Part shown: piece after piece, positions 1-64,000 of the stretch | Numbering within the stretch: the stretch's first letter is position 1 | Layout of the letters: each line of letters opens with the position of its first letter | NCBI GenBank assembly: GCA_013153315.1 | Contig: JAADES010000048.1 | Coordinates: 812-64,811 of the forward strand | Source of the DNA: Aquificota bacterium | GTDB lineage: Bacteria > Aquificota > Aquificia > Aquificales > QOAS01 | Length of the DNA stretch: 64,000 nt | Reading direction: 5' to 3' | Notes under the pieces: generated by a model | The model's database searches: none | Told to the model about the DNA's origin: nothing | Seen by the model: the letters and a program-made list of their open reading frames with translations, nothing else | Made by a program: the position numbers and the translations under genes

Positions 1-97
1 GTTAAAACAATTATAATTTGTCTACACAAAAGTATTGCCAATTATAAATAGAAAACTAAATTTTCTTTATAAGAAAAAACTAAAGGAGGTGGGAGCC

Positions 98-523
98 ATG
101 GCAGAAAAAAAAGAAAACATCAGAGTTGAAGACCAAGTTAGGGCTTTGATAGCTCAAATCGAAAGCATTAGGGCTGAAATAGCTACCTTGGACGCCGCTA
201 TCAACGCCCTAAGGCAAACTGTTGCAACTTTGAGAACCCTTAAGCGTTTGGGTGCCGGTAAAAATGTGCTAATTCCCGTTGGTTCCATAGCCCAAGTAGA
301 AATGAAGATTGAAAACCTCGACAAGGTGGTGGTATCCGTAGGACAAAACATTTCCGCCGAGCTATCCTATGACGAAGCCATCAAATACATCGAGGACGAA
401 ATTGAAAGAATTCTAGCCCTAAGGTTGGTTCTCGAGCAAACCATTGCCGACCTATACACCCAAATTGACCAGCTCATTAGAGGCGTCCAAGGCGGTGAAG
501 AACAAAAAGAGGAAAATAAATAA
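98..523 (+). CDS. prefoldin alpha-subunit-like chaperone (PfdA/GimC-alpha family)
   Basis: Within ORF 35..523. ATG at 98 follows AAGGAGG (83-89). 141 aa with heptad coiled coils at both ends flanking a double beta-hairpin core 'GKNVLIPVGSIAQVEMKIENLDKVVVSVGQNISAELSYDEA', the alpha-class prefoldin layout. Confidence 0.6.
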   Translation: MAEKKENIRVEDQVRALIAQIESIRAEIATLDAAINALRQTVATLRTLKRLGAGKNVLIPVGSIAQVEMKIENLDKVVVSVGQNISAELSYDEAIKYIEDEIERILALRLVLEQTIADLYTQIDQLIRGVQGGEEQKEENK

Positions 524-582
524 TCCCCCTTTTTCCTCTAAATATCCTTCTTTTAAATTTTTCCACCAAAAGGAGGAAAAAT

Positions 583-855
583 ATGCAACCCAACCCCCGT
601 GAGGAAAGTTTAATTCTTCAACTTCAGTTAATAAAAGCCCAGTTGGAACAATTGGAGAAAGTTAAAGAATTCTTAAAAAACCTCTCTCCGGGAAGAAAAA
701 TCTATATAAACCTCGGTGAGGTAATGGTTGAAAGCAACTATCTAGAAGCTATTCAATATTTGGAAGAAAAGGAAAAAGAATTAAAAGCTTTGCTCCTTCA
801 GTTGGAAAGCCAAGTTAGCCAAGCAGGTTTGGGTTTAAACCTGAACCAAAAATAG
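583..855 (+). CDS. prefoldin beta-subunit-like protein
   Basis: 90 aa. GGAGG lies upstream of the ATG. Coiled coil, single beta-hairpin 'GRKIYINLGEVMVESNYLEAIQYLEE', then coiled coil. Sits 60 bp downstream of the alpha-like gene on the same strand. Confidence 0.5.
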   Translation: MQPNPREESLILQLQLIKAQLEQLEKVKEFLKNLSPGRKIYINLGEVMVESNYLEAIQYLEEKEKELKALLLQLESQVSQAGLGLNLNQK

Positions 856-866
856 GAAAATAGAAA

Positions 867-2630
867 TTAAACCTCAAAGCGGTTAACTATTGGCATTCTC
901 CAATCCTTATCGAAAGATACGGGGGTTATTTTAACTCCCAAAGGTGCCTGTTTTCTTTTATACTCCGCCCGACGGAGCATCTGGACAACCTTCCTAACAA
1001 CGGAAGGTTCAAAACCTTTCCTAACAATGTCCTCAACCGAATAACCTTCCTCTATAAGGAGGATTAAAATTTTGTCCAAAACCTCGTAAGGGGGAAGGCT
1101 ATCTTGGTCTTTTTGGTTCGGTCTTAGTTCGGCCGAAGGTGGTTTTGTTAAAATTCTTTCGGGAATAATCTCCCAACCTTTGGTTTGGTTATACCACCGA
1201 GCCAGTTGGTAAACCCAAGTTTTATAAACGTCCTTTAGAGGGGCAAAGCCTCCCGCCATATCTCCGTAGATGGTCGTATAACCAACCGCCGCTTCGCTTT
1301 TGTTGGAGGTGGCCAAAACTACATAGCCCAATTTGTTGGAAAAATAAAACAGCACATTGGCCCTTATGCGGGCTTGGATATTTTCGTCGGCAACATCGAA
1401 GTTCCAGTTTTCGAACATAGAGGAGAATAAGTCTTCAAACCTTTCAAAGAAGGGTTCTATTTCCACCACCTTAAAGGATATACCTAAATTTTTGGCCAAC
1501 CTTTGGGCGTCTTCATAACTTTCGTTGGAGTTAAATTTTGTGGGCATATAAAGGGCTAAAACGTTTTCCCTTCCCAAGGCTTCGGTTGCTATTACCGCCG
1601 TTAGCGCGCTGTCTATACCCCCCGAAAGTCCGAGGATGGCCTTTTTAAAGCCCTGTTTGTGGAAATAGTCTTTTACTCCCCTAACGAGGGCTTTGAAAAT
1701 TTCTTCCTCCCTTTGGAGTTTTTTCCAAGGTATAAACTCCCTTTGGAGCTCTTTATTTATTTCCTTTTGGAGGGTTATTATCTCGGTGGGGAAGTTTTCG
1801 GTCTCGCAAAGGGAAGCCTCTTTTATCCTTTGGTCTCGGCGGCGGCAACGGGTGGTTTCTTCGGTGTCTATGTCTATAACTAAAAGGTCTTCTTCGAAGG
1901 CTTTGGCTACCCCCAAAATTTCCCCTTTGGGGGATACTACAAAACTTTTTCCATCGAAAACCAAGCTGTCTTGACCACCGACCAAATTGACATAGGCGGT
2001 GTAATAAAGCCCGTCGGTAGAGCGGGCGGGAACAAATTCTATTTTTCTCTCAAATTTTCCCACCTCGTAGGGGGAGGCATTTATAACCACCAATAGGTCT
2101 ATTCCTAAGAGGGAATATTCCCTTGCCAGGGTAGGATGCCAAACATCCTCACAAATTAGGAAACCTATTTTTATTTCCTTTTGTTGGTCCTTTAAAGTTA
2201 AAACCAATTTATGGTTTCCTGGTTTGAAATACCTATATTCGTCAAAAACACCGTAGTTGGGAAGGTAATGTTTGTAATATTCCCCTAAAAGTTTACCTTG
2301 GTAGATAACCCCCGAGGTGTTATAAAGGTTTTTATATTCCCCCAACTTGGGATAACCTAAAACAACAACAATATCCTTGTCGGTTGTGAATTCTACAATT
2401 TCCTTTAAAGTTTTTTCGGTTTCTTTTAAAAAATCCAACCTTAGGAGTAGATCCTCGGGACTATACCCGCACAAGGCGAGTTCTGGAAAGATAACAATAT
2501 CTGCCCTTTGTTGGATAGCTTTATTTATGAAATCCTTTATTAGGAGGCTATTTTTAGAAAAATCCCCTACGGTGGGGTTAATTTGAGCTAACGCGAGACG
2601 CATTAAGTTAATGATATTTTTGGAGAACAC
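867..2630 (-). CDS. nadE: glutamine-dependent NAD+ synthetase (N-terminal CN-hydrolase domain plus C-terminal NAD synthetase domain)
   Basis: 587 aa. Nitrilase-like N-terminus ('VIFPELALCGY', 'ICEDVWHP') and PP-loop 'GLSGGIDSA' in the C-terminal half. The true start may be the internal Met at 2603 (MRLALAQINP). Confidence 0.9.
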   Translation of the reverse strand: MFSKNIINLMRLALAQINPTVGDFSKNSLLIKDFINKAIQQRADIVIFPELALCGYSPEDLLLRLDFLKETEKTLKEIVEFTTDKDIVVVLGYPKLGEYKNLYNTSGVIYQGKLLGEYYKHYLPNYGVFDEYRYFKPGNHKLVLTLKDQQKEIKIGFLICEDVWHPTLAREYSLLGIDLLVVINASPYEVGKFERKIEFVPARSTDGLYYTAYVNLVGGQDSLVFDGKSFVVSPKGEILGVAKAFEEDLLVIDIDTEETTRCRRRDQRIKEASLCETENFPTEIITLQKEINKELQREFIPWKKLQREEEIFKALVRGVKDYFHKQGFKKAILGLSGGIDSALTAVIATEALGRENVLALYMPTKFNSNESYEDAQRLAKNLGISFKVVEIEPFFERFEDLFSSMFENWNFDVADENIQARIRANVLFYFSNKLGYVVLATSNKSEAAVGYTTIYGDMAGGFAPLKDVYKTWVYQLARWYNQTKGWEIIPERILTKPPSAELRPNQKDQDSLPPYEVLDKILILLIEEGYSVEDIVRKGFEPSVVRKVVQMLRRAEYKRKQAPLGVKITPVSFDKDWRMPIVNRFEV

Positions 2631-2669
2631 AGAAATTGTGGCTATTTTCGTTTACATTAAAAAATTGCT

Positions 2670-3617
2670 ATGTTGGTAGGTTCCCTATCAAGGTTTATTT
2701 ACCTAACCAAAGAGAGTGAAAAGAAATATGAAAAAATAACCAAACTAAACGAAAGTTTGGCCAGCGGGAAAAGGGTCGACCTTATGGAACAAGACCCGAC
2801 AGGGGTTTACTTTGACCTTTCCCTAAAAAGGGATTTAGAAAAACAAAAGCTATACGATTCCAACCTGCAGGTATCCCAAAGCCACCTTCAGCTAATGGAC
2901 GATACCTTGGGCAAAGTTTACGACCTTCTACTACAAGCAAAAGCCGACCTTATTCAGGCCAACTCTACCGGCGGCCCCGACCCCGAAGCGGTTAAGGCCG
3001 AACTCGACCGTATAAAGTTAGAGATACTTTTTTATGCCCGAACAAAAATAGGAAATTACTACCTATTTTCGGGTAATCTGCCAACCCAAGACCCCTATGC
3101 AAACGCCGAAACTGGAGACTATACCTACACTGGCGGTTCCCAAGACTACAACCTTATAGTGGGTTCTTCCGACAGTGTGCCTACATTCCTAAATGGAGCT
3201 CAAATTTTCGGCGGTGGGCAGGAGCAATATACCACCGTAGACGATATTTTGACAGCCATAGAAAACAACGGTTATAGAACAAAAAGCGTATTCATGGCTT
3301 TAGATGTGGCCGAAAGGGCGGTGGAACTCCAAGATTCCAACGCAATAAACGCCGCTATGGCAAACCTCGAATATTGGATAAACCATATTAACGTTCAGCA
3401 CGCCTACATAGGAACATTGGAGCAAAAGGTTCAAAACTATCAAATGCTCTATGGAAACACCCAAACTAATTTATCCAACCAGGTTAGCCGAATTGAGGAC
3501 ACCCCCTACGACCAATATATAGTTCAATATCAAAATATGACAACAACCTACCAAGTATTACTTTCCGTTTTAGGTAAGGAAGAAAGTCAAACCCCCGCCC
3601 TACTAAAGTATTTCTAA
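2670..3617 (+). CDS. flgL: flagellar hook-associated protein 3 (FlgL, flagellin-like)
   Basis: 315 aa. Flagellin-type N-terminal helix region ('LASGKRVDLMEQDPTG ... LQLMDDTLGKVYDLLLQAKADLIQANS') and C-terminal helix ('IEDTPYDQYIVQYQNMTTTYQVLLSVLGK'). Confidence 0.75.
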   Translation: MLVGSLSRFIYLTKESEKKYEKITKLNESLASGKRVDLMEQDPTGVYFDLSLKRDLEKQKLYDSNLQVSQSHLQLMDDTLGKVYDLLLQAKADLIQANSTGGPDPEAVKAELDRIKLEILFYARTKIGNYYLFSGNLPTQDPYANAETGDYTYTGGSQDYNLIVGSSDSVPTFLNGAQIFGGGQEQYTTVDDILTAIENNGYRTKSVFMALDVAERAVELQDSNAINAAMANLEYWINHINVQHAYIGTLEQKVQNYQMLYGNTQTNLSNQVSRIEDTPYDQYIVQYQNMTTTYQVLLSVLGKEESQTPALLKYF

Positions 3618-3733
3618 AACTTTGTTTTTCTCATTTTTCGGTTTTCCAAAATTTGGATAATTTCTTTTTTTGGATTTTTTTTGTCAACCTTAAACGGAAA
3701 CAGGAAAAAATAACTCTGCAAGGAGCAAAAAAA

Positions 3734-4354
3734 ATGAATTTAACCAGTAAAAGGGAAATACTGAAAAAAATTTACGAGCCGGTAGGGTTATCGTTGGCCT
3801 ATCTAAACATTCCCCCCAATGCCATAACCTTTTTTTCCATAGTGGCGGGGGCTTTGTCGGCTTGGGCTTTTTATACCCACCATGTGCTAACGGGCGCTAC
3901 CCTTTTGGCAATTTCGGGCTTGCTCGATTTGGCCGATGGTATAGTAGCGAGAAAAAACGACCAAGCAACAAAGTTCGGGGCGGTTTTGGATTGGCTGGCG
4001 GATAAATTTATAGACGGCTTGGTTTTGGGGGCTGTGGCGGTGGCCTACGCCAACCCTTGGGTGGCCATAGTTTTGATTACGGTTAATATGCTTCACACTT
4101 TTATTAAGCCCGTAGCCTACGCGGAAATAGGCTTTAGCCAAAGGGAAAAGGGAAAAATATGGGATCCCTTAGAAGGGACGGGTTTTTTCGGAAGACCTGA
4201 AACCCACTTGGCGATAATAATATTCGCAATTCTCGAAAGGTTTATCTGCGGAGCTATGACGGTGGGGGTTTATTTGATAACTTTGCTAACAACCCTTTCG
4301 CTCTTACATAGGGTTTATTACCTTTACCGTCGCTTCGGTAGGGATTTCGATTAA
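3734..4354 (+). CDS. CDP-alcohol phosphatidyltransferase family protein
   Basis: Signature D-G-x2-A-R-x8-G-x3-D-x3-D seen as 'DLADGIVARKNDQATKFGAVLDWLADK', with multiple TM helices. The track ORF starts at a TTG (3653). The ATG at 3734 has AAGGAG upstream. Confidence 0.8.
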   Translation: MNLTSKREILKKIYEPVGLSLAYLNIPPNAITFFSIVAGALSAWAFYTHHVLTGATLLAISGLLDLADGIVARKNDQATKFGAVLDWLADKFIDGLVLGAVAVAYANPWVAIVLITVNMLHTFIKPVAYAEIGFSQREKGKIWDPLEGTGFFGRPETHLAIIIFAILERFICGAMTVGVYLITLLTTLSLLHRVYYLYRRFGRDFD

Positions 4355-4368
4355 ACTTTTGGGGTTGT

Positions 4369-4935
4369 ATGGAAAAAGCCGATAAGAGATTTAAAGCCTA
4401 CAAATTTTTTGCTTTTCTTTACTCCTACCCCGACGATAAAAGCTTTTTTAACCTCCTTGAGGAATTTTATCCTTTTGAAGATAAAACTCCCCTGCGGGAG
4501 CTAAAAAAAATACCCCTCCCCGAGTTGCAGGCCGAATATACCCGCCTCTTTGTAGCCAACTACGGGGGGGTTCCCTGCAAACCTTACCAGAGCGTTTTCG
4601 GCCCCGAAAAGGAACTGTTGGGAGGGCCTGCTTTTGATACCGCAAAATTTTATAACCTTTTTGGGTTGGAAACAGGCAACGAACTCCCCGATAAGGTTTC
4701 CCTCCAGTTGGACTTTATGGCCTTTTTATGGAAACTTTATAACGAAACACCCTACAGGGACGATAAACAAAAGTTAAAATTCCTTATGAGAGAATTTTTT
4801 AACAAACACATTTTGTGGATGGAAAAATTTGCCGATTGTGTTATTAGGTCTACAGATTTTCAACCTTTAAAGGAACTTTCGGAGGAATTTAAAAACTTCC
4901 TACAAGAGGAAAAGAATTTTTGGAAATCCATTTAA
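4369..4935 (+). CDS. TorD/DmsD/NarJ-family redox-enzyme maturation chaperone-like protein
   Basis: 188 aa. 'LQAEYTRLFVANYGGVPCKPYQSVF' and 'PDKVSLQLDFMAFL' match the TorD-family core (Y..LF ... PD.i..eLeFm). Confidence 0.6.
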   Translation: MEKADKRFKAYKFFAFLYSYPDDKSFFNLLEEFYPFEDKTPLRELKKIPLPELQAEYTRLFVANYGGVPCKPYQSVFGPEKELLGGPAFDTAKFYNLFGLETGNELPDKVSLQLDFMAFLWKLYNETPYRDDKQKLKFLMREFFNKHILWMEKFADCVIRSTDFQPLKELSEEFKNFLQEEKNFWKSI

Positions 4936-4994
4936 AGGGAAAAGTTGAAAACAACTTCTGTTGGTTAATTTTTTGTCTTCTAACTGGCAAGGTT

Positions 4995-5984
4995 TTAAAT
5001 AAATTTCTTAGCCATTTCGATAGTTTTTCTAACACTTTCGACCGATTTTCTCCACTGTTCCCTCTCTTGGTTATTTAGGGGAACTTCAAAGATTTTTTCC
5101 CAACCTTCCTTTCCTAACAAGACAGGAATACCAACGCAGAGGTCTTCAACTTCGTAGAAATCATTCTTATCTACATATACCGAACAGGGGTGTATCCTTT
5201 TGGCATCCATAACGATAGCTTCTATCATTTCCACGACCGCCATAGCGGGGGCGTAGTAAGCACTGGTTCCCATTAGGGAAACTATTTCACCGCCTCCGAA
5301 TTTTGTTCTTTCTACGATTTCTTTAATATCCTCTTCGCTTAAAAGGTATTTAAGGGGCACGCCTTTAACATTGGAGCGGGAGATTATTGGAACCATTTCA
5401 TCGCCGTGTCCGCCTATAACGTAGGCGTGAATATCTTTAGGTGAAACTCCCAACTTATAGGAAATAAAGGTTCTGAACCGAGCACTGTCGAGTATTCCTG
5501 CCATTCCCATAACACGGTTGGCGGGAAATCCAAGGAGCTTATAAGCTACATAGGTCATAGTATCCACGGGGTTGGTAACCACTATAACAATCGAGTTGGG
5601 TGCGTATTTTTGGATATTGGGAATTATAGCCTTCAATATTTGAATGTTTTTATCCAGCAGGTCTTCGCGGCTCATTCCGGGACGTCTGGGAAATCCCGCG
5701 GTAATGACGACAATATCCGAACCTTCCAACGCTTCGTAGCCACTTTTACCGTCGGGGGAAACGGTAAAACCTTCAACCTTTGCATCTACTTCAAAAGCCG
5801 CGAGCATCTGCTGGAGGTCTAAAGCTTTCCCCTTAACTGGTTCGAAGATTTTGTCTCCCTCTTTGCGGGGAATATCGAAAAGTCTAACGTCTCCCAAGCC
5901 TTTCAGTAGGGTCAGACTGGCAACATGTTCGCCCACATTTCCCGCACCTATAACCGATATAACTTTTCTACGGGAGTTCCTCAT
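4995..5984 (-). CDS. mdh: malate dehydrogenase (LDH-like MDH family)
   Basis: 329 aa. Rossmann 'VIGAGNVGEH', 'VVITAGFPRRPGMSREDLL', 'IVVTNPVD', and catalytic-His region 'VIGGHGDEMVP'. Confidence 0.85.
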   Translation of the reverse strand: MRNSRRKVISVIGAGNVGEHVASLTLLKGLGDVRLFDIPRKEGDKIFEPVKGKALDLQQMLAAFEVDAKVEGFTVSPDGKSGYEALEGSDIVVITAGFPRRPGMSREDLLDKNIQILKAIIPNIQKYAPNSIVIVVTNPVDTMTYVAYKLLGFPANRVMGMAGILDSARFRTFISYKLGVSPKDIHAYVIGGHGDEMVPIISRSNVKGVPLKYLLSEEDIKEIVERTKFGGGEIVSLMGTSAYYAPAMAVVEMIEAIVMDAKRIHPCSVYVDKNDFYEVEDLCVGIPVLLGKEGWEKIFEVPLNNQEREQWRKSVESVRKTIEMAKKFI

Positions 5985-6081
5985 ATAAAACCTCCTTTTG
6001 GGGTTTTTGTTTTATTATCCGCTAAAGGTTTTAGCTTATTCAAAATACCCTTATTTTGTTGTCAAGTTTGTAAGCGGTAAT

Positions 6082-6654
6082 TTAAAGCTCATTTCGGTTG
6101 CAGAAATTCATTGCAGGTTCTATTCCTTCGGTAATGGCCCTAAGAATGCACTCACCGGCTTTGTGGATTGCCCTCTGAATAATAGGTTTTTGGTCACTAC
6201 TAAAGGGTGATAGAACATAGTTGACCACCTGCTTTTTTTCCTTGGGGCGGCCTATTCCTATCCTTAGACGGTAAAAATTTTTTGTTCCCAACTCTTTTAT
6301 GATGTTTTCAACCCCTTTTTGCCCGGCCGAAGAGCCATTAAAACGGAGTTTGGTCACACCCAATGGAAGGTCTAAATCGTCATGAACAACTAGAAGTTCT
6401 TCCGGCAAAAGATTTAAATCCATAAGGAGGTTTTTAACCGCAACCCCCGAAAGATTCATATAGGTTTGGGGTTTGGCAAAATAAATAGTTTGTCCGTTTA
6501 TGTTCTTTTTAAATAGGTGGGAAAAACAACACTCTTCGAACTTTCTTATTTTCAATCTCCTTGCGAGGTGGTCTATAACCATAAACCCTATGTTGTGTCT
6601 TGTTTCTTTATAGTGCTCTCCAGGGTTTCCTAAACCTACAACCAACCTTATCAT
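6082..6654 (-). CDS. pth: peptidyl-tRNA hydrolase
   Basis: 190 aa. N-terminus 'LVVGLGNPGEHYKETRHNIGF' and 'HDDLDLPLG' are canonical Pth motifs. Confidence 0.9.
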   Translation of the reverse strand: MIRLVVGLGNPGEHYKETRHNIGFMVIDHLARRLKIRKFEECCFSHLFKKNINGQTIYFAKPQTYMNLSGVAVKNLLMDLNLLPEELLVVHDDLDLPLGVTKLRFNGSSAGQKGVENIIKELGTKNFYRLRIGIGRPKEKKQVVNYVLSPFSSDQKPIIQRAIHKAGECILRAITEGIEPAMNFCNRNEL

Positions 6655-6725
6655 GGGTTTTAAACTCTATTCGAAACCCCGAGAAAGGTTTTTCTTAAAA
6701 AGAACTTGGAAAGGAAAGATGTTTT

Positions 6726-7622
6726 TTACTTTAAAAACATCTCTCCCAAATATACCCAAAGGCTTACGGTAATGGGTAGAACAATTAACCCCAAATTAAC
6801 GGCCGCTATAGCAAGGTCGGAATTCAATTTAAATTTTTCACTTAATATTACCGACATTACAAAGGGAGGCATGGAACTCTGCAAAAGAATAACCATTGCT
6901 TGGGTATAGGAAATATCAATAAACCCCTTTAGGAAAACCAATAAACCTAAAACCAAACTAGGGATAAATAACATCCGAATAAAAACACTCCAAAGGGCTA
7001 ATTTCAAATTTTTTAAAATACCTCCGGGGTTGAACCTTAAGCCCAAACTAAAAACTATTACCGGTGTCAGGGAATTTTTTACCACCTCCACAAAATGGAA
7101 AACAAATCCCAGAGGTAGCCCCTTTGTTAGGAAAGCCAATATTAAAGCTCCCAAAGGAGGAAACTTATAAACAGTTTTCCAACTTACCCGCCCGGTGATT
7201 ATAAAAATTGCAAAGGTTACGACGGTTAAGAAATTTCCCAACACATCATAAAGAATGGCGTAAGCTAAACCCTTATCCCCAAAAAGGAAGTAGGCTATCG
7301 GATAACCTGCAAAGGCAGTATTTCCAAAGGTTGCAGTCAAGAAAAAGGTTTTCAAAGTTTTTTTATCCCTTATAAAAGGGGCGAAAATTTTAAAAACCAA
7401 AAGCGTGGTTAAACCTATAGTTATCCAGGCGATGGTAAAAACTAAAATATCCTTCACCTCAAGGGGAAAATCGTGGATAACACCGAAAACAGCGACAGGA
7501 AGGGCAAAATAAACTATGTAATCCACAAAAGATTTCGCATCTTTTTCGGTAAATACTCCTAAGGTTTTTAAGAAAAACCCTCCCAGCATAAGGAAATAGA
7601 AAGTCAAAATAACTTCCCACAT
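6726..7622 (-). CDS. AEC (auxin efflux carrier) family permease
   Basis: About 10 predicted TM helices with typical AEC-like size and layout. The track ORF starts at a TTG (7697) with a basic non-membrane leader. The ATG at 7622 (MWEVILTFYFL) is the more plausible start. Confidence 0.65.
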   Translation of the reverse strand: MWEVILTFYFLMLGGFFLKTLGVFTEKDAKSFVDYIVYFALPVAVFGVIHDFPLEVKDILVFTIAWITIGLTTLLVFKIFAPFIRDKKTLKTFFLTATFGNTAFAGYPIAYFLFGDKGLAYAILYDVLGNFLTVVTFAIFIITGRVSWKTVYKFPPLGALILAFLTKGLPLGFVFHFVEVVKNSLTPVIVFSLGLRFNPGGILKNLKLALWSVFIRMLFIPSLVLGLLVFLKGFIDISYTQAMVILLQSSMPPFVMSVILSEKFKLNSDLAIAAVNLGLIVLPITVSLWVYLGEMFLK

Positions 7623-8114
7623 AGGGGTTTTAGAATGTTCAAAACCTTTTTGCAGGCAATCTCTTGCTGGTGCAGGCCTTCGTTTCAACACCTTCAAAGG
7701 ACAGTATAGACATATTGCACACTTTAATAGAGTCGCAATCCCGCTTTAGCAGGCCTTGTTACAACACGGACTAAAGGAGAAGATTGAACGCCACGACCCC
7801 CGCATTATTAAAAGAGCCAAAGAAAAAAAATCCAACTGAAGGAGTTTCTCTTACTCCTCCCCAAAGGGGGCAAATAATATTTAGTGAAGTTAACAATTAA
7901 CTTAGCCATTTCCCCAACAGTAAGAAAATAGCGGGCATTTCCATTTATTTGGGTGTTTTTTCATCATCAACTTCATTCTTGGATTTTTTTTAAAAGCGAA
8001 GGCACAGCTCAGGCGGGAAAGATGCCCATCTCCTGCCTAAAGACAGGAAGAGTTCCTTGCTTCCCCTTCTCCCGTGCCTGCAAAAGGAAATTTCTACAAT
8101 TAAAATAAAGTGGC

Positions 8115-9551
8115 ATGCCTAAACAGGATTGGGAAGCGGTTATCGGCCTTGAGATACACGTCCAAATGAAAACAAAAACAAAAATGTTCTGTTCCTGCCC
8201 CGTAGAGTTCGGAAAAGAACCTAACACCAATGTCTGCCCCGTATGTTTGGGTATGCCCGGGGCGTTGCCCGTTATAAACAAGCAGGCTGTAGAATACGGT
8301 ATTCGGGCGGGGTTGGCATTAAACGGTAAGGTTCATGAATATTCGGTATTTGCAAGGAAACACTATTTTTATCCCGACCTACCTAAGGGCTATCAAATTT
8401 CCCAATATGAACTTCCTTTGGTAACCGACGGATACCTGGATGTGGAACTCGAAGATGGAACCACCAAAAGGGTTAGAATTAGAAGGCTCCACCTTGAGGA
8501 GGACGCAGGTAAAAATATCCATGAAGGTAAAAAAACTTACGTTGACCTAAACAGGGCGGGAACCCCTCTAATGGAAATTGTTACCGAGCCCGATATATCC
8601 TCCCCCGAAGAGGCTAGGCTTTTCTTGGAGACTTTGAGAAACGTTATGCGTTATATAGGCGTTTCCGACGCCGATATGGAAAAAGGTCAGCTCCGCTGCG
8701 ACATAAATGTTTCCATAAGACCCAAAGGCTCGGACAAATTCGGCACCCGCGTGGAAATAAAAAATGTGAACTCCTTTAGGTTTGTTCAAAAGGCTTTGGA
8801 ATACGAAATAGAACGCCAAATTAAGGTTAAAGAAAAAGGTGGCGAAATAGTCCAAGAAACCCGCACCTTCGACCCCTCCACCGGGAAAACCTACACAATG
8901 AGAACAAAAGAGGAAGCCGAAGATTACCGTTATTTCCCCGACCCCGACCTGCTCCCGCTAAAGGTTTCCAAAGAATGGATTGACCGCGTTAGGGAAACAA
9001 TGCCCGAACTTCCCCACCAAAGGTTGGAAAGGTATCTAAACCTCGGTCTGGACAAAAAAGTAGCCAAACCCTTGGTGGAACACAAAGAATGGGGTGACTA
9101 CTTTGAGGAAGTTTTAAAAATCTATAATGACCCCAAAACAGTGGCCAATTGGATTTTGAACGACCTGCTCGGAAACCTAAGGGACTTCGAGATACCTTGG
9201 GAGGAAAACCCCATAACACCTGAAAAACTCGCCGAGTTGTTAAAACTTATTAAAAACGGAACAATTTCGGTCAAAATAGCAAAACAACTCCTTAAGGAGA
9301 TGATACAAACAAACAAAACGGCCGCCCAATTGGTGGAAGAAAAAGGACTAAAACAGATTACCGATGAGGGAGCTATAAAACAAATCGTTGAGGAAGTTTT
9401 AAAAGAAAACCCCGACGCGGTGGAAAAATATAAAAACGGCCAAACCAAGGTTATAGGTTTCCTTGTTGGACAGGTAATGAGGAAAACTAAAGGAAAAGCA
9501 AACCCTCAGTTGGTTAATAAACTTTTAAGGGAACTTTTAGAGCAAGCTTAA
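8115..9551 (+). CDS. gatB: aspartyl/glutamyl-tRNA(Asn/Gln) amidotransferase subunit B
   Basis: 478 aa. '[23 protein letters not shown]', '[12 protein letters not shown]', 'HLEEDAGK'. No gatA or gatC adjacent. Confidence 0.95.
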
Positions 9552-9588
9552 TATTTTGTTTCCTTCCTTTGTTTATTAATCTTCAATA

Positions 9589-11058
9589 ATGCCCTACAAG
9601 GATTTAAGGGAATTTATCCACGATTTGGAAAAAGAAGGAGAACTTTTAAGGGTTAAAGAACCCATATCCCCAATTTTGGAAATTTCCTATTTCACCGACA
9701 GGGTTTCCAAATTCCCGCCGCCCAAAAATAAGGCGATACTTTTTGAAAACCCCGTAAAGGAAGATGGAACACCCTACGGCATACCGGTGTTGACTAATGC
9801 CCTCGGAAGCGAAAAACGGATAAAAATGGCGTTGGGCTACGAAAATTTGGAAGAGATAGGTTGGAAACTCTACCGAATATTACGCCCCGAAGTTCCCAAC
9901 ACCTTTTTGGAGAAATTAAAAAAACTCCCCGAATTGAAAAAACTCAACGATGCTATCCCCAAAGTGGTAAGAAGTGGAAAAGTCCAAGAGGTGGTTAAAA
10001 AAGGTAAAGAGGTCAACCTTTTTGAGTTTCCCATCTTAAAAACCTGGGAAAAGGATGCGGGAAGATTTATAACCCTACCGCAGGTTATAACCAAAGACCC
10101 CGAAACGGGAATAAGAAATGTGGGAATGTACCGAATGCAGGTCTTGGACGAAAGAACCACGGCCATGCACTGGCAAATCCACAAAGACGGGAACCATCAC
10201 TATTGGAAGGCTAAAAAATTGGGCAAAAAATTGGAAGTTGCCGTAGCAATAGGGGGCGACCCCGTTTTAACCTACGTGGCCACCGCACCCCTACCGCCCG
10301 AAGTGGACGAATATCTATTTGCCGGCATAATACGGGAAAAGCCCGTAGAGTTGGTAAAAGGAATTACCGTAGACATAGAATATCCCGCTAACGCGGAAAT
10401 TGTTTTGGAAGGATATGTCGACCCCAACGAGGAATTGGTTGTGGAAGGGCCTTTCGGCGACCACACAGGTTTTTATACACCCCCCGCACTCTATCCCAAA
10501 TTCCACATTACCGCAATAGTTCACCGAAGAAATCCAATCTACCAAGCTACAGTTGTAGGGAAACCGCCCCAAGAGGACAAATGGATAGGTTACGCCACCG
10601 AAAGGATTTTCCTACCTCTAATTAAATTCAACCTACCCGAGGTTGTCGATATTCATTTACCCGCCGAAGGGGTTTTTCATAATTTCGCCTTTGTCTCGAT
10701 AAAAAAACGCTACCCCGGCCACGCCTATAAAGTAGCCTACGCCCTTTTGGGTATGGGACTAATGTCTTTAACCAAACACATAATAGTTTTCGACGAATGG
10801 GTTAATGTGCACGACCTTGGCGAGGTTCTTTGGATATGGGGAAACAATGTCGACCCCCAAAGGGACGTTTTAATACTAAAGGGCCCCATAGATGTGTTAG
10901 ACCACTCTACCAACGAAGAGGGCTTCGGTGGGAAAATGATTATAGACGCCACCAAAAAGTGGAAAGAAGAAGGTTATACCCGCACCTGGCCCGAAGTTGT
11001 TGATGTCCCCCAAGAGGTAAAGAAAAAAGTTCAACAAATGTTGGACAAATATTTTTAA
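9589..11058 (+). CDS. UbiD-family (prenylated-FMN-dependent) aromatic decarboxylase
   Basis: 489 aa. 'KDLREFIHDLEKEGELLRV', 'NVGMYRMQV', 'GPFGDHTGFY' are typical of UbiD-type decarboxylases. Confidence 0.85.
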   Translation: MPYKDLREFIHDLEKEGELLRVKEPISPILEISYFTDRVSKFPPPKNKAILFENPVKEDGTPYGIPVLTNALGSEKRIKMALGYENLEEIGWKLYRILRPEVPNTFLEKLKKLPELKKLNDAIPKVVRSGKVQEVVKKGKEVNLFEFPILKTWEKDAGRFITLPQVITKDPETGIRNVGMYRMQVLDERTTAMHWQIHKDGNHHYWKAKKLGKKLEVAVAIGGDPVLTYVATAPLPPEVDEYLFAGIIREKPVELVKGITVDIEYPANAEIVLEGYVDPNEELVVEGPFGDHTGFYTPPALYPKFHITAIVHRRNPIYQATVVGKPPQEDKWIGYATERIFLPLIKFNLPEVVDIHLPAEGVFHNFAFVSIKKRYPGHAYKVAYALLGMGLMSLTKHIIVFDEWVNVHDLGEVLWIWGNNVDPQRDVLILKGPIDVLDHSTNEEGFGGKMIIDATKKWKEEGYTRTWPEVVDVPQEVKKKVQQMLDKYF

Positions 11059-11111
11059 ATTTCCTTTTTCTTTTTAACAAAATTGTTAACAATACTCTTA
11101 AAGTTTTCCTA

Positions 11112-11140
11112 TTGTTAACCTTCCTGTAAAAGTTTACAAT
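11112..11140 (+). promoter_or_regulatory. candidate sigma70-type promoter of glnA (-35 TTGTTA, 17-nt spacer, -10 TACAAT)
   Basis: TTGTTA at 11112-11117 and TACAAT at 11135-11140, 34 nt upstream of the glnA ATG. The -35 overlaps a copy of ATTGTTAAC that also occurs in the perfect palindrome ATTGTTAACAAT at 11082-11093. Confidence 0.35.
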
Positions 11141-11173
11141 TGAAATCGGTAAACCTATTAAAGGAGGTTTAAA

Positions 11174-12580
11174 ATGCCCAAATATACCCCCGAAGAGGTT
11201 TTGGCTCAAATTAAAGACCTCGGAATTAAGTTTGTTGACCTAAGATTTTCCGACCCCTTCGGTCAGTGGCAGCACCTAACCATCCCCGCCGAGGAACTAT
11301 CCCTATCCACCTTCGAAGAGGGAAGGGGATTTGACGGTTCCTCCATCAGAGGTTGGCAGTCCATTAACGAATCCGACATGCTCGCAAAACCCGACCCTAA
11401 CACATTCTTCATAGACCCCTTTGTGCCCGACACCGCTGTTCTAATTTGCGACATCTACGACCCCGTAACCGGCGAAAGATACAAGAGGGACACCAGATAT
11501 GTAGCCCAAAAGGCGGAAAAATATCTCAAAGAAAGCGGAATAGGTGACACCGCCTACTTTGGCCCCGAGGCAGAATTCTTCATATTTGATAGCGTAGCCT
11601 TCGAAGTAGGCCCCAACTATGCATATTGGAGAGTAGACAGCGAAGAAGGTTGGTGGAACAGAGGCGTAGACGGAACGGGCTACAAAATTCCCCACAAAAG
11701 AGGATACTTCCCCGTGCCTCCTCTGGACAAGACTATGGAACTCCGTAACGAAATGGTTGAAATCCTCGAACAGCTCGGTATCACTGTAGAACTCCACCAC
11801 CACGAAGTTGCAACTGCTGGACAGGCCGAAATTGACATAAGATACGACAGCCTACTAAACCAAGCCGACAAACTCTTCAAATACAAATATGTGGTTAGAA
11901 ACGTAGCCGCCAGACACGGCAAATATGCCACATTCATGGCCAAAGTTCTCCCCAACGACAACGGTTCCGGAATGCACACCCACTTCTCCATTTGGAAAAA
12001 CGGAGAAAACCTATTTGCCGGAAGCGGTTACGCAGGACTATCTGAAATCGCCCTGTGGGCTATCGGCGGTATCATCAAACACGGCCCCGCAATAGCTGCC
12101 TTCACCAACCCCACAATAAACTCCTACCACAGGTTGGTTCCCGGTTTCGAAGCTCCCGTAAGATTGGCCTACTCCGCAAGAAACCGTTCCGCCGCGATAA
12201 GAATACCTATGTATTCCCAAAACCCCAAAGCCAAGAGAATAGAGGTAAGATTCCCCGACGCAACCTCCAACCCCTACTTGGCGTTCGCAGCTATCTTGAT
12301 GGCCGCTATCGACGGAATTGAAAACCGCATAGACCCCGGCGAACCCTTCGACAAAGACATCTACTCCCTACCTCCCGAAGAGTTGGCCAACATACCCCAA
12401 CTACCCGGCTCCCTCGAAGAGGCTATCAAAGCCCTCGAAAACGACTATGAATTCCTACTCAAAGGCGACGTATTTACCGAAGACCTCATCGAAATGTGGA
12501 TTGAAGCTAAAAGGGCCGAAATCGACGCCCTCAGATTTACACCCCACCCCCTCGAATTCGAGCTCTACTTCGATATTTAA
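11174..12580 (+). CDS. glnA: glutamine synthetase type I
   Basis: 468 aa. AAAGGAGG RBS. 'FDGSSIRGW', 'GSGMHTHFSIW', 'RIEVRFPDATSNPYLAFAA'. Confidence 0.95.
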   Translation: MPKYTPEEVLAQIKDLGIKFVDLRFSDPFGQWQHLTIPAEELSLSTFEEGRGFDGSSIRGWQSINESDMLAKPDPNTFFIDPFVPDTAVLICDIYDPVTGERYKRDTRYVAQKAEKYLKESGIGDTAYFGPEAEFFIFDSVAFEVGPNYAYWRVDSEEGWWNRGVDGTGYKIPHKRGYFPVPPLDKTMELRNEMVEILEQLGITVELHHHEVATAGQAEIDIRYDSLLNQADKLFKYKYVVRNVAARHGKYATFMAKVLPNDNGSGMHTHFSIWKNGENLFAGSGYAGLSEIALWAIGGIIKHGPAIAAFTNPTINSYHRLVPGFEAPVRLAYSARNRSAAIRIPMYSQNPKAKRIEVRFPDATSNPYLAFAAILMAAIDGIENRIDPGEPFDKDIYSLPPEELANIPQLPGSLEEAIKALENDYEFLLKGDVFTEDLIEMWIEAKRAEIDALRFTPHPLEFELYFDI

Positions 12581-12647
12581 TAAACCTTTTCTTTCTTTTC
12601 CTTCCTTTTTCAGTTTCAAAATAGAGAAAACCTAAGAAGGGAAATCT

Positions 12648-14546
12648 TTAAAGCTTTTCCAACTGTTGGACAATCCTATTAAATATCCCCTCGGGGGATA
12701 GACCGACCTTTTCCCTAAGAAGGTTTTGTGCACCGTGGGGAACAAACTCGTCGGGCAGACCTATATTTAAAACCTTCACCTTTTGGAGAAGAGAATTTTT
12801 ATTCAACTCTTCGAGGACGGCAGAGCCAAAACCTCCCACAACGGTGTTTTCTTCAACTGTAACCAAAAGGTGGTGTTTTTGAGCCAATTCCTTTAAAAGG
12901 TCGGTGTCCAAAGGTTTAACAAAACGGGCGTTTACCACTGTGGCTTTAATACCTTTTTTCTCTTCCAGCAGCCGGGCCGCCTCCAAGCTCCAAGAAACTG
13001 CTATACCTACGGCTAAAATGGCAACTTTTCCATCCCCTTGAGCAAGAATTTCCCAACTGCCTACGGGTATTTCTTTAAAACCTTTTTCTTTTTGTGGACT
13101 TTCTACCACCGCACCCCTCGGATACCTAATAGCAAAGGGCCCCTTTTCCCACTTTAGGGCGGTATAGAGCAAAGAACGCAGTTCCTCTTCATCTTTGGGG
13201 GCGGCTATAACCATATTCGGAATACACCTTAAATAGGAAAGGTCGAAAGCTCCGTGGTGGGTTGGGCCGTCTTCGCCCACTAACCCCGCACGGTCTATAG
13301 CCAAAACAACCGGCAATTTTTGAAGGGCTATATCGTGGATTATCTGGTCGTAAGCTCTCTGCATAAAAGTTGAGTAGTAGCAAAGCACAGGTTTAAGTCC
13401 TTGGGTGGCCAAACCTGCGCTAAAGGTGGCTGCATGCTGTTCGGCTATACCGACATCAAAAAATCTTTCGGGAAACTTTGACGCAAACTTCGATAAACCG
13501 CTTCCCTCTTTCATAGCGGGGGTTATTGCAACTATCCGTTGGTCCTTTTCGGCCAACTCGACCAACGCGTCGCCGAAGGCCTGCGACCAACTGCGGCTTT
13601 TTTTCTTTGCGCTTTCGCCCGTTTCCAACTTGTAAGGCCCCACACCGTGCCACTTTACGGGGTTTTCTTCCGCGGGTTTATAACCCTTTCCTTTAACCGT
13701 CCTTATATGGAGCAAAACGGGCCCTTCTATCCTCTTAATGTTTTCCAAAGTTTGAACCAAAAGGGGAATATTGTGTCCATCGATAACCCCTATGTAGTTA
13801 AATCCCAATTCCTCAAAGAGGATTCCCGGAGATATTAACCCTTTAAGGAATTCTTCAAAAAGTTTCATCAACTTTAGGCCGGGTTTAAAGTTGTTTTCCA
13901 ATATGCGTTTTATTTTTTGTCTCAAATCTTGGACGAATTTTCCGCTGTAAACCTTATTTAGGTAATTGGAAACGGCCCCCACATTGGGAGAAATAGACAT
14001 TTCATTGTCGTTGAGGATTACTATAAAGCGGTTGGGTCGAAGTTGGCCGGCGTTATTTAGCCCTTCCCAAGCTTCTCCTCCCGTTAGGGCACCATCTCCG
14101 ATAACCGCTATAACAAAATCATCCTTTTGCCCCGTTAAATCCTTCCCCTTTCTTATACCGAGAGCCGCTGATATGGAGGTGGAACTGTGGCCAACGGTAA
14201 AAGCGTCGTAGGGGCTTTCTCCCCGTTTTATAAAGCCCGATATACCCCCATACTGCCTTAAGGAGGGAAACTTCTCCTTTCGGTCGGTTAGGATTTTCCA
14301 AGGATAACTTTGGTGGCCAACATCCCACACAACCACATCTTTGGGAGGATTAAAAACCCTAAGCAGGGCTATGGTTAATTCAACCACCCCCAAGGAGGGC
14401 CCTACATGTCCCCCCGTTCGGGAAGTTACTTTAATTATGTAATCCCTAACTTCGGAAGCTAATAAAGGAAGTTCCTCCAAAGGTAGTTTCTTTAAATCCT
14501 CCGGCGAATGGGTATTCTTCAAAATTTTGTATTGTTCCCAATCCAA
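12648..14546 (-). CDS. dxs: 1-deoxy-D-xylulose-5-phosphate synthase
   Basis: 632 aa. 'GGHVGPSLGVVELT', ThDP motif 'GDGALTGGEAWEGLNNA', and a transketolase-like C-terminal half. Confidence 0.95.
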   Translation of the reverse strand: MDWEQYKILKNTHSPEDLKKLPLEELPLLASEVRDYIIKVTSRTGGHVGPSLGVVELTIALLRVFNPPKDVVVWDVGHQSYPWKILTDRKEKFPSLRQYGGISGFIKRGESPYDAFTVGHSSTSISAALGIRKGKDLTGQKDDFVIAVIGDGALTGGEAWEGLNNAGQLRPNRFIVILNDNEMSISPNVGAVSNYLNKVYSGKFVQDLRQKIKRILENNFKPGLKLMKLFEEFLKGLISPGILFEELGFNYIGVIDGHNIPLLVQTLENIKRIEGPVLLHIRTVKGKGYKPAEENPVKWHGVGPYKLETGESAKKKSRSWSQAFGDALVELAEKDQRIVAITPAMKEGSGLSKFASKFPERFFDVGIAEQHAATFSAGLATQGLKPVLCYYSTFMQRAYDQIIHDIALQKLPVVLAIDRAGLVGEDGPTHHGAFDLSYLRCIPNMVIAAPKDEEELRSLLYTALKWEKGPFAIRYPRGAVVESPQKEKGFKEIPVGSWEILAQGDGKVAILAVGIAVSWSLEAARLLEEKKGIKATVVNARFVKPLDTDLLKELAQKHHLLVTVEENTVVGGFGSAVLEELNKNSLLQKVKVLNIGLPDEFVPHGAQNLLREKVGLSPEGIFNRIVQQLEKL

Positions 14547-14612
14547 CTTCTGCCCCCCTAAGGAGTTTGAATTAATGGTTTTACTAAATTTAAAACCTGA
14601 AGGAGGTCTATT

Positions 14613-17495
14613 ATGAAAACAAAAAAACTTTTAACGGCTTTGGCTTTATTTGGAAGCTTGGGAGTTGTTAACCATAGTTGGGGTGAAACTGTTCAGGAAA
14701 TTTGTCAAACAACTACCGAAACATTACCCGGTGCATTTGCCAACCTTATGTTGGTTTTGGACTATTCGGGAAGTATGAATGATTACATATATAGAAACTC
14801 GCGATGGTCTACTTATGACTCTAACAAGTTATATTTTGGATATTTCGACCCATTTGGTGCCTATATATACGATACTTCGGTTGGGGCTTATAAAAAAATA
14901 GGAAATGTTAATCCTGATTTATTAAATGCTGGCTATGGAAATCAATTTAAATATGGTTGGCGACATGGTTATGGATATGGATATAAACATCAGTATGGTA
15001 AGCGAGGTATAAAGGTTTTCAGTGGTAATTACCTCAACTGGTACTATATGACCAAAGTAGACCTATTAAGGTTAATTCTTACAGGAGGAAAAACTACCTT
15101 TAGTGGAAATAGTTATGTTGAGTATACATATACTTTACCCCAACCGGCAATAACATACACCTGCCCGCAATATCAAAACGATTTAGTTAAAGATATAATC
15201 CTTTTTGGAAAAAGTTTAACCCAGTTGGTTCAGCAGGCAGCAAATGTAGATAGTTTAAATCCCGATGATATAAACCAAAATGTAGCTTCTTGTTTGTATA
15301 AATTGGCATCTGAAGCTCAAAATGTGAATACAACCCAATTGCAAACAGAAATACAAAATATTTGGAATAATTCCGCCGATTTTGATAGTTTTGTAGAAAG
15401 CGAAGGTTTATCTCCACAAGATTTTAATAATTTCTTAAACAACAAAAATACCGACTACAAGAGCGCGATTTACAACTTGCTAAATGATTTATTTAACAAT
15501 GTGGTGCTGTCTACTATAAATTCAGAAACTTTTAAAAATCCCGATATTAAAAACTATATACAACAACTAATAGACTATGCAAAAAACGGTTTATATAGCA
15601 TTGCTAACGGTTTAGGTAGCTCAATAGATGCCAATAACATTGAAAACAATTTCCTAACAAATATAAACAACTATACTAACACTGTTAGAGATAAAATAAG
15701 CAACACCTATAGTTATGTTTCTGCGGATATAGACAAGCTAATCCAACTTTGCGAAAAATTACCAAATTGCCAGTATGATGCCACCCAAAACGCAATTATC
15801 TATAAAGCCTATGCTCCACAAAGCTTATTACAGTTCTACTGTCCTATGCTAGACACCTTTAATGCAGATTGGGCCAAAAGACACTTTTTCTGCAGATTTT
15901 TACCTCACGGCTATTTAAGAAAAGCCTGTCACAACGGAGAGGTTCAAATTTCCTGCCAAACCGAAACTGGAACTTTATTTGTGGAACTCCAAGATGGAAC
16001 AAAAATTTATGCTAACTCCACTATAACTTATAACCCTGCAAATGGACAGGTGGAAGGTTTACTCCAAAGGTTGGAAGAAGTTTCTTATAAACCTCGTGTT
16101 GGAGCAGCTTTATATTCCAACCCTTCGGATGATGAAGTTATTAAAGATTGGATTTATCCCGGCTATAGCTACAGTGGTGTTATAGATGTTATAAACAATG
16201 AAAATCCGGAAGGAGGAACTCCCACCGGTGAAGCTTTTGATGAAATCAAAAGATATTTCTCGCGGGAAAGCGGCGTTTGGGGCGGTTTTTCCACCAACGA
16301 TGCAGGATATGTAGACCCCTATACTTTTACTATAAATGTCGACAACTATACAATTGAAGATTCTAAAAATTTAAACATCTTAATTTCCGACGGTGCTTGG
16401 AACGGACACGGTGGTGTATACAATTATCCGCCAAGTAACTGTTTAAACGATAGCATAGCTATGAAAAATTTACCCGATGTTAGTGTATCATGGAGTAACT
16501 ACTGGATATGTGCTATAGACCCTGCTCAACCTGTTTACAATATGTGGAAAGGCTCAAAAGCTGATTTAGTCCCAGAATTGGCCGGAAACCAAAATGTGGA
16601 AACAATATCGGTTCCCGTACTAATGGATAGCTCTCAAAGCTACGGCTTAAATGCTATGAAAAATATAGCTATAGCGGGCGGTTTTATCGATAAGGATAAT
16701 GACCAATTACCGGCTGGTTACACTTCCGAACCTCCTAATCCTCAATGCGGAGCCGACCAAGGGCCCCCTTGCGGTTCGTTCGTAGATATTCCTTCTGCCA
16801 ACAGTGACCCCAACAATGAATGGCACACTAATAGCGGTGACATAGTTAATTACTACTCGGCCAGCCAACCCTATGACCTTTTGAGCGCATTGGTTAAAAG
16901 CTTTGAAAATGCTGTAGGCAAAATTAAAAATGTAACTTGTTACCAGCTTCTAACAGAAAAAGAAATTCCTTCCGCATTCATAGCTAATTATGTTAGAAAT
17001 ACCCTTCAGGAGATTAACACCTACGTTAATTCGGACAATTTGGACTACTATAAAAAGGCTGCAGAAGCATTACTTAATTTAGTGCATTATGACTTGTATT
17101 TAGCTAACTATCCTTATTTAGCAAAAATAGAGTTTCTTATAAATCAAATAAATTCCGCAAGCGATGTAACCTCGTTCCAAAATGCAGTAAACAATGCTAT
17201 TTCTACCGTCTTTCTAAGCTACCGACAAGCGTTAATGAATACTTTGAATGCTTTAATTCAAACCTTGGAAGAACAAATTCAAAACTCCGGCGGAGAGGTT
17301 ACAGAAGAAATTCTTAACACCGAAAGGAAAATTGTTAAAACTGTCCGCAATTTAGCAGTTCTATACAATCAAAACCCCGCGGAGGTTACTCAAACTTTGG
17401 AAAATAATATAAACAACCCTCAACAGTTCTTAACCGAAACTAAGAATGCCGCCGCAAGCTACAGTGTTCAAATTCTCCTTTGGTTGGAATATTAA
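14613..17495 (+). CDS. secreted cysteine-rich protein with a split von Willebrand factor A (MIDAS) domain; PilY1-like adhesin candidate
   Basis: 960 aa. GAAGGAGG RBS. Signal peptide 'MKTKKLLTALALFGSLGVVNHSWG'. MIDAS 'DYSGS' near residue 50, 'GGTPTGEAF' near 535, 'ILISDGAWNG' near 590. N/Y/Q-rich helical insert and tail. Visibly lower GC than the flanking dxs and leuA. Confidence 0.6.
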   Translation: MKTKKLLTALALFGSLGVVNHSWGETVQEICQTTTETLPGAFANLMLVLDYSGSMNDYIYRNSRWSTYDSNKLYFGYFDPFGAYIYDTSVGAYKKIGNVNPDLLNAGYGNQFKYGWRHGYGYGYKHQYGKRGIKVFSGNYLNWYYMTKVDLLRLILTGGKTTFSGNSYVEYTYTLPQPAITYTCPQYQNDLVKDIILFGKSLTQLVQQAANVDSLNPDDINQNVASCLYKLASEAQNVNTTQLQTEIQNIWNNSADFDSFVESEGLSPQDFNNFLNNKNTDYKSAIYNLLNDLFNNVVLSTINSETFKNPDIKNYIQQLIDYAKNGLYSIANGLGSSIDANNIENNFLTNINNYTNTVRDKISNTYSYVSADIDKLIQLCEKLPNCQYDATQNAIIYKAYAPQSLLQFYCPMLDTFNADWAKRHFFCRFLPHGYLRKACHNGEVQISCQTETGTLFVELQDGTKIYANSTITYNPANGQVEGLLQRLEEVSYKPRVGAALYSNPSDDEVIKDWIYPGYSYSGVIDVINNENPEGGTPTGEAFDEIKRYFSRESGVWGGFSTNDAGYVDPYTFTINVDNYTIEDSKNLNILISDGAWNGHGGVYNYPPSNCLNDSIAMKNLPDVSVSWSNYWICAIDPAQPVYNMWKGSKADLVPELAGNQNVETISVPVLMDSSQSYGLNAMKNIAIAGGFIDKDNDQLPAGYTSEPPNPQCGADQGPPCGSFVDIPSANSDPNNEWHTNSGDIVNYYSASQPYDLLSALVKSFENAVGKIKNVTCYQLLTEKEIPSAFIANYVRNTLQEINTYVNSDNLDYYKKAAEALLNLVHYDLYLANYPYLAKIEFLINQINSASDVTSFQNAVNNAISTVFLSYRQALMNTLNALIQTLEEQIQNSGGEVTEEILNTERKIVKTVRNLAVLYNQNPAEVTQTLENNINNPQQFLTETKNAAASYSVQILLWLEY

Positions 17496-17508
17496 AAAAA
17501 AGAAAAAA

Positions 17509-19092
17509 TTAAACAGTTCCGCTTTCTCTTATCTGTTTTTTGGAAGCTAAATATTCTTTACGAGCCAACAATCTGTTTAGAGCATCTACATAAGCTTTCA
17601 CACTGGCTTTAACGATATCTATATCGCTGGCTCTACCACTTGCTTTAATGGAATCAAGTTCTATAACCACCCTTGCTTCTGCCTGCGCGTCGGTGTTGGG
17701 GGTTAAAGCTTTAATGGAATAGTCAACAAATTTGGGATAAATGCCGGTAGCCTTTTGGATAGCCTTTATAGCGGCATCCACCGGGCCATTTCCCGTTTCG
17801 GTAGCCGTTTTTTCTTCTCCTTTGAAAATGACTTTTACCGTAGCCGTGGGGAGAATATTGTTTCCGGTTTGAACCTGCAAATGTTTTAACTTTAAGAAAT
17901 CCTCTTCGGCGGAAGTTCTAAATTGTTCATATATTAGGGCTTCCAAATCTTCTTCGTAAATCTCTTTCTTTTGGTCGGCTAAGGCTTTGAATTTTTCAAA
18001 TAGGCGGTTTAGGGTTTCTTCGTCCACTTCATAGCCCAACTCTTGGAGTTTTGCTTTTAAAGCATGCCTACCCGAGTGTTTTCCTAAAACTATTTTGGAT
18101 TTGGGAAAACCTACATCTTCGGGACGCATAATTTCGTAGGTTTCTCTTTTGGCCAATACGCCGTGTTGGTGTATGCCGCTTTCGTGGGCAAAGGCGTTGT
18201 CTCCCACAATAGCCTTGTTAGGCTGGACAAAGGTTCCCGTAATTCGGCAAAGTAGGCGGGAGGTTTTATATAGCTCTTTTGTATTAACTTGGGTATACAA
18301 ACCTTTAAAGTGGTCTTTGCGAACATTTAAAGCCATTACCACCTCTTCCAAAGCTGCGTTTCCCGCCCTTTCGCCGATACCGTTTATAGTGCATTCAACT
18401 TGCCTTGCCCCTGCCAAAACAGCCATTAAAGAGTTTGCGGTGGCCAAGCCCAAATCGTCGTGGCAGTGAACGGAGATTATTGCTTTATCTATGTTGGGAA
18501 CATTGTCTTTTATATCCTTTATAAGTTGATAAAACTCGTCGGGAATTGCATATCCCACGGTGTCGGGAATATTAATTACCGTGGCGCCTGCTTTTATAAC
18601 TTCTTCAATAATTTTGTAGAGAAAGTCCCTTTCGCTACGGGTAGCATCTTCGCATGAAAATTCCACATCGTCGGTAAAGTTCCGTGCGAATTTTACAGCT
18701 TTAACGGCCCTTTCCAAAACCTGTTCGGGCTCCATTTTTAGTTTGTATTTCATATGTATGGGAGAAGTAGCTATAAAGGTGTGTATTCTTTTCCTTTCGG
18801 CAGGCTTCAAAGCGGTTGCGGCCGCCTCTATATCCTTTTCCAAAGCCCTCGCTAAGGAACAGATTGTTGGGCCTTTTACCTCTTTTGCTATTAGATTTAT
18901 AGCTTCCCAGTCCCCTTTGGAAGCCGCGGCAAAACCTGCCTCTATTATGTCAACGTTTAATTTGGCCAATTGATGGGCCATTTGAAGTTTTTCTTGGGTT
19001 GTCATGGAAAAACCGGGGGCCTGCTCCCCGTCACGGAGTGTGGTATCGAAAATATAAACTTTTTCACCTTTTCCTTCTTGTGGTGCAGTCAT
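17509..19092 (-). CDS. leuA: 2-isopropylmalate synthase
   Basis: 527 aa. 'IFDTTLRDGEQAPG', 'HCHDDLGLATANSL', and a C-terminal LeuA dimerisation/regulatory domain. Confidence 0.9.
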   Translation of the reverse strand: MTAPQEGKGEKVYIFDTTLRDGEQAPGFSMTTQEKLQMAHQLAKLNVDIIEAGFAAASKGDWEAINLIAKEVKGPTICSLARALEKDIEAAATALKPAERKRIHTFIATSPIHMKYKLKMEPEQVLERAVKAVKFARNFTDDVEFSCEDATRSERDFLYKIIEEVIKAGATVINIPDTVGYAIPDEFYQLIKDIKDNVPNIDKAIISVHCHDDLGLATANSLMAVLAGARQVECTINGIGERAGNAALEEVVMALNVRKDHFKGLYTQVNTKELYKTSRLLCRITGTFVQPNKAIVGDNAFAHESGIHQHGVLAKRETYEIMRPEDVGFPKSKIVLGKHSGRHALKAKLQELGYEVDEETLNRLFEKFKALADQKKEIYEEDLEALIYEQFRTSAEEDFLKLKHLQVQTGNNILPTATVKVIFKGEEKTATETGNGPVDAAIKAIQKATGIYPKFVDYSIKALTPNTDAQAEARVVIELDSIKASGRASDIDIVKASVKAYVDALNRLLARKEYLASKKQIRESGTV

Positions 19093-19290
19093 TTTATACC
19101 TCCCAAATTGGGGTTTTTTATTACTACCTTCGAAGGTTTAACTTAACAGTATATGTTTCAAGCAACTATGAATTTTGTTATTTAATTTTGCAGTTGCAAA
19201 TCGTTAGCAAAAAGTTAAAGGAAGAAGATAGATGAAAATCCCTAAGGGGAAAAATAATCAAACATTTTGAGGCCCCTATATTAAAACCCT

Positions 19291-19509
19291 ATGGTGGGCA
19301 ACAAAATAAAAACCGAATTTGTGGTTCTCGAAGGTAATTCCGTGGAAATTACTTCCAAGTTAAATGAAATTCTTGACGCCCTCCAAGAAGCGGGTGCGGT
19401 TATAAAAGACATTAAAGTTAATTACACCAAAGAGCACGGATTTGATGGGTTTTTGGTGGCTTATACAATAGTTATGGAAGTTCCAAAAGAAATGGAATTG
19501 GAAGCTTAA
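19291..19509 (+). CDS. hypothetical small protein (72 aa)
   Basis: An ORF in otherwise non-coding space. No recognisable motif, and coding status unverified. Confidence 0.35.
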   Translation: MVGNKIKTEFVVLEGNSVEITSKLNEILDALQEAGAVIKDIKVNYTKEHGFDGFLVAYTIVMEVPKEMELEA

Positions 19510-19539
19510 GGAATTTGTTTTAAAAGGAAAAAGAAAGAA

Positions 19540-21432
19540 TTAATCCACAGGTTTGGCGTCTATGGCATCGTCACCTTTGTTGTCCTTTTTATCCTCGTTG
19601 TCTTTTTTCTCTTCTTGGGCTAATTTATAGAGTTTTTCGCTGTATTTGGAAGCTATTTGTTGAACTTTTTGAATTTGTTTTTCCACCTCTTCGGGTTCGG
19701 TAGCTTCATCGATAACTTTGCGGCTTTCGGCAACAAGCTGTTGAAGTTCTTTTTGTTCCTCGGGTGTAAATTTATCGGCCGCCTCCCTTAGGAGTTTTTC
19801 TATGGGATACACCAGTTGGTCAAGTTGATTTTTCAACTCCACGAGCTTTTTCTTTCTTTCATATTCCTCTTTGTGTTTTTCATATTCTTCCAACATTTTT
19901 TGGACTTCTTCTTCGGTCAAACCGCTGGAGGGTTGTATGGTTATCGATTGACTTTTTCCGGTAGCTTTATCTTTGGCGGTTACATGTAGTATTCCATCGG
20001 CGTCTATATCGAAACAAACTTCTATTTGGGGCACTCCTCGAGGTGCGGGGGGAATTCCCGACAATATGAAACTACCTAAGAATTTGTTTTCTTTAGCAAT
20101 GGGACTTTCTCCTTGGTAGACCTTAATTTCCACTTCGGTTTGGTAGTCTCTAACTGTTGTGAAGGTTTCGCATTTTCGCACCGGTATGGGGGTGTTCCGA
20201 GGTATTAAAACGGTCATAGCCCCGCCCATAGTTTCAATTCCCAGCGATAGAGGAGTTACGTCGATTAGCAGAACATCTTTTTTCTCGCCGCTCAATATGC
20301 TACCTTGGATTGCGGCACCTACAGCCACAACTTCGTCGGGGTTAACCCCTTTGTGGGGCTCTTTTCCGAAGAACTCTTTAATTTTTTTCTGAACTAAAGG
20401 TATTCGGGTTGAACCTCCCACCAAAACGATGTCGTCTATATCTTCGGGTTTTAGTTTGGCATCGGCCAAAGCCCTTTTTACAATCTCTATGGTGCGGTCA
20501 ACGATATCCTCTATCATTTGTTCGAGACGGGCTCGGGTTAGCTTTTTCTGTAGGTGCAACGGTTGCTTGGTTTCGGGGTCTATAGTAATGAAGGGTAGCG
20601 ATATCTCCGTTTCCATTTTGAAAGATAGCTCTTTTTTAGCCTGTTCGGCGGCCTCTTTTAATCTCTGAAGGGCGGTGCGGTCTTGGCGGAGGTCGATACC
20701 GGTTTCTTTTTTAAACTCCTCGATAAGCCATTCCATTATTCTTTCGTCGATATTGGCACCACCCAAAAAGGCGTCTCCTGCGGTTGCTTTTACTTCGATT
20801 ACGCCGTCGCCGCCTTCAAGTATGGAAACGTCGAAGGTTCCGCCACCGAAGTCGTAAACCAAAATTTTAGCCTCTTTCTTTTTATCCAATCCGTAGGCCA
20901 ACGCGGCCGCTGTAGGTTCGTTTAGAACTCTAACAACCTCCAAGCCGGCCAATTTACCGGCCATTTTGGTGGCCTGACGCTGTCTTTCGTTAAAGTAGGC
21001 GGGAACGGTTATCACCGCTTTTTTGACTTCTTCGCCTAAATATTGTTCGGCCGCCTCTTTGAGCTTTCTCAAAATGTGGGCCCCAACCTCTTCCGGACGA
21101 ACTAATTTCCCGGCGTTGGGAATATCGAAGGCCGCGTCGCCTTTTTCGTCGGGAACAACTTTATAGGAAACTTTATTTGCTATATCTTTAACTTCCTCAT
21201 ATTTTCTTCCTATAAACCTTTTGCTTTCATAAACTGTATTTTGCGGGTCTAAAATAGCCCTTCTTTTGGCAGGCTCGCCAACCAAAATTTCCTTTTCTTT
21301 AGTCCACGATACTACCGACGGGGTTATTCGGTTTCCCTCTTGGTTTTGTATTACAACAGGCTCGCCACCAACAACAACCGAAACCACCGAGTTGGTGGTT
21401 CCCAAATCTATACCGATGATTTTTTCACCCAT
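19540..21432 (-). CDS. dnaK: molecular chaperone DnaK (Hsp70)
   Basis: 630 aa. '[10 protein letters not shown]', '[12 protein letters not shown]', '[10 protein letters not shown]'. No grpE or dnaJ adjacent. Confidence 0.97.
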
Positions 21433-21637
21433 TTTGGCACCTCCCCTTTTCTCTGTTTGGAGTTATCAGATTTTAAATATACACCTTTAGTGGTCTTTTA
21501 TAAATTTCCTTAATACGATTTTTTTGAAGTGTTTCAACGGTAAAGATTTTTTGCTAATCCCTAGCTTGACAAAACCTTTATCAACTCTATCTTTAACTTG
21601 TAAATAATTGACGGCAATATAAAAAGGGAGGAAAAAG

Positions 21638-24600
21638 ATGTTCAGCGAAAATATGCTTTCTAAGAAGGCCAAAGAATATTTAAATTTGGCTAAAGAAATA
21701 GCAAAAAAATATAAAGACTATAAAGCCGATACCGACCACCTACTTTTGGCCTTTCTATCGGATAAAGAAAGCCCTCTTTACAAAATAATAGAAAAAAGGG
21801 GTATAGACACCAAAAACCTCCGCCAACAGATAGTTTCCCACTTGGAACAACTCTACGAACAAATAGACAAAGCGGTAGAAAGTGAAGCCCAAAGACTGAT
21901 AAACCTTCGTGCCGAAATAATTCGTATAAAAAGCGATATTGCCCAGCTGCAGCAGGAACTCCAAGCTTTAGAAAAGGAAAAGAAACGCTTGCAAAAGGCT
22001 TTGGCCGAAGCCCGTCGTTGGGGTGACTGGTTTGAAGAGCAAACCATAGCCTTGGAACTCCAAAGGTTGGAAGCCCTTGAGCAAAGCTATCTAGCCCAAC
22101 TCAAGCAGGTTGAAGAAAGCCTTTCCCAGGTTTTCGACCGCGAAGCGGTAAAGAAATTTTTAGAAGGAAAACTATCCATAGACGGTTTAGTGAAAACAGC
22201 TTTAGAAAAATCTCCTTTAATAGAGCAACTAAAAGAAATCGGCGTATCCTCCGATAGGGTTATAGCCAAAATTGCCGCCAAAGTTTTTGGAAGAAAACCC
22301 AAAGAAATCGATTACGCCGAATATTTAATAAAAGTCCTCGAAAAGGCCGAAGATAAGGCCGTTTCCGAAAAAGAGAGCGAAATAAAACCCTATCACATTG
22401 CCGCGGCCTTAATAGAGGCCAAAGATTACTTAGCAGGAAAACTTTTAGAACAAATATTTGGAGGAGGTAAGGAAGCTATGAAAGATATGACCCAAGAACT
22501 TAAAGAGGAAGAAAAATCTGCCCTCGAAAGGTTTACCGTAGATTTAACCCAACTGGCTAAGGAAGGTAAATTAGACCCCGTCGTAGGTAGGGAAAAAGAA
22601 ATTAACCAAACTATAGAGGTTCTTCTCCGTAGGAAAAAGAACAATCCCGTATTGGTGGGTGATGCCGGTGTAGGTAAAACAGCCATAGTGGAAGGATTGG
22701 CCCAAAAAATAGTAAACAAGGAAGTTCCTCCCGAACTGCAGGATAAGAGAATTCTCGCCCTCGATATGGCCGCCCTAATGGCGGGAACCAAATACCGCGG
22801 AGAATTCGAAGAGAGACTCAAAAAACTGCTCGACGAGGTTAAAAAAGAAGGAAACGTAATCCTCTTTATTGACGAAATCCACACCGTAGTGGGTGCAGGT
22901 AAGGCCGAAGGTGCCATGGATATGGCCAACATTATGAAACCCGCCTTGGCCCGTGGTGAAATAAGGGTAATCGGAGCAACCACCGTAGACGAATACAGAA
23001 AATACATCGAAAAAGACCCCGCATTGGAAAGAAGATTCCAACCCATCTATGTGGAAGAACCTTCGGTAGAAACAACTATCGAAATTTTGAAAGCTCTAAG
23101 ACCTAAGTTCGAACAACACCACCAAGTTAAGATTTCCGACGAAGCTATCGAAGCTGCCGCGAAATTAACCCACCGCTATGTAACCAACCGCAAACTACCC
23201 GACAAAGCTATCGACGCTTTAGACCAAGCCTGTGCAAGGAAAAAACTTTCTGTGGTAATGCCTCCACCCGAACTGCAGGAAATTGAAAGAAAACTCAAAC
23301 AAATCGAGGAAGAAATTGTAGAAGCTAACCTCAAAGGTGATTACGAAAGGGAAGCCGAACTCAAAATTAAGAAAATTGAACTGGAAAAGAAAAAGAACGA
23401 ACTGCTTAAAAAATACGGCTCCGTGGAAGCTCGCATTAACGCAATCAAAGAAGAAATCAAAAAGGTTGAAGAGGAGATTAAAAAGGCCGTAGAAGCGGGC
23501 GATGTTGATAAGGAATATGAACTTAAAAAACGCCTAATAGAGTTGGAGAAAGAACTAAAGAAATTGGAAAAACAAAAGGCCAACGAAGTGGTTGTAACCT
23601 ACGACGATGTTGCGGCCGTGGTATCCGAATGGACAGGAATACCCGTATCCAAGCTAAAAGAGGAAGAAAAACAAAAGCTTCTAAAATTGGAAGACGAGCT
23701 TCACAAACGTGTAATAGGCCAAGACCACGCTGTTAAAGCCGTAGCCGAAGCTATTAGAAGGGCAAGAGCTGGACTAAAAGACCCCAAACGTCCCATAGCC
23801 AGCTTCATGTTCCTGGGGCCCACCGGTGTAGGTAAAACCGAATTGGCAAAAGCGTTGGCGGAACTCCTATTTGGCGATGAAGACGCAATGATTAGACTGG
23901 ACATGTCCGAATTCAAAGAGGAACACTCGGTGGCCAAACTAATCGGAGCTCCCCCCGGCTACGTGGGTTACGAAGAGGGAGGAAAACTAACCGAGGCGGT
24001 AAGAAGAAAACCCTATTCGGTCATACTATTGGATGAAATTGAAAAAGCCCACCCCAGGGTATTTGACTTATTCCTCCAAGTGTTGGACGATGGAAGATTA
24101 ACCGACTCCAAAGGTAGAACCGTAGACTTTAGAAACACCGTAATAATAATGACCTCCAACGTAGGTAGCCAATATCTGCTAAATATCCCCCTCGACGCTG
24201 ATGAAGAAACAATGGAAAGGGAATTCGAAAAGGCCAAAGAAAAAGTTCTCGAAGAACTAAAAATGAGATTCCGACCCGAATTCCTAAACCGTATTGACGA
24301 AATAATCACCTTTAAACCTCTAACAATGAAAGAGCTATTGCAAATCGTAGACCTCCTAATAAAACGCGTTAACGAAAGGTTGGCGGATAAGAATATGAAA
24401 ATAGAACTAACCGAAGAGGCAAAAAAAGAATTGGCCAGAAGAGGTTATGACCCCGCCTTCGGAGCAAGACCTCTTAGAAGAACCATCCAAAAATATATAG
24501 AAACCCCCTTGGCGGACATGATACTGGAAGGAAAATTCAAAGAGGGCGACACCATAGTGGTAGACTACGACAAGGAAAAGAAAGAGTTTGTATTCCTCAA

Positions 24601-24682
24601 AAAGGAAGAATTTGAAAAACAGAAACAGCAAAAGGAAGAAAAGAAAGATAAAGACCAAAAGAAGGAAGAGGATAAAAAATAA
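21638..24682 (+). CDS. clpB: ATP-dependent disaggregase ClpB (long form, 1014 aa)
   Basis: Two AAA+ modules ('[15 protein letters not shown]', '[15 protein letters not shown]'), a coiled-coil M-domain, and a Clp_N domain interrupted by a coiled-coil insert of about 140 aa (residues ~70-215). Confidence 0.95.
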
Positions 24683-24702
24683 TCCCCTTTAAGTTTCTTT
24701 TC

Positions 24703-26082
24703 TCATTCCTCATTTCGTTCTTCAATTTCTAAAACTAAAGGTGCGTGGTGAATTCCTAAACACTCTCGGAGTTTCTTTATAAAAAATTTCTTGTAGTGTT
24801 CCTTCCAAGCCTCTTTTTTATTGGTGATAACCACTATTGTAGGGGGGCGATTTTTCTTCTGGAAGGCGTAATAAACTTTGGTCGGTTTTCCTCGGTAAGA
24901 AGGCGGGGGATTGTCGCGAATTATTTTTCTGATGCAGTTGTTAACAAAGGAAGTCTTATGCTGTTTGTTGTAATCCTCCCAAACTTTGTCGATAGCTTTA
25001 AAGAGATTTTCCAAACCTTCGCCTGTTTTGGCCATAGTGTAAACAACAGGTGCGTAATCTACAAAAAATAACCTTTTCTTAACCTGCTTTGTTGCCTCTT
25101 CGGGGGGAAGCGGTAGAAGGTCGACCTTATTCACATCGATAACCAACCCTTTACCGCGCCTTTGGATTAAGCCGGCTAATCGTTGGTCTTGGTGGGTAAC
25201 GCCCTCTTTACCGTCGATAACCAAAACACAAATATCGGCGCGGTCTATAGCGTTTAAACTACGGTTTACGGCGAAAAATTCCGTTCCATAATCCACATTG
25301 GAAGGTCTTCTAATACCGGCGGTATCTATAAAGAGATACTTCTTTCCGTTTCGTTCTACCAACATATCTATAGCATCGACGGTGGTTCCCGCAATTGGAG
25401 ATACTATAGTTCTTTCGTCGCCAACTATTTTGTTAAACAACGATGACTTACCCACGTTGGGACGTCCAACCAGTGCAATCTTGGGAATGTTTTTTAATTC
25501 TTCCTTTTGCTTTTCTTCTTCCTCAGGTTCTACTGTAGAGGTAGGAATTTCCTTTGTAAGGTCTTCCAGTAAATCTCCCAACCCGGTGCCGTGGATAGCG
25601 GAAACGGGATAGTATCCTTTGAAAGGAAATTTGTAGAAATCATAAATGTTATCTTCGGCCTTCTTACTGTCAACTTTGTTGATAACTACATAAACCTTAT
25701 CTTTGTAGGGCATTAGCATTTGGGCGATTTGTTCATCGAGGGGAGTTAAGCCTTCTTTTCCGTCCACCACAAATAGTATGGCATCGGCGTCGGGTAGTTC
25801 CTTCTGAACTTGCTCCCTAACTTTGGGCAGGAAAAAGTCGTCCACGTTGGGCATATAACCGCCTGTGTCTACCAATTTGAAAACTTTGTTTTGCCATTTG
25901 GCTATATCCTCCAACTTATCGCGGGTTACCCCCGGTTTGTCCTCCACTACCGCTTTTCTTTTTCCTATTAGTTTGTTGAAGAGTGTGGATTTCCCTACGT
26001 TGGGCCTTCCCACTATTACAACCTTTCCAAGTTTACCTTTTTGTTTTTCCTCTTTGGTTGTTTGCTTATTTTTTTCACCCAT
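24703..26082 (-). CDS. der: ribosome-associated GTPase Der/EngA (tandem GTPase domains)
   Basis: Two G-domains ('GRPNVGKSTLFN' and 'GRPNVGKSSLFN') plus a KH-like C-terminus. The track start at 26106 is a TTG. The ATG at 26082 (MGEKNK) is more likely. Confidence 0.9.
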   Translation of the reverse strand: MGEKNKQTTKEEKQKGKLGKVVIVGRPNVGKSTLFNKLIGKRKAVVEDKPGVTRDKLEDIAKWQNKVFKLVDTGGYMPNVDDFFLPKVREQVQKELPDADAILFVVDGKEGLTPLDEQIAQMLMPYKDKVYVVINKVDSKKAEDNIYDFYKFPFKGYYPVSAIHGTGLGDLLEDLTKEIPTSTVEPEEEEKQKEELKNIPKIALVGRPNVGKSSLFNKIVGDERTIVSPIAGTTVDAIDMLVERNGKKYLFIDTAGIRRPSNVDYGTEFFAVNRSLNAIDRADICVLVIDGKEGVTHQDQRLAGLIQRRGKGLVIDVNKVDLLPLPPEEATKQVKKRLFFVDYAPVVYTMAKTGEGLENLFKAIDKVWEDYNKQHKTSFVNNCIRKIIRDNPPPSYRGKPTKVYYAFQKKNRPPTIVVITNKKEAWKEHYKKFFIKKLRECLGIHHAPLVLEIEERNEE

Positions 26083-26184
26083 CAAGGAAGGAAAAATTAG
26101 TTCCAAAAGTGGGTTTTACAAAATTTTATGCTCTTTCGGTTAGGCCATTAAAAACCTTCGGGGGAATTATCATTTTTTCCTTTG

Positions 26185-27435
26185 ATGGAAAAAATTAAAG
26201 TTGCCCTATTACTAAGCGGATTTGAAGGATTTTCCGACCTTCACCTTATAGAGAGCATTAAAACGCTTTTGCCCGATTCGAAATTCGAACTTAAAACTTT
26301 CAAAATAGATACCGCAAACGTAGCAAAAACAGTTAAGGAAATTGAAGATTTCAAACCCCTTTTTGGGATAGATTTCAACACCAAAGGCATTATATGGGGT
26401 CAAAAGGAAAATGAAAAGAAACCTCTGCATGAAGTTTTAGGTTTTGTCCACTTTACGGTTTTTACCGAAGACCCTTTATTTCATGTAGAAAATATCTTTA
26501 ACCTCCGCGGTAGCACCAACACCGTATTTTTAATTACCGACCTTAGATATGGTGAATTTTTAGCCTCCTTAGGTTTTCAAAACATCTTTTATTTCACCCC
26601 GTGTGTAAATTTAAGGTTGATACCGCCAAAAGGGGAAAAAGATATTAACTTGGTGTTTGCCGGCGATGCGGTCGACCCTGCCCTAATAGTTGAAAGCTGG
26701 TCGCAGGTAATGGACCAAGCAGTTAGGGATTTTGCCCTTGAAGTTGGAGAATTTTGCTTCCGCAACCCCGAGATAATTCCCGTTGTTGCAGTGGAATACT
26801 TGCTACCGCTGATGAACCCCCAATTTCAAGAAAGCTTTAACAAATTCCGTCAGGAAAATCCTAAAGCCTACTTTGCATTTCTGGCCCACATATCGGCTTA
26901 CACTACCGCACGGCGAAATTGGTTTATCTTAAACTTCCTCGAAGGAACGGAACTAACAATAGTGGGAAGGGCCGAAGGAGCTTTGCCCGAAGGCTTTAGC
27001 GTAGCCCAAATAACCTCCTTCGAAGATAGGGTCTCTTATTTCAACCGAGCAAAAATGGTATTGACCGCCTTCCCTACCTTTGTGCCCAGCTCTATAGGCT
27101 TCACTCCCCTGGAAGTGGCCGCCTGTGAAACCGCTTTAATGATTAATTTCCGCTCTACGCTACCCAGCTTCTTCAAACCTCAAGAAGAGGTAATTGCTTA
27201 CAACCCCCTCGACCGCATGGATATTGAGGAAAAGCTGCTCTTCTATATGGAAAATGACGAGGACAGACAACTGATAGCCCAAAACGCCTATAAGGCTGTT
27301 AGGGAAAGGTTTGTTTGCAAAGACCGCATAGAGTTCATTAAGAATTTAATGAGCAATATCCACGCCCAGATTTTACAGGAAAAAATAGCCTCCCAGCAGG
27401 GGGATAACAACCAAGAACCCCGTTCCTTTAATTGA
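26185..27435 (+). CDS. hypothetical protein, possibly a CgeB-like / GT1-type glycosyltransferase-fold protein
   Basis: About 416 aa. Only the C-terminal third ('MVLTAFPTFVPSSIGFTPLEVAACETALMIN ... LIAQNAYKAVRERF') resembles the GT-B C-terminal lobe. The assignment is weak. Confidence 0.35.
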   Translation: MEKIKVALLLSGFEGFSDLHLIESIKTLLPDSKFELKTFKIDTANVAKTVKEIEDFKPLFGIDFNTKGIIWGQKENEKKPLHEVLGFVHFTVFTEDPLFHVENIFNLRGSTNTVFLITDLRYGEFLASLGFQNIFYFTPCVNLRLIPPKGEKDINLVFAGDAVDPALIVESWSQVMDQAVRDFALEVGEFCFRNPEIIPVVAVEYLLPLMNPQFQESFNKFRQENPKAYFAFLAHISAYTTARRNWFILNFLEGTELTIVGRAEGALPEGFSVAQITSFEDRVSYFNRAKMVLTAFPTFVPSSIGFTPLEVAACETALMINFRSTLPSFFKPQEEVIAYNPLDRMDIEEKLLFYMENDEDRQLIAQNAYKAVRERFVCKDRIEFIKNLMSNIHAQILQEKIASQQGDNNQEPRSFN

Positions 27436-27656
27436 TTCTTTCTTTAAGTTTTTCCCCTTTATGGACTTTTAAAACATTTACCCTGCCGTTGGAAAATTTT
27501 TTTATTCCTTTTAAAGGTTTTGCATTAATTTAAGAAAGCCCCAAGGAAGGATTGAAATTTATTCTACCTACCTTTGCAAAAAAAAATACCATTCCGGAAA
27601 CTCTACAATACAATTTTTGCAACACAAGAAAAAACCCTATAGGGAGGTTCCTATCG

Positions 27657-29531
27657 ATGGAATTAAAAGAAAACCAAACCAAAAGGCGGGTTGAATTTAC
27701 CGATGTAACCTGCCGAGATGGAATTCAAAGTTTATTAGCCACCAGAGTAAGAACCGAGGATTTACTTCCCGCGGTAGAAAAACTCGATAAATGCGGTTTT
27801 TGGTCTTTGGAAGTTTGGGGCGGTGCAACCTTTGACGTCTGCCTACGCTATCTAAAAGAAGACCCTTGGGAAAGACTAAAAAAATTCCGTGAAGTGGCCA
27901 AAAACTCCCGCCTTGAAATGCTAATAAGAGGCCAATCGTTGGTTGGTTATAAACACTACCCCGACGATGTGGTGGACGCTTTTGTTAAAAAGGCCATCGA
28001 CGACGGTATAGATGTAGTTAGAGTTTTCGACGCCCTAAATGATGTTCGAAATATGGAAAGGGCTATAAAATCGGCAAAGGAGGCGGGGGCCATAGTAAAA
28101 GGAGCAATTTCCTACACAATAAGCCCCGTTCACACAATTGATAAGTATGTAGAAATAGCCAAACAGTTGGCCGACCTAAATGTTGACATCATCTCCATAA
28201 AGGATATGGCGGGCCTCCTATCTCCAAAAGTGGCCTACGAACTTATTAAAAGACTAAAAGAAGAAATAGGTTTACCCGTTCATCTGCATGCCCAAACCAC
28301 CTCGGCTTTGGCAATGATGACCTACCTAAAGGCCGTTGAAGCCGGCGTCGACATAATAGACACCGATACCTATTCGATGTCGCTCCAAACCGCCCACCCC
28401 ACCGGAGAAACAATGATTTACGCCCTAAGGGAATTCGGCTACGAAATACCCGTAGATATGCAGAAATACAAAGAAGTGGGCGACTATATGGTTGAAGTAA
28501 GAAAGAAATACAAAAAATATGACGTAGCACCCCCGTGGCCCGATGTAGATGTTCTAATCCACCAAATTCCCGGCGGAATGATAACCAATTTCATGTCCCA
28601 ACTAAAGGAACAGGGATTGGAAGATAAACTAAACGAGGTGCTGGAAGAGGTTGTTCGTGTTAGGGAAGATTTAGGATACCCTCCCTTGGTAACACCCACC
28701 TCCCAAATAGTGGGAACTCAGGCCCTAATGAATGTGATTCACGGAGAGCGTTATAAAGTAATAACGAAGGAAGTTAAGGACTACGTGAAAGGTCTATATG
28801 GTAGACCCCCCGGCCCTATAAAGGAAGAACTAATCAAAAAAATTCTCGGCGACGAGAAACCTATTTACGACATAAGACCGGCTGACCTATTGCCTCCTAT
28901 GTTGGACAAAATTAAAAAAGAGGCAATAGAAGCCGGGGCCCGCAGCGAGGAAGATATACTTTCCTATGCTATATTGCCCGTTGTAGCCAAAGAGTTCTTC
29001 GAATGGCGCGAAAAATTCGAAAAGGGAGAAGTTCCTCCCCCCGAAGTGGAAGAAAGCCTCGAGGAAGTTCCCCAAGAATGTTTGGCTCCCTACGAATTCC
29101 AAGTTACCGTTCACGGCGAAACCTACCACATAGAAATTGCGGGCGTCGGAGAAAGAACCCCTTCGGGTAGACCCTACTTTATAAGAATTGACGGAAAACT
29201 TGAGGAAGTAATGGTTCAACCCATTAGGGAAGCCCAAGTAATGAGCGGCGGATTTACCGAAACACCCGAAGGAACAATAGCGGTAGGAAAAAGACCCAAA
29301 CCCAGGGGTATTGGAGACGTTACCTCCCCCGTATCCGGAAAAGTTACCGAAATTAAAGTTAACGTTGGTGACAAAGTTAAAGAGGGCGATGTTCTCCTAA
29401 TAGTGGAAGCTATGAAAATGGCTAACGAAGTTCACGCCCCCGTTAGCGGAACTGTTGAGGAAATCCTCGTTAGGGTTGGTGAACAAGTAAACCCCGACGA
29501 GGTTCTAATAAGAATAAAACCCGAAAAGTAA
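27657..29531 (+). CDS. biotin-dependent carboxylase, carboxyltransferase plus biotinyl-carrier subunit (PycB / OadA / 2-oxoglutarate carboxylase large-subunit family)
   Basis: ATG at 27657 after AGGGAGG. 'FTDVTCRDGIQS' TIM-barrel carboxyltransferase domain and C-terminal biotin attachment motif 'EAMKMANEV'. No biotin carboxylase partner in the window. Confidence 0.85.
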   Translation: MELKENQTKRRVEFTDVTCRDGIQSLLATRVRTEDLLPAVEKLDKCGFWSLEVWGGATFDVCLRYLKEDPWERLKKFREVAKNSRLEMLIRGQSLVGYKHYPDDVVDAFVKKAIDDGIDVVRVFDALNDVRNMERAIKSAKEAGAIVKGAISYTISPVHTIDKYVEIAKQLADLNVDIISIKDMAGLLSPKVAYELIKRLKEEIGLPVHLHAQTTSALAMMTYLKAVEAGVDIIDTDTYSMSLQTAHPTGETMIYALREFGYEIPVDMQKYKEVGDYMVEVRKKYKKYDVAPPWPDVDVLIHQIPGGMITNFMSQLKEQGLEDKLNEVLEEVVRVREDLGYPPLVTPTSQIVGTQALMNVIHGERYKVITKEVKDYVKGLYGRPPGPIKEELIKKILGDEKPIYDIRPADLLPPMLDKIKKEAIEAGARSEEDILSYAILPVVAKEFFEWREKFEKGEVPPPEVEESLEEVPQECLAPYEFQVTVHGETYHIEIAGVGERTPSGRPYFIRIDGKLEEVMVQPIREAQVMSGGFTETPEGTIAVGKRPKPRGIGDVTSPVSGKVTEIKVNVGDKVKEGDVLLIVEAMKMANEVHAPVSGTVEEILVRVGEQVNPDEVLIRIKPEK

Positions 29532-29615
29532 TAAAAAAAACTTCTTTTTTTTGGATTTTATCTTTGCCTTCTTATGGTCTTACAAAGAATTTCCGCTGTT
29601 AGCTTTTAATTACTT

Positions 29616-30824
29616 ATGCCCGCCCAAGAGCTAAAAAAACAAATCTGGCAGGAAGCCCAAAAAATAAAAGAAGAGTTAATTCAGTGGCGTAGACATATCC
29701 ACCAATTTCCCGAATTATCGGGGGAAGAATACAACACCGCCGAATTTATTGTTAAAAAACTCAAAGAGTTCGGTATAGAGGAAATTTATCCCCACTATGC
29801 CGATACCCCTTCGGTTGTAGCCTACATAAGAAAGGACAAGAAGGCTCCCACCGTAGCCCTAAGGGCCGATATAGATGCCCTTCCCATAGAGGAAAAGAAC
29901 GAGGTTCCCTATAAATCCCGCATAGAGGGGGTAATGCACGCCTGCGGACACGATGCCCATACCGCTATGGTTTTGGGTGCGGCTAAAATCCTACAAAAAT
30001 TTAAAGACCAACTAAAGGGAAACGTTAAGCTAATCTTCCAATCGTGCGAAGAAAATCCCGCCTGCAGCGGTGCAAAAAAGTTGGTCGAGCATGGGGTTTG
30101 CGACGACATTTCGGTGATTTTTGGCCTTCACGTATACCCCGAAATAGAAAGCGGCAAAATTGGGGTTAGAAAAGGCCCGATGATGGCAGCCGCCGATTTT
30201 TTCCGTGTAAGGATAATAGGGAAATCGGCCCACGCATCCAAACCCCATATGGGAATAGACCCCGTATTGATGGCCGCCCAAGCAATAAACACCATTCACC
30301 ACATAGTGAGCCGCGAAGTTAACCCTTTCCAACCGGTGGTTGTAACAATAGGGAAAATCCGCGGAGGGTATGCTCCCAACCAAATACCCGACGAGGTAGT
30401 TTTTGAAGGAACAGTCCGAACCTTCGATGAAAATATCCGCAAACAGGTTAAAAATTGGATAGAAAAGGCGGTTTGGGGAACAACCCTTTCCTACGGCGGG
30501 GCATACAAATATGAATACATAGAAGGTTACCCTCCGGTGATAAACGATGAAAAGGTTACCGAATTCGGGATTAAAGTTATAAAGGAACTCCTTGGGGAAG
30601 ATGGTTTTGTAGAACTTTCCGAACCGAGCATGGGGGGTGAAGATTTTGCCTTTTACCTTAGAAAGGTGCCGGGAGCCTATTTTAGGTTGGGAATAAGAAA
30701 CGAGAAGAAAGGAATAATTCACCCCTTACACAGTTCAAAGTTTGACATAGACGAGGACACCCTCCCCATAGGGGCGGGATTTTTGGCTTACCTAGCCTAC
30801 CGATGGTTGGAAAAACACAATTAA
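29616..30824 (+). CDS. M20D-family amidohydrolase (N-acyl-amino acid amidohydrolase / hippurate hydrolase-like)
   Basis: 402 aa. 'WRRHIHQFPELSGEE', 'MHACGHDAHTAM', 'GGEDFAFY'. Confidence 0.8.
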   Translation: MPAQELKKQIWQEAQKIKEELIQWRRHIHQFPELSGEEYNTAEFIVKKLKEFGIEEIYPHYADTPSVVAYIRKDKKAPTVALRADIDALPIEEKNEVPYKSRIEGVMHACGHDAHTAMVLGAAKILQKFKDQLKGNVKLIFQSCEENPACSGAKKLVEHGVCDDISVIFGLHVYPEIESGKIGVRKGPMMAAADFFRVRIIGKSAHASKPHMGIDPVLMAAQAINTIHHIVSREVNPFQPVVVTIGKIRGGYAPNQIPDEVVFEGTVRTFDENIRKQVKNWIEKAVWGTTLSYGGAYKYEYIEGYPPVINDEKVTEFGIKVIKELLGEDGFVELSEPSMGGEDFAFYLRKVPGAYFRLGIRNEKKGIIHPLHSSKFDIDEDTLPIGAGFLAYLAYRWLEKHN

Positions 30825-30836
30825 ACCCTTTTTAGT

Positions 30837-31814
30837 CTATTTTTCATTTTTCTCCATAAATAGGTTTTTAAGTATTTGGGCCACCTTTTGGGGAGAATGT
30901 TTAATGAAATTATCGTCGTCCCCTATAAGGTCTTCGGCAATTACTTTGATATTGTGGCGTGCGAATTTTGCAACGTCGGGAACAACCGGCTCCTGACCCT
31001 CTTTTAAATACCTTTTCAAAAGTCGATAGTAGGGCATTCGGGTATTTACTAGGGCTATATCGGGATAAGGGAGGCTGGTAATTTCTACAAATTTTTGCAC
31101 GTGGTCGAAGGCTGAAAAACCGTCCGTTTCGCCCGGTTGGGTCATAGCATTAACTATGAAAATCTTTTTAGCTTTGGACTGTTTATAGGCTTGCTTAATG
31201 TCCTCTATAAGGAAGTTGGGGATTATGCTGGTGTAAAAACTACCCGGCCCTACAATAATATAGTCGGCCCCCAGTAAGGCTTCCACCGTATCGATAGGAG
31301 CTTTAACCTCTCTCGGTTCCAGCCAAATTTCAACTATTTTTTTACCGCTCTTTTTCGCATATTCGGGAATTTTGTCCTCTCCTTTTATTACTTGTCCGTT
31401 GTCGAACTTTGCGACCAAATGAACGTTTTCTATAGTTGAAGGTAATATTTCACCTGCTGTTTTCAAAATTTGGCAAGAGTATCTAACCGCATCTAAGAAA
31501 TTGCCCGTTATCTGGGTTAAGGCGGTTAGAAATAAATTTCCAAAAGCGTGTCCTTTTAGCTCTCCGTCGGTGAACCGATATTGAAACAACTCTTTAAGAA
31601 GCTCCTCGCTTTCGGCCAACGCGACTATGCAATTCCTTATATCTCCGGGGGCGGGAATATTGTAATCCTTTCTGAGTCTTCCGGTGGAACCGCCCGAATC
31701 GGCAACGGTAACCACCGCATTTAAATCTTTAATAATTCCTTCTTTAACCAGAATTTTCAAAGCCTTCAAAAGGGAGGATAAGCCTGTTCCACCACCGACC
31801 GCTGTAACTTTCAT
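30837..31814 (-). CDS. YvcK/CofD-family protein (UPF0052, gluconeogenesis factor-like)
   Basis: 'KVTAVGGGTGLSSLLKALK', 'VTVADSGGSTGRLR', 'GPGSFYTSIIPN'. The start is more likely the Met at 31814 than 31859. Confidence 0.8.
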   Translation of the reverse strand: MKVTAVGGGTGLSSLLKALKILVKEGIIKDLNAVVTVADSGGSTGRLRKDYNIPAPGDIRNCIVALAESEELLKELFQYRFTDGELKGHAFGNLFLTALTQITGNFLDAVRYSCQILKTAGEILPSTIENVHLVAKFDNGQVIKGEDKIPEYAKKSGKKIVEIWLEPREVKAPIDTVEALLGADYIIVGPGSFYTSIIPNFLIEDIKQAYKQSKAKKIFIVNAMTQPGETDGFSAFDHVQKFVEITSLPYPDIALVNTRMPYYRLLKRYLKEGQEPVVPDVAKFARHNIKVIAEDLIGDDDNFIKHSPQKVAQILKNLFMEKNEK

Positions 31815-31862
31815 AGGAAAAGTATTAACCCCAACAGATATTAAAAATATTTTTTCCAATCG

Positions 31863-32543
31863 ATGGAACTAAAAGAAGCAAAATTCCAACAAAAGGTGGA
31901 AGAAGTTTTAAAAGCTCTCGAAGGGGAAAACTATCTGGTAGAACCCCAAAGGTTGAAAAAATTGGTCGAAATCCTCCTAAGGCGACAAAAGGACTTAGTT
32001 CTATTTTCGGAAAATGTTAAAAATGAACATAACTTTTCCGCCCTTATAAGAACCGCCGACGCCGTAGGGGTGTTGAATATTTATTACACCTACGAAGGTA
32101 ATAAAACAAAAATTTACAACGAGCATATAACCATGGGTTCCCATAAATGGGTTTTCCTTCATAAGGTAAATAATGCGGTGGAAACCTTAAAAAAACTCAA
32201 AGAGAAGGGTTTTCAAATAGTTGCCACACGGTTGGCTGAAAACTCTCTCCATTTTAGGGAAGTGGACTATACCAAACCTACCGTTGTAATAGTTGGTAAC
32301 GAACTGGATGGGGTTAGCGAAGAGGTAGCCCAAGTTGCGGATTTTAATGTGGTAATACCCATGTATGGCATGGCCCAAAGTTTAAATGTTTCGGTAGCCA
32401 CGGCAGTTATACTTTACGAAGCCCAACGCCAAAGGGAAGCTAAAGGAATGTATGAAAAACCCCAACTAACTTTGGAGGAAATTAAAAATATTCTCCGAAA
32501 ATGGGCTTATAAGGATATTATCGAAGACCGCAAAAGGGTTTAA
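31863..32543 (+). CDS. SpoU/TrmH-family RNA 2'-O-methyltransferase
   Basis: 226 aa. SPOUT motifs 'NFSALIRTADAVG', 'VVIVGNELDGVS', 'IPMYGMAQSLNVSVA'. Confidence 0.8.
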   Translation: MELKEAKFQQKVEEVLKALEGENYLVEPQRLKKLVEILLRRQKDLVLFSENVKNEHNFSALIRTADAVGVLNIYYTYEGNKTKIYNEHITMGSHKWVFLHKVNNAVETLKKLKEKGFQIVATRLAENSLHFREVDYTKPTVVIVGNELDGVSEEVAQVADFNVVIPMYGMAQSLNVSVATAVILYEAQRQREAKGMYEKPQLTLEEIKNILRKWAYKDIIEDRKRV

Positions 32544-32587
32544 AACTTCAAACCAAAGAAAGTTTATTTGATAATTAAATAAACACC

Positions 32588-33352
32588 ATGGATATAGCAA
32601 CCCTTATAGGTATAGTTGCGGCTTGGGTTCTCATATTTCTTTCTATAAAAATTTCCGGAGGATTGGGCGGTTTTATAAATATTCCTTCGGTAGTTATCGT
32701 TTTCGGTGGTGTTTTTTCTTCCCTTTTAATAGCCTTCCCTTTGGGGGATTTTATTAAAGGTGTAAAGGCCTTTTTTAAAGCTATCTTTCCTAAAGTTCCC
32801 TCCTTTGAAGAAGAAGTGGCTTACATAGTGAGCATAGCCCAAAAAGCCAGAAGGGAAGGAATACTATCGCTGGAAAACGACCTGCCCGAATACTATTCCC
32901 ACGACCCTATGCTGGGTGACGCTATAAAAATGCTGGTCGACGGTGCCGATGCCGAAACGCTCAAAAAAGTGGTTGAGGCCATGCTGGAAAACGAAGAAAA
33001 GAAATGGCAGTTGGAAATCCAATTTTGGGAAATGTTTGCAAACTTTGCCCCCGCCTACGGAATGATAGGTACGCTAATTGGTCTCATTCAAATGTTGAAA
33101 AATTTAAATGAACCTTCCAAACTCGGCCCCGCTATGGCGGTAGCTTTGGTGACTACCCTCTACGGTGCAGTGTTGGCCAACGTTTTCGGGGTTCCCATAG
33201 CAAATAAGTTGAGGATTTACGCCGATAAAATCCTGCTTGTTAAACAACTTTACGCCGAAGGTATAGTTATGATTGTTGAAGGAGAAAACCCCAGGGTTAT
33301 AGCCCAAAAATTGGCATTGCTGGCGGGTATAGAAAGCGAAGAGGTCGTTTAA
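32588..33352 (+). CDS. motA: flagellar motor stator protein MotA/PomA
   Basis: 254 aa with 4 TM helices. C-terminal channel region 'PAYGMIGTLIGLIQML ... LGPAMAVALVTTLYGAVLAN'. Followed directly by motB genes. Confidence 0.85.
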   Translation: MDIATLIGIVAAWVLIFLSIKISGGLGGFINIPSVVIVFGGVFSSLLIAFPLGDFIKGVKAFFKAIFPKVPSFEEEVAYIVSIAQKARREGILSLENDLPEYYSHDPMLGDAIKMLVDGADAETLKKVVEAMLENEEKKWQLEIQFWEMFANFAPAYGMIGTLIGLIQMLKNLNEPSKLGPAMAVALVTTLYGAVLANVFGVPIANKLRIYADKILLVKQLYAEGIVMIVEGENPRVIAQKLALLAGIESEEVV

Positions 33353-33436
33353 GCCTCTATCTTCAATTTCTTTAAACGGAACAAGTATCTTTTTAGCTCC
33401 CCATTAATCTTTAATCTTTTTTTTAGAGGTTTTTAA

Positions 33437-34153
33437 ATGGAGAAGAAAAAGAAAAATAGACGCTGTCCCCCCTATCCTCTGTGGATGCTTACCTACTCCG
33501 ACCTGGTTACTTTGCTATTAACTTTTTTCGTTTTTCTCTTCTCTATGAGCACCATTTCTCCCGAAAAATTTGCCCAGTTTATAAGAACACTTCAAATTTT
33601 TTGGGGAATTCAACCTTACAAGGTAGAAAAACCCACGGGATTGGAAAATCCACCAATCGAACCGTTATTTAAACTGTATCCTCGATTAGAAAGATGGTCG
33701 GCTGCAGAAATAGCGGCTTCAAAGGCCGTCGAGGTTTTAGAAAAAGGAGGAATTAAAGTAGATTTTCTTGTAAAGGAAAAAGAATTCGTAATCCGTATCC
33801 CTGCCGACAACCTTTTTGGAGAGGGCCAATATATACCTAATCCCAAATATTTACCCTTATTGAAGGAAGTTTGTAAAATTTTGAAAGCACGGAATTTGGA
33901 TTTACGAATAGAGGGACATACCGACAATAGGCCTATTTATAAGTATCCCCTTATAGTGGACAATTGGGATTTATCCCTACTAAGGGCTATCACAATAGTT
34001 CAATATTTCCTTAGGTGGGGTTATCCTAAAAATAAACTTTCGGCGGCAGGCTATGCAGACACCCACCCAATAGCATCCAATAAAACACCTCAGGGAAGGG
34101 CCAAAAATCGCAGAATAGAAATTGTTATAAAGGTAGGAAAAGAAGCTTATTGA
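33437..34153 (+). CDS. motB: flagellar motor stator protein MotB (paralog 1)
   Basis: 238 aa. 'WMLTYSDLVTLLLTFF' (conserved channel Asp) and an OmpA-like C-terminus 'IEGHTDNRPI ... NRRIEIVI'. Confidence 0.85.
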   Translation: MEKKKKNRRCPPYPLWMLTYSDLVTLLLTFFVFLFSMSTISPEKFAQFIRTLQIFWGIQPYKVEKPTGLENPPIEPLFKLYPRLERWSAAEIAASKAVEVLEKGGIKVDFLVKEKEFVIRIPADNLFGEGQYIPNPKYLPLLKEVCKILKARNLDLRIEGHTDNRPIYKYPLIVDNWDLSLLRAITIVQYFLRWGYPKNKLSAAGYADTHPIASNKTPQGRAKNRRIEIVIKVGKEAY

Positions 34154-34162
34154 GGTTTGAAC

Positions 34163-34972
34163 ATGAACAGAAAAAGTAAACAAGAGGAGTGTAAGAAACC
34201 GCCCATATGGCTAACCACTTACGGCGACCTTATGACCCTTTTATTAACTTTTTTTGTTTTTCTTTTTTCTTTGTCGGTTATTAATGTGACAACCTTTTCC
34301 CGTTTTATTTCCTTTTTCTATTTTGGAAAGGCCCCCCTGCCGCCGGTTTCGATAGTTCCGCCCTTCGTTCCGCAAAGATACACAATTTTGGCTTATAAGG
34401 CGGAGGTTCTATTAAGAAAAATTTACCCTTACAACGTTTTTAAAGTGATTATTTCAAAAAATAACGTAACAATTAGATTTCCCATAGATATTAGCTTCGA
34501 CGAAGGGGATTTTAAATTAAAACCCCGCTTTAAGGAAGCTTTAATAAAGTTAATACCGCTGTTTAAGGAAATAAAAGCTCCTTACCGTTTGGTTGTTGTA
34601 GGTTATACTTACCCACACGAGGAACCTAAATATAAATGGCTCCACTGTAAGGAAAAAATAACCACCGAATGCGACCAATGGCTTTTGTCGGCTAAAAGAG
34701 CTACCGAGGTAGTTAGATTTTTGATAGCCCACGGAATGGATAGAAATAAATTAGTTGCCCAAGCTATGGACAGTTTAAATCCCCTCTACACAGGCAAAAA
34801 TAAAAAATTGTTAAGAAAAAATGCCCGTGTAGAACTGCAAATTAGATTTTCTACCGAGGAGTATGTAAAAGGGGTTCCCCCTCAAAAACCTCTAAAACAG
34901 ATAGTGCCTATTCCCGAACTGCAAAATCTCTTAAATTCCACAGAAGGTTCTATAAAAAACCAATCTAAATAA
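34163..34972 (+). CDS. MotB-like stator protein (paralog 2, divergent OmpA-like domain)
   Basis: 'WLTTYGDLMTLLLTFFVF' retains the channel Asp. The C-terminal peptidoglycan-binding domain is degenerate ('VVVGYTYPHEE ... NARVELQI'). The start is 10 bp after the motB stop. Confidence 0.7.
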   Translation: MNRKSKQEECKKPPIWLTTYGDLMTLLLTFFVFLFSLSVINVTTFSRFISFFYFGKAPLPPVSIVPPFVPQRYTILAYKAEVLLRKIYPYNVFKVIISKNNVTIRFPIDISFDEGDFKLKPRFKEALIKLIPLFKEIKAPYRLVVVGYTYPHEEPKYKWLHCKEKITTECDQWLLSAKRATEVVRFLIAHGMDRNKLVAQAMDSLNPLYTGKNKKLLRKNARVELQIRFSTEEYVKGVPPQKPLKQIVPIPELQNLLNSTEGSIKNQSK

Positions 34973-34984
34973 GGAATATGTAAT

Positions 34985-35347
34985 TTAATCTTCCTGCTGT
35001 TCTAATATTTTCTTGCACTCTATGCAGTAAATTGCCACAGGGCGGGCCTTTAACCTTTCAAAGCTAATGGGCTTTCCGCAGTTTTCACAAATTCCGTAAG
35101 TTCCGGCCTCAATTTTTTTTAGAGCATATTCCACCTTTTTAAGGTAAAGAGTCTCCCTTTCTCTTAAACGGAATTGGTTAAACCTTTCCATCTCCCAATC
35201 GGCATGGTCTATTTCATCTCCGACCTCGGTGGAAACTTTGGAACTTTCACTTTCGTGGAAAGTTTTTAACCTTTGGAGAACTTCTCTTTTCCGTTGGAGT
35301 AGAAGATTTTTTAAAAACTCTAATTGTTCCTTTGAAAGGTGTTCCAT
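34985..35347 (-). CDS. DksA/TraR-family C4 zinc-finger protein
   Basis: 120 aa. Coiled coil followed by 'CENCGKPISFERLKARPVAIYCIECK'. Confidence 0.75.
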   Translation of the reverse strand: MEHLSKEQLEFLKNLLLQRKREVLQRLKTFHESESSKVSTEVGDEIDHADWEMERFNQFRLRERETLYLKKVEYALKKIEAGTYGICENCGKPISFERLKARPVAIYCIECKKILEQQED

Positions 35348-35404
35348 AAAAAGGATTTTATAAGAAAAATCGGGTTTGTAAAAAGGAAAACCCCAAGGGG
35401 GAAA

Positions 35405-37066
35405 TTACTTTTTGCCACCCAATTTGGCTTTTAGAATATCGGCGAGAGTAAATCCGCCTGATGTTTCGGCCGCTTGGGTGGAAACAAATTCTTGGAATAG
35501 CTGCTTTTCTTCTTCTTGTTCTTTCTGTTTCATGGAAACAACAACCCTTTGTTTTTCGGGGTCTATGGTTACTATTCTTACTTCTACTTCCTCGCCGGGT
35601 TTTAGTCTTCTTGTAGCTTCACGTTTGGGCATAAAGGCCTCTACACCGTTGGGGAATCTTAATATATATCCGCCTTTGGTTACACCTTCCACGGGTAGTT
35701 TTACTGTTGCTTCCTCTCCGTATTGTTCTTTTAGCTCTTCATAAGGATTGGGTTGGAGTTGCTTTAGGCCCAACCTTATTTGGTCTCTGCTTAGTCCGAG
35801 AACCATAAATTCGCGTTCTTCGCCTACTTTAACCACATCTTCTATGTTCTTAACGGGTAGCCAGCTAAGGTTTCCTTTGGTTACAAATCCTACTACTCCG
35901 GGAGCCAATTCTACTATTACGCGGTTGCCTTCAATGCCCACCACTTTACCTTTAACCACGCTGCCGGCACCGTGTTGGTCGTAGAAGGCTTCCCAAGGTC
36001 TGGGTTGGGCTCTTTTGATGGAGGCTCCAATTCTTTGTTTTTCTTTGTCGATTCTTGTAATAACCACATCAACTTTTTGGCCTTTTTCCAATAGTTCTTT
36101 GGGATGTTCGGGAATTATATTCCAAGCTATCTCGGTTTTTGGAACGTAAGCTTCTACACCCTCTTCAAGTTCTACAAAAGCACCTTTATCTATTAGACCA
36201 ACAACACGGGCGGGATATTTTTCGCCCACTTTGTATTTTTCTTCAATATTTTCCCAAGGATTAGGTTTAAGCTGTTTCAAGCTGAGGTATAGGAATGCGT
36301 CATCTTTGCTCCAACCGAGAACTTTGGCACGGAGTCTTTCGCCCACTTCGGCGTAATCGAAGGGGTTTCTGTTTCTTCCCCAGGAAAGCTCATTTAAAGG
36401 TATGAATCCGCGTAATGCTTTTTTTACCAATAGAGTTATTCCTTTGTTGGGGTCTATTTTGATTACCCTTCCTTCTACAACATCGCCTTCTTTAATCTGT
36501 TTTTTGTATTTCTCTATAAGGCGTTTTCTTTCAAGTTCTTCGAGTTTTTTCTGGGATACGGTAATTCTTAGCTGTTTACCCCTTTGGCGGAAATCTGTAA
36601 CTATTACTTTTACAGTATCGCCCTCTTTTAGCTGTTTCAACGCTTCTGCGGCGGGTAGAAGGGCCCTTATTCCGTTTATATTTACCAAGTAGCCGACCAC
36701 TTTACCGTCTTTTTCAACCAATCTTTCAACTGTTGCTTCGAAGGGCTTGAGTTTTCCTTTTGCCTGTCTTATTTCTTCTATTGCCTTTTTAATTTTTAGG
36801 GGTTTTAGGGATAGTCTGGGGTGCTGTAGGCGGTTGGTTATTTTTACCAAAACAGCTTCTATTTCGTCACCGACATTTACTTCCTTACCTTCGGCTTCTA
36901 GCTCTTCTTTGGGGAGAATGGCCTCTATTTTGTAGCCAATGTCCACATAAACGTTGTTGTCATCGGTGGCTACAACAGTTCCTTTAACTACCTGACCTCT
37001 TTGAAATTGTTGTTCTTCTTCTTTTTTGAGATACTCTTCTAAGAGCTTTTCAAATTCGTTGGTCAT
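35405..37066 (-). CDS. rpsA: 30S ribosomal protein S1 (six S1 repeats)
   Basis: 553 aa of repeated S1/OB motifs ('G.VV.G.V ... GAFVEL..GVEAYVP'). Confidence 0.9.
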   Translation of the reverse strand: MTNEFEKLLEEYLKKEEEQQFQRGQVVKGTVVATDDNNVYVDIGYKIEAILPKEELEAEGKEVNVGDEIEAVLVKITNRLQHPRLSLKPLKIKKAIEEIRQAKGKLKPFEATVERLVEKDGKVVGYLVNINGIRALLPAAEALKQLKEGDTVKVIVTDFRQRGKQLRITVSQKKLEELERKRLIEKYKKQIKEGDVVEGRVIKIDPNKGITLLVKKALRGFIPLNELSWGRNRNPFDYAEVGERLRAKVLGWSKDDAFLYLSLKQLKPNPWENIEEKYKVGEKYPARVVGLIDKGAFVELEEGVEAYVPKTEIAWNIIPEHPKELLEKGQKVDVVITRIDKEKQRIGASIKRAQPRPWEAFYDQHGAGSVVKGKVVGIEGNRVIVELAPGVVGFVTKGNLSWLPVKNIEDVVKVGEEREFMVLGLSRDQIRLGLKQLQPNPYEELKEQYGEEATVKLPVEGVTKGGYILRFPNGVEAFMPKREATRRLKPGEEVEVRIVTIDPEKQRVVVSMKQKEQEEEKQLFQEFVSTQAAETSGGFTLADILKAKLGGKK

Positions 37067-37205
37067 TATTTCCCCCTTGGTAAAGAGATTTTTTGAGAAT
37101 TACTAACATGGATGTTTTTAAACACTGGTGAGGTTATTTTATCAAATAAAATTGACTTCGTCAAGCATTCTTTATAAAGAAAGGCCTTAATATTTATAGA
37201 CTGCC

Positions 37206-38363
37206 ATGGTTTTCGGATTTTTTAGACGAAAGAAGACCCAAAAACCTCTTTCGGTGGGTGATTTAAGAAAGCTCCTAAAAGAGGGTAAATATAAGGATGT
37301 AATAAACTCCCTTAAGGAGCGTTATAAGGAAAACCAAGAGTTGACACAAATTTATTTTGAGGCCCTTGTAAAGGCTAACCATATTGAAGAGGCGAAAAAA
37401 CTTTTAAAGGAAGTTGGTAAGGAAAACTTACCTCCCTCGGCAGTTGCTTTGTTGATGGAAGAACCTAAAAAGGAAAGTCTTTTAGAAAAATTCAAAAGAG
37501 GTTTAAAGAAAACCCGTCAACTATTGAAGTTAGATAGCTTTTTCAAACAACACAAAGAGGTAGATGAAGAATTTTACGAGCAATTGGAGGAGCTTTTAAT
37601 AAAACTCGATGTAGGGGTCGATACGGCGGTTAACCTGGTAGAGGAAATAAGAGAAAAGAAATTTACCAATGTGGAGGAAGTTAAAGATTTCCTCAAAAAG
37701 CGCTTTAAGGAAATTCTCAAAAACTGCAAAGGGGAATTTCAACTGCAGGGAATTCCTGCGGTGGTTATGTTTGTGGGTGTTAATGGAAGCGGAAAAACAA
37801 CCTCTATCGGAAAATTGGCCTACAAGCTAAAGAAAGGCGGGAAAAAGGTTCTTATAGTGGCCGCCGACACCTTCAGGGCGGCAGCAACCGAACAGCTTAA
37901 AACTTGGGCCGATAGGGCCGGTGTGGACTTTGTTGGAGATAGGGAGGGGGCAGACCCGGGTGCGGTTCTTTACAAAGGTTTGCAAAAGGCTTTTAGCGAA
38001 AATTATGACGTCGTGCTGGTGGATACAGCCGGCCGCCTCCACACAAAGGAGCACCTCCTAAGGGAGATGCAAAAACTGGTTAAGGTGGTGAAAAAGTTTG
38101 ACCAAAGCCAACCTTCGGAGGTTCTTTTAGTTCTGGACGCAACTATAGGCCAAAACTCCTTAAACCAGGCGAAAATGTTTGCTTCGGCGGTAGATGTAAG
38201 CGGGATTGTTTTAACAAAGTTGGACGGCACCGCCAAAGGGGGGGCTATAATTCCAATCTGCAAAAATCTAAAAATTCCTGTTAAATTTGTGGGTGTGGGC
38301 GAAGGAATAGAGGATTTAGAACCCTTCGACCCCGAAAAATTTGTCGAAGCTATGTTCGAGTAA
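37206..38363 (+). CDS. ftsY: signal recognition particle receptor FtsY
   Basis: 385 aa. SRP-GTPase NG domain: 'VGVNGSGKTTSIGKLA', 'DTFRAAATEQL', 'DTAGRLH', 'LTKLDGTAKGG'. Confidence 0.9.
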   Translation: MVFGFFRRKKTQKPLSVGDLRKLLKEGKYKDVINSLKERYKENQELTQIYFEALVKANHIEEAKKLLKEVGKENLPPSAVALLMEEPKKESLLEKFKRGLKKTRQLLKLDSFFKQHKEVDEEFYEQLEELLIKLDVGVDTAVNLVEEIREKKFTNVEEVKDFLKKRFKEILKNCKGEFQLQGIPAVVMFVGVNGSGKTTSIGKLAYKLKKGGKKVLIVAADTFRAAATEQLKTWADRAGVDFVGDREGADPGAVLYKGLQKAFSENYDVVLVDTAGRLHTKEHLLREMQKLVKVVKKFDQSQPSEVLLVLDATIGQNSLNQAKMFASAVDVSGIVLTKLDGTAKGGAIIPICKNLKIPVKFVGVGEGIEDLEPFDPEKFVEAMFE

Positions 38364-38374
38364 AAAACTTTTTC

Positions 38375-39199
38375 TTACCTACGGAAGAAACTGGCAATTT
38401 TACTCCAAAAGCCTTTTTTCTCTTCAACCTGTTTGTAGCGATTTTTTAACATATTTTTTAGTATTTCATCTACGTATTTATTGATTTCATCGGGAATATC
38501 GCCCTGAGATAGACGCGGATTAAAAGGTATATGCCCCAAGCCTTCGATTTCTATATTTTTATGGAAGGATTTAACCGATTTCCTCAAAACATTTATGGTC
38601 TTTTTGTAGTCCAAATCGGTTCTTGTTTGGTTTACGATTGCATAAAAGTAGGTTTTCCTAAAGTTTTGGAAAACGGTTTTAACAAAAGCGTAGGCATCTA
38701 TTATCGACATTATGTCGGGTGTAACTACTAACACGGGATAATGGACGGTTGCAAAAATTAGTTGGTTTATTTTGTGAATTCCCGCCCCCAGGTCTATGAG
38801 GAAGTAGTTGTAATTGTTAACAATGTATTCCTCCAACTTGGTTAGAAGTTCCATCGCCTGTTTGTTGTCCAGAGAAACCAAATAGTCGTCTCCGCTTTTG
38901 GGACTCATTAAATATAGGTTATGGTCAATTTGGGTAACAATATCGTCCAACGTAGCCCTTCCTTCGAAGTATTCTTCCAAATATCTTTTAGGTTTAACGC
39001 CGCTGAGTATATAGAAGTCGGGAAGCCCCATATCGGCGTCCAAAACTAAAACCTTTCCTAATTTGCTAAGGCGCTTTGCTAAGAGATAAGTTACCATAGT
39101 TTTGCCGACGCCGCCCTTACCACCGCCTACGGCTATGTAGGGAACCGTATTTACACCTATGTTTTGCTCAAAAATGGCTAATTGTTTTTCTTTCTCCAT
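38375..39199 (-). CDS. flhG: MinD/ParA-type ATPase, flagellar number regulator FlhG (YlxH/FleN)
   Basis: 274 aa. Deviant Walker A 'GGGKGGVGKTM'. Sits immediately downstream of flhF on the same strand. Confidence 0.7.
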   Translation of the reverse strand: MEKEKQLAIFEQNIGVNTVPYIAVGGGKGGVGKTMVTYLLAKRLSKLGKVLVLDADMGLPDFYILSGVKPKRYLEEYFEGRATLDDIVTQIDHNLYLMSPKSGDDYLVSLDNKQAMELLTKLEEYIVNNYNYFLIDLGAGIHKINQLIFATVHYPVLVVTPDIMSIIDAYAFVKTVFQNFRKTYFYAIVNQTRTDLDYKKTINVLRKSVKSFHKNIEIEGLGHIPFNPRLSQGDIPDEINKYVDEILKNMLKNRYKQVEEKKGFWSKIASFFRR

Positions 39200-39222
39200 T
39201 GCGCCTCTTACTATAAATTAAC

Positions 39223-40431
39223 TTATTCAAGTATAACTTTTGCAAGGTTGATAGGGCTTCCTACAAGTAGGTTGTGGGGAACCTTTTGGCCATTGGTAAT
39301 ATAAAAAAGCGGCATTTGCGTTTTGGCCAAAACATTCAGAATTACTCCCCTTTTACGGGTTTCATCGGCCTTTGTGAAAACCCAACCGTCCAGTTTGTAG
39401 CGTTTTAAATGGTTATAAATTTCTAAAATCGTATCTTCGCTCATTGTGAAGCTAACGGTAAGGAGGATTTTTAATTTCTCCTCTTCGAGGGAGGAAAAAA
39501 TATTGAAAACCTCCTTCCAAGAAAGCTCATCATAGATGCTTCGGCCGGCTATATCGACAAAAATAAAGTCTTTGTCGGAAAAATCTTCCAAAGCTACATC
39601 GAAAGCTTTTTTTGTATCCGCTTTGCGAAAGGGAATTTCCAACACCTTCAAATAGTTTTCCAATCTTTGGGTTCCACCAACCCTAAAAGTATCCAAGGAA
39701 ATAACACCCACCTTTTTGTTGTGATTTAAAACCAAATTGGACACTATTTTGGCTATCGTTGTAGTTTTTCCCACACCGGTTGGGCCTATTAGGGAAACTA
39801 TTGTTTGTTCCTCCGAATTTTCCAACCTTCCGAAGGTAAATAATTCTTCAAAGGCCGTGGCAAGGGCGTTTAATGGTTGGTCCTTTAGGTCGAAAATTTT
39901 GTTTTCAATATCGAAACCGGTGGCGTGCTTTAAGATTTCTACTATAAGTTTTTCATCGACACCTTTTTCCAGTAAAAGGTCGAATAAATTTAAAGCCTCA
40001 TCCCCCAATTGGTTTAAGAATTTTTCATCTTCTTTATCCAGTTTTGGTTTTCCTTTATCCCAAGTAAGGTTAATTTTTTTCACTTTCTGCTTTGAAAGGG
40101 CTTCCTTTAAAGTAGCCAATTCCTTTTTAAGTTCTTCCAAGCTTTTTAGTAGGAGTTCCTTTTCAAGGGCTTCCTTAAAAGAACTTTCCCCTAAGGGTGT
40201 GGCTTTTTGAGAGCTTTCTTTAATAGGTTTTCTTTGTTTTTGTATAGGTTCCTCGTCGGGTATTTCTATTATCACCTCGGTGTATTCCTTTGCCAGAAAG
40301 GGTAAAAAAGGAAGACTTTTTTCCTTAACGCGGTTGATTTCTATTACCACGAAGTTATTTCCGTAAATCCGTCTAAGCTCCTCGTGGATTTCAACGATAT
40401 CCTTAGCGGGGAAAATTCGTCGGATTATCAT
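39223..40431 (-). CDS. flhF: flagellar biosynthesis SRP-type GTPase FlhF
   Basis: 402 aa. '[15 protein letters not shown]', 'DTFRVGGTQRL', 'DIAGRS', 'FTKADET'. Confidence 0.8.
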   Translation of the reverse strand: MIIRRIFPAKDIVEIHEELRRIYGNNFVVIEINRVKEKSLPFLPFLAKEYTEVIIEIPDEEPIQKQRKPIKESSQKATPLGESSFKEALEKELLLKSLEELKKELATLKEALSKQKVKKINLTWDKGKPKLDKEDEKFLNQLGDEALNLFDLLLEKGVDEKLIVEILKHATGFDIENKIFDLKDQPLNALATAFEELFTFGRLENSEEQTIVSLIGPTGVGKTTTIAKIVSNLVLNHNKKVGVISLDTFRVGGTQRLENYLKVLEIPFRKADTKKAFDVALEDFSDKDFIFVDIAGRSIYDELSWKEVFNIFSSLEEEKLKILLTVSFTMSEDTILEIYNHLKRYKLDGWVFTKADETRKRGVILNVLAKTQMPLFYITNGQKVPHNLLVGSPINLAKVILE

Positions 40432-40517
40432 ACTTAAAGATTGTCCTTATATTGGAACGTCTTAGGTTGTTAAGACCTTCCTTAGGAAGAAATAAATAAA
40501 AACCGAAAAGAGAAAGT

Positions 40518-41621
40518 TTAGTCCTCAGGAACTATAACCTGCCTTATAGGTAGCCCATATTTAACCGCAAATTCATAGTCCCTTTCGTCGTGGGCGGGGA
40601 CGGCCATTATAGCACCGGTTCCGTATTCGGCTAAAACATAGTTGGCAGTCCATACGGGTATTAAATCGCCCGTAAGCGGGTGGCGGGCATAACGACCTAG
40701 GAATACACCTTCTTTTTCTTTTACCCTGCGGCGTTCCTCTACTGGAAGGCTTTTTATACGCTTTAAAAATTCTTCAACTTGCTTTTCTTGGGGAGTTCCT
40801 TTAGCCAGTTTTTGGGTTAGCGGGTGTTCGGGAGCTAAAACTAGAAAGGTCACTCCGAATAATGTATCGGGGCGGGTTGTAAATACCACAATTTCATCGC
40901 CCGTTTCGGGGACTTCAAAAATAATTTCCGCCCCTTCGCTTTTTCCTATCCAATTTTTCTGTTGGGCTATAACCCTGTCGGGCCATTTTCCTTTGAGTTT
41001 TTCGAGGTCTTCTAAGAGTTGGTCGGCGTAGGCGGTAATTTTCAAATACCAAGAAGGGATTTCTTTTTGAACTATAGGCGTATCACAACGCCAACATCTC
41101 CCTTCTATAACTTGCTCGTTGGCCAAGACGGTTTCGCAGGAGGGGCACCAGTTAACCACCGCACTTTTGCGGTAGGCTATTCCTTTTTCCAACATTTTTA
41201 GGAAAATCCATTGGTTCCATTTGTAATAATCGGGTTCACAGGTGGCTATTTCCCTATCCCAATCGTAGGAAAGCCCCAACAGTTTGAGTTGCCTTTTCAT
41301 GTTTTCAATGTTTTTCTTTGTCCACTCGGCGGGGTGAATTTTATGTTTTATCGCCGCATTTTCGGCCGGTAAACCGAAAGCGTCCCAACCCATGGGGTGA
41401 AGAATGTTGGCCCCTTTCATTTTAAGGTAGCGAGCTACGGCGTCTCCTATGGTGTAGTTTCTAACGTGCCCCATATGAATGTTTCCCGAAGGATAGGGGA
41501 ACATTTCGAGGACATATTTTTTGTTGGGTTTTCCCTCTTGGGCCTTAAAGGCTTTATTTTCTTCCCACTTTTGTTGCCATTTTTTCTCTACCTTTCGGGG
41601 ATTGTATTTTTCCCTTTCCAT
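40518..41621 (-). CDS. leuS: leucyl-tRNA synthetase, N-terminal 367-aa fragment only (split subunit or truncated relic)
   Basis: Clean LeuRS N-terminus: '[19 protein letters not shown]' (HIGH), Zn knuckle '[23 protein letters not shown]', then '[27 protein letters not shown]' followed by TAA. There is no KMSKS or anticodon-binding region here or in the 86 bp before flhF. Confidence 0.85.
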
Positions 41622-41642
41622 TTAAGTCTAAGAATTTTAGGT

Positions 41643-41906
41643 TTAAAAAACCCTAAAACTTTCCCAAGGTTCGTATATATATCCTTCCACCCACTCGAGT
41701 TTATCGACTATGTAAACCCTTACGCGGTCTTGGTGCTTATTTATAAGCTTCCTTAAACGGGAGACCAAACGGGATAACTCGGTTCGGGTTATATTGGGAA
41801 TATAGAAAACCGAAAGTTGGTAGCGGTATCCGTAAGAAGACAAGAGTTGAGAGACTTTATTTCTCCTTTGGTCGTCGGAAATGTCATAAGCAATAACTAC
41901 TTTCAT
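41643..41906 (-). CDS. cas2: Cas2-like protein (orphan; no cas1, other cas genes or array in the window)
   Basis: 87 aa from the Met at 41906: 'MKVVIAYDISDDQRRNKVSQLLSSYGYRYQLSVFYIPNITRTELSRLVSRLRKLINKHQDRVRVYIV'. This is the Cas2 ferredoxin-like pattern, with the N-terminal beta-strand carrying the conserved Asp and 'Q.SVF'. The track ORF extends to 41948. Confidence 0.7.
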   Translation of the reverse strand: MKVVIAYDISDDQRRNKVSQLLSSYGYRYQLSVFYIPNITRTELSRLVSRLRKLINKHQDRVRVYIVDKLEWVEGYIYEPWESFRVF

Positions 41907-41924
41907 TTGTTTTATTTTAAACGA

Positions 41925-41986
41925 CCTTAAAAGGGTTGTTTTAATCAAACCTTCAATTGCAAGATTTATTAAAACCCTAAAAGGGA
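41925..41986. repeat. triple-hairpin element: 38-nt imperfect palindrome flanked by two short CCYTAAAAGGG palindromes
   Basis: 'gttttaatcaaaccttcaattgcaagatttattaaaac' (41938-41975) has perfect GTTTTAAT/ATTAAAAC arms. It is flanked by 'ccttaaaaggg' and 'ccctaaaaggg'. It lies between the atpZ-like stop and the cas2 start. Confidence 0.5.
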
Positions 41987-42000
41987 ATTAAAAAACTTAA

Positions 42001-42306
42001 CTATTCTTTTTTTTGTTCTATTTTTGACAAACTTTCGTCGGAGCTAGATTGGTCGGTAGTTTTTAAGGTAGTTTTATTTTCCTTTTCCACCAGGCGGTTC
42101 ATCTCTTGGTAGGCGTTTTTAAAGCCTGCTATTATTCCCAAAAGGAAAAATATCAACAGCCCCCACGGGGAAGAGTTAAATAAGCTGTCAACCACATAAC
42201 CGACCAAAAGGCCGGCCAATACGCCCCCGATAATGTGGGTAGCCACCAAGAAGGCGGAACTTTCCTGAGAAATAAATTTGAGTGGAAATTTAAATTTTTT
42301 AGCCAT
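42001..42306 (-). CDS. AtpZ/AtpI-like small membrane protein (putative F0F1-ATPase-associated subunit family)
   Basis: About 101 aa from the Met at 42306. Two TM helices in the family pattern 'IIGGVLAGLLVGYVVDSLFNSSPWGLLIFFLLGIIAGF'. No atp operon nearby. Confidence 0.55.
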   Translation of the reverse strand: MAKKFKFPLKFISQESSAFLVATHIIGGVLAGLLVGYVVDSLFNSSPWGLLIFFLLGIIAGFKNAYQEMNRLVEKENKTTLKTTDQSSSDESLSKIEQKKE

Positions 42307-42321
42307 GCTATAGATATAGAT

Positions 42322-42891
42322 ATGCAAATCTCTACCCACCTTTGTGAGAAATTCAAAAAGGTAAAACTCCTATTAATGGATGTTGATGGAATTTTAAACG
42401 ACGGTAGGGTTTACTATGTTCCCTTTCCCAACGGGGAAATAAAAATAGCAAAATTTTTCAACGTTAGGGACGGTTTAGGTATAAACCTCCTTAGAGCTGT
42501 TGGAATAAAAATAGGGGTAATAACCGGTCGGAGCGACGAAGTTGTATTAAAAAGATGTCAAGACCTCAAATGTGCCTTTATAAAAATGGGGGTAAAAAAT
42601 AAGCTTGCCGCCCTTGAGGAAGCTTTAAAAACCTTTAACCTGACCGCCGAAGAGGTTTGCTATATCGGCGACGATTGGAACGATTTTCCCGTGTTAAAGG
42701 CCGTTGGAGTTTCTGCCACCGTAGCCGACGCCCCCGAGGAAATCAAAGAGGTCGTAGATTACATTACGACCAAAAAAGGTGGAGACGGAGCCGTTAGGGA
42801 ACTTATTGAGGTTATTCTCAAATGTCAAAACCGATTTGAGGAAGCTGTTAGTATCTTCCTCCAAAAGTTAGAAAAGGGCGAAAAACCCTAA
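42322..42891 (+). CDS. kdsC: 3-deoxy-D-manno-octulosonate 8-phosphate phosphatase (HAD family, KdsC-like)
   Basis: HAD motif I 'LLLMDVDGILNDGRVYY', 'NVRDGLGI', and 'YIGDDWNDFPVLKAVG'. The start is more likely the ATG at 42322 than the track start at 42235. Confidence 0.8.
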   Translation: MQISTHLCEKFKKVKLLLMDVDGILNDGRVYYVPFPNGEIKIAKFFNVRDGLGINLLRAVGIKIGVITGRSDEVVLKRCQDLKCAFIKMGVKNKLAALEEALKTFNLTAEEVCYIGDDWNDFPVLKAVGVSATVADAPEEIKEVVDYITTKKGGDGAVRELIEVILKCQNRFEEAVSIFLQKLEKGEKP

Positions 42892-42898
42892 GGGTATT

Positions 42899-43168
42899 TT
42901 ATTGTTTAGCCATTTTTTGTTTTTTGTATTGGTTGAATTTTGCCCATATAAGGTCTTTTAAGTGTAATTTTTCCCTCTTCATGGCCTCCAATTCTTTTTC
43001 TAAGGCCGAACTCATAGGGTTATGTTTTTCTAACTTATCGGTTTTAACATTTAGTTCGTAATGTCTATCCACCCATTCTTTAAATTCTTCGTCGGTTTCA
43101 TAGAGTTCGGTGAAAAGTTTTTTGTCCTCTTCGTTAGTAAGTTCTTTTAAAAAGAGCCCTTTCTTCAT
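42899..43168 (-). CDS. DUF465 (YdcH-like) family small protein
   Basis: 89 aa, helical. 'LEKELEAMKREKLHLKDLI' resembles the DUF465 C-terminal pattern. Confidence 0.5.
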   Translation of the reverse strand: MKKGLFLKELTNEEDKKLFTELYETDEEFKEWVDRHYELNVKTDKLEKHNPMSSALEKELEAMKREKLHLKDLIWAKFNQYKKQKMAKQ

Positions 43169-43189
43169 TTAAAAACCTCCTAAGGGTGG

Positions 43190-43837
43190 TTAGTTTTTAA
43201 ACTTAAAGAGGATTTTTGAGGAAAACAAGTCTTTAATTTGGAGGTTGTAAACTTTAAAATCGTATTTTTTGAGCCAACTTTCCTCTATTTTTTGGCCTTT
43301 CATAATAACGATAAGTTCGGTGGCGAATTTATCCAGGAGCCGATAAGCATAGTCGAGGGGGTGGATTTTTTTTCCCTTAACTTCCAAAGCTCGGGAAACC
43401 GCTATATGGCACTTTAATTCAACCTCTTGGGCCATTTGGCAATGCACCGTATAATCCAAGCCTAACTTTGTTTTCAAATAGGATAGAAATGAACATTTTT
43501 TTGAAACACTTTCAATAAGGTGAACTTCCAAACTATCGCCGTAGTAAATTTTTAGAGGAACTCCCGGAAATCCTGCCCCGCTACCTACATCGACCAAAGA
43601 TTTGCCCCGCGGGTTGTAACCTATTTCTCTGAAAAACTTGACGAGGGAAAGACTATCGCAAAAGTGACGTTTAATTATTTCTTCATCCTTTTCAACCGCC
43701 GTAAGGTTGTGTATTCGATTCCATTTTTTTAAAGTTTCCAAGTAAAGGATAAATTTGTTTTTCTGTTCCTCGTTTAGGTTTATCTCGAGTTTTGTACAAA
43801 GCTCCTCCAGTAGTTTTTTTAAATGGTTACCGTTCAT
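43190..43837 (-). CDS. rsmG: 16S rRNA (guanine527-N7)-methyltransferase RsmG (GidB)
   Basis: 215 aa. 'WNRIHNLTAV', SAM motif 'LVDVGSGAGFPGVPLKI'. Confidence 0.85.
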   Translation of the reverse strand: MNGNHLKKLLEELCTKLEINLNEEQKNKFILYLETLKKWNRIHNLTAVEKDEEIIKRHFCDSLSLVKFFREIGYNPRGKSLVDVGSGAGFPGVPLKIYYGDSLEVHLIESVSKKCSFLSYLKTKLGLDYTVHCQMAQEVELKCHIAVSRALEVKGKKIHPLDYAYRLLDKFATELIVIMKGQKIEESWLKKYDFKVYNLQIKDLFSSKILFKFKN

Positions 43838-43990
43838 AGTAGGGGATTATTGTCTTCTCTCCCTTCGGGGACGGGAAGAACCACCATATCGCCTCATGGA
43901 GGGTGTTGGCCCCCGTACCCGCAATAACGGGAACCCTTTCGTTAGCATATTCAACCGCAAATAAAAGGTAGAAAATTAAAATATTCCACT

Positions 43991-44359
43991 GTGCGGATTT
44001 TAATAATAGAGGATCGCTTCGGTCTAATTTCCACCCGCGTGCCTAAAATGTTTAGCCCTAAATTAATTGTTAAAAATTTTGCACGTTCGGCGGTGGAATT
44101 TTTAAGAAAATGTGAAAACCCAAAGGCTTTTCCTTTACCCCCTTCGGAGTTGGAAGCTCCCAATTTGGAAGGTTACCGCCTAAATGTCTGTTTCAGATTG
44201 TTCTACACCGATATAGAGGATTTTCATAAACCTATGTCTATAGTGGATTTTAAAGTTATGGAAAGCCCTTCGGTGGAATTTGAAATGCAATTTTTAGCGG
44301 GAAAAGTTCCTTTTGTGGATATATCTAGGGTTTACACCTACCTTTTAAAGGAAGAATAA
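43991..44359 (+). CDS. hypothetical protein (122 aa; start uncertain, GTG 43991 or ATG 44048)
   Basis: ORF only, with no recognisable motif. Confidence 0.3.
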   Translation: MRILIIEDRFGLISTRVPKMFSPKLIVKNFARSAVEFLRKCENPKAFPLPPSELEAPNLEGYRLNVCFRLFYTDIEDFHKPMSIVDFKVMESPSVEFEMQFLAGKVPFVDISRVYTYLLKEE

Positions 44360-44371
44360 AAAAGAAAACCT

Positions 44372-44860
44372 TTAAAGGTTCTTTTTGCTTCTTTCCATAG
44401 CCTGTTGGGCAAGGTATTGATTTCCGAACTTTTGGAGGTTTAGAAATTCCCTTTCAAAGGTTTCAAAGTGTCTTTCTTCGTCCATAACAACCTTCTTAAA
44501 TAGCTGTTCTGTTCCTATATCTCGGTCGTGGGCAACAACCTCCATAGCCCATTTGGAATAGAGTTCTACAGCCTCTGCTTCGCTCTGCATTGCTATTTCC
44601 AACATCTTTTGGGGGTCTTGAACTTTTTGTATTTGCCCGGCCAGTTTTCCCAGTTCTACGTCCCCGCCAAGGAACAGTATTCTTTCGGCAAAGGCTTCTA
44701 TATGCTTCATTTCCTCTATGGCGATTTTCTTAAAGATGGCGGCCAACAAATCGTAACCCATATCGTCCAGAAGGAAATGGAAATACATGTATTGGTGCAA
44801 AGCTAATTCCTCTTCGGCTATGGCTTTATTTAAAAGTTCAACACTTTTAGGATTTCTCAT
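44372..44860 (-). CDS. bfr: bacterioferritin / ferritin-like diiron protein
   Basis: 162 aa four-helix-bundle pattern with ferroxidase ligands ('EEELALHQY', 'IEEMKHIE', 'AEAVELY', 'DEERHFETF'). Confidence 0.75.
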   Translation of the reverse strand: MRNPKSVELLNKAIAEEELALHQYMYFHFLLDDMGYDLLAAIFKKIAIEEMKHIEAFAERILFLGGDVELGKLAGQIQKVQDPQKMLEIAMQSEAEAVELYSKWAMEVVAHDRDIGTEQLFKKVVMDEERHFETFEREFLNLQKFGNQYLAQQAMERSKKNL

Positions 44861-44907
44861 AGGGGTTAATATAGGAAAAAATCACTTTAAAGAAATGGTA
44901 AGAAATT

Positions 44908-46050
44908 TTAACTATCTTTATAGAGGTTTAAGTTCTCCCTTAGGAGCAGAAAAGTATTTGTGCCATTAAAAAGGTTCAACCTTCCCCTTACGGTGGAAAA
45001 TTCCCCAAAGGAAGAAACCATTAAAAAGGGATACTTAAAATGTTTTTTTAATATTTGGTATTCCTCTTTCGGCTCTAAATAAAACCTTCTACCGTAACAG
45101 TTTAAAAATAGTCCAAAATCCCAACCTTGGGTTTTTATAAATACACGGGAAAATTTTTTATCCAAATTCCTTAAGTAGATAAATTGAAAACTTCCCTTTT
45201 TCGGTAAATCGGCCCAAAAAGTTAAAGTTCCCCGTCGGGTATCCAATTCTTTAGGAAAACGAACCAACGGGGGTTTTTTAACAAAAGAAGAGCCATTTAC
45301 AGGTTTTATAGACAGAGGTAGAGCCACTATATGGTCTAATGGAAAATCTTTCGGTAGGACTTCCTTAAATAAATCCAAAGCCGGTTTTTCGTCGATTTTT
45401 ACCATTTCGTTGAGGTCTCCCCTTTCAAATTCAAAAGGGGGGCCGATAGGGGTAAACTCAATTAGGGTTTTGGCTTCATAATTGAACCCACCGAAGGACA
45501 AAACTATAAATTCCTTCTCTTTTAAGGTTTTATTGTGGGTAAATACGGGATAATAACCGTTTTTGTGGTCACCCCCGGTAATCCAACCTACTATTTTGGT
45601 TTTTAAGTTCGTTATTGTTTCCCGAAGTAGAACAAAAAATTTTAAAAATTCCTTCGGTTGGGTATTTCCGGGAACTATCAAAAGGTGAATATACTGGGGA
45701 AGGTTATATTCCCTTAAAAGCTCTTTTAAGTTAATCTTTTCCAAAGAGTAGGTTTTTAAAGAAAAATCTCCCCAGGCTGTATTTTCCCTTTTAAAAAAAA
45801 CTGCCACCGGAAACTCTTCAAAAAATCCGTCGGGGGTTCCTATATAAGAAGAATAAAAAGCAACAAAGGGACGGTCGGAAAAGAATTTCCTCAAGTAGAA
45901 TTCGCTCTCTTTGGCTCCGAAGCTTAAGGGGAGTATAAAAAAAGCAAAATCGTAGTCGGACATAAAGGGGTGCTGTTTTTGCTGTTTTTTAATTTCGGAG
46001 AACGCTCGGTAGGGAATATGCTCCTTTGTATAGAGAAACTCCACAAGCAT
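44908..46050 (-). CDS. FIST-domain-like sensory protein (hypothetical)
   Basis: 380 aa. The C-terminal 'MVSSFGEFSTVRGRLNLFNGTNTFLLL' resembles the FIST_C terminus (GE...g...hN.T). Otherwise the assignment is weak. Confidence 0.4.
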   Translation of the reverse strand: MLVEFLYTKEHIPYRAFSEIKKQQKQHPFMSDYDFAFFILPLSFGAKESEFYLRKFFSDRPFVAFYSSYIGTPDGFFEEFPVAVFFKRENTAWGDFSLKTYSLEKINLKELLREYNLPQYIHLLIVPGNTQPKEFLKFFVLLRETITNLKTKIVGWITGGDHKNGYYPVFTHNKTLKEKEFIVLSFGGFNYEAKTLIEFTPIGPPFEFERGDLNEMVKIDEKPALDLFKEVLPKDFPLDHIVALPLSIKPVNGSSFVKKPPLVRFPKELDTRRGTLTFWADLPKKGSFQFIYLRNLDKKFSRVFIKTQGWDFGLFLNCYGRRFYLEPKEEYQILKKHFKYPFLMVSSFGEFSTVRGRLNLFNGTNTFLLLRENLNLYKDS

Positions 46051-46097
46051 GGGTTCTAAGAAATTATAGAAAAAGATTTTAAAAGAAATAAAAAGCG

Positions 46098-47300
46098 TTA
46101 TTTGTTTTTCACTCTTCCGGCCACTTTAAGGGGCAAACCCCATACTTTGGTGAATAGTTTTCCGGCCATGTGGTCGAAGGCGTCTTTGGGCGAGTAGGTG
46201 GCCAAATCTTCCACATAGAGGGAGTTGGGAGATTTCCTTCCTACAACAAAAATGTTTCCTTTGTAAAGTTTCAGACGAACATCACCGCTAACATCTTTTG
46301 CCAATGTGTTGTTGAAGGTGTCCATAGCCTCCCTTTGTTTGGAAAACCATAGGCCGTTGTAAACCAATGTTGCATATTGGTGGCGGATATGCTCTATGTG
46401 ATAGTGGTAGGTAAACCTTTCGGTGGTCAGAGATAGCAATTCGTCGTAGGCTTTGTAGAGGATAAAGGCGGCGGGAGCTTCGTAGAGTTCGCGGCTTTTA
46501 ATACCTACCAGACGGTTTTCCACCATATCCACCCTACCCACACCGTGACGGCCGCCTATTTTGTTTAGCTCTTCAATAAGCTGGTGGAGTTTTTCATACC
46601 TTTTGCCGTTTATAGCTACGGGTGTTCCTTCTTCAAAGGTTAGGGTTATATATTCGGGTTCGTTGGGGGCCTCCTCGGGGTCTACGGTAATCTGCCAAGC
46701 ATCTTTGGGAGGTTCGGCCCAAATATCCTCCAAAATACCGGCCTCTATAGAGACACCCCACAGGTTCCTATCTATGGAATAGGGTTTTTCCTTGGTAACG
46801 GGAACGGGTATGCCGTGCTTTTTGGCATACTCTATTTCCTCGTCGCGGGACTTAAATTCCCATTCCCTTACTGGAGCCAATACTTCTATATCGGGAGCCA
46901 GTGCCCAAGCCGAAACTTCGAACCTAACTTGGTCGTTACCTTTCCCGGTGGAGCCGTGGGCTATATAATCGGCACCAACCTTTTTGGCTATTTCTATCAG
47001 CTTTTTGCTAATGAGCGGTCTCGATAGGGAGGCTGTAAGGGGATATTTATTTTCGTAAAGGGCCAAGGCCCTTAGGGTAGGCAGGCAGTATTCGCGGGCA
47101 AATTCTTCTTTAACATCTTCCACGATAGCTTCCACCGCACCGGCCAACTTAGCTTTTTCGGGAATATAGTCCAACTCCTCACCCTGACCTACGTCGGCGG
47201 TGTAGGTTATCACTTCGAAACCTTGGTCGGTAAGCCAACGAACTATTACCGAAGTATCCAATCCGCCCGAGTAGGCTAAAACAACTCTTTTCTTCGCCAT
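46098..47300 (-). CDS. argG: argininosuccinate synthase
   Basis: 400 aa. 'VVLAYSGGLDTSV', 'AHGSTGKGNDQVRFE', 'SIDRNLWG'. Confidence 0.95.
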   Translation of the reverse strand: MAKKRVVLAYSGGLDTSVIVRWLTDQGFEVITYTADVGQGEELDYIPEKAKLAGAVEAIVEDVKEEFAREYCLPTLRALALYENKYPLTASLSRPLISKKLIEIAKKVGADYIAHGSTGKGNDQVRFEVSAWALAPDIEVLAPVREWEFKSRDEEIEYAKKHGIPVPVTKEKPYSIDRNLWGVSIEAGILEDIWAEPPKDAWQITVDPEEAPNEPEYITLTFEEGTPVAINGKRYEKLHQLIEELNKIGGRHGVGRVDMVENRLVGIKSRELYEAPAAFILYKAYDELLSLTTERFTYHYHIEHIRHQYATLVYNGLWFSKQREAMDTFNNTLAKDVSGDVRLKLYKGNIFVVGRKSPNSLYVEDLATYSPKDAFDHMAGKLFTKVWGLPLKVAGRVKNK

Positions 47301-47410
47301 TTAATGTATAGATGCTATCGGCTTGACCATCTCAAGGAGGCCCTATTTTTGCAGTGTCTTTGAAAGGTTTTGAATACCAACGACCCCTATACGGTGGATT
47401 TTTAAAAAAG

Positions 47411-47797
47411 TTAAACCTTTTTAGGGTTTTGTTGGTTATTTTCCTTCTTAGGTTTTGTTTCGTCTTCCACCACGGGGGCTTTTCCTTGAAAAAGTTCTTC
47501 CATAGATAGGTTGGGTTTTCCTTCCTTTTGAAGGAATTCGTCTATAAATTCCTTAGGTTTCTTTTGTTGGAAAGCTACTTTGTCCTCCATTAGGGCTTTA
47601 ACTTTTTGTTCCCCCTCCAAGGTCTGTTTTTTTAAATCCTCGCGGAGTTTTTCCATTTCCATACCCAGCTGGATTTCGGCCATCTCCTGTTTGATACGTC
47701 TAACCAGTTTCCCCAACTGGGCGGCAAACTCCAGCATTTTTTCAGGGCCAAAAACTATAAAAGCCACCGCAAGGATTACTAAAAGTTGAAATTCCAT
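47411..47797 (-). CDS. twin-arginine translocase TatA/TatB-family protein
   Basis: 128 aa. N-terminal TM plus hinge 'LLVILAVAFIVFGPEKMLEFA', followed by an amphipathic, charged tail. Confidence 0.7.
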   Translation of the reverse strand: MEFQLLVILAVAFIVFGPEKMLEFAAQLGKLVRRIKQEMAEIQLGMEMEKLREDLKKQTLEGEQKVKALMEDKVAFQQKKPKEFIDEFLQKEGKPNLSMEELFQGKAPVVEDETKPKKENNQQNPKKV

Positions 47798-48128
47798 AGG
47801 GGTATATTGTCCCTTCCCTAAAGGGAAATTTCTTTTCCTCTAACTTATTCCTCTTTTGGTTTATTTCTTGACATTCCTCAAACTGTACAATAACACAATT
47901 ATTTTTCTACATTTAATGTCCAGTTTTTGAAAAAGCCCCGAGTTGATTCATGCTATAAATTAAAATTTTTATTGTCATTAAATACAAAACCCGAGTTGAA
48001 AATTTCTTGACATTCCATTCGAAAATTACCGAGGTGAAGTAAATGAGATTTGCCAAGCTAAAGTTAATGATAAAAATCAAGCAAACAGAAGTTGAAGGTT
48101 TGGGAATACCTTAAAAGGAAAGAAATAC

Positions 48129-48986
48129 TTAGCCAAGCTTAATTTCCCAGTTGTCGATAAGCCTTGCCGAAGGCATTCTAACGGCGATTAAAATACGTTC
48201 CCCACCTTTTATTTCCTTTACAGGTTCCAAAGTTTGGGGGTCTACTATCTCCACATAATCAATCTCCTTAATTAGGGGAAACTGTTTTAGGAAGTTTAAA
48301 ATTTCTTCGCGAAGCTTTTGGGCATCTCGAAGCCCTTCCTCCACCAACTTTTGGGCTAACAGAAAGCTTTTATAAAGGGCGGTAGCTTGCCGACGTTCTT
48401 CTTCAGAAAGGTAAACGTTTCGGCTACTTTTGGCCAATCCGTCGGCTTCCCTAACAATAGGGCAGCCAACTATTTCAATGTCCATATTGAGGTCTTGAAC
48501 CATTTTTTTTATAACCAAAAGCTGTTGATAATCTTTTTCTCCAAAGTAGGCACGGTCAGGTTGGACTATGTTGAAAAGTTTGTTAACTACCGTGCAAACC
48601 CCCCTAAAGTGGCCCGGTCTAAATTTACCTTCCAACGTTTGGGATAATTTGGTCTCTTCTACATAGGTGGAAAAGCCCGGAGGATACATATCTTCCACTT
48701 CGGGGGCAAAAACTATATCCACCCCTTCCCTTTCGAGTAGTTTTAAATCCCTTTGTAAATCCCGAGGATAACGGTCGTAATCCTCATTCTTACCAAACTG
48801 GGTAGGATTTACAAAGATAGAAACCACTACAAAGTCGTTGTCTTTTTTAGCACACCTCACGAGGAAAAGGTGCCCCTCGTGAAGGTATCCCATAGTGGGA
48901 ACAAAACCTACTGTTTTACCTTCCTTTTTTAGTTTTTTTATAAAGGTTTGTAACTCGCGGGGATTTTTGAAGACCCTAACTCCCAT
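48129..48986 (-). CDS. panC: pantoate--beta-alanine ligase
   Basis: 285 aa. '[17 protein letters not shown]', '[12 protein letters not shown]', '[12 protein letters not shown]'. Confidence 0.9.
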
Positions 48987-48997
48987 GGACGATTATT

Positions 48998-49423
48998 CTA
49001 TTTTTGCTTATTAGCTTCCTCCTCCAAGGCTTTTTTAGCCCCCTCTATAGCTCCTTCAAAGGCCGCAACGGCCACCTTCAGGGTTTTGGAAACTATATTT
49101 TTAACCTCCTCGAGTATTTGCTCCGCCTGCTGTTTTTTCTCCTCGAGGGATTTTTCCAGCTCTTGTAATTTGCTCCTTAGGTTGGTAAGTTCCTTTTCCA
49201 ACTCTTGGGCTTTTTCTTTTGCCGTTTGTAGGATTTTAGCCTTTTCTTCCTCCAATTGTTTGGCTTTTTCCTCCAATTCCTCTTTTAGTTTTTTTAGGTC
49301 TTCGGTAATCTTTTCGAGGTCTACTTTTTCTTTAAGTTCCTCGATGTTAACTTCTTCGAGCCTTTTTTTGAGTTCTTCAATTCTTTGATTTAACTCTTCG
49401 AGGTTTACTTTGAAGTCCTTCAT
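48998..49423 (-). CDS. E/K-rich coiled-coil protein (hypothetical)
   Basis: About 141 aa of continuous heptad repeats from the Met at 49423. The track start at 49459 is the TTG of a TTGACA box. No enzymatic motif. Confidence 0.4.
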   Translation of the reverse strand: MKDFKVNLEELNQRIEELKKRLEEVNIEELKEKVDLEKITEDLKKLKEELEEKAKQLEEEKAKILQTAKEKAQELEKELTNLRSKLQELEKSLEEKKQQAEQILEEVKNIVSKTLKVAVAAFEGAIEGAKKALEEEANKQK

Positions 49424-49497
49424 GAGTTTTAAATTTGTTAGCTTGACAAAAGATGTCAATAAACTAAACCCAATCTAACCAAAAGGGGATAATACAA

Positions 49498-49570
49498 CCT
49501 AACAATAGCACCCCGTTGGGCGGGGTTAACGATTAACAATAGCACCCGCCCAAAAGGCGGGGTTAACGCT
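49498..49570 (+). promoter_or_regulatory. tandem bulged stem-loops (two units) in the 5' region of the ArsB/NhaD-family permease gene
   Basis: Unit 1 is 'taacaatagcaccccgttgggcggggttaacg' and unit 2 is 'ttaacaatagcacccgcccaaaaggcggggttaacg'. They share flanks TAACAATAGCAC...GGGGTTAACG, and the GC-rich inner stems differ in sequence but both still pair. Unit 2 ends 27 nt before the ATG at 49596. Confidence 0.4.
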
Positions 49571-49595
49571 AAATTTTCCAACGGGAGGTTAATCA

Positions 49596-50945
49596 ATGGT
49601 AGAAAACCACACCTTGTTGCAAATTTTAAGTTCCAAATTTGGGTGGGATTTTCATCGAACGGTTTATATCGCCTCTATAGCCCTATTCTTGGGAACCTAC
49701 GCGATGATTATTTTGGAAAAGTATTTCCATCGCGTTCCCGCGGCTTTGTTGGGTGGTTCTTTAGCGGTATTTGTGGGAGTTTTGACCCCAAAACAGGCTT
49801 GGCACTCCATAGACCACAACACGATGTTTCTCCTAGTGGGAATGATGGTGATAGTCTCCATTCTGATTGAAAGCGGTTTTTTCTCCATATTGGCAAATTG
49901 GGCTTTGAGGATAACAAAAGGAGACCCGCTTAAAATCTTGTTGGTATTTACTTCCTTGACAGCCTTTCTATCGGCTTTTTTGGACAACGTTACAACGGTG
50001 CTCTTTATGGTTCCGATACTGCTAACTATGCTAACCCGCCTGAAAATAAACCCTATACCTTACATAATAGCCACCGTTTTGGCTTCCAATATCGGGGGAA
50101 CGGCCACCCTAATCGGAGACCCTCCCAACATAATCATAGGTTCGTTGGGTCATTTTACCTTTAACGATTTCTTAGTTAATTTGGCTCCGATTGTTTTGGT
50201 TGTTCATGTGGTGGGGACTATTGTTTTCACCCTCTACATGAAATGGATGGGTTATTTAGAAAGAAAAATAACCGACGAAAGGGAACTCTGGGAAATTATC
50301 AACTCCCAAAGGGTGGAATATGACGTTGTCCTAATGAGGAAAGGGTTAATTATTTTTGGAATAACTTTGCTGCTGTTTTTCTTCCACCACCACATAGGGT
50401 TGGAACCTGGAATAGTGGCCCTAACTATGGCCGCTTTATTGCTCCTCTGGACAAAGCTAAATCCCGAACATGTTTTTGAAAGGGTTGAATGGGGAACTTT
50501 AATGTTCTTTGTAGGTCTCTTTATGGTTATCGGCGGTTTGGAGGTTGCCGGCGTTTTTGAAGACTTGGCTAAAATTGTGGCCCGCTTGGTAAGCGACCCC
50601 GAAAGCGGAATATTCATTTTGGGCGGGCTTTCGGCCTTTATTTCGGGAATAGTTGACAACATTCCTTTCACAATGGCTATGTCTTATGTTCTTTTAGATT
50701 TGGCCAAAACCGTCCACTTTAATGTAGAGCCTCTATGGTGGGCTTTGGCCTTGGGGGCCTGCTTGGGTGGAAATTTAACACTCATAGGAGCTTCGGCCAA
50801 CGTTGTGGCCGCCGGCCTTGTAGAACGGGAAGGCTACAAAATTACCTTTTTCGATTTTCTCAAAATGGGAACTCCCGTCGCCTTTATAACGGTCATTGTG
50901 GCTCTATTTTTGCTCTGGCTCAAATATAAAATCTTCGGCTTTTAA
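49596..50945 (+). CDS. ArsB/NhaD-superfamily (SLC13-like) ion transporter
   Basis: 449 aa. GGGAGG RBS. About 11-12 TM helices with repeated 'NIGGTATLIGDPPNIII' and 'LGGNLTLIGASANVV' hairpin motifs typical of this permease superfamily. Confidence 0.75.
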   Translation: MVENHTLLQILSSKFGWDFHRTVYIASIALFLGTYAMIILEKYFHRVPAALLGGSLAVFVGVLTPKQAWHSIDHNTMFLLVGMMVIVSILIESGFFSILANWALRITKGDPLKILLVFTSLTAFLSAFLDNVTTVLFMVPILLTMLTRLKINPIPYIIATVLASNIGGTATLIGDPPNIIIGSLGHFTFNDFLVNLAPIVLVVHVVGTIVFTLYMKWMGYLERKITDERELWEIINSQRVEYDVVLMRKGLIIFGITLLLFFFHHHIGLEPGIVALTMAALLLLWTKLNPEHVFERVEWGTLMFFVGLFMVIGGLEVAGVFEDLAKIVARLVSDPESGIFILGGLSAFISGIVDNIPFTMAMSYVLLDLAKTVHFNVEPLWWALALGACLGGNLTLIGASANVVAAGLVEREGYKITFFDFLKMGTPVAFITVIVALFLLWLKYKIFGF

Positions 50946-51001
50946 TTTTTCTTCTTCTTCAAAACTTTTCCAAAACAAAAAGGGTAAAAAGGAGAAAAAA
51001 A

Positions 51002-51604
51002 TTATTTGCCTAAAGGCGGTAATGCTTGGTTTATAGATGGTGTCTCATTCAACATAGAAGCTGCAGGCCCGAGTTTACCCGCCTCTTTGGCCATTTGGTC
51101 GAGAATTTTTGCTACCTGAGGGGTTATATCTATGCTTTTATCGTAATAGAGAAGTTGGGTGCAGTCGATGGCCGCCTTAAATCCTAAAGACTGGCTTAAA
51201 GCCTTGATTGCTTCTTTTGCCAATTTATCCAATAGCTGAAGCTGTTGTTGGGTGTAGGCCATTATCTGCTGTTGGGTTTGAATTTGCAACATTTGGAGCT
51301 GTTTGTTTAACTCCTCCAGTTGTTTCTCTTTCTTTTCCCTTTCCTCCTTAGATAGGAGTCCGCTGGTTACCTCCTCTTGGAGTTTTTTCATTTTTTCCTG
51401 CAACTCTTGGGCTTTCTTTTTGAATTCCTCTATCAGTTGGTTCCTTTTTTGTTGGAGTTGTTGCTTAATTTTTTGTGCAAATTGGGACTCCTGCAAAAGT
51501 TGATTGCCACTCACACATACCAATTCCACCGCCTGGGAAGATTTAAAAAATCCTCCCCCGAGGGTGGAGCCTAAAAGAACCATTCCCGCTAATAGTTTTC
51601 TCAC
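51002..51604 (-). CDS. periplasmic chaperone Skp/OmpH-like protein
   Basis: 200 aa. Signal peptide 'MRKLLAGMVLLGSTLGG', then a long Q/K/E coiled-coil arm as in OmpH-family proteins. Confidence 0.6.
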   Translation of the reverse strand: MRKLLAGMVLLGSTLGGGFFKSSQAVELVCVSGNQLLQESQFAQKIKQQLQQKRNQLIEEFKKKAQELQEKMKKLQEEVTSGLLSKEEREKKEKQLEELNKQLQMLQIQTQQQIMAYTQQQLQLLDKLAKEAIKALSQSLGFKAAIDCTQLLYYDKSIDITPQVAKILDQMAKEAGKLGPAASMLNETPSINQALPPLGK

Positions 51605-51640
51605 TTTTCTATCCTCCTTTTAATGTTTGCTAATTTTATG

Positions 51641-52225
51641 CTATCTCCAAAGGCGTTTTAAAATTTGCCTAACCACCTTTTTGGGTTCTTTTTTATAGAG
51701 TTTTCCCAGTTCTATAGCCTCTTGGCGGTTTAGCAAACCAACCGCCACAAGGAATTGCAACAGTTGGGGAAGGTTTTTCCACTTTTTATTTAGCTGACCT
51801 CTTTCGAAATCTATTAGGTAAATTTTTCTTCCCTTTACAAGGACATTGGTAAACGGACGCTGAAACTCGTCTTTAAATACCCCCAATTTGTCCAAGCAGT
51901 AGGCCGCAACTATCAATTTTCTCAAATAGAGGTTTAAGTTATCTCTATTTTCCTTTTGTAGTTTTTTTAAAGGTATGCCCTCAATAAAGGGATATACAAA
52001 AAAATCTTCGCCTACGAAGGTAACTTTAGGAACAAAGTTAACACCTTTAGAGTTTAAATATTGAAGAATTTTTGCCTCTTTAAGGAAGGCTTTTTTAAGT
52101 TTTTCCTCTTGGGGGACTTTTACGGCAAATTTTTGCCCCTTTTCGGTATATGTATAGATTATCCCGCGGTAGCCTTCGCTAAATTTTTCCAACCGTTTTA
52201 AGGTCGAAAAGGTTTTAAAGTCCAT
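51641..52225 (-). CDS. minimal protein-kinase-fold protein (Bud32/RIO/Kdo-kinase-like), function unknown
   Basis: 194 aa. Glycine-loop-like 'EGYRGIIY', Lys in 'KFAVKV', 'FTNVLVKGRKIYLIDFERG' (N ... DF metal-binding region). The catalytic loop is atypical. Confidence 0.4.
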   Translation of the reverse strand: MDFKTFSTLKRLEKFSEGYRGIIYTYTEKGQKFAVKVPQEEKLKKAFLKEAKILQYLNSKGVNFVPKVTFVGEDFFVYPFIEGIPLKKLQKENRDNLNLYLRKLIVAAYCLDKLGVFKDEFQRPFTNVLVKGRKIYLIDFERGQLNKKWKNLPQLLQFLVAVGLLNRQEAIELGKLYKKEPKKVVRQILKRLWR

Positions 52226-52250
52226 TTAGGGGTATTTTTAATAAGAGCTT

Positions 52251-53303
52251 TTAAAACTTAACACGGTTCCTGCCCGATTTTTTGGCCTCATAAAGTTTTT
52301 CGTCGGCCCTATGAATAAGGCTTTCTATATCGTCATATTCCCTTAGCTCCGCAGCACCAACGCTGACGGTTATATGCCCCACTATGGGGAAATTTTCCTC
52401 TTCTATTTTTTTTCTTATACGTTCGGCTACCCTTACTGCCCCTTGCAGGGGGGTTCCCGGTAGGATTACCAAAAATTCTTCCCCCCCGTAGCGACCAACC
52501 AGGTCTATTTTCCTAATGGAGTTTTTAATAACTTTGGCCACCTTTTGGAGAACCAAATCACCCACCAAGTGGCCGTAGGTATCATTAACCCGCTTAAAGT
52601 GGTCTATATCTATCATTAATATCGACAAAGGTTGTTTAAATCTTTTGCTTCGTTCATACTCTTTTTCCAACTCGTGGAGGATTTTCCTACGGTTGAAAAC
52701 CCTTGTTAGGGGGTCGTAATCCAGAATATGTTGAACCGTTTCAAAATATCGGTCTAAGAAAACCTTGAATATCAAAATGGTTACCGTTATAGCGATATAG
52801 GATAGAAAAGCGTCGTAAATGAAATAGTTTAACTTTTGGGCCGGTAAGTCTATACGCCCGTCCTTTAAAGCAATAAGGATTCCCAATATTTCTATAAAAA
52901 AAGCTACCAAAGAAATAATTGCAGCTTGCGGTAAAGAAAAGAAAAAAGCCGCAACTACCGGTATTAAATGGAACCAAAATAGAACGTGAATAAAACCTTT
53001 AAACAAATAGCCGGTAAACAAAGCGAAAAGCCCGACCAAATAGGTGTAAATAGCTAACTTAACCTTATTAAATTTGAGAAGCCCAAGAGTTATAGCTAAA
53101 AAAAAAGCGTAAAGAATGTTATAAATAAGCTTAGAATCCAATCTATATATAAGCGAAAGTTCTATATATATAAGGTCAATAAAAAAGGAAATAATTATCA
53201 ATATTTGAAGAAAACTTTTTTTACACCTCTCAAAATAGGGTTCAATCCGCCAAACGTCGAAACAGGAAAGGAAATCAACAAATAGCTCCTTTAATTTATT
53301 CAT
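52251..53303 (-). CDS. membrane-anchored diguanylate cyclase (GGDEF domain)
   Basis: 350 aa. N-terminal half with about 5-6 TM helices. C-terminal 'DIDHFKRVNDTYGHLVGD' and active site 'RYGGEEFLVIL'. Confidence 0.85.
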   Translation of the reverse strand: MNKLKELFVDFLSCFDVWRIEPYFERCKKSFLQILIIISFFIDLIYIELSLIYRLDSKLIYNILYAFFLAITLGLLKFNKVKLAIYTYLVGLFALFTGYLFKGFIHVLFWFHLIPVVAAFFFSLPQAAIISLVAFFIEILGILIALKDGRIDLPAQKLNYFIYDAFLSYIAITVTILIFKVFLDRYFETVQHILDYDPLTRVFNRRKILHELEKEYERSKRFKQPLSILMIDIDHFKRVNDTYGHLVGDLVLQKVAKVIKNSIRKIDLVGRYGGEEFLVILPGTPLQGAVRVAERIRKKIEEENFPIVGHITVSVGAAELREYDDIESLIHRADEKLYEAKKSGRNRVKF

Positions 53304-53471
53304 GCGGAATTTGTTTCATTATATTTACCTTCGGAGGATTGCTAAGGTGTGTGTCAACTTAAAATTTTTAAAGTTTCTAATAATTGATAGTGGGGGCTGG
53401 TAGTTCTTTTCAGATGGAATTTCGTTCTGGGTTGATGCCTACGAGTTTTCTATAAAAATAATGCCGATTAA

Positions 53472-55533
<2,062 letters not shown>

Positions 55534-55596
55534 GCTAAGAAAAATTGAAACAAAAAGATAAAGAAAGGATTTTTCCCAAAAGAGGGATTAAAGAAT

Positions 55597-56949
55597 TTAA
55601 ACCAACTTAAGGTGTTCGGGCAATCTTTCCCGCCTTTCGATGTCCTCTATATTTTCAGCTTCCCTTATTAGGTGAACTTTACCTTCGGTATCTATTAAAA
55701 CCACGTTGGGACGGTATCTAATAAACTGCATCCATTGGGTGACGTTGTATGCTCCAACGGGGGAAAGAATTAACCTTGTTCCCCTCGGTAAGGGAGGTAG
55801 ATATTCCAAGTCGTTAATTACGTCTATGTTCATGCAAAGGGGGCCATACAAAACGCTGGGTTCGGGCGCTCCGTGAACTTTTCGGTCGATTTCCACCTTA
55901 AAGTTATACCAAAAGGCGGTAAAGAGGATATTAACGCCGGCATCAAGAATATAGCCCTTAAGACCGTTAGGGAGGCGTTTTGTTGCGTAAACGGTAGTTA
56001 TTAAATAACCGGCCTCGTCAACGATAGCCCTTCCCGCCTCTATTATGAGTTTGGGAAAATCTCCCGGCCTTAGGCTTTCCAGCAAGGCGGTTGTTATTCT
56101 TTCTGCGTATTCTTCAATATCGGGAACAGCCACTTCGGGGGGCAGATAGATTCCCTTTAAGCGGTTTTTAGAAGGTAGCCCTCCGCCAATATCGAGGTAT
56201 TCGATTTTATAGCCATAGTTGTCCTCTATATAGTAGGCGAATTTAACCATTTTCCTAACTTCGATTTCGTAAGCCTTGGGTTCGAGGATAAAGGTTCCCA
56301 TATGGCAATGGAGACCGTTTAACTCTAGCCACTGGCTGGCGGCTATACGCTTAACTGCATCTTCGGCCTGTCCGCTTTCGAGGTTAAAACCGAAGCGGCT
56401 CCATTGGGGTTGAATGCCGGTATCCATATTGATACGAATTCCGATTTTTACCTTTTGCCCCAGCTCTTTGGCTATTTCCTCTATGTCGGAAAGTTCTTCG
56501 AAGGTGTCGGCGTTTATCCTTGCCCCTTCCAAGATGGCCGTTCTTAGGGCTTCTTTCGGTTTATAAGGGCCGTTAAAAACAATTTGATTTCCCGGAATAC
56601 CTAAACGGCGGGCTTTTTCATATTCGAATTCCGAAACCACTTCGGCCGTTTCTCCCTCTTGGTGCAATATTGCACAAATGGCCTTTAGGTAATTGGTTTT
56701 ATAAGACCAGGTAAACTCCACATTGGGGTAACGGGTTTCGAAAGCTTGGCGGAACCTTCTAAACTGCTGACGGAGCTTCCTTTCTGAAAAAACAAAAAGG
56801 GGCGAACCGTATTCTTCCACCAATTTTTCTATGGGAACGCCGTCTATCTCGGTTCTTACCCTACTTCCTAAAAAAGCTTTTCCTCCCAACTTGTTGGATA
56901 AACCAACATTAATTTTGTTAATTACCGGTTTTTCATAGGCCTTTTTCAT
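55597..56949 (-). CDS. fold-type III PLP-dependent decarboxylase (Orn/DAP/Arg decarboxylase family)
   Basis: 450 aa. PLP-Lys region 'FTWSYKTNY', 'DIGGGLPS', 'IIEAGRAIV', 'GPLCMNIDV'. Substrate not assignable from sequence alone. Confidence 0.8.
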   Translation of the reverse strand: MKKAYEKPVINKINVGLSNKLGGKAFLGSRVRTEIDGVPIEKLVEEYGSPLFVFSERKLRQQFRRFRQAFETRYPNVEFTWSYKTNYLKAICAILHQEGETAEVVSEFEYEKARRLGIPGNQIVFNGPYKPKEALRTAILEGARINADTFEELSDIEEIAKELGQKVKIGIRINMDTGIQPQWSRFGFNLESGQAEDAVKRIAASQWLELNGLHCHMGTFILEPKAYEIEVRKMVKFAYYIEDNYGYKIEYLDIGGGLPSKNRLKGIYLPPEVAVPDIEEYAERITTALLESLRPGDFPKLIIEAGRAIVDEAGYLITTVYATKRLPNGLKGYILDAGVNILFTAFWYNFKVEIDRKVHGAPEPSVLYGPLCMNIDVINDLEYLPPLPRGTRLILSPVGAYNVTQWMQFIRYRPNVVLIDTEGKVHLIREAENIEDIERRERLPEHLKLV

Positions 56950-56967
56950 TTTTACCTCCTAAAGGTT

Positions 56968-57543
56968 TTAATAAAGCTCCTTCGGTTGGTTGGGAAAATA
57001 AAATTCCTCAATGGGGGCGTAAATGGGCCCCTCAGGCGTTAGGGTGCTTTTTATCACCGCTATTTTGGTAACTATTTCCTCACCGAATATGAAGTTTTGA
57101 TATTTCCTTAAAAAGAATTTCAATTTTCGATTATCCACCCTTTTCATTCGGCATATGGTTACGTGGGGATGGAAAGGTTTCGTGTCGGGGCGGATATTTA
57201 AAGAACGGTTTGCGTTGACCACCGTTTTAGCCAGCCTTTTTAGATGGGAAGCCCCTTGGTCTACACCGACCCATAAAATTCTCGGTCTCTTTAGGTGGGG
57301 AAAAATTCCCAAACCTTTATAGGTTATCTTAAAGGGTTTGAAGGTGTTGGCCACCTCTTGGGTCGTTTTTAACAACTCTCCCAAGGTGGGACGGTCTACC
57401 TCTCCCACAAATTGGAGGGTTATATGTAAATTTTGGGGTTGGGTCCACTTTCCGTGGATAAAGGGGGAAGCTTCGGCCCTAAGTCGGGAAGATTTTTCTA
57501 TAACCACCGGGGAGGTAAAAAAACCTATAAAGACCCTTATCAT
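56968..57543 (-). CDS. thpR: RNA 2',3'-cyclic phosphodiesterase / 2'-5' RNA ligase (ThpR/LigT, 2H family)
   Basis: 191 aa with both H-x-T/S-x motifs: 'NLHITLQF' and 'HPHVTICR'. Confidence 0.8.
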   Translation of the reverse strand: MIRVFIGFFTSPVVIEKSSRLRAEASPFIHGKWTQPQNLHITLQFVGEVDRPTLGELLKTTQEVANTFKPFKITYKGLGIFPHLKRPRILWVGVDQGASHLKRLAKTVVNANRSLNIRPDTKPFHPHVTICRMKRVDNRKLKFFLRKYQNFIFGEEIVTKIAVIKSTLTPEGPIYAPIEEFYFPNQPKELY

Positions 57544-57595
57544 CTCTCTATCCTCACTGCCTCTTTAAGGTTAATAAGAGGACAATCTAACAATT

Positions 57596-58237
57596 ATGGA
57601 ACAGACCAAGTTAACTTTAGCCCTACCCAAAGGTAGGTTATTTGAAGAAACCATAAACCTCCTTCTGGAAGCTTCATTAATAGAGGAACCTTTAGAGGAA
57701 GGTAGAAAATTAGTCCTCGAAACGGAAAAATTCAAAATCCTTCTCGCCAAACCTAAAGATGTCCCGATGTTGGTTGAAAGCGGTTATGCCGATTTAGGCG
57801 TTAGCGGGTGGGATACCCTTTGGGAAAGCGGTTGCGATGTTTACAAGCTGTTAGATTTGGGTTTAGGTTTTTGCCGTATATGTGTGGCGGGCTTTCCCGA
57901 AAAAAAAGCAGAATATGAAAATCTGTCCTACATTAAGGTGGCAACCAAATACCCCAATATTGCACGGGAATTTTTTGAAAAGAAAGGAATCAAGCCCTTT
58001 ATTTACGAAATGAACGGCTCGGTGGAGCTGGCTCCCCTTATAGGGCTAACCGACTATATTTTCGACCTGGTTCAAACGGGCCGAACCCTAAAGGAAAACG
58101 GTTTGGTGGTCATAGATGAGGCGGGAACCTCCACCGCCCACCTGATAGCTAATAAGAATTCCTTTCTACTCTACAACGGTCGGATAAGGGATATAGTCCA
58201 AAAGTTGGAAAAGGTTATAAAAGCCCCGCTCTCTTGA
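57596..58237 (+). CDS. hisG: ATP phosphoribosyltransferase, short form
   Basis: 213 aa. 'LTLALPKGRL', 'DLGVSGWD', 'DLVQTGRTLKENGL'. Lacks the long-form C-terminal regulatory domain. Confidence 0.9.
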   Translation: MEQTKLTLALPKGRLFEETINLLLEASLIEEPLEEGRKLVLETEKFKILLAKPKDVPMLVESGYADLGVSGWDTLWESGCDVYKLLDLGLGFCRICVAGFPEKKAEYENLSYIKVATKYPNIAREFFEKKGIKPFIYEMNGSVELAPLIGLTDYIFDLVQTGRTLKENGLVVIDEAGTSTAHLIANKNSFLLYNGRIRDIVQKLEKVIKAPLS

Positions 58238-58260
58238 GTTCCCAATTATAACTATTCCTG

Positions 58261-59142
58261 ATGTCGAACACAAAAACCGACCGACCTTACTATTTCCAAG
58301 ACATTATTTTGGCCTTACAAAATTTTTGGGTTTCCAAGGGTTGCATGCTGTGGCAGCCCTACGATTTGGAAGTAGGGGCGGGAACTATGAACCCCGCAAC
58401 CTTTCTAAAGGTTTTAGGCCCCAAACCTTGGGCGGCCGCCTACGTGGAGCCTTCCCGCCGTCCCAAAGATGGCCGCTACGGAGAAAACCCCAATAGGCTC
58501 CAGCACTATTATCAATTTCAGGTAATAATAAAAGCCGCCCCCGAAAATTCGCAGGAACTCTATTTGGAAAGCTTAGTTGCCTTGGGAATAGACCCCGCCG
58601 AGCACGACATACGCTTCGTTGAGGACGACTGGGAAAGCCCAACTTTGGGAGCTTGGGGGCTCGGTTGGGAAGTTTGGCTGGACGGAATGGAAATTACCCA
58701 ATTTACCTATTTCCAGCAGGCGGGCGGGTTGGACTTGGAGCTAATCCCGGTGGAAATTACCTACGGTTTGGAAAGGTTGGCCATGTTCATCCAAAAAAAG
58801 GACAGCGTTTTCAACATTGAATGGAAAGAGGGCGTTACCTACGGCGAAATCTTTAAAAGGGCCGAGTATGAATGGAGTAAATATAACTTTGAAGTGGCCG
58901 ATGTGGATATGCTCTTTAAGACCTTCGATATGTTCGAAAGGGAAGCCCAACGGCTAATAGAACTTGATTTGGTATTGCCCGCCTACGATTACGCCTTAAA
59001 ATGTTCCCACGTGTTTAACATTCTCGACGCCCGCGGGGCTATTTCGGTGCAAGAGAGGGCCCGCTACATTCGCCGTATAAGGAATTTAACATTCTCTGTG
59101 GCTTCTAAATACAAAGAACTTTTAGACAAACAACTGGTTTAA
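58261..59142 (+). CDS. glyQ: glycyl-tRNA synthetase alpha subunit
   Basis: 293 aa. '[12 protein letters not shown]', '[28 protein letters not shown]'. No glyS adjacent. Confidence 0.95.
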
Positions 59143-59219
59143 AAATTTTTGACTTTTTCTCTTTTTGGAACCTTTTAAAGAATCCAAAAAGGGGAAAGAT
59201 ACAAATTCCTTCTAAAGGA

Positions 59220-59498
59220 TTACTTTTTGTTAATCAATTCCCTTAGCTGTTTGGCTGCTTTGAATACAACCACTTTGCGGGCGGGAATTTCGATTACTTC
59301 ACCGGTTTGAGGATTTCTTCCCTTCCTTGCGGCGCGTTCTTTAACTTGGAACACTCCAAAGCCGGGTAGGGCAATTCTTTCACCCTTTTGGAGGGCATCT
59401 TCTATAACTTCGATGATAGCCTTAAGGCATCTGTCGGCCTGTTTTTTGGAAACACCGGCTTTTTCTGCCGCTCTTGCGATTAGTTCCGCTTTTGTCAT
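59220..59498 (-). CDS. hup: DNA-binding protein HU
   Basis: 92 aa. 'MTKAELI', 'GFGVFQVKERAARKGRNPQTGEVIEIPARKVVVFKA'. Confidence 0.9.
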   Translation of the reverse strand: MTKAELIARAAEKAGVSKKQADRCLKAIIEVIEDALQKGERIALPGFGVFQVKERAARKGRNPQTGEVIEIPARKVVVFKAAKQLRELINKK

Positions 59499-59651
59499 GG
59501 CTTTTAACCTCCCTGTTGATTTTTCTAAATGTCTTAATATTTCGCAAAGTTCAACCTAAATGCAAGCTTTTTGTGCGTTTTTTAGAGGGTTGGAGGGAAG
59601 AAAAAAGAGAAATGGGCAACTAATGTTTGAAAATAAAAAAACTATTCCTTC

Positions 59652-60374
59652 TTAGGAAGCAACAATTTCCACAGTTTGACCGGGTTTAACTATAACAACT
59701 TCGGTAGGTAGGCCAGCGGCCTTTACCGCCTCTTTAAATTCTTCGGGATTTTGGGCTATAGGTGGCCAAGTGTTGTAGTGCATAGGTATGGCTATTTTGG
59801 GTTTTACCAACTCTACGGCTTTGACGGCCTCGGGTATGCCCATGGTGAAGAGGCTTCCTATGGGGGTTAGCATAACGTCGGGTTTGTAAAGTTCGCCGAT
59901 AAGCTTCATATCGCCGAATAGGGCGGTGTCGCCGGTGTGGTAAACTCTAACACCGTCCAACTCAATAACTACGCCCGCGGGATTTCCCAAATAGATGGGT
60001 TCTCCGTTGTCTTTAATTAACGAACTGGAGTGCACGGCGGGGGTGAAAACCATTTTCACGCCTTCAACTTCGAACCAACCGCCGATATTGCAGCCCACGG
60101 TATTTTTTGCCCCTTGGGCGGAGAGATATTGGGCAACTTCGAACAGCCCCACGACGGGAATACCCAACTTTCCGAAGTCCAAGGCGTTTTCAATGTGGTC
60201 AAAGTGGCCGTGGGTTATCACAACCAAGTCAACCTTGTCCAAAAGGCTTTCCAACGTAATACCGGCCTCTTGGGCTTGGGGGTTGGAGGTTATAAAGGGG
60301 TCTATTAGAACATTTTTGCTTCCTTGAATTAACCAAGTTGCGTGTCCTATAAAGGTTAAGTCCACCTTGCGCAT
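59652..60374 (-). CDS. metallo-beta-lactamase-fold hydrolase (UPF0173-like)
   Basis: 'LTFIGHATWLI', 'ITHGHFDHI', 'VYHTGDT'. The start is more likely the Met at 60374 than 60395. Confidence 0.75.
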   Translation of the reverse strand: MRKVDLTFIGHATWLIQGSKNVLIDPFITSNPQAQEAGITLESLLDKVDLVVITHGHFDHIENALDFGKLGIPVVGLFEVAQYLSAQGAKNTVGCNIGGWFEVEGVKMVFTPAVHSSSLIKDNGEPIYLGNPAGVVIELDGVRVYHTGDTALFGDMKLIGELYKPDVMLTPIGSLFTMGIPEAVKAVELVKPKIAIPMHYNTWPPIAQNPEEFKEAVKAAGLPTEVVIVKPGQTVEIVAS

Positions 60375-60389
60375 ATTTATTAAATGTAA

Positions 60390-61007
60390 ATGCACATTGT
60401 CAAGGCTTCAAAGGAGTTTATTCCCTTGGGCGTAAATCTTTTGAGTAAAGACCTCGTAGGGGTTTTTCCCACCGATACCCTTTACGGTATATGCTCCAAT
60501 GCCCTTTCCCCAAAGGCGGTGGAAAAAATTTATACCCTCAAGTGGAGAAATCCCAAAAAACCCCTCATAGTGTTGATTTCTTCTCTTCACCAATTGGGGG
60601 AATACTTCGGGATAAAAAACCTACCAAAGGAGGTTGAAAAAATATTCCTCCTTTCGGAACCTATATCCGTCCTTTTGGAGGTTAAAGGTTTTGATTGGAT
60701 AAGCCGCGGTGGGAAATTTATAGCTTTTAGACTGGTAAAAAAAGGTTTTATTAAAGAGTTCATAGACGCTTTCGGTAAACCTTTGGTAGCTCCCAGTGCC
60801 AATTGGGAGGGTTATCCTCCTGCCAAGGATGTTTTCCAAGCCTTTAACTACTTCGGGGGCGGGGTTTCTATCTATTACAACGGAGGGGTTTTAAAAGGTT
60901 CTCCCTCCACCTTGGTTAGGGTAGATAAAGGGAAAATAGAAGTCCTCCGAAAGGGGGCTTTATCTACAAAAACCCTCGAAAGTTTAATAAAAGCTAAAAA
61001 CGCTTAA
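60390..61007 (+). CDS. tsaC: L-threonylcarbamoyladenylate synthase, YrdC/TsaC type
   Basis: 205 aa. 'VGVFPTDTLYGICSNA', 'KWRNPKKPLIVLI', 'APSANWEG', 'GSPSTLVRV'. Confidence 0.8.
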   Translation: MHIVKASKEFIPLGVNLLSKDLVGVFPTDTLYGICSNALSPKAVEKIYTLKWRNPKKPLIVLISSLHQLGEYFGIKNLPKEVEKIFLLSEPISVLLEVKGFDWISRGGKFIAFRLVKKGFIKEFIDAFGKPLVAPSANWEGYPPAKDVFQAFNYFGGGVSIYYNGGVLKGSPSTLVRVDKGKIEVLRKGALSTKTLESLIKAKNA

Positions 61008-61135
61008 AGGTTTTTAAAAATAGAATTTTCCCTCCTTGGGGTTTGTTAAATTTAAGGTTTCCACTTGGGGGTATTAAGCTGGTTGACATCGGCCACTATA
61101 ATACTTTTTTCAATTTTTAAAAAGGAGGTAAAACC

Positions 61136-61645
61136 ATGATTGTTTCCGAAATCGACCTTTACAACCTTTTAAAGGATAAACTGGGCGAAGAAGAGGCCAA
61201 ACAGTTGGTTGAATTCCTTAAACAAGAAGCCCAAAGCGAGGTTAGACTGGTTGCGGAAGAAATCCTTCAAAAAATAGAGGAAGCCCTAAAGGAAATTAAA
61301 GAAATCGACGAAAAGGCTTTGGAAGAAATTAAAGAGGTTCTAAAGGTATCCCTCGAAGAAACCAAAGAAGAAGTGGTTAAAACCGTAGACGAAAAGGTTA
61401 AAGCCATCGAAGGTAAATTGGCAAAAATAGAAACCCTAACCGAAAAACTTGAAAGCATCGAAAGTAAGCTAACCGAAATAGACAACAAATTGGAAGAGAT
61501 TAAAGGAAGAACCGGCGGTGTTAAAGGTTTGATGTTCTTCCTATGGTTGTTGTTGGCCGGTATGATTATATTCAACATATTGCTAAATATTCCCGCCACC
61601 CAAAAGCTAATTATCGGTGCGGTATCGGGCGGACAAGGTGGCTAA
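61136..61645 (+). CDS. E/K-rich coiled-coil protein with a C-terminal transmembrane anchor (hypothetical)
   Basis: 169 aa. AAAGGAGG RBS. About 125 aa of coiled coil, then the TM segment 'LMFFLWLLLAGMIIFNILL'. Confidence 0.45.
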   Translation: MIVSEIDLYNLLKDKLGEEEAKQLVEFLKQEAQSEVRLVAEEILQKIEEALKEIKEIDEKALEEIKEVLKVSLEETKEEVVKTVDEKVKAIEGKLAKIETLTEKLESIESKLTEIDNKLEEIKGRTGGVKGLMFFLWLLLAGMIIFNILLNIPATQKLIIGAVSGGQGG

Positions 61646-61662
61646 TTGGCTCAAATAAAAGT

Positions 61663-62553
61663 TTAATTTTTTCCCTTTTTGTGTTTTTTATTCCTAAAAA
61701 ATCCCTTAGGGAGTCTTTTAAAAATTTCCCAAAACATTTTAGGTTTCAATAAAAGTTTGGGATTTTCCTCCAATAGGCGTATCAGATATTTTTTTCCGCA
61801 TTCAGGTTTTGTGAATCGATAACATTGTTCCGCGGCGTGGAAAAGCATTAAAGGTTTCCATTTAGGGGGTATCAAAGGCAGATAATCTTCGATAACCCTT
61901 AAGGTTGCTTCCAAAAATTGCGGGTTGTTTTTTGAACTCCTCAAAGGGTGTTCCCTAATCCAATATTCCCTTTGGAGGTTTAAACCTAATATTTTCCCCG
62001 CAACATAAAACCTAAGAAATATTTCCCAATCTTCCCTGTGGAGGTAGATATCTTTATAACCCCCTAAGGAAATAAAAGTTTCCCTTTTAAAACAGCTTCC
62101 CGAGGGGTAGCCTACCCTTCCCGAAAATAGGAGTTCCTCCAAACTTTCCCTGATAGGTTTTTTCTTTTTTATAACCTTTCCCTCTTCATTTATAAAACCT
62201 TTAGGAGGGGTAAAAATTGCTTCCACCTTGGGGTTTTGTTGTAAATATTTTTCCACCGAGGCTAAATAGTTTTCCTCCCAAAAGTCGTCGCAATCCAAAA
62301 AACAGACCCACGGGGTTTTAAGTTCTTCCACACCGCGGTTTCTCGAATATACCCGTTCCATATTTCGGGGATTTTTAATTAATTGAAAGTTGTATTCCTT
62401 TTGAAGCTTTTTCAGAATATCCAAACTCCTATCGGTGGAAGCATCGTCTACCACCACCACCTGCTCGGGTTTTAAAGTTTGGGAAAAGACCCTCTTTATG
62501 GTTATCTCTATAAATTTTTCACAATTAAAGTTTGTAATAACAACACCGAACAT
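61663..62553 (-). CDS. family 2 glycosyltransferase
   Basis: 296 aa. 'FGVVITNFNCEKFI', 'VVVVDDASTDRS', 'FLDCDDFW' (DxD). Confidence 0.8.
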   Translation of the reverse strand: MFGVVITNFNCEKFIEITIKRVFSQTLKPEQVVVVDDASTDRSLDILKKLQKEYNFQLIKNPRNMERVYSRNRGVEELKTPWVCFLDCDDFWEENYLASVEKYLQQNPKVEAIFTPPKGFINEEGKVIKKKKPIRESLEELLFSGRVGYPSGSCFKRETFISLGGYKDIYLHREDWEIFLRFYVAGKILGLNLQREYWIREHPLRSSKNNPQFLEATLRVIEDYLPLIPPKWKPLMLFHAAEQCYRFTKPECGKKYLIRLLEENPKLLLKPKMFWEIFKRLPKGFFRNKKHKKGKN

Positions 62554-62572
62554 AAAAAAGCAAATTTAAAAA

Positions 62573-63403
62573 TTACAAAAGGAGGGGTTTTATATCTTTT
62601 TCCAAAATTTGGAGAATTTTTAAAGCCCGTAGGGAGGAATTTGGGTCGTAGGTTCCATTAAGGACATCTTCGACCATTTCCAAAAGTTTGTCCTTATCCT
62701 TCCTTTGGGCGGTTATCTTGGAATTTTCTATTCTCCTTTCGTTGAGGAAATCTAAAAATACTGAACCTTTGGAAGTTTCTATTAGCCAATTTCTTTGAAC
62801 CTCTCGGGGATAGTTCCAAGCCACCTCCAAAACAAAGGGAGTTTTATAGTTATTTAATATCCCTTCGATGGAATAATGGTAATTTCCTTTTTTTTCTACC
62901 TTGGTAATAGAAAAATTCCCAAACAGATATAGAAGCAGATAAAAATCGTGCCAAGCTAAGTCCCAAATTGGGTTTATATAGCCCCTCCCGCGGTTTAGCC
63001 TTTTAATAATTACCTTTGTAGGTTTTTCAATTTTCAAACCCCTTAATGCGGCCGAATACCTTTCAATCTCCGAAACCCCTAAAGAGCTCTTTCCATATTT
63101 TTCCAAAAGGGTGGAAAACTCTTCCACACCAAGAGCGGGAGGTTTTTCCAAAAATACATAACAACCTTTGGAAAGGAAATAATCGGCAACCTCGGGGTGG
63201 TATTGGGGATTTATCGCTATAAAAACCTTTTTAGGGATTTCTTCTATTTGCTCCGGAGAGGTGTAGAAAGGATATCGGGAAAATTCTTTTTTAAGGTTTT
63301 CATTTGTATCCAACAGGAGGGGGGTTATACCCAATTGGAGGAACTTATTAAGGTATTTTCTTCCCATATTTCCGACACCGACAAGGAGGACTTTTTCGGA
63401 CAT
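62573..63403 (-). CDS. Gfo/Idh/MocA-family NAD(P)-dependent oxidoreductase
   Basis: 276 aa. Rossmann N-terminus 'VLLVGVGNMGRKYL' and 'VFLEKPPA'. Confidence 0.65.
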   Translation of the reverse strand: MSEKVLLVGVGNMGRKYLNKFLQLGITPLLLDTNENLKKEFSRYPFYTSPEQIEEIPKKVFIAINPQYHPEVADYFLSKGCYVFLEKPPALGVEEFSTLLEKYGKSSLGVSEIERYSAALRGLKIEKPTKVIIKRLNRGRGYINPIWDLAWHDFYLLLYLFGNFSITKVEKKGNYHYSIEGILNNYKTPFVLEVAWNYPREVQRNWLIETSKGSVFLDFLNERRIENSKITAQRKDKDKLLEMVEDVLNGTYDPNSSLRALKILQILEKDIKPLLL

Positions 63404-63457
63404 TGCAGGTTAAAGTTTAAGGAAGAAAACCTTTTAAGGAAAAGAAAGAAAAAACCT

Positions 63458-64000
63458 TTATAGTTCCAACAATTTTTTAATTTTTTCCTCGTTAGGTTTT
63501 TCTACAATACCCTTTTCGGTAATTATTGCATCTATTAGTTCAGCGGGAGTCACATCAAAACCGAGATGTAGGGCGTCGCTTTCATCGGGGGCAATCGAAC
63601 AGCCAAAACAGTTTTTAACCTCATCCGGAGAACGCTCTTCTATGGGAATTTCATCTCCATAAATTAGGTTGGGGTCGAAGGTCGATAGGGGGGCGGCTAC
63701 ATAGAAAGGTATTTTGTGCTCTTTCGCCAAAACCGCCAAGCTGTAGGTTCCTATTTTGTTGGCGGTATCGCCCCGTAGGGTGATACGGTCGGCCCCCACT
63801 ATCACCGCATCTACGAGGCCTTTTTTCATTAAAAAGCCGGCCGTGTTGTCGGTTATTATCTTGTGGGGGATTCCTTCCTTTACCAACTCCCAGGCGGTTA
63901 ACCTTGCCCCCTGTAGGTAGGGGCGGGTTTCATCTACCCATACAAAGATATTATTCCCATTGTAGTGGGCACTGCGGATTACCCCAAGGGCGGTTCCCCA
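63458..64000 (-). CDS. mtnA: methylthioribose-1-phosphate isomerase / eIF-2B-like family protein (5' end outside the window)
   Basis: The frame stays open to position 64000: '...[52 protein letters not shown] ... [21 protein letters not shown]'. Confidence 0.8.

Follow-up and report, generated by a model that had tools for sequence, protein, structure and literature searches.

The window analyzed here, a 64-kb stretch of DNA, carries on its minus strand an open reading frame (ORF) of 367 codons that codes for the N-terminal part of a leucyl-tRNA synthetase (LeuRS) and stops shortly before flhF. Its product is an exact match to NPA14654.1, deposited from a 67-kb contig as "MAG: leucine--tRNA ligase [Aquificae bacterium]". 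The features of the locus are listed below, with the ORF product named piece 1.

40518–41621, minus strand: LeuRS piece 1 gene, 367 codons, ATG start, TAA stop (NPA14654.1)
41466–41477, minus strand: HIGH signature, HMGH, residues 49–52, read from the sequence
41085–41147, minus strand: zinc knuckle CPSC...CWRC, residues 159–179, all four Cys kept
40521–40958, minus strand: first three quarters of the CP1 editing domain, residues 222–367 (PF13603 positions 1–144 of 185)
40863–40880, minus strand: Thr-rich editing-site motif TTRPDT, residues 248–253, from the sequence
40587–40622, minus strand: second editing-site motif, residues 334–345, with the conserved Asp345, from the sequence
40518–40520, minus strand: TAA stop codon, the putative new fission point, kept in position within a few residues across the lineage
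40432–40517, minus strand: spacer of 86 nt from the stop codon to the flhF ATG (40431), with two short hairpins

The ORF has the traits of a bacterial-type class Ia LeuRS: the N-terminal Rossmann half holds the HIGH signature, and the CP1 insertion follows the zinc knuckle and carries the Thr-rich and GTG...AHD motifs, the domain being incomplete in this chain. The Pfam profiles agree, with tRNA-synt_1 (PF00133) matched over positions 1–225 of 414 (E = 7e-34) and the LeuRS editing domain (PF13603) over positions 1–144 of 185 (E = 6e-61). HMGH, T248–T253, and the motif 334–345 are invariant columns in an alignment of 54 sequences; the first Cys pair of the zinc knuckle reads CPHD in Aquificaceae α subunits (P0004, P0009, and P0055). 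Motifs and profiles thus bear out the initial annotation, which had described an intact LeuRS N terminus of 367 codons with HMGH and a zinc knuckle. It had also let the ORF reach only the start of the editing insertion, and here it has to be corrected. Residues 2–362 of Thermus thermophilus LeuRS align to piece 1 with 519.7 bits, placing the ORF end near residue 366, and residues 9–153 of the 201-residue Aquifex aeolicus CP1 crystal construct 3PZ5 align to ORF residues 228–366, so that the construct extends about 48 residues beyond the break. The break therefore lies about three quarters of the way into the editing domain, past all known editing-site motifs.

Neither the ORF, nor the rest of the 64-kb window, nor the middle gene described below contains a KMSKS loop, an anticodon-binding domain, or a C-terminal domain. 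What the ORF encodes is therefore part of a LeuRS and not a whole enzyme. Searches of the 64 kb by tblastn with Aquificaceae α subunits and full-length LeuRSs found no further LeuRS segment, in line with the initial reading that the rest of the enzyme is missing from the window. The sequence likewise agrees with that reading of the 86 bp before flhF: the spacer holds the hairpins CTTCC-TAA-GGAAG and GTCTTA-N6-TAAGAC and no LeuRS reading frame, and no downstream frame resumes the LeuRS sequence. No family, intron, or ribozyme was found by Rfam over positions 38000–44500. There is no consensus terminator around the break, and promoter signals do not exceed chance.

On the upstream side, a lone cas2 (PF09827, E = 1e-18; 41643–41948, minus strand) ends 21 bp before the leuS piece; the ORFs scanned include no cas1, and no repeat array was detected in the 64 kb by Tandem Repeats Finder. 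On the downstream side, flhF and flhG (38375–40431, minus strand) share the strand of the leuS piece. Because only 86 nt and no consensus terminator separate them, the leuS piece may be cotranscribed with the flagellar placement genes in the window genome, an arrangement that is not kept in relatives. Elsewhere in the window, a ClpB-like protein of 1014 aa (21638–24682, plus strand) has about 250 residues without a Pfam match between its Clp_N match (18–69) and its first AAA domain (from about 315); this stretch exceeds the usual length in ClpB and possibly represents an inserted domain. Between dxs and leuA lies an ORF of 960 aa (14613–17495, plus strand) without a Pfam match at E ≤ 1e-5.

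Piece 1 is a conserved free-standing gene. It belongs to an uncultured lineage from hydrothermal vents, whose sequences are labeled Aquificae, Aquificales, or "Aquifex sp." at NCBI. The three clusters nearest to the window protein have lengths of 369, 374, and 365 aa and identities of 88, 87, and 80%, respectively, while all other homologue matches are Aquificaceae α subunits (~600 aa, 68–73% identity) or full-length enzymes. The three piece 1 clusters comprise 58 sequences of 365–374 aa, and the 90% cluster of the window protein has 53 members. The 20 listed members of the three clusters all end near ...YGLPI+xV[IV].P.., apart from one partial sequence. Fifteen contigs carry one variant (P0391); they come from ENA and JGI, from two MAGs at NCBI, and from eight Logan runs. 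Synteny in the relatives is consistent with a fixed gene end: the same end point is found despite at least six distinct neighborhoods in independent assemblies, namely cas2/flhF in the window, atpB/mlaE, dxr/Ser-Thr kinase, a trmA-like tRNA methyltransferase, RNase R/SecA, and ham1/mlaE. The DNA downstream of the stop codon is unrelated among the four relatives compared. Pairwise dN/dS ratios of piece 1 are 0.04–0.10, with synonymous sites at or near saturation, and neither relaxed selection nor frameshifts nor differing end points were found. The junction itself is reproduced by an independent Logan assembly of run SRR33939667, in which one contig, running from the 3' end of cas2 through the ORF and the spacer into the start of flhF, matches window positions 40295–41897 at 99.5% identity with zero gaps; it is therefore not an assembly error. 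The N-terminal segment of a LeuRS encoded on a contig from a viral collection (L006, IMGVR_UViG_3300043540_000149) shares 65% identity with the window protein; the contig is probably cellular DNA filed as viral.

The remainder of the α subunit was sought by scanning GTDB species genomes with a degenerate DNA pattern for DWNISRQRYWGTPIP, a motif nearly specific to Aquificota LeuRS in the data examined, and by sorting the resulting loci, at least 119, with tblastn. A stand-alone middle gene with no LeuRS N-terminal part upstream was found in JALSNH01 (243 aa), JALVTI01 (241 aa), and DTXZ01 (241 aa). The corresponding 90% clusters have 25, 10, and 22 members, 57 sequences altogether. Complete sequences of this product, named piece 2, are 239–245 aa long, with three listed entries of 255 aa that have a longer C-terminal tail. 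The listed complete sequences start M(x)1–5 KLPYT.xG.L[VI]NSG, and in the family alignment this start is the residue that follows the stop point of the window ORF. At the other end, ...LGL.E..TVGEL.EKL.E.G[YF]L.. coincides with the end of Aquificaceae α subunits in the leucine-specific domain. The break at the end of piece 2 thus lies, as in the Aquifex-type enzyme, within the leucine-specific domain upstream of KMSKS; in place of a single α subunit of ~600–635 aa, however, there are two genes, of 365–374 and 239–245 aa. Five piece 2 genes gave dN/dS ratios of 0.04–0.06. Pfam coverage tiles across the pieces: piece 2 matches PF00133 at positions 228–370 and PF13603 at 152–185, the latter at 21.9 bits and so under the curated cut-off of 25 bits, and the Aquificaceae β subunit matches PF00133 at 373–413 together with PF08264. 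The middle piece is labeled "class I tRNA ligase family protein" or "hypothetical protein" at NCBI, so that genomes of the lineage could be scored as having no intact leuS.

Seven apparent stand-alone middle pieces (L243, L163, L244, L141, L177, L185, and L213) are cut by block or contig ends and were not counted. In the JALVTI01 and JALWDU01 MAGs (L169 1–1400, minus strand, and L163), a second class I synthetase gene lies directly downstream of the middle piece; the L169 translation reads as MetRS (metG) by eye. When a library of 50%-identity representatives was queried with the Aquificaceae middle segment, mostly fragments and miscalled starts were returned and no lineage-specific piece. A search for a fused piece of ~550 aa comprising the middle and the β C-terminal part, with Thermovibrio residues 366–914 as query, returned full-length enzymes only, which makes a simple two-piece split unlikely. 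The lone candidate for such a fused piece (P0276, 522 aa) represents the downstream member of a pair of overlapping ORFs and probably results from a frameshift. On a JGI contig (L007 4815–7569, plus strand), a Thermovibrio-like LeuRS is present as ORFs of 409 and 522 aa with a 44-nt overlap, probably a frameshift or sequencing error and no true split.

Both pieces occur together in the same genomes. The JGI contig Ga0496631_0000086 has a 368-aa piece 1 on the minus strand and, 4 kb away, a 241-aa piece 2 on the plus strand, with SecA in between, and in the MAG DTXZ01 (GCA_012962155.1) pieces 1 and 2 are found on the contigs DTXZ01000009.1 and DTXZ01000060.1, respectively. Five accession pairs fall in narrow ranges, one per MAG: NPA14654.1/NPA14040.1 (the window MAG), HIC08657/HIC08577, HID79041/HID79648, HIP98817/HIP97878, and RTZ68603/RTZ68662. 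The accession numbering, as distinct from contig identity, suggests that the window MAG also has piece 2, most likely NPA14040.1. In each of three GTDB MAGs, the one Aquificota LeuRS-motif locus among the loci listed is the stand-alone middle piece. Pieces 1 and 2 are thus two conserved genes of complementary coding content that co-occur in this lineage.

By analogy with the Aquifex β subunit, the lineage is expected to have a third, β-like piece. No KMSKS or anticodon-domain segment was found on the lineage contigs examined. With an Aquificaceae β subunit (L149) as query, the best 120 matches listed have at least 57% identity and none is tied to the lineage; a regression of β on α identity predicts ~50% for a lineage β, below the 57% of these matches. 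Ten candidate β clusters and the context of P0465 were inspected as well, without a link to the lineage emerging for any of them. In a metagenome scan, the motif PPExDFEW gave two matches, both unrelated.

To place the break in the fold, an AF2 model was used of the Thermovibrio LeuRS, which is unsplit (P0125; pLDDT 89.4, pTM 0.81). The new break maps to a coil predicted at residues 364–382 (local pLDDT ~90), which follows the helix RDFEFAKKYG and precedes the short strand of ...VLVNS, and the Aquifex-type break maps to another coil, residues 618–625, in the leucine-specific domain. The AF model of piece 1 alone has a moderate pLDDT of 83, with the final 12 residues unstructured. Piece 1 ends 2–7 residues beyond the conserved ...PI+xV[IV] strand, and piece 2 opens with Met and 1–5 further residues ahead of KLPYT. 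Both ends thus lie within a few residues of LeuRS sequence; no intein blocks flank the break, and Pfam finds at neither piece an extra domain of the kind a split intein would have. In the alignment, the loop at the new break differs in length among LeuRS families. Two unrelated LeuRSs carry insertions in this same CP1 loop, of ~200 aa in P0121 (1073 aa; hydrolase-like by eye) and of ~140 aa in a 944-aa enzyme (L262 1021–3855, plus strand). This variation in loop length and the insertions of ~140–200 aa fit an exposed, permissive site.

A neighbor-joining tree built from concatenated pieces 1 and 2 (590 columns, 200 bootstraps) gives 100% support for a monophyletic lineage and 99% for its position as sister to all sampled Aquificaceae. 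Since the lineage shares with them the split in the leucine-specific domain, the cut in CP1 would be a second fission. The split in the leucine-specific domain has parallels in Hydrogenothermaceae: three α-like proteins (P0095, P0104, and P0110; 608–615 aa) end at the Aquifex split site, and their N-terminal part is 81–87% identical to the full-length enzymes P0311 and P0312 (894–896 aa) of the same family. Given this identity between α-like and full-length forms, the sequences make the leucine-specific-domain split seem labile, with multiple origins or reversions; frameshifted MAG genes may instead account for some of the α-like forms.

Taken together, the LeuRS of this lineage is very probably encoded in separate pieces that assemble without covalent joining, the window ORF being piece 1. 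Among the options of the initial annotation, this corresponds to a LeuRS split at a new position, possibly into three pieces. It gains support from the complementary middle gene in the same genomes, from the strong purifying selection on both genes, and from the end of piece 2 at the Aquifex α/β site. An Aquifex-type α subunit would have been split a second time, within a CP1 loop at the protein surface. Piece 1 would then provide the HIGH half of the Rossmann fold, the zinc knuckle, and the part of CP1 with every known editing-site motif; piece 2 would supply the last ~40–50 CP1 residues with the strand returning to the core, the second Rossmann half, and the initial half of the leucine-specific domain. 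The remainder of that domain would come from piece 3 (~290 aa, by analogy with Aquifex β), along with the KMSKS loop and the anticodon-binding and C-terminal domains. The editing domain and the catalytic domain would each be rebuilt from two chains, and the pieces would associate noncovalently as in the Aquifex α/β enzyme. We infer that the pieces assemble physically and form an active enzyme. The two chains of the Aquifex enzyme are held together by noncovalent assembly (PMC3643597).

Several other origins of the short ORF have to be weighed against this noncovalent assembly of separate pieces. The window derives from a MAG, and a misjoin at about 40.45–40.52 kb during assembly or binning could in principle produce such an ORF; the chance is negligible, given that the Logan contig continues from cas2 across piece 1 into flhF with 99.5% identity and no gap and that assemblies of different groups have the same ORF end next to different flanking genes. 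The assembly chimera put forward in the initial annotation is thereby refuted. The same holds for its decaying relic, a pseudogene left by a nonsense mutation or rearrangement. Such an origin might be suspected for an ORF shorter than every characterized LeuRS, in a window lacking KMSKS, and yet it is highly improbable: the dN/dS ratios of 0.04–0.10 come with saturated synonymous sites, the end point is kept in clusters 79–88% identical and in dozens of assemblies, frameshifts are absent, the catalytic and editing motifs are invariant, and the matching partner gene is equally constrained. That pieces 1 and 2 are joined after transcription or translation into an ordinary α subunit, by a trans-splicing intron, a split intein, or recoding, has no positive sign in its favor and is raised only since the coding parts abut perfectly in the alignment. 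It is very improbable as well, with no intein blocks, an empty Rfam search over 38000–44500, genes on opposite strands or different contigs, and flanks that are not conserved.

Also among the early options is the paralogous fragment. A complete LeuRS, possibly of another type, would then be encoded elsewhere, and piece 1, alone or together with piece 2, would be retained for a different task such as trans-editing of mischarged tRNALeu or regulation. Free-standing editing proteins are known for other synthetases and set a precedent, all editing-site motifs are in piece 1, and the β piece has not been located. An editing function alone, however, would have no use for the invariant HIGH signature and the half Rossmann fold that piece 1 has kept, and piece 2 starts exactly where piece 1 ends and carries the other catalytic half, thus complementing the catalytic core. 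The homologues include neither a fused C-terminal piece nor a full-length LeuRS specific to the lineage, and the finding of the middle-piece locus as the only one per MAG in the three GTDB MAGs, among the loci listed, argues weakly in the same direction. We regard a paralogous fragment as improbable.

Within the preferred reading of separately encoded pieces, it is conceivable, although unlikely, that the second fission is adaptive or that piece 1 alone forms a minimal HIGH-plus-editing module. Because the editing domain would be whole only when pieces 1 and 2 meet, an adaptive fission might make proofreading or LeuRS activity tunable through the ratio or assembly of the pieces. Were either of these variants true, the enzyme would be a natural three-chain class I synthetase with two domains rebuilt across chain boundaries.

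Split synthetases are rare natural experiments on the dismantling, and possibly the origin, of large multidomain enzymes. The α/β LeuRS of Aquifex has served as one such study case, and the lineage sister to Aquificaceae appears to go one step past Aquifex, with the α subunit cut inside CP1, at no domain boundary. If the pieces assemble as proposed, they would offer a thermostable system for studying fragment complementation, the coupling of editing and synthetic sites, and the permissiveness of the CP1 loop.

The closest known system is the LeuRS of A. aeolicus (634 + 289 aa), likewise bacterial in type and encoded by unlinked genes, with an α subunit that ends in the leucine-specific domain at the same place as piece 2. 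It differs in that α is here cut into 367 and ~241 aa by a break within CP1, ~270 residues upstream of the Aquifex site, a distance and a placement in the editing domain already given in the first reading of the window. Since α itself is cut in this lineage, three chains are expected, compared with two in Aquifex. Our full-text literature search retrieved the Aquifex α/β enzyme and no natural LeuRS in three pieces or split in CP1; as far as the literature searched shows, this would be the first natural three-chain LeuRS, provided that the pieces assemble as proposed.

Beyond LeuRS, the split ThrRSs of Crenarchaeota consist of separate catalytic and editing proteins, each a complete module, with the break at a domain boundary. 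They resemble the present case in having synthetase and proofreading functions on separately encoded polypeptides, whereas the break described here cuts through the editing domain and parts the two Rossmann halves. Escherichia coli IleRS or MetRS cut in or near CP1 reassembles noncovalently into a working enzyme in laboratory fragment complementation. The proposed mechanism is the same, a cut in the CP1 region followed by noncovalent reassembly; in contrast to those constructs, the LeuRS split is found in nature, has become fixed in a lineage, and is subject to purifying selection. Finally, the split genes of Nanoarchaeum equitans, such as that for AlaRS, place an essential translation enzyme on unlinked ORFs, as the genes described here would do for LeuRS, but they concern another enzyme class and another domain of life, and there AlaRS is divided into two pieces only.
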